From NCBI GenBank assembly GCA_038087875.1, contig CM075988.1, forward strand, positions 930,001 through 994,000: a DNA stretch of 64,000 nt, written 5' to 3'. The position numbers were made by a program, and so were the translations under genes. The stretch is from Malacoraja senta (lineage: Eukaryota). The notes below the pieces were generated by a model. That model worked only from the letters and a program-made list of their open reading frames with translations, was not told the origin of the DNA and did no database searches. Of the stretch, positions 1 through 64,000 are shown one piece after another (position 1 is the first letter of the stretch; each line of letters starts with the position of its first letter).

Positions 1-574
1 GCCCAAAAGGTCACGCAGTCCCAAGCGCCCCTGCAGGAGATCAACACCGATCTAAAATGGGGCTACCTTTTATTGGTCCTTGAGGGGTCAAACTACATAG
101 TTTCCCAAACAATCCAATCATACATATCAATTACACCAATACATTATTGACAGTTCCCCAACCCAATTACAGAGAATCTGAAACAATGTTTCTTACAGAA
201 GCTTCTGGAAGGAAGCTAGTCAATTGAATAATGCAACATTTACCCTGGAAGACAAAACAATTCTGCCAGGGCTTAACACTTTGGCCAATCAACAAACAGC
301 AGGGTAACTGTCTTGCAACATTATTTACATTATTTACAATTCCTTTGCAGCAATCCAATCAAACTCATGCATTTACAATACCTTGGAGTTCCCCTGCAAG
401 ATTCTGATACATGCTAATAATTACAAAGATACTTAGACCTTCCTTATCTAAGGTTCTGATCTGGGACCTAGACTTCCCGGCACCAGCTAGCAGGTTTTGT
501 CTTATACAGAAATACAGAAATGGCTAAAAGGCCTTGTGAATGCATGAATCTGCTTTATTTTGGCCAGGATTTAC

Positions 575-1070
575 AATTTTCCCTGGTCCTCTTTCACCCA
601 CCAGCCACCACATCCCACACATCATCCTCTGACATTTCCGTAACATGCAACGTGACCCCACCACTAATCACATCATCGCATCTTTATTCCTTTCCGCCTT
701 CTGCAGAGACTGCTCCCTCTGCAACTCCTTGGTTCACTCATCGCTTCCCGCTTAAACCACCCCCTCTCCAGGTACCTTCCCCTGCAACCGCAGGAAATGT
801 AACACCTGCCTTTATACCTCCTCTCTCACCTCCATCCAAGGACCCCAGCAGTCTTTGTAGGTGAGATAGACATTAACATGCACCTTCTCTATCCTTATCT
901 GCTGTTCCTGATGTGGCCTCCTGCACATCGGTGAGACCAAGCATAGATTCGCAGACTATTTCACTGAACACTTGCGGCCGGTCCGCCAATGCCTACAGAA
1001 TCTCCCGGTTGCCAACCACCTTAACTCCCCTTCTGATTCCCATGCTGACCTTTCTATCCTGGCCTGCCAC
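575..1070 (+). mobile_element. Penelope-like element fragment (degenerate GIY-YIG region)
   Basis: Reverse-complement similarity to the Penelope copies at 39600-40477 and 49040-50360. Confidence 0.7.
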
Positions 1071-2066
1071 CCAGGTCTTTGATAAGTCCTACACTGTGGG
1101 ATGGTCCAGAAGGTTTGATCATGGGTGAGCTCGCCAATTGGATCCAAAATTGTCTTGATGGCAGGAGACAGGATGGTTTTGCAATTGGAGGCCTGTCACC
1201 CGTTGAGCGGTGATTATGGAGAATATAAAATCATGAAGTTTATAAAATCATGAGGTGCATAGATAAGGTGGATGGTCACAGTCTTTTCCCGAGGGTAGAT
1301 AAGTCTAAAACTAGCGCGTTTAAGTTTAAGCTGAGAGGGGAAAAATTTTAAAGGGACACGAGGCAATTTTTTCCACAAATGGTGGTGGATGTATGGAACG
1401 AATTGCCAGATGCCCATTGATCTGGAATGATAGCTGGGCTGACAGTAGTCCGCTGTAAGACACTGCCATCAAGGCCGTTGAGGTGGTCATTGATGAAGAG
1501 TGACTGAGTAAACTGGACATGTACTTTCCAGCATTTTGAATGGTGCAAGCATATTTCACTGAAACCTAGCAAATTACAAGACTTGTCAGGCTCGATGTGG
1601 AAGAATGTTGCCCCTGGCTGAATGGTCTCGGTGCAGTGACAGAGCCACAGGTTAGGGCTTTTAGGACAGTGATGGGAAATATTTCATGGCAGAATTCTCA
1701 GCCATTAAAATTATTCAAAATGCAGATCTGACGGTATGCAGGGTGTGGAGCACTAGAGAATTGTGTTCAGGATGAAGCTCGATCGTGATCTCGACAAAGG
1801 CTGAACAGTCTATGTTTATGCAGCGCTGATTTAGTTCACTAATATCCTTTCATGAAGGAAATAAGTTACCCATTTTCAAGTTTTAGACGACAATGTATTC
1901 ATGTGGTGAACCTTGTGTGTAGTTGGATTAGATACCCCACAGCGATTCTCCAACACCTCCTCGACAGATAGTTCCGTATTCTACTGTAACTGAATGAATT
2001 ACACTTTTCCAAAACCACTTCTACACTATGCTGAAAATGTGGTCATTGCAACACTGTCTATTTCAG

Positions 2067-2205
2067 ATTATGAATGCAAGTGAAGAGCTGTCTCTGGCTT
2101 CCCATTATCCGTACATTCGTCTGTTCCAAGTGGGATTACATGAGTCGACTGAAGAACTAATTGATCTGGCGTATATTGCAGTGCAGTGGTCAGCTCCCAC
2201 CGCAG
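2067..2205 (+). CDS. SIAE: Sialate O-acetylesterase, internal coding exon (first in window)
   Basis: tttcag|ATT...GCAG|gtaac, 139 nt; IMNASEELSLASHYPYIRLFQVGLHESTEELIDLAYIAVQWSAPTA resembles vertebrate SIAE (recalled, not searched). Confidence 0.9.
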
Positions 2206-2489
2206 GTAACAGCAGATTAATAAAGTATTTATTATTATTATTATTATTTCCCAGGGCAGGACACCTGCATATCCTCCACCGAGTTACACAAAACCTATTT
2301 CCAATAGGTTTGCTTTCATTAAAATACATATAAAAAATAGAAAGGGTAAAGAAAAGATTTCACAAGGGTGTTACCAGGACTGGAGGGTTTGAGTTGCAAG
2401 GATTGATATTTGGATTGACTAGGACTGTTTTCATAAGTTATATGAGCAGAATTAGGCCATTTGGCCCATCACATTTACACCGCCATTCA

Positions 2490-2850
2490 ATACGATATGA
2501 TAGGACTTTATTTATCCCAGGAGGGAAATTGATCTGCCAACAGTTAGAAAGCACAAAATACATGAAACATGAAATTAAAGTGATGAATGGAAAGGATTGA
2601 GGATGTGCAAAGATTGGGATGGGGGGGTGGGGGGGGGGGTCAGTCTACCACACGACAAAAGGGGGAGAAGTTGTACAGTTGATAACCATGGTGAAGGATC
2701 TACTGTGGCGTTCTGTACTGCATTTTGGTGGAACAGTCTGTTGCTGAAGGTGCTCCTCAGGTTGACCAGTGTGTCATGGAGGGGGTGAGCTGTATTGTCC
2801 AAGATGCTCCGCAGTTTGAGGAGCATCCTCCCCTCCAGAACCACCCCCCA
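2490..2850 (-). mobile_element. Rex1/Babar LINE 3' fragment
   Basis: ILDNTAHPLH...STFSNRL C-terminal motif; 3' end AATTTCCCTCCTGGGATAAATAAAG plus short repeat tail; interrupts a CR1 3' end. Confidence 0.7.
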
Positions 2851-3821
2851 TGAATCATGGCTGATCTATCTTTTTCTTGTGACCCCATTCTCCTACCTTT
2901 TCCCTATAACCCCTGTCACCTGTACTGTTCCCTGGAGCGCAGGTGAGAGCTTAAAGAGGTATATAAAATGGGCATAGATAATGTGGATGTTCACAGTCAT
3001 TTTCCCAGAGTAGGGGAGTCTTAAACTAGAGCACATAGAGTTAAGGTGAGAGAGGAAAGATATAAAAGGGACCTGAGGCACTTTTTTCCAAACAGAGAGT
3101 ATATGGTACAAACTGCCAGAACAAGCTGTTGTCGCAGTAACAATTACAATGTTTAAAAGACATTCAGACAGCTACAGGGATAGAATATGTTTAAAGCAAT
3201 ATAGACCAAACACAGGCAAATGGGATTAGAAGTCTTGGATGGCCTGGGCAAGTTGGGCCAAAGGGCCTGTTTCTATGCTGTTGACTCTCGAACTATGATT
3301 CTAAATGGGCAAAATTGAAAAGCTGTTATTAAAGGAAGCCTTGTTGTTAACGATCGGAATGAAGATAGAAGAGAGGAAGTCATCTCTGCAGGAAAGACGT
3401 GAAATTACTTTGGGTGGAGCTTCTAAGCAGCAAGGAGCAGAAAATGAGTTGCCTTCCGGCACTTAAACAGTGGTGATGATGCATGACATAATATCACACG
3501 GAATACAACTTTCATGGGCCCTGTAATCTGTGCATGGACTGAGCAAAGGGAATCAGCTGCAACAGTTCAGAGGGAACACTTGTTTGGAATCTTTAAAGTG
3601 CAGTCAGAGAATTTCAAGGTGAAACGCAAGTGCCTTAAAAACGAATCAAAGGAAGTAAACAAGTGATTCCTGACATTTCACAAGTACACTGTTAATGATG
3701 TACCTCCTCAATGTCAATTGTGGTTCAAAATAGCAAAGAATCGTTTAAAAATTGGTGAGTCAGGTAGACAGGGTAGTGAAGAAGGTGTTTGACATGTTTT
3801 TATTGGGAAGAGTATTGAGTA

Positions 3822-4652
3822 ATCCGGAAGTGGCGGCGCCTAACGGCAGCGGCTCGACTGCAGTCCGTCTGTCTTTTTAAAAAAAATGTGTCTACTTAAA
3901 TGTAGTTGTTTGTGTTTTTTTATATTGTTTTTAACTGTATATGTGGGGGGGGCGGGGGAAACTTAAAAAAATCTCTTCCCTGTATGGAGGACCCGACTCC
4001 GTTGTCGTTGGGGCCTAGCACCGTGGAGCGGCCTCCAACCGGAACGACCTGGGGCTCCAGTCGCGGAGCCTGCGGACTACTCACCATCGTGGAGCTGGCC
4101 GAGTTCGGAGCGTGGAGAGCTATGGTGACGCGCGGCTGTGACCCGACCCCGGAGATTCGGAGGCTCCAGCCGCAGGTGTGGTGGACGGTAACATCGGGAG
4201 CTCGCGGGTCCCTGGTGGGAGACCGCTTTTCGGGGCTTCCGCAACGGCAACTTCTCCCGCCCGAGTTGCGGGGTTGAAGATGACCTGGAGCTGGGTCTAA
4301 CATCGCCCGGCGCGGCTTTAATGGCCGCGGGACTTGCTAGCGCTACCGGGGGCTCCAACATCCAGACCCGGAGGGCGGCCTTGCATCGCCCGGCGCGTCT
4401 TTAATGGTCGCGAGACATTTTCCATCGCCCGCCGGGGGCTCTGACTCTGACATCGGGAGGAGAATGGGGAGTGCTGGGGAGAGATAAGACTTTGCCTTCC
4501 ATCACAGCAAGGAGGAGATACGCTGTGATGGATGTTTGTGTAAATTGTGTTGTGTCTTGGTTCTTTTTACTTGTTTGTATGACTGCAGAAACCAAATTCC
4601 GTTTGAACCTCATTTGAGGTTCAAATGACAATAAATGGTATTGTATTGTATT
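3822..4652 (+). mobile_element. Non-autonomous GC-rich retroposon (~830 bp)
   Basis: 10-bp TSD GTATTGAGTA (3812-3821, 4653-4662); TGACAATAAA plus (GTATT)n tail; inserted in an old CR1. Confidence 0.75.
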
Positions 4653-4662
4653 GTATTGAGTA

Positions 4663-6970
4663 CAGATGTTGTGCAGGTCATTGGTGAGGCCAATTGGATT
4701 AAAAATTACCTTGGAGGAAGGAGTCCAAGGTAGTTGTGGAGGGTTGTATTTCTGATTGGAGGCCTGTGACCAAGGAAGTACTACAGGGGCCAGTGCTGGG
4801 TCCACTGTTGTTTTTGGTTGACAATTTAGTTAATGTTAATAAATTTGCAGATGACATGCAAAATTGGTGGTCTAGGTAACAGTGTGAAAGGATATTTAAG
4901 TTTAGAATAAGATGGAGATCCATTGGGAAGATGGTCCATGGAATGGCAAATGGAATTTAACTCTTGACAAGTATGAGGTGTGCACATTGGTATGTCAAAC
5001 CAGGACAGCACTTGCACAGTAAATGGACATCATGATGCATCTAGAGTATTCTGAGGGATAGATTATACAGGCATTTGCATGGGCAAGGGCTGATTAGGGA
5101 TAGTCAGCATGGTTTTGTATATAGAAACATAGAAAATAGGTGCAGGAGGAGGCCATTCGGCCCTTTGAGTCAGCACCGCCATTCACTGTGATCATGGCTG
5201 ATCGTCTCCTATCAATAACCCGTGCCTGCCTTCTCCCCATATCCCTTGACTCCACTAGCCCCTAGAGCTCTATCTAACTCTTCTCTTAAATCCATCCAGT
5301 GACTTGGCCTCCACCGCCCTCTGTGGCAGGGAATTCCATAAATTTACAACTGGGTGAAAAAGTTTTTTCTCACCTCAGTCATAAATGACCTCCCCTTTAT
5401 TCTAAGACTGTGGCCCCTGGTTCTGGACTTGCCCCACATTGGGAACATTTTTTCTGCATCTAGCTTGTGCAGTCCTTTTATAATTTTATATGTTTCTATA
5501 AGATAACCCCTCATCCTTCTAAACTCCAGTGAATACAAGCCTAGTCTTTTCAATCTTTCCTCATATGACAGTTCCGCCATCCCAGGGATCAATCTCGTGA
5601 ACCTACGCTACACTGCCTCAATCACAATATATGTGATTGATATATGGGAGGTCATGTCTCATGAATCTGAGTTTTTTGAAGACTTAGAACAAAGACATAG
5701 AAAATTGGTGCAGGAGTAGGCCATTTGGCCCTTCGAGCCTGCACCGCCATTCAATATGATCATGGCTGACGTGACCAAAAAGGTCAATAAGGGCAGAGCT
5801 GTAGATGTTACATACATGGATTTCAGTAAGACATTCAACAAGGTTCTGCATGGTACGCTGCTGTGGAAGGTTAGATCGCATGGGATCCAAGGAGAGGTAG
5901 CTGAATTGTGATGGTGGAAGGTTGCTTCCATTGACTATAGAAGGTGGGAGGTCATGTTGCAGTTGTATAAGACGTTGATGAGACCGCATTTAGAGTATGG
6001 TGTTCAGTTCTTGGCACCATGTTATAGGAACGATATTGTCAAGCTTGAAACGATTCAGAGAAGATTTACGAGGATGTTGCCAAGACTAGAGGGTCTGAGC
6101 TATAGGGAGAGGTTGAGTAGGCTGGGTCTCTATTCCTTGGAGCGCAGGAGGATGAGGGGGATCTTATAGAGGTGTATAAGATCATGAGAGCAACAGATCG
6201 GGTAGATGCACAGAGTCCCTTGCCCAGAGTAGGGGAATCGAGGACCAGAGGACATATTCAAGGTGAAGGGGAAAAGATTTAATAGGAATCTGAGGGGTAA
6301 CTTTTTCACAGAAAGTGTGGTGGGTGTATGGAACAAGCTGCCAGTGTAGTTAGTTGAGGCTGGGACTATCCCAATGTTTAAGAAATAGTTAGACAGGTAC
6401 ATGGATAGGACAGGTTTGGAGGGATATGGACCAAGCGCAGACAGGTGGGACCAGTTGGGCCGAAGGGCCTGTTTCCACACTGTATCATTCTGACTATCTG
6501 TATGTCTTTGATCCCAGGAATGAGTAGATTAACATATGATGAGCGTTAGACGACACTCAGCCTGTACTCCCTGGAGTTTAGAAGAATGAGGGGGCACCTC
6601 ATTGAAACATACAGAGTAGTTAAAGGCTTGGATACAATCGATGTGTAGAGGATGTGTTTCCACTAGTGGGAGAGTCTAGGACTAGAGGTCATAGCCTCAG
6701 AATTAAAGGATGTTCTTTTAGGAGTGAGATTCGGAGGAATTTATGTTGTTAGAGGGTGGCGAATCTGTGGGATTTTTGCCACAGATGGCTGTGGAGGCCG
6801 GGTCAGTGGATATATTTAACGCAGAGATAGATAGATTCTTGATTAGTACGGGTGTCAGAGGTTATGGGGAGAAGGCAGGTGAATGGGATTAGGAGGGAGA
6901 GATAGATCAGCCATGATTGAATGACAGAGTAGACTTAATGGGCTGAATGGCCTAATTCTGCTCCTATTAC
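4663..6970 (+). mobile_element. Cluster of older degraded CR1 ORF2/3' fragments
   Basis: RPHLEYGVQF and LYSLERRRMRG motifs; CR1 3' tail GGGCCGAAGGGCCTGTTT. Confidence 0.8.
5122..5626 (-). mobile_element. CR1 family A, 5'-truncated
   Basis: (TTTCTATG)n tail; IPGMAELSYEERLKRLGLYSLEFRR. Confidence 0.9.
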
Positions 6971-7201
6971 ATGATCTTATGATCTTTGAATGAGACTACA
7001 TGTGGAGGACTTTGGTCGTGCAGTTCTGGTCCCCCATCTATAGGAAAGATGTACACAGAAGATAGACACAATATGCTGTAGTAACTCAGCAGGAGAGCCA
7101 GCATCTCTAGATAGAAGGAATGGGTGACATTTTGATCGGGTAAGGACCCTTCTTCAGACTGAGAATCAGGCGGGAGAGGGAGAGACAGATATGGAAGGGT
7201 A

Positions 7202-7643
7202 AGGGCCTGTCCCACGAGCATGCGGCAAGTGCGACCAAACCAGAAGCGGGGACCGCGCGGAGGTCGAGCGGAGGTCGAGTGATCCCCATACAGGGCCGGT
7301 CCCACCAGCATGCGACTGCATGCGGCGAGCGCGACCAAACCGGAAGTGGGGGGCCACGCGGAGGTCGAGTGAGTGACGTGAAGTTCGAGCGAAGTCCGCG
7401 GGAAGTTCGCGCGTGACGTACGGCGTCAAGAAGCTGCGTACGGCGTCGAGGCGGGCCTGCAGGCCGTTGCCGCGCGGAATTTTTGAGATTTTCAGAGCCC
7501 CGCGCGATGTCGGGACCAGCCCCGCACAACTCCATACGGCTCCGGCGATCGAAGTGGGACCGGCCCCGCGAGACCGTACGGCTCAAGCGACCACATTAGG
7601 TCGCGCTTGCCGCATGCAGTCGCATGCTCATGGGACAGGCCCT
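7202..7643. mobile_element. PIF/Harbinger-type MITE
   Basis: TIR AGGGCCTGTCCCA; 3-bp TSD GTA (7199-7201, 7644-7646); inserted in a Penelope-like fragment. Confidence 0.8.
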
Positions 7644-8507
7644 GTAAGGTGTGAAACCGGGAGATCAAAGGGGACATAGATCAAGGACAATGTAGAATAG
7701 ATCATTGTTAGCTTGGGGAAGGTGATAACGAGGCATGTCAAGATAAATTTCAGTGAGGAGGACAGTCAGACTGGTTGGAGAACTAGGATGGGCGAGAGAT
7801 GGAGATAGAGGGAAAGGAAGGGTTATTTGAAGATAGAGAAATCAATATCCATGCTGCTGGGTTGTAAGCTGCCCAAGGAAAGAGATTATTAAGTTGGAAA
7901 CATGCAGTAGAGATTCAAAATTGGCTTGGAGGAAGGAGTCAAAGGGTAGCTGTGGAGGGTTAGCCAGGATGTTATCTTGCAGACGAGGTATGGGGAAATG
8001 CTGGATACGCAGGGAGGTTTTGCTTTGGAGTGGAGGAGGCTGAGGGGGGAGCTTACTGAGGTGTACAGAATGATGAGGGCCGTAGATAAAGTGAATGCTT
8101 TAGATATAATGACAGCTTTTAAATGGTATTTTGACAGTATATGGAGGGGAAGTGTTTTTAGAGGACTGCAGGCAATTGGGACTAAATCAGTATGCAAATA
8201 ATTAACATGGACAAGGGCGGGCCGAAGGGCCTGTTCCTGTGATGTACAGCTTGATGGCTATGTCTCTCATAATGTTTCATACCTCTGTTATGTCATCTCT
8301 CGGCATCCTTCACTCCAGGGAATTCAGACCTGCCTATCCAATGTCTCCCGATAACTCAAGCCCCCTAATCCAGGCAACAACTTTGTGAATCGTATCTCCA
8401 TCTTCTCAATTCATCTTTCCTGCACTGATGTGACCAGACCGCACACAATATTCCCATGCAGTCTAACCAATGTTTTATACAATTGCAACAAATCAAACAA
8501 CTCTTGT

Positions 8508-8637
8508 TTAAGAAGGAACTGCAGATGCTGGAAAATCGAAGGTAGACAAAAATGCTGGAGAAACTCAGCGGGTGAGGCAGCATCTATGGAGCGAAGGAAA
8601 TAGGCAACGTTTCGGGTCGAAACCCTTCTTCAGAAAT
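8508..8637 (-). mobile_element. Short Penelope terminal-repeat insertion
   Basis: 9-bp TSD AACTCTTGT (8499-8507, 8638-8646); matches the end of the PLE at 37287-40477. Confidence 0.8.
8603..8633 (-). ncRNA. Putative minimal type I hammerhead ribozyme
   Basis: Minus strand CUGAAGA-A-GGGU(UUCG)ACCC-GAAA-C-GUU; 5' arm of stem I truncated. Confidence 0.6.
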
Positions 8638-9874
8638 AACTCTTGTACTCAATATGTTCAGCCAATGAAGGGAACTGTGCCATCTACCATCTATTAACTG
8701 TGATACCACTTCCCGGGAACTCTGAGGATGCTTTGATCATGAACACCCTGTCATTCACTACGTATGATCTGACCTGATCTAACTTCCCAAAACGCATCAC
8801 CTCATATTTCGAGTCATAGTCCAGCATTGAAATGGGCCATTCAGCCCAACTAGTTCATGCTGACCAGTGTGCAGCCTTCATATTAATTTCATCTCCCAGC
8901 ACTTGGTTGATAACCCTCTAGCTGCCTTCGTCTAAGGGAATGAGGTGCTCCTCTGGACACATGTTAAATGTTGCTAGCGACTCGGCTTCCACCACTCTCT
9001 CAGGTAGCACGTTCCAGGTACTCGCCACTCTCTGGGTAAAGAAGATCCCCTTCAGATCGCCTCAATCGCTTCCATGTTACGCTAAATCTACATCCTCTAA
9101 TCCTATCTACCACTGATAGATGGGAGAGTTTCCTGCAGTCTACCCATCACAATGTTATAAACCTCAGTCATGTCTGCCCTCACCCACTTTCATTCGGGGG
9201 AAGAACAGACCCAACCCCTCCAGTCTTTATTCATGTGAACTGCTCCACCCCAGCAACAATGTAGAAACAAAGAACTGCAGAGAAAAATAAGCACAAAGTG
9301 CTGGAGTAACTCAGCAGGTCCTTTTTCTCCAGAAATGCAGCCTGACCCGCTGAGTTACTCCAGCACTTTGCATATCTGGTGAATCTCCTTTGCACCATCT
9401 GCAGCATCACATCCTTCCTGTACCTTGCATGCAGTACAGGAGTTGAGCTCTGACCAGGGTTATATGAGGTTCGAGCATTACCTACCTACTTACGTATTGA
9501 AGGCCCTGATGAATGAAGGCCAGTAGCCCAAATGTCTTCCTAACCACCTTCAAAGATCTATGGACTTTTACTTCAAGATCTTTCTGTTCTTAATACACTC
9601 TCAGACTCCATCCTCCATGGTATATACCATGCTCCCAAAAGGCATCACCATATTTGTATGGATTAAACTCCATCTGCCATTTCTCAGCCCATTTCACAAA
9701 CATATTGAATTCTGCTACCTTAAATTATTCTCCACATGATCAACAATTCTGACAGAGGAAACAAAATGGGTCACTAAATGTAACAGATTTCTATTTCTAA
9801 ACCAACTTCGGTATCATAAGCCTTACATGATATTTGCCTTCTTAATGACTTCCTGTGCCTGCTTGCTCACTTTG

Positions 9875-11768
9875 TGTGTAATACACAACAGCAGCTTCTG
9901 TACCCACTCATTTGCAATCTCCATTTACATAATAGGGAGGTTGCACGTAAGGTCCTCAGGTCAAAGGGCATGACGCACGGAGTAGCTCAATCCTTCTGGA
10001 GTACAAGGCAGCTTCCGGCATACACTAGTAACATGCAACACGTACATTCCTACCTGTTAAAAACCGCCAAAATTGTGGAAATAGGCGTAACCGTGAGAGC
10101 AAACCGCCAAAATCACTGCTGCTCACTGACTTGCGAAAGAGCAGCGTGCCGGCGGATTGACGGCAAGTCCCGGCCCACGACTGCCCGAGGCTGGAGGGTG
10201 ACTGAGCGCTCTGAACCCGAGCACCAAGGTGTAAGCGGCTGAAGGAGTGGATCCCTCGGGTCAGCCCCCACTCTCCCCCCGGGGTCAGCGCTGTCCGACT
10301 ACGGCCACGGCCACCCTCTGCAAACAAAAGCTTGAGTTCTCCACATCATCAAAAAACATGGAGCCCCCTTCTACAAACAATCATCACTCTTTATACTATT
10401 TTCACATTCGCATCTCCCACCTCTGTTATCTCCATATCCAATCATTTGCCAGCATTCCCTTATTTACAGCCAATCACTTGCTTCCTCTTATGCCCCTCTT
10501 ATCAGTACTTTTCCACAATAACCACAGTCATAAGTCACATGACTCCCCTTTATGGCCCCTTGCTAGCCTCGTGGCTTCTTCTTTTGTTCTGAAATGCTTT
10601 ATTTTAACCACGTGAAATCCAAGGAAAAGTGGTCTTATTCACAAAGATCGCTCCTCAAAATAAGCTACATGTGATTCAGTGGTTTCCCAATTGATATATA
10701 TAAGACCTTGTTCCCATTAAACCTATAATCTTGGGAAAGAATGTAACTTCTTAAACTACAGATCCAAACACAAAGATCTAATGTAAAATAAAACTACAAT
10801 ATTTCCCTAATTAAAATACACTATATTTCCCAGATGACCTTCTTTATACATCATCTTTAAACTAGCATTATCTTACGTTATAAATTTTAAAGTATGAATG
10901 TACTCTATCTCTGCAAACATACCTTCTATTTTGCCAGCATAGCAAGGGTCATAAAACTCTCCCAGGTGACAAACGATAATGGTGCTTTGGCCATCTCGCA
11001 CTCCCTCCCCCTTTCTTGTTATCTCAAGGGGGATGGCATTCCAACCCCATCCTTGGGCCTCTTCTTGGGCCTCTTTACGACTTTGCTGTCATACTGACAA
11101 CATTATCTAAGGATTGTCACATTTCCAGCCCCACTATTCTTTCTCAACATCTTAGTCCCCTCAGTTCATATAAACATCATAAATCCAACATACAAAGGTC
11201 ACATACCCCCCACCCAACATTATCTAAATGTAAACAATTGCCAGTCGTAAATGCTAAGCCCTTTGTATTGCAGAATGTCTACTGAGAAAAAGCATGTGGT
11301 CTGTGACTGACCAAATGGCCTGTAACCTGAGAACGGCCACACTTCTTAAACTACTTGTAAATACAGATTATATAAGATACATTTAATACAGAAAATAATA
11401 TCTACTATATATCCCCCCTCTGAGACTTCTTAAGTCTCATAGAAAAAGAACACCACAAGCTCCACATCTTGGTTGTCAAATTAAACTACGACCAATTTCA
11501 GGGACCTTAAATTTGTAATGCTCAGTTTTATAGTGTTCTTTCTCTAAAAACCTGGATATCTGGGCCAAAAGCCCACCCCCATTATACTAGGGTGGGGAAA
11601 AAGACCCAGTTCTCCGCACAATCTATATTTCAATATCTCTCTGGCATGTTCTACCCATCATCATCATAGTATTCTATCGTTGGTATCTGCTTCTTAAGGG
11701 GAACGTCTTCACCTTCATCCCTGAGCACCAAAAGCTGCTTGGTAGTAACTCTCTGCATTTTTTTGCCT
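9875..11768 (-). mobile_element. Probable LTR-element/ERV remnant (env-tail-like peptide, PPT, long LTR-like segment)
   Basis: Minus strand: MQRVTTKQLLVLRDEGEDVPLKKQIPTIEYYDDDG*, purine tract AGAGGGGGGA (11421-11412), TATATAT near 10700, AATAAA near 10600; interrupts an old CR1. Confidence 0.4.
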
Positions 11769-12369
11769 TTTGTATTTCTGGTGCATTTGAGTTTTCAGAA
11801 AGCTTTCTTAAAAGTTCCACACTGGAGGTTGGTCAACTAGATTTTAGCATATTTTACTTTCTTAATCTACTGGTAGTCTTCTGGTGAGTTTTCAAAAAGT
11901 TCTCAATGACTCTACTCTCTCTGCAGCCACTTCCATCGAGACCCTTTAATGCAAGTCCTTGGGTCCTGGTGACCTGTTTACCTTGTGCCTCGTGATAGTT
12001 CTTCCATATTATTTAAAACTAGTCTGTCTTTGACTGTATCTTTGAGGGTGTTTGCAGTGTACTATACCATGACGCCTGGTTGCTTTGCATTATCTGCCAT
12101 TTCCTTGTCTCCAGCCCCTCCCCCCAGGAGTCCCGCACACCTCAGCTATCCTCTTCCTCGTAGGTCTTTCATTTGTTACCAGTTTGCTCTCATAAACAGT
12201 GAAATCAAGCCATACTGCAGATGCTGGAAATCTAAAATAAGAACAGAAAATGTTGGAAATATTCAGCAGGTGGGGAAGAGAAACAGTTAACATTGCAGGT
12301 CACAATAAATCTGTTTCCCTTCCCACAGGTGCAGCGTGACCGGCTGAGAATGTCCAGCATTGCCCATGT

Positions 12370-12665
12370 TTTAGTTTGGTTTCCAGATATAGCCTGGACA
12401 CAGACCCTTTCGCCCACCGATTCCAGCGACCATCGATCACCCGTTCACACTTGTCCAATGTTATCCCACTTATGCACTCGAGGAAATTTACAGAGGCCAA
12501 TTCATCACACGTCTTTGGGATATAGGAGGAAAGCAGAGTACCTGGAGGAAACCCACGTGGTCACAGGGAGAATGTGCAAACCACAGTATAGACAGTACCT
12601 GAGGTCAGGATTAAACATGGGTCTCTGGCACTGTGAGACGGCAGATCTACAAGCTGCACCACCCG
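12370..12665 (-). mobile_element. HE1-like tRNA-derived SINE (degenerate)
   Basis: Similar to the copy at 33860-34165. Confidence 0.7.
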
Positions 12666-12989
12666 TTATCATCTGATTTCCTTCCTCCTCCTTAGCGTTT
12701 TAGTCTCCTGCTTTAGATTTTTTTTAAATCCTTGCTTGGTCTCTTCGTTCTTAAGGAGTTTCTCGAGTTCTTAATTTAAATGTTTTTCTTGACCACCTGT
12801 GACCATGGATGATTCATCTTTTCCATTGAGTCCCTCTTCCAATTGGGATATACCTCTGCTGGGAGCTGCTGAAATATCTGCGACTGCTCATCCATTGACC
12901 TTTCTCTGAGAGTTTTTTCTATCATTTCACCTCATCTTGCTAAGAAAGGTCGTTTTGTTGGCTGATTGTCATTATTTATTGAATCATAG

Positions 12990-13161
12990 AAATTCTTGGC
13001 AAAGGCAATTTCACCTCATTCTCAGCCGTCTGCTGGTTGTTTGGCCGCTATCTCTATGAAAAGCTGAAGTACCCTATTGGATTGGTCGAATCGTGCTGGG
13101 GGGGCACTACCATTGAGGCTTGGTCTTCAAAAAGAGTCCTCCACAAATGTGGACTTAATGG
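12990..13161 (+). CDS. SIAE: SIAE coding exon
   Basis: atcatag|AA...AATGG|gtaag, 172 nt, phase 1 to 2; EILGKGNFTSFSAVCWLFGRYLYEKLKYPIGLVESCWGGTTIEAWSS, the SAVCW..G and PIGL...WGGT.IEAW motifs of SIAE. Confidence 0.95.
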
Positions 13162-13234
13162 GTAAGTTTACAATTCACCTTTTTAATTCGTTCTTGGTTT
13201 AAAATTTCTGTTGTACAATTTCACAGCTTTAAAA

Positions 13235-13478
13235 AGACCCAGATTCGATCCTGACCATGGGTGCTACCTGTACAGAGTTTGGATGTTCTCCATGTGATCT
13301 TGTGCATTTCCTCCAGCTGCTCCAGTTTCCTCCCACATTCTAAAGCCGTGCAGGTTTATAGGTTAATTGGCTTCTGTAAATTGTGTAGGATAGAACAAAC
13401 CTATGGGATGATCGCTGGTCGGCGTGGCCTTGGTGGGCCGAAGGGCCTGTTTCTACACTATATATCTAAACTAAACGA
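13235..13478 (+). mobile_element. HE1-like SINE
   Basis: B-box GATTCGATCC, central domain, CR1-shared tail GGGCCGAAGGGCCTGTTT...CTAAACTAAAC. Confidence 0.8.
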
Positions 13479-14803
13479 AAATAATTTCAAATAAATCAGT
13501 CATAGTGCTCTACTGCATGGAAACGGGCTCTTCAGCCCATCTCGTCCATGCCGACCATTCTGTGCTTCCCATTTCACTTTCTATTTTCATAATCAAAAAT
13601 ATAATTACATTTGGAATGAGGGTGGCATACAATATCAGAAGGAAAAATTAGCAGCAGTGCCGGATTTAGATGAAGAGAGGCCCTAGGCTATTCCACTTGT
13701 GAGGCCTCTCCCAATCCCCCACCCCCACGACTAGAGGAAGATTAAATAATTTGAGTAAAGCCAAGGATGATGACGGGTGTTTAAAATTCCGCAATTCGCA
13801 AATCCTTTTCTAAAGGACGTAAAATGTTGTTATTAAATACCGTAGTGATTGGGGAAAAATGCATAAAATGCATAAATGTTAAAATTAACACTGTGAAAAA
13901 CTTTTGCTATAACCGAACTTTGTAAACATTTTGTGGAATAAGCAGGAATTTTTAGGAAAATAAAATTGTAAGTTTACTGTTATATTAAAAAACAAAAACA
14001 AAAACAAAAAAACAAAACAAACTTGTACTTAAAAATGTTATTGCCAGGGAAATGTTAATAAGATGACCATGACTACCTGACAGTGCCAGTGTGACAATTT
14101 TAGACTGTTTAATTGTCATTAAACAGTTGGTTTTAAAATACATATTAAGAAATAAAGAAACTACAATCATGAAATACATTAAGACTAAAAAAGGTTTTTT
14201 TCTAGCCATCATAGCAAAATCATCCAGACGTTCATCAAAATGTGTTTGTCTAAGTTTGTCACTCTCAATGCACAGAATGCTCAGTACAGACAACCTCCCT
14301 AGACACATTGTGGCCCTTAATTCATTTTTAATTCTTTTGAGTCTTGAAAAAGACCTCTCTCCTGACCAGTTAGTGACCATTAAGCTAAGAAACAGCCGCA
14401 AGATTACTTCCACATTAGGGAAGGCCATCTGAATTGTTTCCTTGTATATAATTTGATAAAGGTCTGTATGAGAGAGAGTGCTCTTCTGTAGGCCTATGGC
14501 TTTGTCTCACGTGCAAGTGAAAGTGCAAAAGTCCATTTGTAAGGTTCAGGTCAACATCTTCTCGGTATGCTTCCATCAACAGTTCAATACCTTGCTGAAT
14601 TTCTTTCTTCGATGCGGTCAGATTAGCAAGAAAGGGAAACATTTGTGCAACATCACTGTACACAGCCGCTCTTCTTCTTAAATTGGTTTCAAGTGCATGT
14701 AGTATAGGAATAAAGGATTTTATCCTAAACTTCTCTCTTGAAGAGAGTTTATCTAAAACATCAGGACCAGGTGCACTTCCATCATTTCCTTGCCGTTTCC
14801 TTA

Positions 14804-15020
14804 AGGGCCTGTCCCACTTTCACGACCTAATTCACGACCTCTGCCGAGTTTGCCCATGACTCATACTCGCAGCATGGTCGTCACGAGGTCGTAGGTAGGT
14901 CGTGATGCTAGTCGTAGGTGCTCGTGGCATCAAGTAGGTCGGGGCATTTTTCTAGCCTGATGAAAAATGTCCACAAGTAAAAAAGGTTGTGAATTAAGTC
15001 GTAAAAGTGGGACAGGCCCT
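14804..15020. mobile_element. PIF/Harbinger-type MITE
   Basis: ~32-bp TIR AGGGCCTGTCCCACTTT(C/T)ACGAC(C/T)TAATTCAC; TSD TTA (14801-14803, 15021-15023); excision restores hAT frame RQRVRKRQ. Confidence 0.88.
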
Positions 15021-16763
15021 TTACTCTTTGTCTCCTTGTGACAGTTCTGTAGTTAACATTTGGCAAGGTGGCCTTTGCTTGTTGCTCAAGCTCATCAAAA
15101 TCTTCTCTAATTTTGCTTTCAAAATCCTGGTGAACTATACAAACTTGCACAAGTACTCAATAACAGTTTTGATTTTTGAATGGCTTTGTTGACCTTGTGA
15201 AAATGCCCTAGCACACGGGTCCAAAAATGCAGCAAGAACACAAATTCCACTTCTTCCATTTTCTGCAAAAGATTGTTAGCTTGAAACCTGGTATCACCCT
15301 CCACATTAACATCAGAGTACAAATGACTGAGGGCATCAGTGATAGCGCTGTAACTTTCCAAAATAGCTTCTGTGACTTTTGCATGTGCCTCCCACCTAGT
15401 GTCTGACAAATATTTAGGCACTTTTGACTGAGGTTGCAAAAATGATTTAGAACTGCCCATCTCTTTGTGGAGGATAAAAAGAAGGTATAAATTTCATTGA
15501 TAATTCCAAAACAGTTCACTGCATCAAGGCAGCAATCAACAGCCGAACGGCCCACCAAATTTAATGAGTGACCAGCGCATGGAATAAATCTTGCAAATTT
15601 GTTTTTTTCGATGATTTTTTGCTGCATACCCTTGTACCTATCATGTAGCCATGTTGACAGCATTGTCATAAGGCTGCCCTCGGCATTTTCGAAAGTTAAT
15701 TTCAAGCTCAGTAGTGAGATAGTTAAACACTAAATCAGCCATGCTTTCTCCTGAGTGGTCTTTTAGCTCAAGGAAAGTTAAAAAATCTCTCACTTGGTAA
15801 ACCGTCTTCAGGTGATACATATCTGATAATTAAAGTCAACTGATCAGTATGTGAAATGTCAGGAGTGGAATCTACTGACAGGCTGAAATATCTAGCCTTT
15901 TTCAAGTCAGCCAGAATTGCATCCTTAACTTTTTTTGCCATGAGTTGAATTATTTCCTCACATACAGTTTTTGACAAATAAGAGGGATTTCCTGATCCCG
16001 AGTTTCCATAACGATTGATATGAGCCAATAAAAATGGATCAAATTTTGCAACTAGCTCTAAAAGACCAAGATAATTGCCGTTATTTGGAGACTCAAATTG
16101 TTCATTGTCTCCTCTGAATGGTAAGCCTCGTTCTGTAAGAGTGCATATTACAGCGATAATTCTCTCCATGACATGCCGCCAGTGCTGCTTTTATTTGTTC
16201 CTCTTGCTTTGCAGTTAACGTTTGCCCTCGCTTTCTTGTTAAGTAGGTCAACATGGCATTCCTCTGCTTCCCTGAGTTTTCATGAGTTTGGATAAGACAG
16301 GGGTTTTGCCAATCATCAAACACTTCAGAAGCTAAAGATGTAGCAGAAGAATAAGATGCAATGTTTGAAAAGAGTTTACAAACAAAGCAATATATCCAGC
16401 CTTTTGAGGGAGAATACACAAGCCACTCTCGGCTATATGTTTCTCCATTGACTTTTGTTGAATAAAAAAGAGCCTTTGTGCAAAAATTAGACTGCTTTTT
16501 ATACACTCGCTTGGAATTTGAAAATGGTCCACAACAATGCTGAACTTGAGAGGGGCCCCTTTCTACCCAATAGGATACGTCCTCATGTGATAATTCTGTC
16601 CACAAACCAACGTCTGTTACAGTAGATCTATGTTTGGCATCATCAATTAGTTCTATATTTTCATTTTGAGTCGGAATCATGGCTGCTTTCTCATATTCAG
16701 CTTGCTGTTCCACGTCCTGCTTCGCTGTTTCTGCTTCAGGGAGGTTTTCTTCTGGTTTAAAGA

Positions 16764-19743
16764 TAGAAACATAGAAACATAGAAAATAGGTGCAGGAGGA
16801 GGCCATTCGACCCTTCGAGCCAGCACCGCCATTCATTGTGATCATGGCTGATCGTCCCCTATCAATAACCCGTGCCTGCCTTCTCCCCTTATCCCTTGAT
16901 TCCACTAGCCCCTAGAGCTCTATCTAACTCTCTCTTAAATCCATCCAGTGATTTGGCCTCCACTGCCCTCTGTGGCCGGGAATTCCACAAATTCACAATT
17001 CTCTGGGTGAAAACGTTTTTTCTCACCTCGGCCTTAAATGGCCTCCCCTTTATTCTAAGACTGTGGCCCCTGGTTCTGGACTCGCCCAACATTGGGAACA
17101 TTTTTCCTGCATCTAGCTTGTCCAGTCCTTTTATAATTGTATATGTTTCTATAAGATCCCCCCTCATCTTTCTAAACTCCAGTGAATACAAGCCTAGTCT
17201 TTTCAATCTTTCCTCATATGACAGTCCCGCCATCCCAGGGATCAATCTCACAAACCTACGCTGCACTGCCTTAATCACAAGGATGTCCTTCCTCAAATTA
17301 GGAGACCAAAACTGTACACAATACTCCAGATGTGGTCTTACCAGAGCCCTATACAACTGCAGAAGAATCTCTTTACTCCTTTACTGAAATCCTCTTGTTA
17401 TGAAGGCCAACATTCCATTAGCTTTCTTCACTGCCTGCTGTACCTGCACGCCAACTTTCAGTGACTGGGGTACAAGGACACCCAGGTGTCGCTGCACCTC
17501 CCCCTTACCTAACCTAACCCCATTGAGATAATAATCTGCCCCCTTGTTTTTGCCGCCAAAGTGGATAACCTCACATTTATCTATATTATACTGCATCTGC
17601 CACACATCTGCCCACTCACTCAAGCAGGTCACCCTGCAACCTCCTAACATCCTCTTCACATTTCGCACTGCCACCCAGCTTTGTGACATCCGCAAACTTG
17701 CCAGTGTTGCTCCTAATTCCCTCTTCCAAATCATTAATATATATGGTAAACAGTTGCGGCCCCAACACCGAGCCTTGTGGCACTCCACTCGCCACTGCCT
17801 GCCATTCTGTAAAGGACCCGTTCACTCCTATTCTTTGCTTCCGGTCTGCCAACCAATTTTCTATCCATATAACCATATAACCATATAACAATTACAGCAC
17901 GGAAACAGGCCATCTCGGCCCTTCTAGTCCGTGCCGAACACTTATTCTCACCTAGTCCCATCTACCTGCACTCAGACCATAACCCTCCATTCCTTTCCCG
18001 TCCATATACCTATCCAATTTATTTTTAAATGATAAAATCGAAACTGCCTCCACCACTTCCACTGGGAGCTCATTCCACACAGCTACCACTCTCTGAGTAA
18101 AGAAGTTCCCCCTAATGTTACCCCTAAACTTCTGTCCCTTAATTCTCAATCTATGTCCTCTTGTTTGAATCTTCCCTACTCTCAATGGAAAAAGCTTATC
18201 CACGTCAACTTTGTCTATCCCTCTCATCATTTTAAAGACCTCTATCAAGTCCCCCCTTAACCTTCTGCGCTCCAAAGAATAAAGACCTAACTTGTTCAAC
18301 CTTTCTCTGTAACTTAGTTGCTGAAACCCAGGCAACATTCTAGTAAATCTCCTCTGTACTCTATTTTGTTGACATCTTTCCTATAATTTGACGACCAAAA
18401 CTGTACACCATACTCCAGAATTAGCCTCACCAATGCCTTGTACAATTTTAACATTACATCCCAACTTCTATTCTCAATGCTCTGATTTATAAAGGCCAGC
18501 ACACTAAAAGCTTTCTTTACCACCCTATCTACATGAGATTCCACCTTCAGGGAACTATGCACAGTTATTCCTAGATCACTCTGTTCAACTGCATTCCTCA
18601 ATTCGCTACCATTTACCATGTACGTCCTATTTTGATTTGTCCTGCCAAGATGTAGCACCTCACACTTATCAGCATTAAACTCCATCTGCCATCTTTCAGT
18701 CCACTCTTCCAAATGTCCTAAATCTCTCTGTAGACTTTGAAAATCTACTTCATTATCCACAACACCACCTATCTTAGTATCATCTGCACACTTACTAATC
18801 CAATTTACCACACCATCATCCAGATCATTGATGTATATGACAAACAACAGTGGACCCAACACAGATCCCTGAGGCACCCTACCAGTCACTGGCCTCCAAC
18901 CTGACAAACAGCCATCCACCATTACTCTCTGGCATCTCCCATTCAGCCACTGTTGAATCCATCTTGCTACTCCACTATTAATACCCGACAATTGAACCTT
19001 CTTAACCAACCTTCCATGTGGAACCTTGTCAAAGGCCTTACTGAAGTCCATATAGACAACATCCACCACTTTACCCTCATCAATTTCCCTAGTAATCTTT
19101 TCAAAAAATTCAAGAAGATTAGTCAAACATGACCTTCCAAGCACAAATGCATGTTGACTGTTCCTAATCAGATGCTGTTTATCCAGATGCTTATATATAT
19201 TATCTCTAAGTATCCTTTCCATTAATTTGTCAACACCCTACCCCCAATACCATGTGCTCTCATTTTAGTCACCAGTCTCCTGTGAGGGACCTTATCAAAG
19301 GCTTTCTGAAAGCCTAGATACACTACATCCACTGGCTCCCCTTCATCCATTTTACTTGTCACATCCTCAAAAAATTCCAGAAGATTAGTCAAGCATGATT
19401 TCCCTTTCATAAATCCATGTTGACTTGGACTAATCCTTTTACTGCTATCCAAATTACCTCTTTAATAATTGACTCCAGCATCTTTCCCACCACTGAAGTC
19501 AGGGTAACTGGTCTGTAATTCCCCGTTTTCTCTCTCGCTCCTTTCTTGAAAAGTGGGATAAAGTTAGCCATCCTCCAATCCACAGGAACTGATCCTCAAT
19601 CTATTGAACATTGGAAAATGGTCACCAATGCGTCCACTATTTCTAGAGCCACCTCCCTGAGGACCCTGGGATGCAGACCTTCCGGACCAGGGGATTTATC
19701 ATCCTTCAGTCCCATTAACCTGCCCAATACTATTTCTCGCCTA
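16764..19743 (-). mobile_element. CR1 family A, 5'-truncated, interrupted by a family B copy
   Basis: RT motifs GVPQGSVLGP and KFAD; (TTTCTATG)n tail at 16764. Confidence 0.92.
17867..19229 (-). mobile_element. CR1 family B, 5'-truncated, nested in family A
   Basis: (GGTTATAT)n tail; RT ORF 18314-19222. Confidence 0.92.
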
Positions 19744-20230
19744 GTGGTTGGCTGGATAGTAGTTGCTAGTAGTTGGCTGGATAGCTCCAACACACTAATT
19801 TCCTTGTGTTATTGTCAATGTATCTGCTTCACTGCTGGCACTTGTTGCCTCTGTCAGTGGCTGATCCAAGAAAGCAGTGATTGGTCTCAACTTCTTTACC
19901 GTATCATTTTCAAGTCATTTTCTCTTGTGCTTGCCAGCACCACTTTCAAATTTTTGACTCATGCTCAGATTAGAATCTGAAAATATAAAGTACAATTAAT
20001 CTTAAACAGTTATTAGAAAGGAAAACATGAAGTGGTGTTTTCACAAAATGGGGTCCACTTGAGTGAAGAAAAAAAAATCTGTATAATAGTTGGGAAATAT
20101 TTCTTAAAGAATTGTTCCTTATTGACAATTATATTGCAAAATCTGAATCAAATCTGCTTCCAAAAACCGTTTGCAAAACCAGTATGCTTTTTAAATGTTT
20201 AAACAAATAGTAAATACCCAACAAAAAATT

Positions 20231-20703
20231 CAGAGGAAGGAGATGGGGTAGGGGAGAGAGGGGGAGAGAGAAAGGGAGAGAGAGAGAGGGGGAGGGAGGG
20301 GGAGAGGGAGAGGGGGGAGAGAGGGAGAGAGTGAGAGGGAGGGGAGAGGGAGGGAGAGAGGGAGGATGGGAGAGATAAAGAAAGAGAGAGAGGGGTAGAG
20401 AGAGAGGAGGGGAGCGGGGGGGGAGGGAGGGGGGAGAGAGAGGGAGGAAGAGGGGGAGAGGGAGTGAGAGGGGGAGAAATAGGGAGGAGGGGAGAGATAA
20501 AGAGAGAGAGAGAGGGAGAGAGAGGGGGAGGGATAAAGGGGGGAGAGAGAGAGGGGAGGGATAGAGAGGGAGGGGGAGAGAGAGGGGTGGGATGAGGAGG
20601 GGGAGAGGGGTGAGGAGGAAGATGGAGAGGGGGAGGAGAGAGGGGTGGGGAGGGGGAGGATAGAGGTGGGGGAGGGTGATGAGGGATAAGGGAGGGAGAG
20701 GGA
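20231..20703. repeat. GA-rich polypurine low-complexity tract
   Basis: ~470 bp almost only G/A on the plus strand. Confidence 0.95.
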
Positions 20704-20711
20704 TATGTAAA

Positions 20712-20945
20712 TAAGATCCATCTATTCCCAGATCCATCTATTCCAGGATCCATCTGAGGCCCAGGAGCGGTTGGAGCGGGAGGAGCAGCGTCCGAGAGGA
20801 GAGTTTAAAAACGGAGCGCGGGGCTTTGTTTCACAGGGGCCCAGGAACGGTTGGAGCGGGAGGAGCGGCGTCCGGGCGGTGAGTTTAAAAACGGAGCGCG
20901 GGGCTTTGTTTCACAGAGACCCAGGAACGGTTGGAGCGGGAGGAA
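20712..20945. repeat. Tandem repeats: ~16-bp AGATCCATCTATTCC x2.5, then ~80-bp unit x2.3
   Basis: CCAGGA(G/A)CGGTTGGAGCGGGAGGA recurs near 20761, 20841 and 20921. Confidence 0.85.
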
Positions 20946-21122
20946 CGACCCAACTCTGTAACGTTCCATCACATTTCAAAATAAGTGGGCTTGAGGAAGC
21001 CGCTGATTGGTGGAAGCGGACTAGAGGAAGCAGCTGATTGGGAGTCAGATCCCTGCTGATTTCTTCCAGCACTTTGTATTGTATCCAAGGTAACGGGGGA
21101 GTATGAGGCCCAGGGCAGTTTA

Positions 21123-21322
21123 NNNNNNNNNNNNNNNNNNNNNNNNNNNNNNNNNNNNNNNNNNNNNNNNNNNNNNNNNNNNNNNNNNNNNNNNNNNNNN
21201 NNNNNNNNNNNNNNNNNNNNNNNNNNNNNNNNNNNNNNNNNNNNNNNNNNNNNNNNNNNNNNNNNNNNNNNNNNNNNNNNNNNNNNNNNNNNNNNNNNNN
21301 NNNNNNNNNNNNNNNNNNNNNN
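21123..21322. other. Assembly gap (200 N)
   Basis: Fixed-length N run; a ~33-bp tandem repeat follows at 21323-21397. Confidence 0.99.
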
Positions 21323-22127
21323 CCCCTGGACCCCCGGGTCAATGACCCTCACCTCCCCCGGACCCCCGGGTCACTGACCCTCACCTCCCCTGGACCCCAG
21401 CTGGACACAGAGCACCTGGGCCGGCCCGCATTCCCGGCGGGGGAGAGAGGGAAATGCTCCTCGGACATCGCCAAGTCTCCGCTCACTCCGGGTGTTGCCG
21501 CCGCTTCACTGACACACACCCTTACACACCCACACTGGTACACACAAGGTTTAAAGGGATATGGGCCAAATGCAGATAAATGGGACTAGTTTAGATGGGG
21601 GCATCTTGATCTGCATGGACAAGTTGGGATGAAGGGCCTGTTTGCATGCTGTAAGACTATGACACACTAGAAAGGGTGCAATTGCTCTGGAGAGGATCCA
21701 GAGGTGATTTATGAACATATTGGCAGGGCTGGAATTTTTGTTTCACTTTGAAGAAAGATTTGATAACTGGAATTGTATTCTCTGCAGCAACGGAGGTGAA
21801 GAAGAGACTTAGTTGAGGTGAATAATATTATGAGAATAGGACCTGTTTCGCTTAATAAAGAGTGTAAGAAGGAACTGCAGATGGTAGTTTAAACTGAAGA
21901 TAGATACTAAAAGCTGGAATAACTCAGCAGGACAGGCAGCATCTCTGGAGAGAAAGAATAGGTGATGTTTCGGGTCGAGACCTTCAGACTGAAGCGGTTG
22001 AAAACCAGCAATAAAACACAATGACTGGAGAGGTGTGTTATCCAACTAAAGGCAGTAATCAGAATCATGTGTTCATCTTTATTGACGTGTCACCATAATA
22101 AATATTACAGAATAAAAATTAATGGGG

Positions 22128-22395
22128 TGGCACGGTGGCGCAGCGGAGAGTTGCTGCCTTACAGCACCACAGACCCAGATTGGATCCTGACTAAGGGTGC
22201 TGTCTGTACAGTATTTGTACATTCTCCTTATGACCACATGGTTTTCTGTGGAAATTGTGGTTTTTCCCACATCTGAAAGAAGTGCAGGTTTGTAGGTTAA
22301 TTGGCTTCTGTAAATTGTCCCTGGCATGTAGGATACAACTGGTGTATGATAGATTGCGGTCGGTGTCGATTGGTGGGCCGAAGGGCCTGTTTCCA
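22128..22395 (+). mobile_element. HE1-like SINE
   Basis: A-box GGTGGCGCAGCGG; CR1-shared 3' tail. Confidence 0.8.
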
Positions 22396-24533
22396 TATAT
22401 ATGTTTTACATATATATCTTAATTTCATTGAACCATATACGGTTGAATATGTGGCATTATTTTCATCTTGTTTCTATAGTCAAAGGGTAAGGTTAATTTA
22501 TTTATTTGTGCAGATCAGTGATGGAAGTCTGAGTCCATTGGCCTTGTTTCTATGTTTTTGTTTCTCTATATATGCATAACAGTATATATGAATTATAATC
22601 TGATTTCCATACATGAATATACTAAGGTCATTCATGTGCTGCACCTGTTGATCAGAGCCTGGCTCTACATGTGGAATGTAATTAGGAATATAATTTAGCC
22701 TAACCTTATTCACACCTAATCCAATTTGAAGCATAAATGTTGCATTAAGTGTAAGTTAAAAGTATGCACCAGACTCCACAATTTCAAACTGAAAAATGCA
22801 AAAGCTTCCTACTGTGGGAAGGGGGATACCCCCCTCCCCCCTTCCCCCCCTCCCCCTCCCCCTCTCCCCCCCACCCCCCTCCGGTTGCTGCACTCCCTCG
22901 CAATTTCTCACTCTCACCTCTCACCCAATGTTGGCAGCCCTGCGTTATGGTAAGACCCAGGGGAGTGTTGTAGAGCAGAGGGATGTAGCCGTATGTACAT
23001 AGTTCCCTGAAGGTGGTAACACGGATGTACACAAAGGTGAAGAAGGCTATTGGCATGCTGCCCTCAGTGAGGGCATTAAGTTTAGAAGTTCAGATGCTAT
23101 GTTGCAGTTATATGAGACATTGAACATGGTACTTCAAGTATGGCCTGACCAATTTTGGACACCCTTCTAATAAATGATGCAATTAAGCTAGAAAGTGGAG
23201 AGGAGATTTATAAAGATGTTGTCAGGACTTGAGTTATAGGGAGAGATTGAATAGGCCAGGACTTTATTTCTTGGAATGCAGGAGGCTGAGGGGTGATCTT
23301 ATAGAGGTTTATAAATCATGGGGGACATAGATAGGGTGCATGCAGTATTTTCCCAGGGTAGGAGAATGAAGAACTAGAGGGCATAAGTTTAAGATGAAAG
23401 GGGAAATACCTAATAGGATCCCGAGGGATAACCTTTACATAGAAACAGAAAATAGGTGCAGGAGGAGGCCATTCGGCCCTTCGAGCCAGCACCGCCATTC
23501 ATTGTGATCATGGCTGATCGTCCCCAATCAATAACCCGTGCCTGCCTTCTCCCCTTTACACATAGAAGGCGATGTGTATGTGGAATGAGATGCCACAGTA
23601 AGTAGTTGAGGCAGGTACACTTAAAAGACATTTAGACTGGTACATCGATAGGAAAAGTTGGAGGTTTATGGGCCATTTATGGGTCTAGCTTGGATGGACA
23701 TCTTGGTTAGCATGGGCCTGTTTCTGTGCTGTGCAACAATGTATTTGGGTAGACACAAAATGCTGGAGTAACTCAGCGGGACAGGCAGCATCTCTGGAGA
23801 GATATGTATTTGGGTAGTGATTAGCAGCCACTGCTATGGAATTTAGCGGTCTGGGGACTGTGGGAATGTGGATGGCAGAGGAGGGACGCGATGAGACTGG
23901 TGGTTGGAGACGGTGGTGTCCTGTCTTTCTGTTCTTATGCAAAATAACAACTTTCTAACCCAATATTTTTCCTGTAATGTGGCCAAAAGCTTACTGTGCA
24001 TTTCACCTGTTTCTATAATTTTCTTGAAATAATAGTCTCGGCCTTGGATACTTTGAACTGCTTTGCCTGTCTGTTGTGGCTGATTTTGAATGATTTGTGG
24101 GCAATCAATTCAATATCTCCTATATTCTGGACTTCCTGGCATATTCAGCCAGAGTTGAGTTGTCAGCTCTAGCCCAAAGATATTTATGGCTCACTTTCTA
24201 TTCCCTCTAGTGTTGACAGCTGAAGTCTGTCATTATTGGGATGGGAAAGGCTTGGAAATTATCTAATAAGCATTAAGAGATAATGCCATTAGCAAGAAAT
24301 ATATGCTAGATGGACAGGAATACATTACAGTTGCTGAATTTTCAATATGAACTTTTAAATCCGAAATGATTTGCAAACATTACAATATTGCAGCATTAAT
24401 GGGGCAAAGGCAGTGGAAAATCCTTTGCAGAGGAGAAAGCATTCTGAGAATTGGGTGGTGTGCGAGGAGCTGCATTGGACTTCTGCAGTTGAAGTTAAGG
24501 TGCATGATTGATGACCTATCTGTGTCTTTTCAG

Positions 24534-24652
24534 TGTTAATTATAACAATGAAATACCTGAAGGATTTGGACATCATCAACCCTCTGTCCTGTGGAATGCA
24601 ATGATATATCCACTGAAAAGGATGGTGTTCAAAGGAACCATCTGGTATCAAG
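24534..24652 (+). CDS. SIAE: SIAE coding exon
   Basis: ttttcag|T...CAAG|gtaag, 119 nt, phase 2 to 1; ...SVLWNAMIYPLKRMVFKGTIWYQG. Confidence 0.95.
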
Positions 24653-24705
24653 GTAAGATATCGTGCAGAGCTAGTGTGATGATGTATCTCGTAGGTGCTG
24701 ATTTC

Positions 24706-24959
24706 TGAGGGTGAAAGTGGTGACGGGGAGGATTGGGGGGGAGGAGAGGGTAAAGGTGGGGGAGGGTGAAGGCGGATGGGGGAGGGTGTAAGTGGGGGGA
24801 GGGGGGTGGGTGCAGGTGGGGAGGGTGCAGGTGGGGAGGGTGTAAGTGAGGGAGGGTGTCGGTGGGGGAGGGGTGGGTGTCGGTGGGGGAGGGGTGGGTG
24901 TCGGTGGGGGAGGGTTGGGTGACGGTGGGGGAGGGTTGGGTGTCGGTGGGGGGTGGGTG
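24706..24959. repeat. G-rich ~21-bp minisatellite, continuing at 28233-28370 beyond the Tc1
   Basis: GGGTGTCGGTGGGGGAGGGGT units. Confidence 0.85.
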
Positions 24960-24961
24960 TA

Positions 24962-27900
24962 CAGAGCATTCAGAAAGTATTCAGACCCCTTCACCTTTTC
25001 CACTTATTGTCTTATTCTAAAATGGATTAAATTCATTTTTTCAAAATCATCAAACTACACACAATACCCCATAATAAAAAAGCAAAAACAGGTGTTTAGA
25101 AATTTTTGCAAAGTAATTAAAAAGAAATAGGATATGGAATTATGTGAGGTAAGGGAAACAAGCAGATTAGCAATGGAAACTATGAGATTCAAAGAAGAGG
25201 AGGTGCGGACACTTTTGAAAAAGATGAAAACGGATAAGTCCAGGTCCTGACAGGATATTCCCGAGGACATTGAGGGAAGTTAGTGTAGAAATAGCAGGGG
25301 CTATGACAGAAATATTTCAAATGTCATTAGAAACGGGAATAGTGCCGTTGGCATACTGAGCGTGTTGTTCCGTTGTTTAAAAAGGGTTCTAAGAGTAAAC
25401 CTAGCAATTATACACCTGTTAGTTTGACGTCAGTGGTGGGCAAATTAATGGAAAGGATACTTAAAGATAATATATATAAGCATCTGGATAAGCAGGGTCT
25501 GATTAGGAACAGTCAACATGGATTTGTGCCTGGAAGGTCATGTTTGACTAATCTTCTAGAATTTTTCGAAGAGGTTACTAGGGAAATTGATGAGGGTAAA
25601 GTAGTGGATGTTGTCTATATGGACTTCAGTAAGGCCTTTGACAAGGTTCCTCATGGAAGGTTGGTTAAGAAGATTCAATTGTTGGGTATTAATGGTGGAG
25701 TAGCAAGATGGATTCAACAGTGGCTGAATGGGAAATGCCAGAGAGTAATGGTGGATGGCTGTTTGTCAGGTTGGAGGCCGGTGACTAGTGGGGTGTCTCA
25801 GGGGTCTGTGTTGGGTCCACTGTTGTTTGTCATGTACATCAATGATCTGGATGATGGTGTGGAAAATTGGATTAGTAAGTATGCAGATGATACTAAGATA
25901 GGTGGTGTGGTGGATAATGAAGTAGATTTTCAAAGTCTACAGAGAGATTTAGGCCATTTGGAAGAGTGGGCTGAAAGATGGCAGATGGAGTTTAATGCTG
26001 ATAAATGTGAGGTACTACATCTCGGCAGGACAAATCAAAATCGGACGTACATGGTAAATGGTAGAGAATTGAGGAATGCAGGTGAACAGAGGGATCTAGG
26101 AATAACTGTGCATAGTTCCCTGAAGGTGGAATCTCATGTAGATAGGGTGGTAAAGAAAGCTTTTGGTGTGCTGGCCTTTATAAATCAGTGCATTGAATAT
26201 AGAAGTTTGGATGTAATGTTAAAATTGTACAAGGCAGTGGTGAGGCCAATTCTGGAGTATGGAGTACAATTTTGGTCGCCTAATTATAGGAAGGATGTCA
26301 ACAAAATAGAGAGAGTACAGAGGAGATTTACTAGAATGTTGCCTGGGTTTCAGCAACTAAGTTACAGAGAAAGGTTGAACAAGTTAGGTCTTTATTCTTT
26401 GGAGCGCAGAAGGTTAAGAGGGGACTTGATAGAGGTCTTTAAAATTATGAGCGGGTTAGACAGAGTGGACGTGGATAAGCTTTTCCCCTTAAGAGTAGGG
26501 AAGATTCAAACAAGGGGACATGACTTGAGAATTAAGGGACAGAAGTTTAGGGGTAACATTAGGGGGAACTTCTTTACTCAGAGAGTGGTAGCTGTGTGGA
26601 ATGAGCTTCCAGTGGAAGTGGATCGATTTTATCCTTTAAAAATAGATTGGATGGGTATATGGACGGGAAAGGAATGGAGGGTTATGGTCTGAGTGCAGGT
26701 AGATGGGACTAGGGGGAAGTATTTATTTAAAAAAAATAATTTAAAAAAAATAATAATAATAATAATGTTCGGCACGGACTTGAAGGGCCGAGATGGCCTG
26801 TTTCCGTGCTGTAATGGTTATATGGTTAAATAACTGAAATATCACATTTACATAAGTATTACATAAGTATTCAGACTCTTTACTTAGAACTTTGTTGAGG
26901 CACTTTTGGCAGCGATTACAGCCTCGAGTCTTCTTGGGTATGATGCTACAAGCTTGGCACACCTGCATTTGGGTAATTCCCCCCATTCTTCTCTGCAGAT
27001 CCTCTCAAGCTCTGTCAGTGTCGATGCACATCTATTTTCAGGTCCCTCCAGAGATGTTCGATCGGGTTGGGACATTCAAGGACATTCACAGTCTTGTCAC
27101 GAAGCCACTCCTGTGTTGTCTTGGCTGTGTGCTTAGGGTCGTTGTCCTGTTGGAAGGTGAACCTCTGCCACAGTCTGAGGCCCAGAACGCTCTGGAGCAG
27201 GTTTTCATCAAGGACTGTTCTGTACTTTGCTCCGTTCATCTTTCCCTCGATCCTGACTAGTCTCTCAGTTCCTGCCGCTGAGAAACATCCCCACAGCATG
27301 ATGCTGCCACCACCATGTCTAACCCTAGGTATGGTATTGGCCAGGTAATGAGCGGTGCCTGGTTTCCTCCAGATGTGATGCTTGGCATTCATGCCAATGA
27401 GTTCAATCTTTGTTTCATCACACCAGAGAATCTTGTTTCTCATGCCTGTTGGCAAACTCCAAGCGGGCTGTCATGTGCCTTTTACTGAGGAGTGGCTTCT
27501 GTCTGACCACTCTACCCTAAAGGCTGATTGGTGGAGTGCTGCAGATATGGTTGTCCTTCTGGAAGGTTCTCCCATCTCCTCTGAGGAACTCTGGAGCTCT
27601 GTCAGAGTGACCATCAAGTTCTTGGTCACCTCCCTGACCAAGGCAGTTCTCCCCTCATTGTTCAGTTTGGCTGGGCGGCCAGCTCTATGAAGAGTCCTGG
27701 TGGTTCCAAAGTTCTTCCATTTAAGAATGACGGAGGCCATTGTGCTCTTTGGGACCTGCAATGTTGCAGAAATTGTTTTATACCCTTTCCCAGATCTGTG
27801 TCTCGACACAATCCTGTCTCGGAGGTCTACGGACAATTCCTTCGTCTTCATGGCTTGGTTTTTGCTCTGACATGCACTGTCAACTGTGGGACCTTATATA

Positions 27901-28230
27901 GACAGGTGTGTGCCTTTCCAAATCATGTACAATCAATTTAATTTGCCACTGGTGGACTCCAATCAAGTTGTAGAAACATCTCAAGGATAATCAATGGAAA
28001 CAGGATGAATGTAAGCTCCATTTTGCGTGTCATTGCAATGGGTCTGAATACTTCTGTAAATGTGATATTTCAGTTACTTTTTAATTACTTTGCAAAAATT
28101 TCTAAACTTCATGCTGGGGTATTGTGTGTAGATTGATGATAAAAAATGAATGTAATCCATTTTAAAATAAGGCTGTAACGTAACAAAATGTGGAAAAGTG
28201 AAGGGGTCTGAATACTTTCTGAATGCACTG
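24962..28230 (-). mobile_element. Tc1/mariner transposon (IR/DR type), defective
   Basis: TA TSD; TIR CAG(A/T)GCATTCAGAAAGTATTCAGACCCCTTCAC at both ends; [39 protein letters not shown] with deletions. Confidence 0.95.
25130..26827 (+). mobile_element. CR1 family B inserted in the Tc1 inverted repeat
   Basis: TSD AAATA (25125-25129, 26828-26832); RT ORF 25373-26692 with YADD. Confidence 0.93.
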
Positions 28231-29324
28231 TAGGTTGGGGCAGGGTGTAGGTGTCAGGTGGGGGAGGGGATGGTGTCGGTGGAGGAAAGGGAGGGTGTCT
28301 GTGAGGGACGGGAGGGTGTAGGTTGGGTCAGGGTGTAGGTAAGTCAGGTGGGGGAGGGGGGCATGTAGGTGTCAGGCTGCCACTGCTGCAATCTGGCAGT
28401 AAGAAGGTGAAAATGGGAACCCTTTGGGGGAGGGTTGAAGGACATTTAGAACCAGAACCAAAGGGGAAGAGGAACGGGTGGCGTGGGTGGGTTAAACACA
28501 CAAATAGTAGGTGGATGGTACTGGGAGGGAGAGGGGGAGTTTGGAAAAGGGAACAATGGGAGGCCTGGAGATGGATTGGATGGAGAGAGAGAGAAAGTGT
28601 TGAACATAGAAGAGGAGGGTTACCTGAAATTGGGAAATTCGATATTCATTGCAATGGGTTGTGGAGCTCCCTGGCAGAAGGAAAGCAACACCTCAGAACA
28701 TTGTTCCCACCCCTGCCTCCTTCCGATCCTCCTCTCATTTTGGCTTCCTCCCTCCTCTTCTGGTTCTATCCAACTATTACCCACACATTTATCCACCCAC
28801 TCTCCCTCTAGATAGTTCTAGCTTCATCTGACCTTACCCCTCCCCTAATGAGTCCTTTATCACATTCCTTACTATCAGATTCCAGCACTGGCAGCCTCTG
28901 TTTTCCAGCTGATCACCGTCCCGCAGCTGACTCGACCTTCACCCTTCCCTCCTCCACCTCCCATCATCTGGCTCCATCGTCTGCTTCCCATCTCCACCCC
29001 ACCTGTCTCCATCAACTCATCATCGTTCACCTCTCCTCGATCCACCATTCACCTACTGGCCCCCATCTCACCCCTCCCTTGCCTTTTTATGCTCATTGCC
29101 TGCCCTACACTTTGTCCCGATGAGGGGTCTCGCGCTTTCCTCCACAAATGTGTTTGGTCTATTGAGTTCCTCCAGAATACTGTTTCTGTTTTACAGAGTG
29201 AAATGTGATGGTAATTTTGGAGTTGTTTGAACTTGCACTGGAAATGTACTTTCTGGTGACGTGGTTCTTGTGTTGGTTTCATGATGATTTAGTTCAGTAA
29301 ATCGAAAGTCCAAGAACACAAAAT

Positions 29325-30059
29325 GCTGTAGAAAGTGGTGGACATTGCGCAGTCCATCACGGGTATTGACCTCCCCACCATAAACAGTCACGGTGGCATA
29401 GCGGTAGAGTTGCTGCCTTACAGCAAAATGCAGCGCCAGAGACCCGGGTTCGATCCCGACTATGGGTGCTGTTTGTATGGCGATTGTACGTTCTCCCCGT
29501 AATCTGCGTGGGTTTTCTCCGAGATCTTCGGTTACCTCCCACACTCCGAAGACATACAGGTTTGTAGGTTAATTGGCTTGATAAAAATGTTAAATTGTCC
29601 AAGTTGGCGATATGCAGAGTACTGCCCTGCCGACTACAAAATTCAGAAGGTAAAAGGGATCTACAGTAAGCACTGTGTCAGCAAAGCAGCTGATATCATC
29701 AAAGACCCACATCACCCTGGCCACACTCTCATCTTACCGCATCCAACAGGGAACCTGAGAACCGTGACCTCCAGATTAATGAACAGCTACTTCCCATCAA
29801 ACATCAGGCTCTTGAAGGACACTGCACAACCTGAAGCACAACTCCACCCTAGCAACCAATCACTCTTGACTTGGTATAACGTTGCGCTACGTACTTCATC
29901 TTGCGCAATTATGGTCTGGTTATCTAATTTTACTGATAATTTATTGTATTATTGGTTATTATATATTTGTTGTGTTATATTAACGTGTTTGTAAAGCTGT
30001 AGCAAGTGAATAATGTCATTATTCTGGCCCTGCATATTGTCTGCATGTGACAATTAAAC
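29325..30059 (+). mobile_element. Rex1/Babar-like 3' fragment interrupted by an HE1 SINE (~29388-29600)
   Basis: KVVDIAQSITG...IIKDPHHPGH...TSRLMNSYFPSNIRLL; ends TGTGACAATTAAAC. Confidence 0.65.
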
Positions 30060-30356
30060 ACGGTGGCGCAGTGGTAGAGTTGCTGCTTTACAGCACCAGA
30101 GACCCAGGTTTGATCCTGACTGTGGGTGCTGTCTGTATGGAATTTGTGTCCTCTCCCCGTGACCTACGTGGATTTTCTCCAAATGGCTCCTCATTCCTCC
30201 CACACTCCAAAAGACAGGTTTGTAGGCTAATTGGCTTGGTAAAATTGTAAATTGTCCCTAGTGTATGTAGGATACTGTTAATGTGGGGGGTCGCTGGTGG
30301 GCCGACTCAGTGGGCCGAAGGGCCTTCTCCCATGCTGTACCTCTAAACTAAACTCT
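30060..30356 (+). mobile_element. HE1-like SINE
   Basis: A/B boxes; tail CTCTAAACTAAAC. Confidence 0.82.
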
Positions 30357-30509
30357 CAACTCTGAAATCCATGCTCATAATTCATTGCCATAACTAAACA
30401 AATTTGAGAATAAGGAAAAAGAAAAAGGAAAAAGAAAACCTGAAGTTCTGTCACTTTGCCCTTTTCTGTGGTCTCAGGGTGAGTACTGCTTCATGTGATT
30501 TCCTTGCAG

Positions 30510-30643
30510 GAGAAGCAAACACAGTCTGGCATCAAGCTGAATATAACTGCACCTTTCCAGCTATGATTGAGGATTGGAGGCAAGTCTTTCATAAAGGATC
30601 TGGAGGTTCCACAGAAGTTAACTTTCCTTTTGGGTTTGTCCAG
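30510..30643 (+). CDS. SIAE: SIAE coding exon
   Basis: ttgcag|GA...CAG|gtaac, 134 nt; completes WYQGEAN; YNCTFPAMIEDWRQVFH...FPFGFVQ. Confidence 0.95.
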
Positions 30644-32499
30644 GTAACTTAACACCTTGATCTTATTTATGCTATCTCTAATTCTCAAATTGTAGCCAGA
30701 ATTTGATAAGCTTCATATTATTGTTTGTGCTCGTGCCTTGTTGTAAATCGTTGAATGGTTACAGCATAGAAAATGGTCATTGTGTCCCTGCTGACTTCTG
30801 GATCCAAGTTCTGTGTTCTAAAACTTGATACTGGTGCATTTGTCATCATAGTAGAGAATCACAATGGGTCATGCTTGACAATTTAGGCAGTGCAGCACCT
30901 GTCGGTAATGCCTCAACACTGCAAAGGCCTCTGAAGATATGCTGATCTGATGTCAACATTCATGCAATGTTCAATATTCTTCTCAATGGATCTTTAAGAT
31001 CAATGGTCTGAAAAGCAAAGCTCTTGTTTACTCACAAAACAATCTGCTTTTATTAATCCCATTTCCCCTGAAACTGATTTGCAAATGGTCTACAAAACTG
31101 TTTTCTTTGTTCGGGTAAAAATATGACACAAAGTGTTGTAGTAACACAACAGGTCAGGTAGCATCTTTGGAGAGGTGATGTTTCAGGTCAGGACCCTTCT
31201 TCAGACCCTGTAGATCTTTGTAGGCTCCTCTACATCTCTACCATAGTTCACACATCGATGGAACTTCCATGCATCAGTTTTCCTCCACTCCTAACAGACT
31301 GCAAATATTGGTTGGCAAGGAGCTGTATCACTGTTTTGGATGCCCCAGACAGACATGCAGACCAAAAGGGGGGACAATAAAGGTGCTTCACCAATGATCT
31401 CATCCACTCGGTGTTTATAGGTACCCTTGCTCAATGCCTGCACAGGTTCGGCTTCAACACGACTGTCATTGCTGAGATTTGTAACTCCTGCACTCCAATT
31501 CAGGCTAGGGCTGTGTTGCCCAAGGAAAACAGAACGGTACAGCACAGGAACAGGCCCTTCAGCCCACAAAGTCCATGAAGAACATGATGCCAATTTAAAC
31601 ACTCTGCCTACACATGATCCATATTGCTCCATTCATTGCATATCCATGTGCCTATCCAATAGCTTCTTGGATGCCACTATCTTATCTACCCCCACCACCA
31701 CCACCCTTGTTAGGATGATCCAGGCACCAACCATCCTCTTTGGATCAAATAATTTACCATGCACATCTCCCTTAAAGCTCTGCCCTCTAGTCGTTGACAA
31801 TTCCACCCTGGGCAAAAGGCTCTAACCTTATCTATGGCTTTCATAATTTTGGTCAGGTCTCCCCTCAACCTCTGTCGCTCCAGAGAAAACAATCCAAGCT
31901 TGTCAATCCTCTCATAGCCTAACCTCTCTAATCCAGTTAACATTCTGGTAAACTTCTTCTACACTCTTTTCAAAGCCTCCACATCTTCCTTGGGGTGATC
32001 AGAAGGAGATGAGTGACACAATCAACTTATTTTCAGGATCTTTCCAGGCTCCTGCCAATGATCATGCCACATGGTTTTCTGCTCACAACAGCGTCAACCT
32101 TGCACTGTACTCAAGGAGGGAACACACTATTTTCCTTCGGCTCAAATCATGTAGTAACTCTCCTTCCAAAAACATTTCTGGCAACTTTCTGCTGGGAGAC
32201 CTCGGCATTGGCCCTAGAGGGTCTTCACAGATCCCAATACAACAAAAGCCTTGTGCCTTGGTTTATCTTAGCCCTAAGAGTACTTCACCTCCCCATCCCA
32301 CCACTGAAGCAAGCATTCCTGAAGTTGCATCGCTCTCAAGCAACTGAATCAGAAAATTACAAGTGGAATAATCTAATGTTAAACTCTATCTGCTCAACCT
32401 TTCCTGATAACAATGGCACAATGGGATGTAGAGGGTAAGTGAATGGGCAAATAATTGCAGAGGGTATATAATGCCATGTAATGTAGTATTGGGCGAGGT

Positions 32500-32817
32500 G
32501 TTGGGTGAGTCCAGAACCAGAGACCACAGTTTTAGAATAAAGGTTAGGCCATTTAAGACTGAGGTGAGAAAAATCTTTTTCACCCAGAGAGTTGTGAATT
32601 TGTGGAATTCCCTGCCACAGAGGGAAGTGGAGGCCAAGTCACTGGATGGATTTAAGAGAGAGTTAGATAGAGCTCCAGGGGCTAGTGGAATCAAGGGATA
32701 TGGGGAGAAGGCAGGCACGGGTTATTGATTGGGGACAATCAGCCATGATCACAATGAATGGCGGTGCTGGCTCGAAGGGCCGAATGGCCTCCTGCACCTA
32801 TTTTCTATGTTTCTATG
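32500..32817 (+). mobile_element. CR1 family A 3' end
   Basis: GESRTRDHSFRIK...GYGEKAG; (TTTCTATG)n tail. Confidence 0.9.
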
Positions 32818-33655
32818 TAATGAGGTGATCCACCATTGCAGGAATAGAGACACCATTTAGTTTAAATGGAAAGAGAGTGCAGGACATGATTGTAAGGGTC
32901 CTGCAAGAAACATACATTTAACAAGGAAGCCCTTCACCCCAGGAATCAAACTAGCAAGCTGTTTGTGAGCTGCTTCCACTGTAAACCACATTTGGGTGAG
33001 GACTACACTTATGGAGGTTGTACTTTTATGGAAACATAAAAGACTGCAGATGCTGGAATCTGGTGCAGCAAACAATCTTCTGGAGGAACTCCGCGGGTCA
33101 AGCTGCATATCTTTTTCCCCTCCACCCCAAACATGATGCTCAACTGAGTTCTTCACTGGATAGTTTCTCCTTATTCTTGCATCCAATTGCCACCTGAACA
33201 GCTACTTGCTGTACTTGTTAAATATGTGGTTCGTGCAGGCGAGCCTCCAGACTCTTTCAGTCATGTCCTGTACACTCTTTCCATTTAAACAAAATGCTGC
33301 TTTTCTATTCCTGCCACGGTGGATCACCTCATTTCCATGCATTATATGCCCTCTGCAATTATTTGCCCTCTCGCTTACCCTCTCTGCATCCCATTGTGCT
33401 GTTCTTACAACTCGCATTCTCAATCATGATTGTATCATAATCACACCTAGTGTTTATGCATCTGAATGGCTGCTATAGATTGCGAAGTACCACATGCGAT
33501 GGTATGAGTAATGGCCCCACTGCTCACAGCTGCAAGCATCTCTGTGGGACATGTGTGCTAATATTGACAATCAGTGAGCTTTTATCACAAGTGAAAAGTA
33601 GGAAGGAAGTTTCTTGGCTCTGGTATTTAACATTACTGTATTTGTTTATTTATAG

Positions 33656-33810
33656 CTTTCTGCCTATCATCATGTAATCCCAGATGATTCCTTCCCCTTG
33701 ATCCGCTGGCATCAAACAGCTGATCTTGGTTATGCTCCAAACCCTAAAATGAGACGAACATTCATGGCAGTTGCAATGGACCTAGGTGATGAGAATTCTC
33801 CCTACGGCAG
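33656..33810 (+). CDS. SIAE: SIAE coding exon
   Basis: ttatag|CTT...GCAG|gtacg, 155 nt; LSAYHHVIPDDSFPLIRWHQTADLGYAPNPKMRRTFMAVAMDLGDENSPYG. Confidence 0.95.
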
Positions 33811-33859
33811 GTACGTAACAAAGTTTAATATATTTTTTCAAGACATGGCTAAGTAACGT

Positions 33860-34165
33860 TTAGCTTAGTTTAGAGATACAGCGCAGAAACAGGCCCTTCA
33901 GCCCACCGAGTCTGCACCGACCAACAATCCACGCATGCTAACACCATCCTGCACACTAGGGACAATTTATAATTTTACCAAGCCAATTAACCTACAAACC
34001 TGTACGTCTTTGCAGTGTAGGAGGAAACCGGAGCTTCCGGAGAAAACCCACGCAGGTCACGGGGAGAACGTACAAACTCCATACAGACAGCACCCGTAGT
34101 CAGGATCGAACCTGGGTCTCTGGCGCTGTAAGGCAGCAACTCTGCTGCTGCGCCACCGTGTCGCC
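33860..34165 (-). mobile_element. HE1-like SINE, near full length
   Basis: A-box GGTGGCGCAGCAG, B-box GGTTCGATCC, CR1-shared tail. Confidence 0.88.
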
Positions 34166-34839
34166 CCAACTTCATAGAGTCAGAGTCATATGGCATAGCA
34201 CAGAAACGGGGCTTTCAGCCCAACATGTCCACGCTGACCAAGTTGCCATTCCAGACATCCCATATCACTCTAAACCCTTCCTACCCATATATCTGTCCAA
34301 TGTCTTTTGTAAGTCGTAATTGTATCTGTTTCTAGACCATCCTTTGACAGCTCATTCCAGATACAGATGACCCTCTGAGTGAAAAGGTTGACGCTGACGT
34401 CCCTTTGAAATCTCTCCCATCTCATCTTAAGTCTTTGCCGTCTAGTTTCAGGACCCTTTATCCTGGGGAAAGCGTGTGAGCATTAATTTAATCAATGACC
34501 CTCTTGATTTTGTACTTAGAACAGTACTGTACAAGAGCATGCCCTTGGGCCCACAATGTTTGTGTTGAACATGATGACACAAACTTTTTATCTACCTGCG
34601 CATAATCCATCTCCCTCCATTCCCTGCATATCCATATGCCTATCCAAAAACCTCTTAAATGCCACTATCACATCTGCCTCAACCACCAACCCGAGCAGTG
34701 CGTTCCAGACACACCACCCCCTGAGTAAGGAAAAAATGGCTGCTCCGCACATCTCATCAACTTTGCCCCTCTCACCTTAAAGCTAGGCCCTCTAGCCTTT
34801 GACATTTCCACCTTGGGGGATAAAGGTTCTGATTATCTA

Positions 34840-35195
34840 ATAATAATGATAATAATAATGGATTGGATTTATATAGCGCCTTTCTAATACCCAAGGCGCT
34901 TTACATCGCATTATTCATTCACTCCTCAGTCACACTCGGTGGTGGTGAGCTACTTCTGTAGCCCCAGCTGCCCTGGGGCAGACTGACGGAAGCGTGGCTG
35001 CTAATCTGCGCCTACGGCCCCTCCGACCACCACCAATCACTCACACACATTCACACACATGCACACGCAGGCAAAGGTGGGTGAAGTGTCTTGCCAAAGG
35101 ACACAACGACAGTATGCACTCCAAGCGGGATTTGAACCAGCTACCTTCCGGTTGCCAGCCGAACACTTAGCCCATTGCGCCATCTGTCGTCCTAA
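34840..35195 (-). mobile_element. tRNA-derived CORE-SINE with L2-type tail
   Basis: A-box TGGCGCAATGG, B-box GGTTCAAATCC, CORE-like GTGTCCTTTGGCAAGACACTTCAC, tail TGTAAAGCGCC...GGCGCTATATAAAT(ATT)n; TSD TATCTA. Confidence 0.8.
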
Positions 35196-35589
35196 TATCT
35201 ACCGTATCTATGCCTCTCACAACCTCCAGCATTCCAGAGAAAACAATATAAGTCTGTCCAATCTCTCTCGAGCTAAAATGCCCTAATCCAGGCAATATTC
35301 TGGTAAACCTCTGTACCCTTTCCAAAGCCATTGTATTCTTCCTGCAATGGGGTGACCAGAACTACACGCAATATTCCAAATGTAGCCTAACCAACGAGTC
35401 GCCGATCAAAATGGTTCCGTTTCTCCTTTCCTTTCCTGGCTGTGGCTCCGAACCAGGCCTGACACCGTTGGTGCTGCTGCTGTTCTTCCCAGGCTCCTCT
35501 TCTCCATAACAGTATTCAAAGGAACATGCCTGTTATGCAGGGGAACAGCCCCAGGGTATTCGTGCACTCCCTGCGAACTCCCATTCCTG

Positions 35590-37276
35590 CAAGTACGTGC
35601 CGTCAGGAAATTTATAAAAATTATAAAATGGTCATTATTTTATATATATAAAATATATATGTTTTATTTATATATGTTTTATATGTATAAAATATATATA
35701 AAACATATATAAAATGGTCATAAATAGTAAAGGCACGGGAGAATTATGCTTCGCTAAGAGATCGATCACTTAGGGAGGCATAATTCTCCCGTGCCTTTCA
35801 TCCGCAGTACATTTAAAACACGGAAGTATGTGCTACTCACGTGCCGTAGACGCTGCTTCAAGCCATCAGTGGCAACGGCCCGTAAAGGCTGCTGAAATTG
35901 TGCCTTTACACCGTGGACTGCGTGCATGTGTTGCGCTGCGCACTGCACATGCGCACCAGCCTACTGCACATGCGCAAGTTTCTTGGCGGGTTTTTCAAAG
36001 ATGGATAGTGATTACCTGAAGAGTTTCTCGAAGCAAACTTACAAGGAAAAGACCAAAATAATTAAAAATGGCAGACCAACGCCGGAACTTAAAGAACTTC
36101 AACAGGGCAAAGGAACACAAATAAATACAACATTTAAAACAGCTTGGTACAACAGGAAACAGGAAAGTAGACTATTATCTGAATGGTGGCCGATTAGGAA
36201 AAGGGGAGATGCAACGAGATCTGGGTGTCATGGTACACCAGTCATTGAAAGTAGGCATGCAGGTGCAGCAGGCAGTGAAGAAAGCAAATGGTATGTTAGC
36301 ATTCATAGCAAAAGGATTTGAGTATAAGAGCAGGGAGGTTCTACTGCAGTTGTACAGGGTCTTGGTGAGGCCACACCTGGAGTATTGCGTACAGTTTTGG
36401 TCACCAAATCTGAGGAAAGACATTCTTGCCATAGAGGGAGTACAGAGAAGGTTCACCAGACTGATTCCTGGGATGGCAGGACTTTCATATGAAGAAAGAC
36501 TGGATAGACTCGGCTTGTACTCGCTAGAATTTAGAAGATTGAGGGGGGATCTTATAGAGACTTACAAAATTCTTAAGGGGTTGGACAGGCTAGATGCAGG
36601 AAGATTGTTCCCGATGTTGGGGAAGTCCAGAACAAGGGGTCACAGTTTAAGGATAAAGGGGAAGTCTTTTAGGACCGAGATGAGAAAATCATTTTTCACA
36701 CAGAGACTGGTGAATCTGTGGAATTCTCTGCCACAGAAGGTAGTTGAGGCCAGTTAATTGGCTATATTTAAGAGGGAGTTAGATGTGGCCCTTGTGGCTA
36801 AAGGGATCAGGGGGTATGGAGAGAAGGCAGGTACAGGATACTGAGTTGGATGATCAGCCATGATCATATTGAATGGCGGTGCAGGCTCAAAGGGCCGAAT
36901 GGCCTACTCTTGCACCTATTTTCTATGTTTCTATGAAACAAAGAGAGAAAAATGGATTTTGTGTACAAATAATATGATAAGTAAATTTCTTTGAGCTATA
37001 TGTTTTTAAATACTTTATTAAGAGATAGGACCTATTGAAGACAAATTACTTGATAAAAGTCGAGAGAACAATCTGTGCATGCACGGTTTCCAAGATTTTT
37101 TAAAGCCGACTGACAGCTCACCAGGGATAGAACAATCTGCGCATGCGTGGTTTCCACGATTTTTTTTAAAAGCCGACTGATAGCTCACCGGGGAGAGAAC
37201 AATCTGCGCATGCGCGGTTTTCAAGATTTTTAAAAGCCACTGCCTACCTTGACTAATTACTCACGGCACGTGCCTG
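35590..37276 (+). mobile_element. Internally deleted hAT element
   Basis: TIRs CA(A/G)G(T/C)ACGTGCCGT; 8-bp TSD CATTCCTG/CTTTCCTG; transposase-like N-terminus MDSDYLKSFSKQTY...GRPTP...FKTAWYNRK; ~65-bp subterminal repeats 37060-37235. Confidence 0.8.
36162..36934 (+). mobile_element. CR1 (A-related subfamily) 3' fragment inside the hAT
   Basis: TSD GAAACA; ORF 36209-36757. Confidence 0.9.
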
Positions 37277-37344
37277 CTTTCCTGGTGGACAAAAATGCTG
37301 GAGAAACTCAGCGGGTGAGGCAGCATCTATGGAGCGAAGGAAAT

Positions 37345-39599
37345 CTGCAATTGCAGTTTGAGAAGGAGAACGTTCAATCGGAAGTGGCAGTGATGCAGTT
37401 GAACAAAGGGGACTATGAAGGCATGAGAGGGGAGCTGGCCAAAGTAGACTGGAAAGGGATCCTAGCAGGAATGACGGTGGAACAGCAATGGCAGGAATTT
37501 CTGGGCATAATCCGGGAGACGTAGGATCATTTCATTCCAAAAACGAAGAAAGATTCTAAGGGGAGTAGGAGGCAACCGTGGCTGACAAGAGAAGTTAGGA
37601 ATAGAATAAAACTAAAAGAGATGTATAACACAGCAAAGAGTAGCCGGAAGCCAGAGGATTGGGAAATTTTCATAGGACAACAGAAGTAATCAAAACGGGC
37701 AATACGGCTGAAAAGATGAAGTACGAGGGGAAGCTGGACAGGAATATAAAGAAGGACAGTAAAAGCTTCTTTAGATATGTTAAGGGAAAAAGAGTAGCAA
37801 AGTCAAATGTGGGTCCCTTGAAGGCAGACACGGGTGAAATTATTATGGGCAACAAGGAAATGGCAGAAGAATTGAATAGGTACTTCGGATCTGTCTTCAC
37901 TAAGGAAGACACAAACAATCTCCCAGATGTACTGGAGGACAGAGGATCTAAGAGGGTAGAGGAACTGAAAGAAATGTTCATTAGGCGAGAAATAGTATTG
38001 GGTAGGCTAATGGGACTGAAGGATGATAAATCCACTGGGACTGATGGTCTGCATCCCAGGGTCCTCAGGGAGGTGGCTCTAGAAATAGTGGAAGCATTGG
38101 TGATCATTTTCCAATGTTCAATAGATTCAGGATCAGTTCCTGTGGATTGGAGGATAGCTAATGTTATCCCACTTTTCAAGAAAGGAACGAGAGAGAAAAC
38201 GGGGAATTACAGACCAGTTAGCCTGACTACGGTGGTGGGAAAGATGCTGAAGTCAATTATTAAAGAGGTAATAATGGGGCATTTGCATAGCAGTAAAAGG
38301 ATTAGTCCAAGTCAACATGGATTTATGAAAGGGAAATCATGCTTGACTAATCTTCTGGAATTTTTTGAGGATGTGACAAGTAAAATGGATGAAGGGGTGC
38401 CAGTGGATGTGGTGTATCTAGACTTTCAGAAAGCTTTTGATGTGGTCCCGCACGGGAGACTGGTGACTAAAATTAGAGCACATGGTATTGGGGGTAGGGT
38501 GTTGACATGGATAGAAAATTGGTTGGCAGACCGGAAGCAAAGAGTAGGAGTGAATGGGTCCTTTCAGAATGGCAGGCAGTGGCGAGTGGAGTGCCGCAAG
38601 GTTCGGTGTTGGGGCTGCAACTGTTTACCATATATATTAATGATTTGGAAGAGGGAATTAGGAGCAACACTAGCAAGTTTGCGGATGACACAAAGCTGGG
38701 TGGCAGTGTGAGCTGTGAAGAGGATGTTAGGAGGTTGCAGGGTGACCTGGACAGGTTGAGTGAGTGGGCAGATGCATGGCAGATGCAGTATAATATAGAT
38801 AAATGTGAGGTTATCCACTTTGGCGGCAAAAACAAGGGGGCAGATTATTATCTCAATGGGGTTAGGTAAGGGGGAGGTACAGCGAGACCTGGGTGTCCTT
38901 GTACACCGGTCACTGAAAGTTGGCGTGCAGGTACAGCAGGCAGTGAAGAAAGCTAATGGAATGTTGGCCTTCATAACAAGAGGATTTCAGTATAGGAGTA
39001 AAGAGATTCTTCTGCAGTTGTATAGGGCTATGGTGAGACCACATCTGGAGTATTGTGTACAGTTTTGGTCTCCTAATTTGGGGAAGGACATCCTTGCGAT
39101 TGAGGCAGTGCAGCGTAGGTTCACGAGATTGATCCCTGGGATGGCGGGACTCTCATATGAGGAAAGATTGAAAAGACTAGGATTGTATTCACTGGAGTTT
39201 AGAAGGATGAGGGGGATCTTATAGAAACATTTAAAATTATAAAAGGACCGGACAAGCTAGATGCAGGAAAAATGTTCCCAATGTTGGGCGAGTCCAGAAC
39301 CAGGGGCCACAGTCTTAGAATAAAGGGGAGGTCATTTAAGACTGAGGTGAGAAAATACTTTTTCACCCAGAGAGTTGTGAATTTATGGGATTCCCTGCCA
39401 CAGAGGGCAATTGAGGCCAAATCACTGGATGGATTTAAGAGAGAGTTAGATAGAGCTCTCGGGGCCAGTGGAGTCAAGGGATATGGGGAGAAGGCAGGCA
39501 CGGCTTATTGATAGGGGACGATCAACCATGATCACAATGAATGGCGGTGCTGGCTCGAAGGGCCGAATGGCCTCCTCCTGCACCTATTTTCTATTCTAT
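37345..39599 (+). mobile_element. CR1 family A, 5'-truncated
   Basis: ORF2 pieces 37659-39511; TSD GAAAT. Confidence 0.93.
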
Positions 39600-39605
39600 G
39601 AAATA

Positions 39606-39638
39606 GGCGACGTTTCGGGTCGAGACCTTCTTCAGACT
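39606..39638 (-). ncRNA. Putative minimal hammerhead ribozyme in the Penelope terminal repeat
   Basis: Minus strand AGU-CUGAAGA-AGGUCUCGACCC-GAAA-C-GUC-GCC. Confidence 0.6.
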
Positions 39639-41204
39639 GATGTGGGGGTGGGGGAGTGGGAAGAAGATAGGAAGAGACGGGACAGTGGGCTGTGGGGAGA
39701 GCTGGGAAGGGGAGGGGAAAGAAGGAGAAAGCAGGGACTACCTGAAATTGGAGAAGTCAATGCTCATACCGCTGGGGTGTAAACTACCCAAGCAAAATAT
39801 GAGGTGCTGCTCCTCCAATTTGTGGACCTCACTCTGACCACGGAAGAGGCCCAGGACAGAAAGGTCGGATTCGGAATGAGAGGGGGAGTTGAAGTGGTGA
39901 GCCACTGAGAGATCAGGTTGGTTATTGCGAACCGAGCAGAGGTGTTGGGCGAAGCGATTGCCAAGCCTACGCTTGGTCTCACCAATGTAGAGCAGTTGAC
40001 ACCTAGAGCAGCGGATGTAATAGATGAGGTTGGAGGAGGTGCAGGTGAACCTCTGCTGCACTTGGAAATACTGCTTGGATCTGTGGATGGAGTCAAGGGG
40101 GAGGTAAAGCGACAAGTGTAGCATTTCCTACGGCTGCAAGGGAAAGTGTCAGGAGAGGGGGTGGTTTGGGTGGGAAGGGACGAATTGACCAGGGAGGTAC
40201 GGAGGGAGCGGTCTCTGCGTAGAGCCGAAAGGGGAGGAGATGGGAGGATGCGGCCAGTGGTGGGATCCCATTGGAAGTGGCGAAAATGTCGGAGGATTAT
40301 TTGTTGTATGTGACGGCTGGTAGGGTGGAAGGTGAGGACAAGGGGGACTCTGCCCTTGTTACGAGTGGGGGGGATGGGGAGTGAGAACAGAGTTACGGGG
40401 TATAGAAGAGACCTTGGTGAGAGCCTCATCTATAGTCGAAGAGGGGAACCCGCGTTCCCTAAAGAATGAGAACATCACCCTTTCCTGGTTGTCACTTATC
40501 TACTTCCTGCCTGAAGCGTAGCTGTGATCACCTTGCTCTAAGTGCTATCTATGACACTCTCACACCCTTGGATAATCCTGAGATCATCCTGCTGATTGAT
40601 GTTCCTTAAAACGGCCCTTGAAGAGCTGCAGCTGAACAGACACTGCAGGTGTAGTCTTCGGAGTATGAAAGGCATAGATAGAGTGGATGTGGAAAGGATG
40701 TTTCCACTGGTGGGAGAGTATAGGACCATAGGTCATCGCCTCAGAATTAGGCGCTCTTTTAGAAAGGAGGTGAGGAGGAATTTCTGTAATTAGAGGGTAG
40801 TTAATCTGTGGAACACATTGCCACACAGGATCTCTTCCTCAGCCAATCAACCGCCTGCTTCTTTAAATGTCACATCTTCTCAAAATCTATCGCTCCTGGT
40901 GATTTTTCAAAATTGATTTATCTCCTCCCAAAATGGCTCCTAACGCACTCTCTCCTTGAGTTTTGAAGTTGAAAGAAATTCTCACTTCAATACACTTCAG
41001 TGAGATCAGCCTTCAGCCATTGCTCCAAAGAAAAATGTCCCAGCCTATCCAGGCTCTCCTGTAATTCAAACCCGCAAGTCCGGGTAATATCTTGCTGCAC
41101 CCTTTCCAACTTAATTACTTCCTTCTCATAGCTGAGCAACCAGAACGGCACATTGTACTCCAAATTAGGTCTCACCAACTACACATACAGCTGTATCATG
41201 ATGT

Positions 41205-41518
41205 TTTGTTTAGTTTAGAAAAACAGCGCAGAAATAGGCCCTTCGACCCACCGAGCTCGTGGCGACCAGCGATCCCTGCACATTAACACTCCTACACGCA
41301 CATATGACAATTTTACACTTATACCAAGCCAATTAACCTACAAACCTGTACGTCTTTGGAGTGTGGGAGGAAACCAAAGATCTCGGAGAAAATCCACGTA
41401 GGTCAAGGGGAGAACGTACAAACTCTGTACAGACAGCAACCGTAGTCAGGATCAAACCCGGGTCTCCGGCCCGGCAAGTGGTGTAAGGCACCAACTCTAC
41501 TGCTGCGCCACCATGCCA
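41205..41518 (-). mobile_element. HE1-like SINE
   Basis: A/B boxes; similar to 33860-34165. Confidence 0.85.
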
Positions 41519-42418
41519 TCCTTTTTGTACTCTATATATACCCTTCCCAGTCTCAATGAAAGCAAGCGAGCCAAATGTCGTCTTCATCCTGTCCACATGA
41601 CCAGCCACCTTTGGGGAACTATGCACCTGTTCTCCTTGATCTTTGTTTTCAACACTCTTAGCATCTACAATTTACTGTTCCCTGGTTTGACATATCAAGG
41701 TGCAACACGTCACACTTTCAAAGTTACATTCATTTGGCCATTCCAAGGCCCATCTTCCCAACTGCTCTGGATCCTGTTGTTAACCTAGATATCTGTCCTC
41801 CCTGTTCACTAGATCACTAAGTTTGGTGCCATCTGCACATTTACTAATAATGTACTGACCATTGGAGGCCACTGGTCGCAGGGCTCCAATCAGAAAACAA
41901 CGCTCCACAACTACCCTTTTACTCCTTTCTCCAAGACAATTTTGAATCCGTTTGGCTAGATCACCTTGGATTCAACGTCATACGGGATCTGCCAACTTTT
42001 ACCTCATTCACCAAACATCTAAAAACATGGTTACTGGTAAATCAATACTGCACTCATAATCTGCCTTAAAATTATCCACCGCTATCTGGTCTGTCATAAG
42101 CAGCATTGTTTGTCTGTTGGTTTATTGACAAAGTTGTCAGTTGACAACAGTTTAATGGGAATATTGACCGGAACCTCAAGAGGACTCCTGTCTATTTGCT
42201 TAGGATGTTTTGCAGTATTGAAGATGCCGAGAAGTGTGTTCAGTTCTGGTTGAACAATATCTAATCTTGTGATGTGGACTCGATAAGAAGTATTGCACAA
42301 AGTGCCTGCCTGCCTTCTCTGATCAACATTTGGAGCTGGTGTGGAATCCACAAAACACATTCTGCTGAATCCGATCTTCAGATAAGTGCCAGTAAACCAA
42401 TACATTCCTATTTTTCAG

Positions 42419-42608
42419 CATTCACCCTCGGTATAAACAAGATGTGGCCTACAGATTGTACCTTGGTGCTTGTGCCATAGCTTACGGAGAGACAGGAGTC
42501 GTTTTCCAGGGTCCTTTTCCAAAACATCTCCAGCTAAAGAACAACGAATTGAGCATTGTCTACTCTCAGGAACTTGCTGTGCTGGAGCTCAGTGAAGACA
42601 TATTTGAG
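42419..42608 (+). CDS. SIAE: SIAE coding exon
   Basis: ttttcag|C...GAG|gtatg, 190 nt; SIHPRYKQDVAYRLYLGACAIAYGE...GPFP...DIFE. Confidence 0.95.
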
Positions 42609-42690
42609 GTATGGTGCAGTTGCGGTCCGCTCCTGATGGCGATCTGGCAATCACACCTGTTATATAATTTATAGAATCAGTTATATAATT

Positions 42691-43014
42691 AAATGGGGTG
42701 AACTCTAGATCACTAAATGAGGGAACTCTACCACACTAAATGGGGGAACTCTACCACACTAAATGTGGGAACTCTACCACACTAAATGTGGGAACTCTAG
42801 ATCACTAAATGGGGGAACTCTACCACACTAAATGTGGGAACTCTACCACACTAAATGTAGGAACTCTACCACACTAAATGTGGGAACTCTACCACACTAA
42901 ATGTGGGAACTCTAGATCACTAAATGGGGGAACTCTACCACACTAAATGGGGGAATTCTACCACACTAAATGAGGGGAACTCTAGATCACTAAACGAGGG
43001 GATCTCTAGCTCCT
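42691..43014. repeat. 23-bp minisatellite, 14 copies
   Basis: AAATG(T/G)GGGAACTCTA(CCA/GAT)CACT. Confidence 0.97.
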
Positions 43015-43521
43015 CAACCGTAATACATTTCAAATGGATGGAATGATTTCCACAGGCTGCCACTTCAATCTTCGGTCTGGAGATATACAGATTCCGGATT
43101 CTGATCCTCAAGATAGAAATATAGGATTGAGCATGGTCAAAATGGATTTATGAAATAAAATTGTTTAAACTCTTGGAATACTTTGAGTAGGTAACTGGCA
43201 GAGTAGCTAAGAGGGGACTAATGGGTGTATGTTGATTTCTGAAAAACTTTCAATAAACAGAAACACAAAATCAGGCAGGAATTGGGCATTTAACTCGTCA
43301 GACGTGTTACACTATTCACTATTCAGATTTAATAATTTGGCTTCATCCGTTTCTTGTGGTAGTGAATTCAGGTTCACCTCTTTGGGAGAAGAAATTTCAG
43401 TTGTTCACAGTCTTAGTTGGCTCATCTGCTCAGACGGTACCCGTGGTTGGAGTATTATTTGCAGTTCTAGTTGCCCCATGACGGGAGGGTTTAGTAAAGA
43501 TATTTAGCAGATTAGAGGATA

Positions 43522-44980
43522 TCTCTATACTTATAAAACTCTGATCTTGGAGGTGTATTTATTTGTGTGATGTTCATGTGCGATTCACATCTCCTCGAAA
43601 ACACGACGCTCTAACGGTGAAAATTTTACATATTCCGATAGAGATTTATGCCGTGATGTCAAAAATCGCCTTATCTGAACATTTCATGCCTTATTTCTTA
43701 AGTTATTTCTTGTTCAAACATTTCAAATAACTTGGAAAATAAACGAGATGGTCTCGCTGATGCTGTCACAATGGCTCTGCTCCTCGCGGCCTGGTGCCCT
43801 ATGTACCACGCGCAGCAAGTGACGTCAACCCCTCCCCCTCCCTCTCCCGCTCCCTCCCGCCCGACCCCCCGGTTCTTGAAAAGACGCAGAAAGAACGAGC
43901 AAGTGGGCTCTGTACTGCAGCTCCCAAGCACTCCCGAGGGCTTCCCAGGGCTCCTAGGGCTTCGGAGGGCTTCGGCTCGGGTTACCCGAGAACTCCCGAG
44001 CTTTCTGTCGGCTCCTCGGTCGCCTCTTCTCTCCCCACCCCCACCCTCCCGGCTCTCTCTCCCCGCCGGGCTCTCTCCCCCCCCCCCCCCCCGGCTCTCT
44101 TCCCCCCACCCCCCACTCCCCGTGCTCACTCTCTCCCCCCTTTCCGGGCTCTCTCTGCCCCCCTGACCTCTCCCTCCCCCACCCCCCAGCCTCTCTCTCT
44201 CCCCCTCCCCGGCTTCTCCCTCCACCCTCCCTCCCGCCCCCCTCCTGCCCCCCCTCTCTCCACCCCTCCTCTCTCTCCCCCCCTTCTCCCTCTCCTCCCT
44301 CCTCTCTCTCCCCCTCCTCTCTCTCCCCCTCCTTTCTCTCCCCCTCCTCTCTCTCCCCCTCCTCTCCCCCTCTCTCACCCCCTCCTCTCTCTCTCACCCC
44401 CTCCTCTCTCTCTCCCCCCTCCTCTCCCTCCCCCCTCCTCTCTCTCACCCCCTCCTCTCTCCCCCCCTCCTCTCTCTTCCCCCCTCCCCTCTTCACCCTC
44501 CCACCCGGGCTCTCTCCCCCCGGCCTTTCTCTCCCCCACCGGCTTCTCCCCCCTCCCTCCTGCCCCCCCTCTCTCCACCCCTCATCTCTCTCCACCCCTC
44601 CTCTCTCACCCCTTCTCTTTCACTCCCCCTCCTCTCTCTCCCCCCTCCTCTCTCTCCCCCCTCCTCTCTCTCCCCCCCCTCCTCTCTCTCCCCCCCTCCT
44701 CTCTCTCCCCCCTCCTCTCTCTCCCCCCTCCTCTCTCTCTCCCCCTCCTCTCTCTCCCCCCTCCTCTCTCTCCCCCCTCCTCTCTCCCCCTCCTCATTCT
44801 CCCCCTCCTCTCTCTCACCCCCTCCTCTCTCTCACCCCCTCCTCTCTCTCCCCCCTCCTCTCTCATCCCCCTCCCCTTTCCACCCTCCCCTCCTACCTCC
44901 CCCCTCCCCTCTCCCCTCTCCCCCTCCCCTGTTCCCCCTCCCCCTCCACTCTCCGCCTCTCCTCTACCCCCCCCCCTGCA
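43522..44980 (+). mobile_element. Possible non-autonomous Helitron 5' part running into a CT-rich tract
   Basis: Starts A|TCTCTATACTTATAAAA; no convincing hairpin-CTAG 3' end seen. Confidence 0.35.
44020..44980. repeat. CT-rich polypyrimidine low-complexity tract
   Basis: ~1 kb of CCCCCTCCTCTCTCT-like units. Confidence 0.95.
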
Positions 44981-46043
44981 TTCTCACTGCAGTCTCAATC
45001 ACCTGCTATACCTGCAGACACTGATGAGCCAGGACATCCAGGTCTTGCTGCACCCGTCCATTCTATCACCTATCAGATTTTCTGCTGTCTTGTTATTGCC
45101 ACTAACTTCATTTCCACTACACCCACCCACTCCTCAACTTGTTCAATAACTGCAGCTTCTCTGCATCCACCGCAAGGTTTATTCTCGTACCAACTTTGTA
45201 TCCTCCGCACACTGGAAATGTTACATTAAATTTCCTCGTTGAAACCATGAATGGAGAAATAAGGGTCAGGTCAGATGTTGTCGTAGATTGAGAATTGGTT
45301 AGTGACAGAGAGCAAAGAGGGGATGAGTTGTTCATTCCCAGTAGGCTGGCTGTGCTCAGCGGGTACTGTATGATGCGTGCAATTACCACAATTATTCACA
45401 AACTATAATCAGTGGATCCACTGAGGGGAGCCAGTGTCATGTTCCCAGGTTACTTATTCAACTAAACTAAGTGGGATTGCAATTACACAGGAGGATATAT
45501 TAAAGCATCAAGGGGATATGGACAAGCTGGGCAAGAAAATGGCAAATAGAATATAAAGTGGAAAATACAAAATTATCCACTTTAATGAACATAACAGAGA
45601 GCAGAATGTAGAAACAAAGTATTGTATAATAACACCAAAGATAGACACAAAGTACTGGAGTAACTCACCAGCATCTCAGGAGAAAAAGGATGTGACATTT
45701 CGGGTTGGGACCCTTCAGATTGAAAGTAGGGTGGGGGTTGAGGAGAAGAACTGCAAGCGAGGAGAAAACCAGGAACAATTAGGGCTGGCAACAAATGACC
45801 TCGGGCAGGGTGCAGCCTTGGTAGGCCCATTGTTGGCTAGGGATAGTGTGATCTTAAAAGAGATGAAATGTGTTGAACTGGTTAAACGACTGGGGTGGAG
45901 AAAGTGGGAAAGAGGGGAGTAGAAGTTACTTAAAATTAGAAAATTCAACGGTCATACCAGTGGTCATACCAATGGTTTGTAAGCTAGCCAAGCAAAATGG
46001 GGTGCTGTTCCTCAAATTTGAGTGTGGCCTCATTCTTATATAA

Positions 46044-48322
46044 CATATAACCATATAATCATAACAGCACGGAAACAGGCCATCTCGGCCCTTCAAGTCC
46101 GTGCCGAACACTTTTTTAAAATTTATTTTTTTATACTTCCCCCTAGTCCCATCTACCTGCACTCAGACCATAACCCTCCATTCCTTTCCCGTCCATATAC
46201 CCATCCAATCTATTTTTAAAGGATAAAATCGAACCTGCCTCCACCACTTCCACTGGAAGCTCATTCCACACAGCTATCACTCTCTGAGTAAAGAAGTTCC
46301 CCCTAATGTTACCCCTAAACTTCTGTCCCTTAATTCTCAAGTCATGTCCCCTTGTTTGAATCTTCCCTACTCTCAATAGGAAAAGCTTATCCACGTCCAC
46401 TCTGTCTAACCCGCTCATAATTTTAAAGACCTCTATCAAGTCCCCTCTTAACCTGCGCTCCAAAGAATAAAGACCTAACTTGTTCAACCTTTCTCTGTAA
46501 CTTAGTTGCTGAAACCCAGGCAACATTCCAGTAAATCTCCTCTGTACTCTCTCTATTTTGTTGACATCCTTCCTATAATTAGGCGACCAAAATTGTACTC
46601 CATACTCCAGAATTGGCCTCACCAATGCCTTGTACAATTTTAACATTACATCCCAACTTCTATATTCAATGCTCTGATTTATAAAGGCCAGCACACCAAA
46701 AGCTTTCTTTACCACCCTATCTACATGAGATTCCACCTTCAGGGAACTATGCACAGTTATTCCTAGATCCCTCTGTTCAACTGCATTCCTCAATTCACTA
46801 CCATTTACCATGTACATCCTATTTTGATTTGTCCTGCCGAGATGTAGCACCTCACATTTATCAGCATTAAACTCCATCTGCCATCTTTCAGCCCACTCTT
46901 CCAAATGGCCTAAATCTCTCTGTAGACTTTGAAAATCTACTTCATTATCCACAACACCAATTATCTTAGTATCATCTGCATACTTACAAATCCAATTTTC
47001 CACACCATCATCCAGATCATTGATCTACATGACAAACAACAGTGGACCCAACACAGACCCCTGAGGCACCCCACTAGTCACCGGCCTCCAACCTGACAAA
47101 CAGCCATCCACCATTACTCTCTGGCATCTCCCATTCAGCCACTGTTTAATCCATCTTGCTACTCCACCATTAATACCCAACAATTTAATCTTCTTAACCA
47201 ACCTTCCATGAGGAACCTTGTCAAGGGCCTTACTGAAGTCCATATAGACAACATCCACTGCTTTACCCTCATCAATTTCCCTAGTAACCTCTTCGAAAAA
47301 TTCAAGAAGATTAGTCAAACATGACCTTCCAGGCACAAATCCATGTTGACTGTTCCTAATCAGACCCTGCTTATCCAGATGCTTATATATATTATCTTTA
47401 AGTATCCTTTCCATTAATTTGCCCACCACTGACGTCAAACTAACAGGTCTATAATTGCTAGGTTTACTCTTAGAACCCTTTTTAAACAACGGAACAACAT
47501 GCGCAGTACGCCAATCCTCCGGCACTATTCCCGTTTCTAATGACATTTGAAATATTTCTGTCATAGCCCCTGCTATTTCTACACTAACTTTCCTCAATGT
47601 CCTAGGGAATATCCTGTCAGGACCTGGAGACTTATCCGTTTTCATATTTTTCAAAAGTGCCCGCACCTCCACTTCTTTGAATCTCATAGTTTCCTTTGCT
47701 ACTCTGCTTGTTTCCCTTACCTCACATAATTCCATATCCTTCTCCTTGGTGAATACCGAAGAAAAGAAATTGTTCAATATCTCCCCCATCTCTTTTGGCT
47801 CTGCAGATAGCTGTCCACTCCGAGTCTCTAATGGACCAATTTTATTCCTTGTTATCTTTTTGCTATTATTATAGCTGTAGTAACCCTTTGGATTTACTTT
47901 CACCTTACTTGCCAAAGCAACCTCATATCTTCTTTTAGCTTTTCTAATTTATTTCTTAATATTCTTTTTACATTCTTTATACTCCTCAAGCACCTCATTT
48001 ACTCCATGCTGCCTATAATTATTGTAGATCTCTCTCTTTTTCCGAACCAATTGTCCAATTTCCCTTGAAAACCATGGCTCTTTCCAATTTCTACTATTTC
48101 CTTTCAACCGAACAGGGACATAAAGATTCTGTACTCTTAAAATTTCACCCTTAAATGTCCTCCATTTCTCTTCTACATCCTTCCCATAAAACAACATGTC
48201 CCAATTCATTCCTTTTAAATCCTTTCGCATCTCCTCAAAGTTAGCCTTTCTCCAATCAAAAATCTCAACCGTAGGTCCAGTTCTAACCCTCTCCATAATT
48301 ATATTTAAACTAATGGTATTGT
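46044..48322 (-). mobile_element. CR1 family B, 5'-truncated, inserted in a Penelope fragment
   Basis: ORFs 46143-47003, 47025-47915 and 47949-48368; nearly identical to 59705-61986. Confidence 0.95.
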
Positions 48323-49039
48323 GATGGAAGAGGCCCAGTATGGGACAGGGAGTTGAAATAGATGGCAACCGGGAGAACCTGTAGGCTTCAGCGGACTAAG
48401 CGCAAGTGTTAAGCAAAAGGGCCACCGAGTCTATATTTGGTCTTGTCGATGTAGAGGAGCCTAGATCAGGAACACCATATTGTGTAGCTATTAAATGGTG
48501 AGAAACTAGGTTGCATGTATATCACTGGAACCCAAGTGTGTTCATATACAAGTTATGTTCAATTGCTGTCGGTGAATCGGAGATGAATGGTAAGTTGGCC
48601 CTCATACCGAGGACTTACTCAAGAGAGACTTGCTGGTTGGATAGAGCTTTTGTGTCACTGCAGTTTAGTATTGTGTGCAGCGTTGATTTGCCCAACCGAG
48701 AAAGGATGTACTTAACATGATGCAGCTAGGTTTCATACACAAGTTCCAGGATATGTTGCCTAAGTGGGGCAGGACTATTCTCCAGAGTTCAGAAGAATGA
48801 GAAGAGATCTTGACACGTTCACAATTATTCTAGGGCATTTGGTCTATTTGTACTCCAGATCCGTTGGGTTACTTTTGGTATCAATAGCTCAAAACAACCA
48901 GGATTGTTGAAATCAAGCAACTTCCTTCGACTTGTAACAGTTCTAACTCCACACACTAAAGACATATTCATGCATTCATGTGCGCTGGGTTAACTGTTAC
49001 TTGGAATTATGAGCGATCAGATGGAAATAGATGTGCATG

Positions 49040-50360
49040 AAAGAGCTGCAGATGCTGGTTTAAACCAAAGATAGACACAAAATGCTGGAGTAACTCAGCG
49101 GGAAAGGCAGCATCTCTGTAGAGAAGGAATGGGTGACGCTTCGGGTTAGTCAGGGGAAAGGGAAACAAGAGATATAGACTGTAATGTAGTGACATATAGA
49201 ACAAATGAAAGAATGATATGCAAAAAAGTAATGATGCAATAGGAAACAGGCCATTGTTAGCCGTTTTTGAGGTGAGAACGGGAACCTGGTGCGACCTGTG
49301 TGGGATAGGGATGGCGAGAGAGGGAATGCAGGGGTTACTTACGTTAGAGAAATCAATATTGAAAACCACTGGCTTGTAAGCTGCCGAAGTGAAATATGAG
49401 ATGCTGTTCCTCCAATTTGCGATTCGCCTCACTCTGACAATGGGGAGACCGAGGACAGAAAGGTCAATGTGGGAATGGGTAGGGGAATTAAAGCGATTGC
49501 AACCAGGAGATCGGTGAGGTCCAAGCCGACTGAGCGAAGGCATTCAGCGTAACGACCGCCCAGTCTGTGTTTGGTCTCGCCAATGCATAAGAGTCTACAC
49601 CTTGAACAACGGATACAGTTGATGAGTTTGGAGAAGGTGCAAGTGAACATCTGCCTAACCTGAAAGGATTGTCGGGGTCCCTGGACAGAGTCGAGGGAGG
49701 AGGTATAGGGACAGGTGTTGCATCTTCTGCGGTTGCAGGGAAAGGTACCTGGGGAGAGGGTGGTTTGGGTGGGAAGGGATGAGTTAACCAGGGAGTTGCG
49801 GAGGGAACAGTCTCTGCAGGAGGAGGAAAGGGGTGGAGATGGGAAGATGTGACTCGTGGTGGGATTCCATTGGAGGTGCGAAAATGTTGGAGGATTATGT
49901 GTTGTATGTGACGGCTGTGGGGGTGAAAGGTAAGGACAAGGGGGACCCTGTCTTGGTGGACGGGGAGCAAGGGCAGAGCTGGGGGGTACCGAGGAGACAC
50001 ATGTGCGGGCCTCATCTATGATAGACGAGGTGAATCTCCATTCCATAAAGACATTTGGATGTCCTGGTATGGAACACCTCATCTTGGGCGCAGATGTGGT
50101 GTAGACGGAGAAATTGGGAGTAAGGGATATAGTGTCTTTGTAGGAGGTAGGGTGGGAAGAAGTGTAGTTGGAATTTGTAATAGATGTCAGTATAGGTTTG
50201 TAATAGATGTCAGTTGATAGTCTCCCTCCTGTAATGGAGATGGCGAGATCAAGAAAGGGGAGGGAGTTGTCAGAGGTGATCCAAGTGAATTTGACTGCAG
50301 CATGGAAATTGGTGGTGAAGTTAATGAAGTCCATGAGTTCTACATGGGTGCAGGAGATAG
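49040..50360 (-). mobile_element. Penelope-like element (RT C-terminus plus GIY-YIG), degenerate
   Basis: LPFLDLAISI...STDIYYKP; FTCTFSKLINCIRCSRCRLLCIGETKHRL. Confidence 0.88.
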
Positions 50361-51825
50361 TAATGGAGTAATGTAACAGGGATAGAGTTCCGGAGTGGAA
50401 AAAATTAACAGAGGAAAATAAAGGAAAAGGAAAAGCGGAGACTTCGAAGTTTGTTTCAAGAGACTTTATTGCATGATATCATGGAGAGGCACTCACTACT
50501 GCGACAGTTCACTGCTCACTAGTTCTCTGACTTTGCAGCAGATTTCGCCGACAGTTATACTGTGCAGTAAACAACTTTTTTTGTTAGATACAATTATTCT
50601 ATTATTACCATCTACACGGCTACCAATTATTTCATTAGTCATAACATACTTTTTGTTTATGTCAATCTTATTCAACAGATGATTAATACAAGTCAAACAC
50701 AATACAAGGGCATCTTGACATTATTCTATCTCATCTTTCAAGCAGACCCTTCTCCGAGCCAATCATAAGCTCCCATTTACTGCAACATTTCTGCGCTACT
50801 AGTGGTAGGGGGTGCGGGTGGTCGACCCAACTATTGCTCTTGTGTTCACAGGGTTGACTATGGTGATCCAGCATTCTGTAACTTTCCACTGAAAAACAGG
50901 CTTCCTGTAGGAAGATTAGGATGTAGACTTGAGTTCACAAGCTCGCTCTTCTTTGTGTTTAGCAAACTTGTTTTCTTAATGCTATGGGCCACACCTGCAC
51001 CAGGCCTGTTTAGCCTTGCTCTGAAGGATACATTCACTGGAGTAAAGTTCGATTCCCACAGAGTGAAGTGCTGCCCATGTTGAAAGACAAAATGGAAGAA
51101 CAGCTCATTTCTTTGACATCGGGGATAGGGCCAGTGTACGCCTGGAATAAGGATTGTTCAACGTACCCTGCAAAGAGGCAGGAATAGCTGGGGCCCATGC
51201 GAGAGCCCATAGCTACACCTTTGATTTAATTTGGAATTGGGAGGAATCGAAGGAGATGTTTTAAAGGTGAGGATGAAGGTGAGGCGGAGAAGAATGTTAG
51301 TAGAGGGAAATTGGCTGGTTCTGCAGTCGAGGAAGTCTGCACTTTGAGTGCAGGTCGGACAAAGCAGCAGCGAGAACGACCGTTGGCTGGACTTGGTGAG
51401 TCACAGGTAGAGCAGGTATAAAAAGGGTGCAAACGGCACTTTAGCAGTCTTTGAGAACAGGTCGGACAAAGCAGCAGTGAGAACGGCCGTTGGCTGGACT
51501 TGGTGAGTCTTGAGTGCAGGTTTAAAAAGAGAGGAAACAGCACTTTAGTAGTCTTTGAGTGCAGGTCGGACAAAGCACATACTTCCAAGCTCATCAGAGG
51601 AAGGAAGGTTAGGAGTGAGTGTGGGGATTGGCTGAACAATTAGATTGGAAGATTGGTAAATTGGACAATTAGGCAATTTAGCATCTGATATAAGCAAGAC
51701 TTGCTCAAGGGGTGCGGGCGGCCCTGTCGAGGGAAGTGCCCTGTGATAAAAGTGTGAGTCTTTGGCGAGGAGGCTGAGGGAGGACGCTACACCAAACGCT
51801 GGAGAGGGAGAGACGAAAGAAGGAA

Positions 51826-52751
51826 ATGTCAAGCAAACTGATTCAGTGTGATGGTTACAGTATGTGGGAGGTCAAGGACACTGCTGGTGCCTCTGGCTGC
51901 TACAAATGTGACAAGTGCATCCAGGTACAGCTCCTGAAGGACCGTGTTGGGGAACTGGAGAAGCAAGTGGATGACCTCAGGTTCGTCTGAGAAACTGAGT
52001 CGTTACTCGACAAGTCCTACAGTAAGATTGTTACACCTAAGGTACTGGAAGAGAGAAGGTGGGTGACGGTGAGAAAGGGAGGGAAACATGGAATGCAAAC
52101 GTCCCCGGGTGTTGTACCTCTTGTGAACAGGTTCACCCACTTAGAAGCTGTCGGGACAGAAGACGTTATCACACTGAGCGGCGGACTGGCTTGCGAAGCA
52201 AAAAGGACTCTTGAGACAAAACCAAAGAGGCCAACGTCAGGCAACGCCAGTGTAGTTGGAGACTCCATTGTGAGAGGTATGGACAGGGGATTCTGCAGGA
52301 ACAGACGGGATTCGAGGATGGTGTGCTGCCTTCCTGGTGCCAGGATCCAGGATGTCACGGACCGAGTGCAGAAAATCCTCAAGGGCGAAGGTGAACAGCC
52401 GCAAGTGGTAGTGCATGTCGACACAAACGATGTCGGATGAAGGGGATGAATATTCTGCAGCGTGACTTTAGAGAGCTCGGAAAAATACTGAAACGCAGGA
52501 CCTCCAGGGTGGATATCTCCGGTTTGTTTCTAGTTCCTCGTGCTGGCGAGAGCAGGAACAGTAAGATACGGGACCTGAATGTGTGGCTGGGGAACTGGTG
52601 CAGGGGGCATGGATTTGGATTCTTAGACCACTGGGATCTGTTTTGGAGTAAGGGGGAACTGTACAAAAGGGACGGATTGCACCTTAACAGGTGGGGGACC
52701 AGCATTCTGGCAGGCAGGTTTGCCACTGCTACACGGGTGGTTTTAAACTGA
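51826..52751 (+). pseudogene. CR1-A ORF1 (Cys-rich/coiled coil plus SGNH esterase), disrupted
   Basis: MSSKLIQCDG...CDKC...LEKQVDDL; VVGDSIVRG, CLPGA, HVDTND, DGLHLN; one stop and one frameshift. Confidence 0.88.
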
Positions 52752-53908
52752 ATAAGGGGGGTGGGGTGTCAAATGGGATAGTCGAGGATGGAGTTAAAGG
52801 GAAAGAGTGTAAAGGGATAGTTAATGACCCCAGAATTAACGGGAAGAAAGCTCACAAAGGGATAGGAGAGTATGGCCAAGGGTAATAGGGATCGATGTGA
52901 AAGGTGAGATGCGTAAGGAATTAAAAGTATTGTATATGAATGCGCGAAGTATAAGAAGTAAAGTAGATGAGCTTGAGGCTCAGTTAGAGGTTGGTAGATA
53001 TGACATTGTGGGGATTACTGAGACGTGGCTGCAGGAGGATCGGGTCTGGGAACTTAATATTCAGGGTTATACATCCTATAGAAAGGACAGGCAGGTGGGC
53101 AGAGGAGGGGGGGGGGGTAGCTCTGCTGGTGAGGGATGGAATTCAGTCCCTTGCGAGGGAAGACATAGGGACTGACGAGGTAAAGTCACTGTGGATTGAG
53201 TTGAGGAATTGTAAAGGCAAGAAGACACTAATTGGTGTTAGCTACAGACCCCCAAATAGTAGCCCGGATGTAGGGTGTAAGTTGCAGCAGGAGTTAAAAC
53301 TGGCATGTAACAAAGGTAATGCCACTGTGGTGATGGGGGATTTCAATATGCAGGTGGACTGGGAAAATCAGGTTGGTTCAGGACCCCAAGAAAGAGAGTT
53401 TGTAGAATGCCTCCGAGATGGATTCTTAGAGCAGCTTGTAATGGAGCCGACCAGAGAAAAGGCAATTCTGGATTTAGTGTTGTCCAATGAAACAGATATG
53501 ATAAAGAGAACTCGAGGTAAAGGAACCGCTTGGAGGTAATGATCATAATATGATTAGTTTTAATCTGCAATTTGAGAAGGAGAAGGTTAAATCGGAAATG
53601 TCAGTGATGCAGTTGAACGAAGGGGACTGTGAAGACATGAGAGAGGAGCTGGCCAAGGTAGACTGGAAAGGGATCCTAGCAGGAATGACGGTGGAACAGC
53701 AATGGCAGGAATTTCTGGGCATAATCCGGAAGACGCAGGATCATTTCATTCCAAAAAGGAAGAAAGATTCACTGGGGAGTAGGAGGCAACCGTGGCTGAC
53801 AAGAGAAGTTAGGGATAGAATAAACTAAAAGAAAAGATGTATAACACAGCAAAGAGTAGCCGGAAGCCAAAGGATTGGGAAACTTTCATAGGACAACAGT
53901 AGGAAACA

Positions 53909-55323
53909 GGAGATTGTTTGTGTCTTCCTTAGTGAAGACAGATCCGAAGTACCTATTCAATTCTTCTGCCATTTCCTTGTTGCCCATAATAATTTCACCT
54001 GTGTCTGCCTTCAAGGGACCCACATTTGACTTTGATACTCTTTTTCCCTTAACATATCTAAAGAAGCTTTTTACTGTCCTTTATATTCCCGGCCAGCTTA
54101 CCCTCGTACTTCATCTTTTCAGCCTGTATTGCCCGTTTTGTTTCCTTCTGCTGTCCTATGAAAGTTTCCCAATCCTCTGGCTTCCGGCTACTCTTTGCTG
54201 TGTTATACATCTTTTCTTTTAGTTTTATTCTATCCCTAACTTCTCTTGTCAGCCACGGTTGCCTCCTACTCCCCATAGAATCTTTCTTCCTTTTTGGAAT
54301 GAAATGATCCTGCGTCTTCCCGATTATGCCCAGAAATTCCTGCCATTGCTGTTCCACCGTCATTCCTGCTAGGATCCCTTTCCAGCCTACCTTGGCCAGC
54401 TCCCCTCTCATGCCTTCATTGTCCCCTTTGTTCAACTGCATCACTGACACTTCCGATTTAACCTTCTCCTTCTTAAATTGCAGATTAAAACTAATCATAT
54501 TATGATCACTACCTCCAAGCGGTTCCTTTACCTCAAGTTCTCTTATCATATCTGGTTCATTGGACAACACTAAATCCCGGATTGCCTTTTCTCTGGTCAG
54601 CTCCATTACAAGCTGCTCTAAGAATCCATCTCGGAGGCATTCTACAAACTCTCTTTCTTGGGGTCCTGAACCAACCTGATTTTCCCACTCTACCTGCATA
54701 TTGAAATCCCCCATCACCATAGTGGCATTACCTTTGTTACATGCCAGTTTTAACTCCTGCTGCAACTTACACCCTACATCCGGGCTACTATTTGGGGGTC
54801 TGTAGATAACATCAATTAATGTCTCCTTGCCTTTACAATTCTTCAACTCAATCCACAGTGACTCCACCTCCTCAGTCCCCATGTCTTCCCTCGCAAGGGA
54901 CTGAATACCATCCCTCACCAGCAGAGCTACCCCCCCTCCTCTGCCCACCTGCCTGTCCTTTCTATAGGATGTATAACCCTGAATATTAAGTTCCCAGGCC
55001 CGATCCTCCTGCAGCCACGTCTCAGTAATCCCCACAATGTCATATCTACCAACCTCTAACTGAGCCTCAAGCTCATCTACTTTACTTATTATACTTCGTG
55101 CATTCATATACAATACTTTTAATTCCTTACGCATCTCACCTTTCACATCGATCCCTATTACACTTGGCCATACTCTCCTATCCCTTTGTGAGTTTCCTTT
55201 CCTGTTAATTCTGGGGTCATTAACTATCCCTTTACTCTCTTTCCCTTTAACTCCGTCCTCGACTATCCCATTTGACACCCCACCCCCCTTATTCAGTTTA
55301 AAACCACCCGTGTAGCAGTGGCA
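53909..55323 (-). mobile_element. Inverted CR1-A segment (ORF1 end plus endonuclease)
   Basis: Reverse complement of 52721-53908 plus 55324-55541; APE frame open. Confidence 0.92.
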
Positions 55324-57185
55324 TACGGATGAAAAGATGAAGTACGAGGGGAAGCTGGCCAGGAATATAAAGGACAGTAAAAGCTTCTTTAGATATGTTA
55401 AGGGAAAAAGAGTAGCAAAGTCAAATGTGGGTCCCTTTAAGGCAGACACAGGTGAAATTATTATGAGTAACAAGGAAATGGCAGAAGAGTTGAACAGGTA
55501 CTTCGGATCTGTCTTCACTAAGGAAGACACAAACAATCTCCCAGATGTACTGGAGGACAGAGGATCTAAGGGGGTAGAGGAACTGAAAGAAATTTTCATT
55601 AGGCGAGAAATAGTATTGGATAGGCTAATGGGACTGAAGGATGATAAATCCCCTGGGCCTGATGGTCTGCATCCCAGGGTCGTCAGGGAGGTGGCTCTAG
55701 AAATAGTGGACGCATTGGTGATTATTTTCCAATGTTCGATCGATTCAAGATCAGTTCCTGTGGATTGGAGAATAGCTAATGCTATCCCACTTTTCAAGAA
55801 AGGAGCGAGAGAGAGAAAACGGGGAATTACAGACCAGTTAGCCTGACATCGGTGGTGGGAAAGATGCTGGAGTCAATTATTAAAGAGGTAATAATGGGGC
55901 ATTTGGATAGCAGTAAAAGGATTAGTCCAAGTCAACATGGATTTATGAAAGGGAAATCATGCTTGACTAATCTTCTGGAATTTTTTGAGGATGTGACAAG
56001 TAAAATGGATGAAGGGGTGCCAGTGGATGTAGTGTATCTAGACTTTCAGAAAGCCTTTGATATGGGAGACTGATGACTAAAATTAGAGCACATGGTATTG
56101 GGGGTAGGGTGTTGACATGGATAGAAAATTGGTTGGCAGACAGGAAGCAAAGAGTAAGAGTGAACGGGTCCTTTTCAGAATGGCAGGCAGTGGTGAGTGG
56201 AGTGCCGCAAGGCTCGGTGTTGGGGCCGCAACTGTTTACCATATATATTAATGATTTGGAAGAGGGAATTAGCAACACTAGCAAGTTTGCGGATGACACA
56301 AAGCTGGGTGGCAGTGTGAACTGTGATGAGGATGTTAGGAGGTTGCAGGGTGACCTGGACAGGTTGAGTGAGTGGGCAAATGCGTTGCAGATGCAGTATA
56401 ATATAGATAAATGTGAGGTTATCCACTTTGGCGGCAAAAATAAGGGGGCGGATTATTATCTCAATGGGGTTGGATTTGGCAAGGGGGAGGTGCAACAAGA
56501 CCTAGGCGTCCTTGTTCACCAGTCATTGAAAGTTGGCATGCTGGTACAGCAGGCAGTGAAGAAAGTTAATGGAATGTTGGCCTTCATAACAAGAGGATTT
56601 CAGTACAGGAGTAAAGAGGTTCTTCTGCCGTTTGATAGGGCTCTGGTGAGACCACATCTGGAGTATTGTGTCCAGTTTTGGTCTCCGAATTTGAGGAAGG
56701 ACATCCTTGTGATTGAGAGTGCAGCATAGGTTCACGAGATTGATCACTGGGATGGCGGGACTGTCATATGAGGAAAGATTGAAAAGACTAGGCTTGTATT
56801 CACTGGAGTTTAGAAGGATGAGGGGGATCTTATTGAAACATATAAAATTATAAAGGGACTGGACAAGCTAGATGCAGGAAAAATGTTCCCAATGTTGGGC
56901 AAGTCCAGAACCAGGGGCCACAGTCTTAGAATAAAGGGGAAGCCAATTAAGACTGAGGTGAGAAAAAACTTTTTCACCCAGAGAGTTGTGAAATTGTGGA
57001 ATTCCCTGCCACAGAGGGCAGTGGAGGCCAAGTCACTGGATGGATTTAAGAGAGAGTTAGATAGAGCTCTAGGGGCTAGTGAAATCAAGGGATATGGGGA
57101 GAAGGCAGGCACGGGTTAGTGATTGGGGACGCTGGCTCGAAGGGCTGAATGGCCTCCTCCTGCACCTATTTTCTATGTTTCTATG

Positions 57186-58055
57186 AGGAAGAAACAGAGG
57201 GCTTTAAGGCCTTCAAGGTGGGGTATAGAAGTGTCGAGTATCTGAACCTCCATAGTAAAGATGAGGGAGTGGGGGCTCGGAAGGCAGCTCATTAAAGAGA
57301 TAAAGGGCATGTGAGGTATCTTGGACATAGGTCGGGAGAGATTGGACAAGGGGCGATAGGATAGAGTCGAGGTACGTGGAAATCATTTCAGTGAGGTAGG
57401 AGCAGGCAGAAACAATGGGTCTGCCAGGGCAGTTGTGTTTATGGATTTTGGGGAGAAAGTAAAAACGGGCCGTGCGGGGCTGGGAAATGGTAAGGTTGGA
57501 AGCTGTGGAGGGTGTGATAAGCTGGAAATGATAAAATCAGAAATGGTCTGAGAGATTATGGCCTGGTGCTCATCTGTGGGGTCATGGTCCAAGGATAAGT
57601 AGGAGATGTCTGGCGCCTGGCCTCAGTGCGGTAGAGGTCTGCTCACCAGAGTACCACAGCACCTCCCTAGCCGGCGGGTTTGATGATAATGTCAGGGTTG
57701 CTGCAGAGTGAACAGAGGGCTGTACGTTCAGAGGGAGGGGTGTGGAAAAGTTGAGTTGATTAATATCATGTCGGCAGTTAGAAATGAAGAGGGTAGAAGG
57801 CCGTCCAGCGGAGTCCAAGAGGAGGGGCCGGGCGGAAAGGGAAGAAGGGATCATCACTGGGTGGAGAGGACCCCCTTCCCATAGAAAAGGGCAGAGAGAC
57901 GGAGGCGACGGAAGAAATGCTCTATGTCATGGCGGACCTGGAACTCAATGAGGTGGGGGCGGAGGGGAACGAAGGGGAGGGTTTGAGGACAGGCGGAAAG
58001 GGGGAGGCCAGGGGGGATGGTGAAGACATAACATGGGTGGAGGTTGGGGTCAGAG
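57186..58055 (-). mobile_element. Penelope-like element N-terminal fragment
   Basis: FVPLRP...DIEHFFRRLRL; degenerate KPADKGGAVV motif. Confidence 0.7.
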
Positions 58056-58322
58056 GAGTTGTACCTGGCAGGTTGTGTCTCACTAATTTGATTGAATATT
58101 TTGAGGAGCTGATAAAGATGATCGATAAGGGTAGCGTACATGATGTTGTCAACATGGACTTTTGTAAGGCATTTGATGGTGTTCCAGAAGATTAAGATGG
58201 ATAGGATCAACAGTGACTTGGTAATACAGATTCAGAACTGTCTTAATGATAGAAGACATGGCATTGTGGTAGAAGGACAATATTCAGGCTGGAGGTCTGT
58301 GACCAGTAGGTTCCCGCATGGA

Positions 58323-61300
58323 TCTTTGAGTACTGTTGAGGGGGACAGCCTTCCTGCGGGTAGCAACAGCGGCCGGGCCTCCGGCACAGAGACCAGCCCT
58401 ATTGCTCAGAAGGGTAGGGAAAAGAAGAGGAGGGCAATAGTAATAGGGGACTCTATGGTAAGGGGGTCAGATAGGCGATTCTGTGGACGCAGTCAGGAGA
58501 CCCGAATGGTAGTTTGCCTCCCTGGTGCCAGGGTCAGGGATGTGTTTGAACGCGTCCAAGATATCCTGAAATCGGAGGGAGAGGAGCCTGAGGTTGTGGT
58601 ACATATAGGTACCAATGACATAGGTAGAAAAAGAGAAGAGGTCTTGAAAGGAGAATTTAGGGAGTTGGGAGGAGAGTTAAGGAGAAGGTCTACAAAGGTA
58701 ACAATCTCAGGATTACTACCTGTGCCACGTGACGGTGAGAGTAGGAATGGAGTGAGGTGGAGGATAAATGCGTGGCTGAGGAACTGGTGCAGCGGGCAGG
58801 GATTCAAATTTCTGGATCATTGGGACCTCTTTTGGGGAAGGAGTGACCTGTACAGAAAGGACGGGTTGCACTTGAACCCGAGGGGGACCAATATCCTGGC
58901 GGGGAGATTTGCAAAGGCTACTGGGGAGACTTTAAACTAGAACGGTTGGGGGGAGGGACTCAAATAGAGAAAGCTAGTGGAAAATGTGGGAGGCAGGAGG
59001 CAGAGAAGGGAAGCACTCGGACCCAAAATGTAGGGGAGAAAGAAGAAAAAGATAATAAACAGAGAATAAGTGGTGGTGGGTTTCTTAAATGTGTATATTT
59101 TAATGCTAGGAGCATTGTAAGAAAGGTGGATGAGCTTAGAGCCTGGATTGACACCTGGAAGTATGATGTTGTGGCGATCAGTGAAACATGGTTGCAGGAG
59201 GGCTGTGATTGGCAAATAAATATTCCTGGATTTCGTTGCTTCAGGGGTGATAGAATTGGAGGGGCAAGAGGTGGGGGTGTTGCATTGCTTGTCAAGGAAG
59301 ATATTACAGCAGTGCTTTGGCAGGATAGATTAGAGGGCTCGTCTAGGGAGGCTATTTGGGTGGAACTGAGAAATGGGAAAGGTGTAGCAACACTTATAGG
59401 GGTGTATTATAGACCGCCAAATGGGGAGCGAGAATTGGAAGAGCAAATATGTAAGGAGATAGCAGATATTAGTAGTAAGCACAAGGTAGTGATTGTGGGA
59501 GATTTCAATTTTCCACACATAGACTGGGAAACACATTCTGTAAAATGGCTGGATGGTTTGGAGTTTGTAAAATGTGTGCAAGATAGTTTTTTGCAGCAAT
59601 ACATAGAGGTACCTACTAGAGAAGGGGCAGTGCTGGACCTCCTGTTAGGAAATGAGACAGGGCAGGTGGCGGAGGTATGCGTCGGGGAGCACTTCGGGTC
59701 CAGTGATCACAATACCATTAGTTTCAATATAATTATGGAGAGGGTCAGAACTGGACCTAGGGTTGAGATTTTTGTTTGGAGAAAGGCTAACTTTGAGGAG
59801 ATGCGAAAGGATTTAAAAGGAGTGAATTGGGACATGTTGTTTTATGGGAAGGATGTAGAAGAAAAATGGAGGACATTTAAGGGTGAAATTTTAAGAGTAC
59901 AGAATCTTTATGTCCCTGTTCGGTTGAAAGGAAATAGTAAAAAATGGAAAGAGCCATGGTTTTCAAGGGAAATTGGACACTTGGTTTGGAAAAAGAGATC
60001 TACAATAATTATAGGCAGCATGGAGTAAATGAGGTGCTTGAGGAGTATAAAGAATGTAAAAAGAATATTAAGAAAGAAATTAAAAAGCTAAAAGAAGATA
60101 AGAGGTTGCTTTGGCAAGTAAGGTGAAAGTAAATCCAAAGGGTTTCTACAGCTATATTAATAGCAAAAGGATAACAAGGAATAAAATCGGTCCATTAGAG
60201 AGTCAGAGTGGACAGCTATCTGCAGAGCCAAAAGAGATGGGGGAGATATTGAACAATTTCTTTTCTTCGGTATTCACGAAGGAGAAGGATATGGAATTAT
60301 GTGAGGTAAGGGAAACGAGCAGAGTAGCAATGGAAACTGTGAGATTCAAAGAAGAGGAGGTGTGGACACTTTTGAAAAATATGAAAACGGATAAGTCTCC
60401 AGGTCCTGACAGGATATTCCCTAGGACATTGAGGGAAGTTAGTGTAGAAATAGCAGGGTCTATGACAGAAATATTTCAAATGTCATTAGAAACGGGAATA
60501 GTGCCGGAGGATTGGCGTACTGCGCATGTTGTTCCGTTGTTTAAAAAGGGTTCGAAGAGTAAACCTAGCAATTATAGACCTGTTAGTTTGACGTCAGTGG
60601 TGGGCAAATTAATGGAAAGGATACTTAAAGATAATATATATAAGCATCTGGATAAGCAGGGTCTGATTAGGAACAGTCAACATGGATTTGTGCCTGGAAG
60701 GTCATGCTTGACTAATCTTCTTGAATTTTTCGAAGAGGTTACTAGGGAAATTGATGAGGGTACAGCAGTGGATGTTGTCTATTTGGACTTCAGTAAGGCC
60801 TTTGACAAGGTTCCTCATGGAAGGTTGGTTAAGAAGATTCAATTGTTGGGTATTAATGGTGGAGTAGCAAGATGGATTCAACAGTGGCTGAATGGGAGAT
60901 GCCAGAGAGTAATGGTGGATGGCTGTTTGTCAGTTTGGAGGCCGGTGACTAGTGGGCTGCCTCAGGGGTCTGTGTTGGGTCCACTGTTGTTTGTCATGTA
61001 CATCAATGATCTGGATGAAGGTGTGGAAAATTGGATTAGTAAGTATGCAGATGATACTAAGATAGGTGGTGTTGTGGATAATGAAGTAGATTTTCAAAGT
61101 CTACAGAGAGATTTAGGCCATTTGGAAGAGTGGGCTGAAAGATGGCAGATGGAGTTTAATGCTGACAAATGTGAGGTGCTACATCTCGGCAGGACAAATC
61201 AAAATAGGACGTACACGGTAAATGGTAGCGAATTGAGGAATGCAGTTGAACAGAGGGATCTAGGAATAACTGTGCATAGTTCCCTGAAGGTGGAATCTCA

Positions 61301-61986
61301 TGTAGATAGGGTGGTAAAGAAAGCTTTTGGTGTGCTGGCCTTTATAAATCAGAGCATTGAATATAGAAGTTGGGATGTAATGTTAAAATTGTACAAGGCA
61401 TTGGTGAGGCCAATTCTGGAGTATGGAGTACAATTTTGGTCGCCTAATTATTGGAAGGATGTCAACAAAATAGAGAGAGTACAGAGGAGATTTACTAGAA
61501 TGTTGCCTGGGTTTCAGCAACTAAGTTACAGAGAAAGGTTGAACAAGTTAGGTCTTTATTCTTTGGAGCGCAGAAGGTTAAGAGGGGACTTGATAGAGGT
61601 CTTTAAAATTATGAGCGGGTTAGACAGAGTGGACGTGGATAAGCTTTTCCCATTGAGAGTAGGGAAGATTCAAACAAGGGGACATGACTTGAGAATTAAG
61701 GGACAGAAGTTTAGGGGGAACTACTTTACTCAGAGAGTGGTAGCTGTGTGGAATGAACTTCCAGTGGAAGTGGTGGAGGCAGGTTCGATGTTATCCTTTA
61801 AAAATAGATTGGATGGGTATATGGACGGGAAAGGAATGGAGGGTTATGGTCTGAGTGCAGGTAGATGGGACTAGGAGGAAGTATTTATTTTTAATTTAAA
61901 AAAAAAAAATGTTTTTTAAATGTTCGGCACGGACTTGAAGGGCCGAGATGGCCTGTTTCCGTGCTGTTATGGTTATATGGTTATAT
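58323..61986 (+). mobile_element. CR1 family B: ORF1 esterase, APE and RT; 5'-truncated
   Basis: IGDSMVRG/HIGTND/DGLHLN; APE 58946-60028; RT 60111-61874 with YADD; two small deletions near 59990-60090 break ORF2; (GGTTATAT)n tail. Confidence 0.95.
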
Positions 61987-62821
61987 CTTGCTGGGACTTT
62001 GGGTGTTTGTGAGATGACTTCAACGTAAATGTAGATGGGTTGTTTCGTAAGTTTGCAAATGACACCATGATTGCTGGGGTCATGGACTGTGAGTAAGGCT
62101 GTCAAGCTATCTGGCAGTATAAAGATCAGCTGCAGAAATGGGCAGTGAAATTGCAGATGTCCTTTGACCCGAGCATGTATGAGGTGTTGCACTTTGGGAG
62201 GTCAAGTGAAAGGGTAAAATATACCATTAATGACTTGACCCTTCAACAACATTGATGTACAATCAGGTCTCATCAGGGCTCCTCCGCCATTCAATCATGA
62301 CTGATCATTTCCTTCTCAACCCCATACTTCTACCTTTGCCCCATAACCCCTGACACCCTTCCCAATCAAGAAATATCCTCTTAAAAATAATTACTATAAA
62401 AATTAGTGGTTCTACCTGATGATCTCCAGGTAACCAACACTTTCTGATCACTTGTCCCTCAGAAATGCAATGCAAAGCTGTCATGATTTGGTGAGGTAAC
62501 CGCGATAGCCTTCAGCAGCTATCACTGGAATGCATACTGATTGCCAGACTGATGTATGTATGTCTGCAGCAGGCAGCAACAAACGCTGTGAGCCTTCAGC
62601 CAGCTCACCTTGTAGAGCAGGCAGCTCATCTGCGTGGGAAGCCTAGTGTTTTGCTCATCTGCTCTGAAATTAAAATGTGTAAATCAGATTCTTCTCATTG
62701 TCCACACCAGCCCTGCCACTTTGCTCAAGTGTAACCAGAATAATCCAATTCCATGACCACAAAAACTATTCTTGGGAAGCAATCAGGATCGACAAAGAAT
62801 CTCATTTCAAGCAGTTATTAA

Positions 62822-62924
62822 CGGCGGGTAGACACAAAATGCTGGAGTAACTCAGCTGGACAGGCAGCATCTCTGGAGAGAAGGAATGGGTAACGTTTTG
62901 GGTCCAGACCCTTCTTCAGACTGA
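62822..62924 (-). mobile_element. Short Penelope terminal-repeat insertion with mutated hammerhead core
   Basis: TSD AGTTATTAA (62813-62821, 62925-62933); CUGAAGA...AAAAC-GUU. Confidence 0.8.
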
Positions 62925-63233
62925 AGTTATTAAAGGCATTATTTGCTCAAAACAAAATTACTTAATAATCTGTGGAAGAATCTACCAGATCTGCAAGGCA
63001 CATTCAAAGAATTACAGTGTGTGTTTAAATCCAAGTCACAACTATCAGATGGGATAAAGTTGTAGCTCATGTAAACTAAATGATCACGTCATCTTTATTT
63101 GCAATCTGTCCAAATTAGTTTAAGTTGGAATAATATTGTCCATCAGTTTAAATGAAGGACGCTGAGACAGGTGAGCGAGCAGCTGTGGTGGGGCGGACTA
63201 ATGTTGCTGATTAAAGGTGTTTCTCTCCCACAG

Positions 63234-63452
63234 GTTTATTGCTGCAAAAAGTCAAACACTTCGAGCTGTAATTGGACTCCTTCCCCCATTGTTGACAATT
63301 CCTTCAATGCATTGTCCTTATCTCTGGAGCAGTGTCAGGGGAAAGTGTTTGGTGTCCGTTATGCATGGAAGGAATGGCCCTGCGCACTGAAGAAATGTCC
63401 TATCTATGGCAAAAGTTCTGGGTTACCTGCCCCAACGTTCCTGCTACCGTGA
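63234..63452 (+). CDS. SIAE: SIAE terminal coding exon
   Basis: cccacag|GTT...TGA; VYCC...VRYAWKEWPCALKKCPIYGKSSGLPAPTFLLP*; the seven exons total 1128 nt, in frame. Confidence 0.93.
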   Translation, partial: VYCCKKSNTSSCNWTPSPIVDNSFNALSLSLEQCQGKVFGVRYAWKEWPCALKKCPIYGKSSGLPAPTFLLP

Positions 63453-63765
63453 AATGATCCTTTGTAACATTGTAGTGAAGAAGATCAAGTATATCATCAG
63501 CATAAAACCAGATGTACTGCAAATGCTAGTATATAAAAAGATAAGGAACACAGCAGCTCAGGCAGCATCTCTGGAGAACATGGATCGGTGACATTTTGGG
63601 TCTGGACCTTTCTTCAGATGTTTTACTTTGGTAACTAGTTGAGTAACAACTGGGCCGGATATGTATGACAATGCAAATTATGCCTTTTAGCCTTGTAAAA
63701 GTGATTAATCGTGTGACTTGTTTTCATGAATGTGATGAACAATGATTTATCTGCTTTTCAGTTGA

Positions 63766-63771
63766 ATTAAA
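63766..63771 (+). promoter_or_regulatory. Candidate poly(A) signal ATTAAA for SIAE
   Basis: Variant hexamer ~315 nt after the stop, followed by U-rich sequence; no transcript evidence. Confidence 0.3.
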
Positions 63772-64000
63772 TATTGATTATTTTTTTAATACAAAAAAAC
63801 GAGCTCTGAGCAATTATCTTGTATCCAGGTGTGATCATGTGATTGCACGTTTCTTCAGATTCATACGTGTTCTATTTCACCTTTGTAGTGTTTCCAAATA
63901 ATACATGATTTTTTCTTTTAGTGACGAAGATGATTGCCTTAGGTTTCTGCATCCCTGTTAGATAGAAAGACCATATAATGCCCATGAACTGGAAAAACAT

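What the first reader, a model, noticed from the sequence alone, without database searches (positions are those of the whole stretch)
58925..58975. Candidate -1 ribosomal frameshift joining ORF1 to ORF2 in CR1 family B
Seen: ORF1 ends ...ACT TTA AAC TAG, so T_TTA_AAC (58931-58937) is a correctly phased X_XXY_YYZ heptamer directly before the stop. The -1 frame reads F-K-L-E-R-L-G-G-G-T-Q straight into the APE endonuclease. That frame has no AUG until after the terminal SDH motif of the endonuclease (NIIMERV); the listed start at 58946 is TTG. A G-run (GGGGGGAGGG) follows ~9 nt after the heptamer. Known: U_UUA_AAC is the coronavirus 1a/1b slippery site, and the LINE ORF2s I know to be studied (L1, ZfL2-1, SART1) use reinitiation or coupling instead. 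Inference: this LINE makes a Gag-Pol-like esterase-APE-RT fusion protein. I cannot verify whether this is already reported for CR1.
Basis: partly seen in the sequence, partly recalled or inferred. Interest (0 to 1): 0.85.

Follow-up and report, generated by a model that had tools for sequence, protein, structure and literature searches.

The report
Conserved slippery site joining LINE genes
A jumping gene of the CR1 type ends its first gene with a classic ribosome-slipping signal that stays unchanged in very distant relatives, so its copying enzyme is probably made as a fusion protein by a one-base backward slip, something I found no report of for this major vertebrate group.

Summary
ORF1 (a GDSL esterase) ends ACT TTA AAC TAG. 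T_TTA_AAC (58931-58937) is in phase, and the endonuclease/RT gene lies in the -1 frame, open from the heptamer. The window copy is a dead, 5'-truncated member of a very young family.

The signal is far more than chance:
- Five diverged lineages in this genome and four lineages on unrelated metagenome contigs (27-39% ORF1 identity in the confirming tblastn) all have NNA_AAC directly before the ORF1 stop. It is U_UUA_AAC in most, G_UUA_AAC in one and G_GGA_AAC in one.
- ORF2 is always in the -1 frame.
- A G-tract starts 7-12 nt downstream.
- The terminal Leu is TTA in 10 of 10 sequences and Asn is AAC in 11 of 11, while other conserved Leu columns use two to four codons.
- 49 of 54 related ORF1 proteins that reach the C-terminus (rays, sharks, coelacanth, frogs) end in LN.

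My best reading (0.7) is a programmed -1 frameshift that makes an ORF1p-ORF2p fusion.

Caveats: no stable downstream hairpin was found, some lineages have an AUG beside the stop (UAAUG in one), and nothing has been tested experimentally. I found no published report for CR1. Dictyostelium TRE LINEs are said to need a -1 shift.

The parts
58325..58940 (+). 3' two-thirds of ORF1 (GDSL/SGNH esterase) of a 5'-truncated family-B CR1-type LINE copy
   Evidence: Pfam PF13472 6.8e-15. Homology to the longer relative L034 starts at 58325, with 98.98% identity over 2062 columns.
58931..58937 (+). Slippery heptamer T_TTA_AAC, in phase with ORF1
   Evidence: Identical in 30 of 30 near-identical copies and kept in diverged lineages.
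58938..58940 (+). ORF1 stop codon TAG directly after the heptamer
   Evidence: In the other lineages the stop sits at the same place but varies in identity: TAG, TGA or TAA.
58944..58957 (+). G-tract GGTTGGGGGGAGGG, the candidate 3' stimulator
   Evidence: A run of 4 or more G starts 7-12 nt after the heptamer in 11 of 12 representatives, against a background of 1 per 151 nt.
58931..60028 (+). 5' part of ORF2 in the -1 frame: linker plus AP endonuclease, ending where this copy's frame breaks
   Evidence: Pfam PF03372 1.9e-15. A 4-nt deletion near 59994 relative to L034.
60111..61874 (+). Reverse-transcriptase part of ORF2, out of frame with the endonuclease part in this copy
   Evidence: Pfam PF00078 1.1e-35. 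A second, 1-nt deletion near 60083.
61925..61987 (+). 3' end of the element: inverted repeat (GCACGGA...TCCGTGC) followed by the octamer repeat (TATGGTTA)2.4, with no poly(A)
   Evidence: That this is a CR1 hallmark is recalled, not tested.
52742..52766 (+). Junction of a second, diverged lineage (A): T_TTA_AAC, TGA, then GGGGGGTGGGG starting 7 nt after the heptamer
   Evidence: ORF1 is 45-60% identical to family B.
55293..55302 (-). Second lineage-A copy: heptamer plus TGA, with the -1 frame open into the endonuclease

Best explanation
The ORF1/ORF2 junction of this esterase-type CR1 LINE is a programmed -1 ribosomal frameshift site.

Most ribosomes translating the element's single mRNA stop at the ORF1 stop codon and release the esterase protein. 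A minority slip back one base on U_UUA_AAC and continue into the endonuclease/reverse-transcriptase frame. The slip could be a tandem slip with AAC in the A site. It could also be a slip of tRNA-Asn on A_AAC while the adjacent stop codon waits in the A site. The product is an ORF1p-ORF2p fusion with the junction ...T-L-N-L-E-R..., at a fixed low ratio, as in retroviral Gag/Gag-Pol.

Shown here:
- the heptamer, its phase, the adjacent stop and the -1 frame relation;
- an open -1 frame from the heptamer onward;
- deep conservation of all of these at synonymous positions.

Inferred:
- that slipping actually occurs;
- that the G-tract 7-12 nt downstream is the stimulator, and how it would act;
- the efficiency of the shift.
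For: (1) The anatomy is as described.

(2) Five lineages in the host genome keep T_TTA_AAC directly before the stop. They are B, its 88%-identical sister Bs, A, C and D, with ORF1 identity down to 45-60%. The stop codon itself differs between them: TAG, TAG, TGA, TAA, TAA.

(3) Metagenome contigs were fetched with esterase motifs only, so the sample is unbiased with respect to the heptamer. Eight of these loci gave both an esterase and an endonuclease hit.
- In 6 of the 8, the stop that closes the esterase frame is the junction, directly preceded by U_UUA_AAC (L065, L066, L069, L071), G_UUA_AAC (L062) or G_GGA_AAC (L061), with the endonuclease in the -1 frame.
- The other two, L063 and L088, are broken copies. 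L063 still contains TTTAAAC TAG followed by a G-tract.
- The -1 ORFs of L069, L062 and L061 are endonuclease plus RT by Pfam.

(4) Codon test on the last 100 codons of 10 representatives:
- Four other conserved Leu columns use 2-4 codons each, and TTA makes up 2 of 37 of those codons.
- A conserved Asn column is AAT 7, AAC 2.
- The terminal Leu is TTA in 9 of 9 and the terminal Asn is AAC in 10 of 10. With lineage D these become 10 of 10 and 11 of 11.
- The preceding codon is ACT, ACT, GTT, GGT, TCT, GCT, GCT, GCT, GAT or TCG. The wobble base is T in 9 of 10 although the amino acid changes.
- Between lineages, identical residues share the same codon in only 26-62% of cases.

(5) Of 74 ORF1 homologues, 54 reach the C-terminal region. 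The named ones come from skates, rays, sharks, coelacanth and frogs; one carries a bacterial label and one a flatworm label, both likely contaminants.
- 49 end in LN, 1 in IN, 1 in GN and 1 in LNLNG; 2 differ.
- The residue before LN can be encoded by an NNT codon in 46 of 49.
- Two stingray gene models read G-F-K-L across the junction, which is the -1 reading of GGT TTA AAC T.

(6) The -1 frame is open from the heptamer for at least 91 codons in 12 of 12 representatives. Upstream of the heptamer it closes within 2-37 codons.

(7) A start codon is not conserved.

(8) A run of 4 or more G begins 7-12 nt after the heptamer in 11 of 12 representatives, against a background of 1 per 151 nt. Lineage D has one as well.

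(9) PolyA RNA-seq reads of a related organism cross the junction. At a threshold of 3% or more there were no insertions, deletions or splice-like joints, so no RNA-level joining of the frames was seen.
Against: - There is no experimental evidence of a transframe product.
- No stable nested RNA structure follows the site. The z-scores of the 100 nt downstream are +0.45, +0.05, +1.16, +1.08, +1.03, -1.03 and +0.29 in the 7 valid folds.
- A G-quadruplex at the G-tract is predicted in only 2 of 11 sequences.
- The G-tract also encodes a Gly-rich linker (GGG or GEG), so protein-level selection could explain part of it.
- Some lineages carry an AUG in the ORF2 frame at or near the stop: UAAUG in D, ATG 5 nt after the stop in L065 and L069, and ATG 9 nt before the stop in L061. 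That would permit termination-reinitiation.
- One lineage has G_UUA_AAC, which is not a perfect X_XXY.
- The lineages are related, so the counts are not fully independent.
- In the RNA reads of the related organism, most copies have G>C inside the six-G run.
Confidence: 0.7

Rival explanations
1. Termination-reinitiation or translational coupling. Ribosomes finish ORF1 at the stop, and some 40S subunits restart in the ORF2 frame at a nearby AUG or at a non-AUG codon. SART1 (UAAUG) and human L1 ORF2 (AUG-independent) are described as working this way. On this reading the heptamer is conserved for another reason.
For: - Lineage D has UAAUG at the junction.
- L065 and L069 have an in-frame ATG 5 nt after the stop, and L061 has one 9 nt before it.
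- SART1 coupling and the unclear L1 mechanism are described in the passages of PMC3708506 that I read.
- No strong frameshift-stimulating hairpin was found.
Against: - No AUG lies before the endonuclease in B or Bs. None lies within 22 codons of the heptamer in A, C, L071, L062 or L066, and near-cognate codons are not conserved in position.
- Reinitiation does not explain the invariant TTA and AAC codons, the conserved wobble T of a variable residue, the constant -1 relation, or the switch to another canonical heptamer (G_GGA_AAC) in L061.
- No TGGGA motif lies within 90 nt upstream of the stop in 0 of 12 sequences. That this motif marks calicivirus-type reinitiation is recalled.
Confidence: 0.2
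2. The terminal Leu-Asn is a functional C-terminal motif of ORF1p. The heptamer would then be a by-product, with ORF2 expressed by some unrelated route.
For: 49 of the 54 ORF1 homologues that reach the C-terminus end in LN.
Against: - Protein-level selection would allow six Leu and two Asn codons, but only TTA and AAC are seen (10 of 10 and 11 of 11).
- The third base of the preceding, variable codon is also fixed, in 9 of 10.
- One lineage replaces L-N by G-N using another slippery heptamer.
Confidence: 0.05
3. The two frames are joined at the RNA level (splicing, editing or polymerase slippage), or the arrangement is a chance feature of one dead copy.
For: The window copy itself is dead: it is 5'-truncated and has two frame-breaking deletions.
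Against: - RNA-seq reads across the junction showed no insertions, deletions or joints at 3% or more. Those reads come from a related organism and from both orientations.
- The same junction is found in 30 of 30 near-identical copies and in nine lineages.
Confidence: 0.03

Closest known systems
Coronavirus and arterivirus ORF1a/1b -1 frameshift sites (U_UUA_AAC, G_UUA_AAC) (recalled knowledge)
   Same: The heptamers are identical. A downstream polymerase-containing frame is reached by a -1 shift at the end of the upstream frame.
   Different: The viral sites are followed by a well-defined pseudoknot 5-7 nt downstream. Here no stable structure was found. Instead, a G-tract and an immediately adjacent stop codon are conserved.
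Gag-Pol -1 frameshifting of retroviruses and animal LTR retrotransposons; PEG10 (passages of PMC5009743 read; the PEG10 heptamer G_GGA_AAC is recalled)
   Same: A structural or accessory first protein and a rarer fusion to the RT-containing protein. One metagenome lineage (L061) uses G_GGA_AAC.
   Different: This is a non-LTR element with no protease to separate the fusion, and its first protein is an esterase, not a capsid. The review passages that my term search returned (it covers only the first 300,000 characters held) mention HeT-A, TART and mammalian LINEs but no CR1 frameshift site.
Dictyostelium TRE5-A and TRE3-A non-LTR retrotransposons (passage of PMC5911963 read)
   Same: These are APE-type LINEs with two ORFs that are stated to require a -1 frameshift for ORF2 translation.
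   Different: They belong to a different clade and host. I did not see their sequences or the primary papers, so I could not compare the heptamer, the stop position or the conservation.
SART1 UAAUG translational coupling and AUG-independent ORF2 translation of human L1 (passages of PMC3708506 read)
   Same: A bicistronic LINE mRNA in which ORF2 expression is tied to the end of ORF1. Lineage D even has UAAUG.
   Different: Those mechanisms give a separate ORF2p and need no slippery heptamer. The window's family has no AUG before the endonuclease.
'Shifty stop' -1 slippage (potato virus M), protein-stimulated frameshifting on a linear motif (arterivirus nsp1-beta with poly(C)-binding protein) and G-quadruplex-stimulated shifts in reporters (all recalled)
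   Same: An adjacent stop codon, and a linear purine-rich or G-rich element a few nucleotides downstream instead of a hairpin.
   Different: None of these is established for a LINE, and none was tested here.

Membership tests
Canonical -1 programmed ribosomal frameshift site | X_XXY_YYZ heptamer in phase with the upstream ORF | tested here: met
   T_TTA_AAC at 58931-58937 is in the ORF1 phase. Five host lineages keep the same heptamer. Of the four metagenome lineages, two have U_UUA_AAC, one has G_GGA_AAC, and one has the imperfect G_UUA_AAC.
Canonical -1 programmed ribosomal frameshift site | Downstream ORF in the -1 frame, open from the shift site | tested here: met
   12 of 12 representatives are open for at least 91 codons from the heptamer. 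The endonuclease is in the -1 frame in 6 of 8 metagenome loci that gave both domain hits; the other two are broken copies.
Canonical -1 programmed ribosomal frameshift site | Conservation of the heptamer at synonymous positions across diverged relatives | tested here: met
   TTA in 10 of 10, AAC in 11 of 11 and the preceding wobble T in 9 of 10. Other conserved Leu and Asn columns vary.
Canonical -1 programmed ribosomal frameshift site | Stable stem-loop or pseudoknot 5-9 nt downstream | tested here: inconclusive
   Nested folds are no more stable than shuffled sequence in 7 of 7 valid tests (z from -1.03 to +1.16). Pseudoknots were not modelled. A G-tract is conserved at 7-12 nt. A G-quadruplex at the tract is predicted in 2 of 11.
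Canonical -1 programmed ribosomal frameshift site | Demonstrated transframe protein | not testable with these tools
   This needs reporter assays, in vitro translation, mass spectrometry or ribosome profiling.
CR1-group LINE with esterase-type ORF1 | ORF2 with AP endonuclease and reverse transcriptase | tested here: met
   PF03372 at 1.9e-15 and PF00078 at 1.1e-35.
CR1-group LINE with esterase-type ORF1 | ORF1 with an SGNH/GDSL esterase domain | tested here: met
   PF13472 at 6.8e-15. The only solved relative is the 'ORF1-encoded protein' 4c1b, at 2e-30.
CR1-group LINE with esterase-type ORF1 | 3' end with a hairpin and short (octamer) tandem repeat, and no poly(A) tail (feature recalled) | tested here: met
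   An inverted repeat and (TATGGTTA)2.4 at 61925-61987.
CR1-group LINE with esterase-type ORF1 | RT phylogeny that places it in the CR1 clade rather than L2 | not tested
   No tree was built. 'CR1' is used here in the group sense.
SART1-type stop-start coupling | AUG overlapping or adjacent to the ORF1 stop | tested here: not met
   The window's family has no AUG for 268 codons from the heptamer. Lineage D (UAAUG) meets this feature, and L065 and L069 nearly do.

The most novel reading that the evidence does not exclude
Esterase-type CR1 LINEs from cartilaginous fish to frogs, and more distant relatives seen on metagenome contigs, all make ORF2p as an ORF1p-ORF2p fusion through one ancient -1 frameshift cassette.

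The core of the cassette would be A_AAC plus an immediately adjacent stop codon. Its stimulator would not be a hairpin or pseudoknot but a linear two-block G-tract (G4-7, 1-4 nt, G3-4) 7-12 nt downstream. That tract could act as a G-quadruplex or through a bound protein, possibly the element's own ORF1p.
Probability: 0.3. Interest if true: 0.85.

Novelty: new member of a known kind. Interest (0 to 1): 0.7.

Why it matters
The abstract of PMC13343379 (listing) describes the CR1 group as the dominant retrotransposon in most vertebrates. How the second ORF of two-ORF LINEs is translated is called 'not clear' in PMC3708506.

A conserved -1 frameshift would have several consequences:
- It would set the ORF1p:ORF2p ratio.
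- It would tether the reverse transcriptase physically to the esterase protein, which bears on cis-preference and on membrane association.
- It would give annotators a rule for calling ORF2 in these elements.
- It would add a very abundant natural frameshift site, in vertebrate genomes, with an unusual context: an adjacent stop and a G-tract.

The signal is short and can be tested directly in standard reporters.

Tried and rejected
- Downstream hairpin: nested folding of the 100 nt after the site gave no signal. One of the eight sequences, L039, was given wrong coordinates and is disregarded.
- G-quadruplex-aware folding placed a quadruplex at the tract only in lineage C.
- A 5-bp long-range pairing of the G-tract with a pyrimidine patch about 70 nt downstream appears in several lineages. 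It is too weak, and too easy to obtain by chance, to claim.
- A hairpin 24-27 nt downstream in the L065/L069/L071 group is conserved but shows no covariation. I saw this by eye in the output.
- A calicivirus-type TGGGA motif upstream was absent in 12 of 12.
- Searches for more lineages:
  - A scan of viral contigs found none.
  - The 6 genome-contig loci carried no slippery heptamer before the stop and no endonuclease hit. At least four appear to be bacterial GDSL genes; L113 and L115 were not characterised.
  - Own-genome searches with PF13472 and with the coelacanth protein returned mostly family B and its relatives.
- A search for longer fused proteins gave only 2 hits, both chimeric gene models.
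- RNA: no RNA holder was listed by the index. Only one raw RNA run, from a related organism, could be laid. It shows presence of the junction in RNA, not translation.
- Earlier findings of this scan: none for this genome or sequence.
- Literature searches for a CR1 frameshift report found none:
  - searches;
  - term searches inside PMC13343379, PMC5009743, PMC4120745, PMC3905857, PMC3708506, PMC1947958 and PMC4255032.
- Kapitonov and Jurka 2003 and Nakamura et al. 2012 are not held. An earlier mention there cannot be excluded.
Full report
**What is in the window**

ORF1 ends ACT TTA AAC TAG. T_TTA_AAC is at 58931-58937, in phase, and the stop is at 58938-58940. The -1 frame runs on into an ORF that begins, by the mechanical ORF list, at a TTG at 58946.

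Pfam assigns the three ORFs as follows:
- ORF1: GDSL-type esterase, PF13472, 6.8e-15.
- Next ORF: AP endonuclease, PF03372, 1.9e-15.
- ORF at 60111-61874: reverse transcriptase, PF00078, 1.1e-35.

The element ends near 61987 with an inverted repeat and an octamer repeat, and has no poly(A). I recall that this is typical of CR1.

The copy is dead. Homology to a longer relative (L034) starts only at 58325, so the first third of ORF1 is missing. The 5' part of the listed ORF1 is read-in from an older RT fragment. Two small deletions near 59994 and 60083 break ORF2.

**The family**

The junction stretch has at least 458 candidate matches in the 1.94-Gb genome. All 40 that were scored are 99-100% identical, and 30 of 30 fetched copies have the same heptamer and stop. 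Esterase-type ORF1s are very numerous: 10,369 and 22,098 first-look candidates in two searches.

In L034, which is unbroken over the stretch held, the -1 frame from the heptamer stays open for 485 codons to the end of the locus, through the endonuclease. The first Met is at codon 268.

Near-identical copies say nothing about selection, so I looked for diverged lineages.

**Diverged lineages in the same genome**

| Lineage | Where seen | Last ORF1 codons, then stop | Sequence after the stop |
|---|---|---|---|
| A (ORF1 45-60% identical to B) | two junctions in the window, 52742 (+) and 55302 (-) | GTT TTA AAC TGA | ATAA GGGGGGTGGGG |
| Bs (sister subfamily, about 88% identical) | fetched loci | ACT TTA AAC TAG | TATGGTT GGGGGGAGGG |
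| C | L039, L012 | GGT TTA AAC TAA | ATAGT GGGGGGGAGGG |
| D | L145 | GAT TTA AAC TAA | TGTGGCA GGGGAATGGG |

The heptamer is constant. The stop stays at the same place but changes identity. The residue before Leu changes, yet its third base stays T.

**Distant relatives from elsewhere**

I fetched loci from metagenome contigs with an alignment of 32 ORF1 esterases. The scan used esterase motifs only, so it is blind to the junction. Eight loci gave both an esterase and an endonuclease hit.
- In six of them the stop that closes the esterase frame is the junction, and it is directly preceded by a slippery heptamer.
- The heptamer is U_UUA_AAC in L065, L066, L069 and L071, G_UUA_AAC in L062 and G_GGA_AAC in L061.
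- In those six the endonuclease is in the -1 frame.
- The two others (L063, L088) are visibly broken. L063 still carries TTTAAAC TAG and a G-tract.

The -1 ORFs of L069, L062 and L061 contain endonuclease and RT domains. These ORF1s were 27-39% identical to the query in the confirming tblastn.

**Codon-level test (with lineage D)**

I compared the last 100 codons of ten representatives.
- Four other conserved Leu columns use two to four different codons each; TTA makes up 2 of 37 of those codons.
- A conserved Asn column is AAT 7, AAC 2.
- Across lineages, identical residues share the same codon in only 26-62% of cases.
- Against this background the terminal Leu is TTA in 10 of 10 and the terminal Asn is AAC in 11 of 11.
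- The wobble base before them is T in 9 of 10. The exception is the G_UUA_AAC lineage.

The one lineage without Leu has swapped to another canonical heptamer. The invariant core is NNA_AAC followed by a stop.

**Protein-level breadth**

A search with the full ORF1 gave 74 homologues. The named ones are from skates, rays, sharks, coelacanth and frogs, down to 31% identity.
- 54 of the 74 reach the C-terminal region. Of these, 49 end in LN, one in IN, one in GN, one in LNLNG, and two differ.
- The residue before LN can be encoded by a codon ending in T in 46 of 49.
- Two stingray gene models cross the junction reading G-F-K-L, the -1 reading of GGT TTA AAC T.

**Frame and start codons**

The -1 frame is open from the heptamer for at least 91 codons in 12 of 12 representatives, and it closes 2-37 codons upstream of the heptamer.

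An AUG is not conserved.
- B and Bs have none before the endonuclease.
- A has Met 25 or 56 codons after the heptamer, and C has one at codon 64 or 67.
- D has UAAUG at the stop.
- L065 and L069 have ATG 5 nt after the stop.
- L061 has ATG 9 nt before the stop.

This is the main evidence for the rival explanation, termination-reinitiation, in some lineages. It does not explain the conserved heptamer.

**Downstream element**

A run of four or more G starts 7-12 nt after the heptamer in 11 of 12 representatives. The twelfth has GGGAGGGAGGG. The background in the same elements is one such run per 151 nt. The usual form is two G blocks separated by 1-4 nt.

- The 100 nt downstream fold no better than shuffled sequence (z from -1.03 to +1.16 in 7 valid folds).
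- A G-quadruplex at the tract is predicted only in lineage C.
- The tract also encodes Gly-rich residues.
- Downstream of the tract, a CAAAT motif is kept in B, A and C. It lies 23, 21 and 24 nt from the heptamer, so its reading frame in B differs from that in A and C (output). This hints at RNA-level rather than protein-level constraint.

The stimulator therefore remains unidentified.

**RNA**

The one raw polyA RNA-seq run that could be laid (coded X24) is from a related organism. It covers the junction at about 220-390 reads per bin in each orientation. It shows no insertions, deletions or joints at 3% or more. This argues against splicing or editing as the way the frames are joined. It says nothing about translation, and the two orientations are about equal.

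**Comparison with what is known**

The heptamer is the one I recall from coronaviruses. The overall logic is that of Gag/Gag-Pol.

- The passages I read in the large recoding review (PMC5009743) mention HeT-A, TART and mammalian LINEs but no CR1 frameshift site.
- PMC3708506 calls ORF2 translation in two-ORF LINEs unclear, and cites SART1 coupling.
- The 2026 survey of CR1-group elements contains none of the words frameshift, overlap, slippery, reinitiation, start codon, intergenic or translation.
- A lead from an earlier finding of this scan (e1-7350016) took me to a review stating that Dictyostelium TRE5-A and TRE3-A need a -1 frameshift for ORF2. The idea is therefore not new for LINEs in general.
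- My searches found no report for CR1. Kapitonov and Jurka 2003 and the Repbase notes could not be read.

**Verdict**

I put a programmed -1 frameshift at 0.7, reinitiation or coupling as the main route at 0.2, and other explanations at 0.1 or less together. I file it as a new member of a known kind, with an unusual context (an adjacent stop and a G-tract, with no evident hairpin) that could turn out to be a new variant.

Noticed in passing
L050; L139-L141 and L147-L149 (host genome): The same ORF1 type is joined to different ORF2 N-termini. In L050 a B-type ORF1 and heptamer are followed, after about 30 shared codons, by the ORF2 leader that is also seen behind A-type ORF1s. This suggests recombination between lineages close to the junction.
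   Followed up: partly
L145 (host genome lineage D): The junction reads TTTAAAC TAA TG..., so it has both the slippery heptamer and a UAAUG stop-start overlap of the kind described for SART1.
   Followed up: partly
window 10856, 21888, 32857-32866 (-), 48304, 63143-63152 (-): There are five further TTTAAAC-plus-stop strings with no LINE ORF1 context. Together with the three junctions this makes 8, against 0.88 expected. The five may lie in other repeats.
   Followed up: no
window 58055-58328: The family-B copy abuts an older, diverged RT fragment in the same orientation. This extends the apparent ORF1 upstream by about 60 codons.
   Followed up: partly
P0029, P0064, P0032, P0076, P0057/P0058, P0077 (and 76 listings): Public records carry LINE ORF1 sequence under other labels. 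One is called an SGNH/GDSL hydrolase of Pseudomonas aeruginosa and one is labelled Protopolystoma xenopodis (a flatworm); both end in LN and are probably contamination by vertebrate DNA. Several ray and sawfish gene models (ribosomal protein S24, hydroxyacid oxidase 2, TMEM204, VSIG10-like) have absorbed ORF1 pieces.
   Followed up: no
window 58952: In the RNA reads of the related organism, most copies have C instead of G inside the six-G run (183 of 209 and 215 of 235 reads). The length of the first G block therefore varies between related families.
   Followed up: no
L065, L069, L071, about 24-50 nt after the heptamer: A short hairpin (for example CCAGGC...GCCUGG) is kept in this metagenome lineage downstream of the G-tract. 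I saw no covariation.
   Followed up: partly
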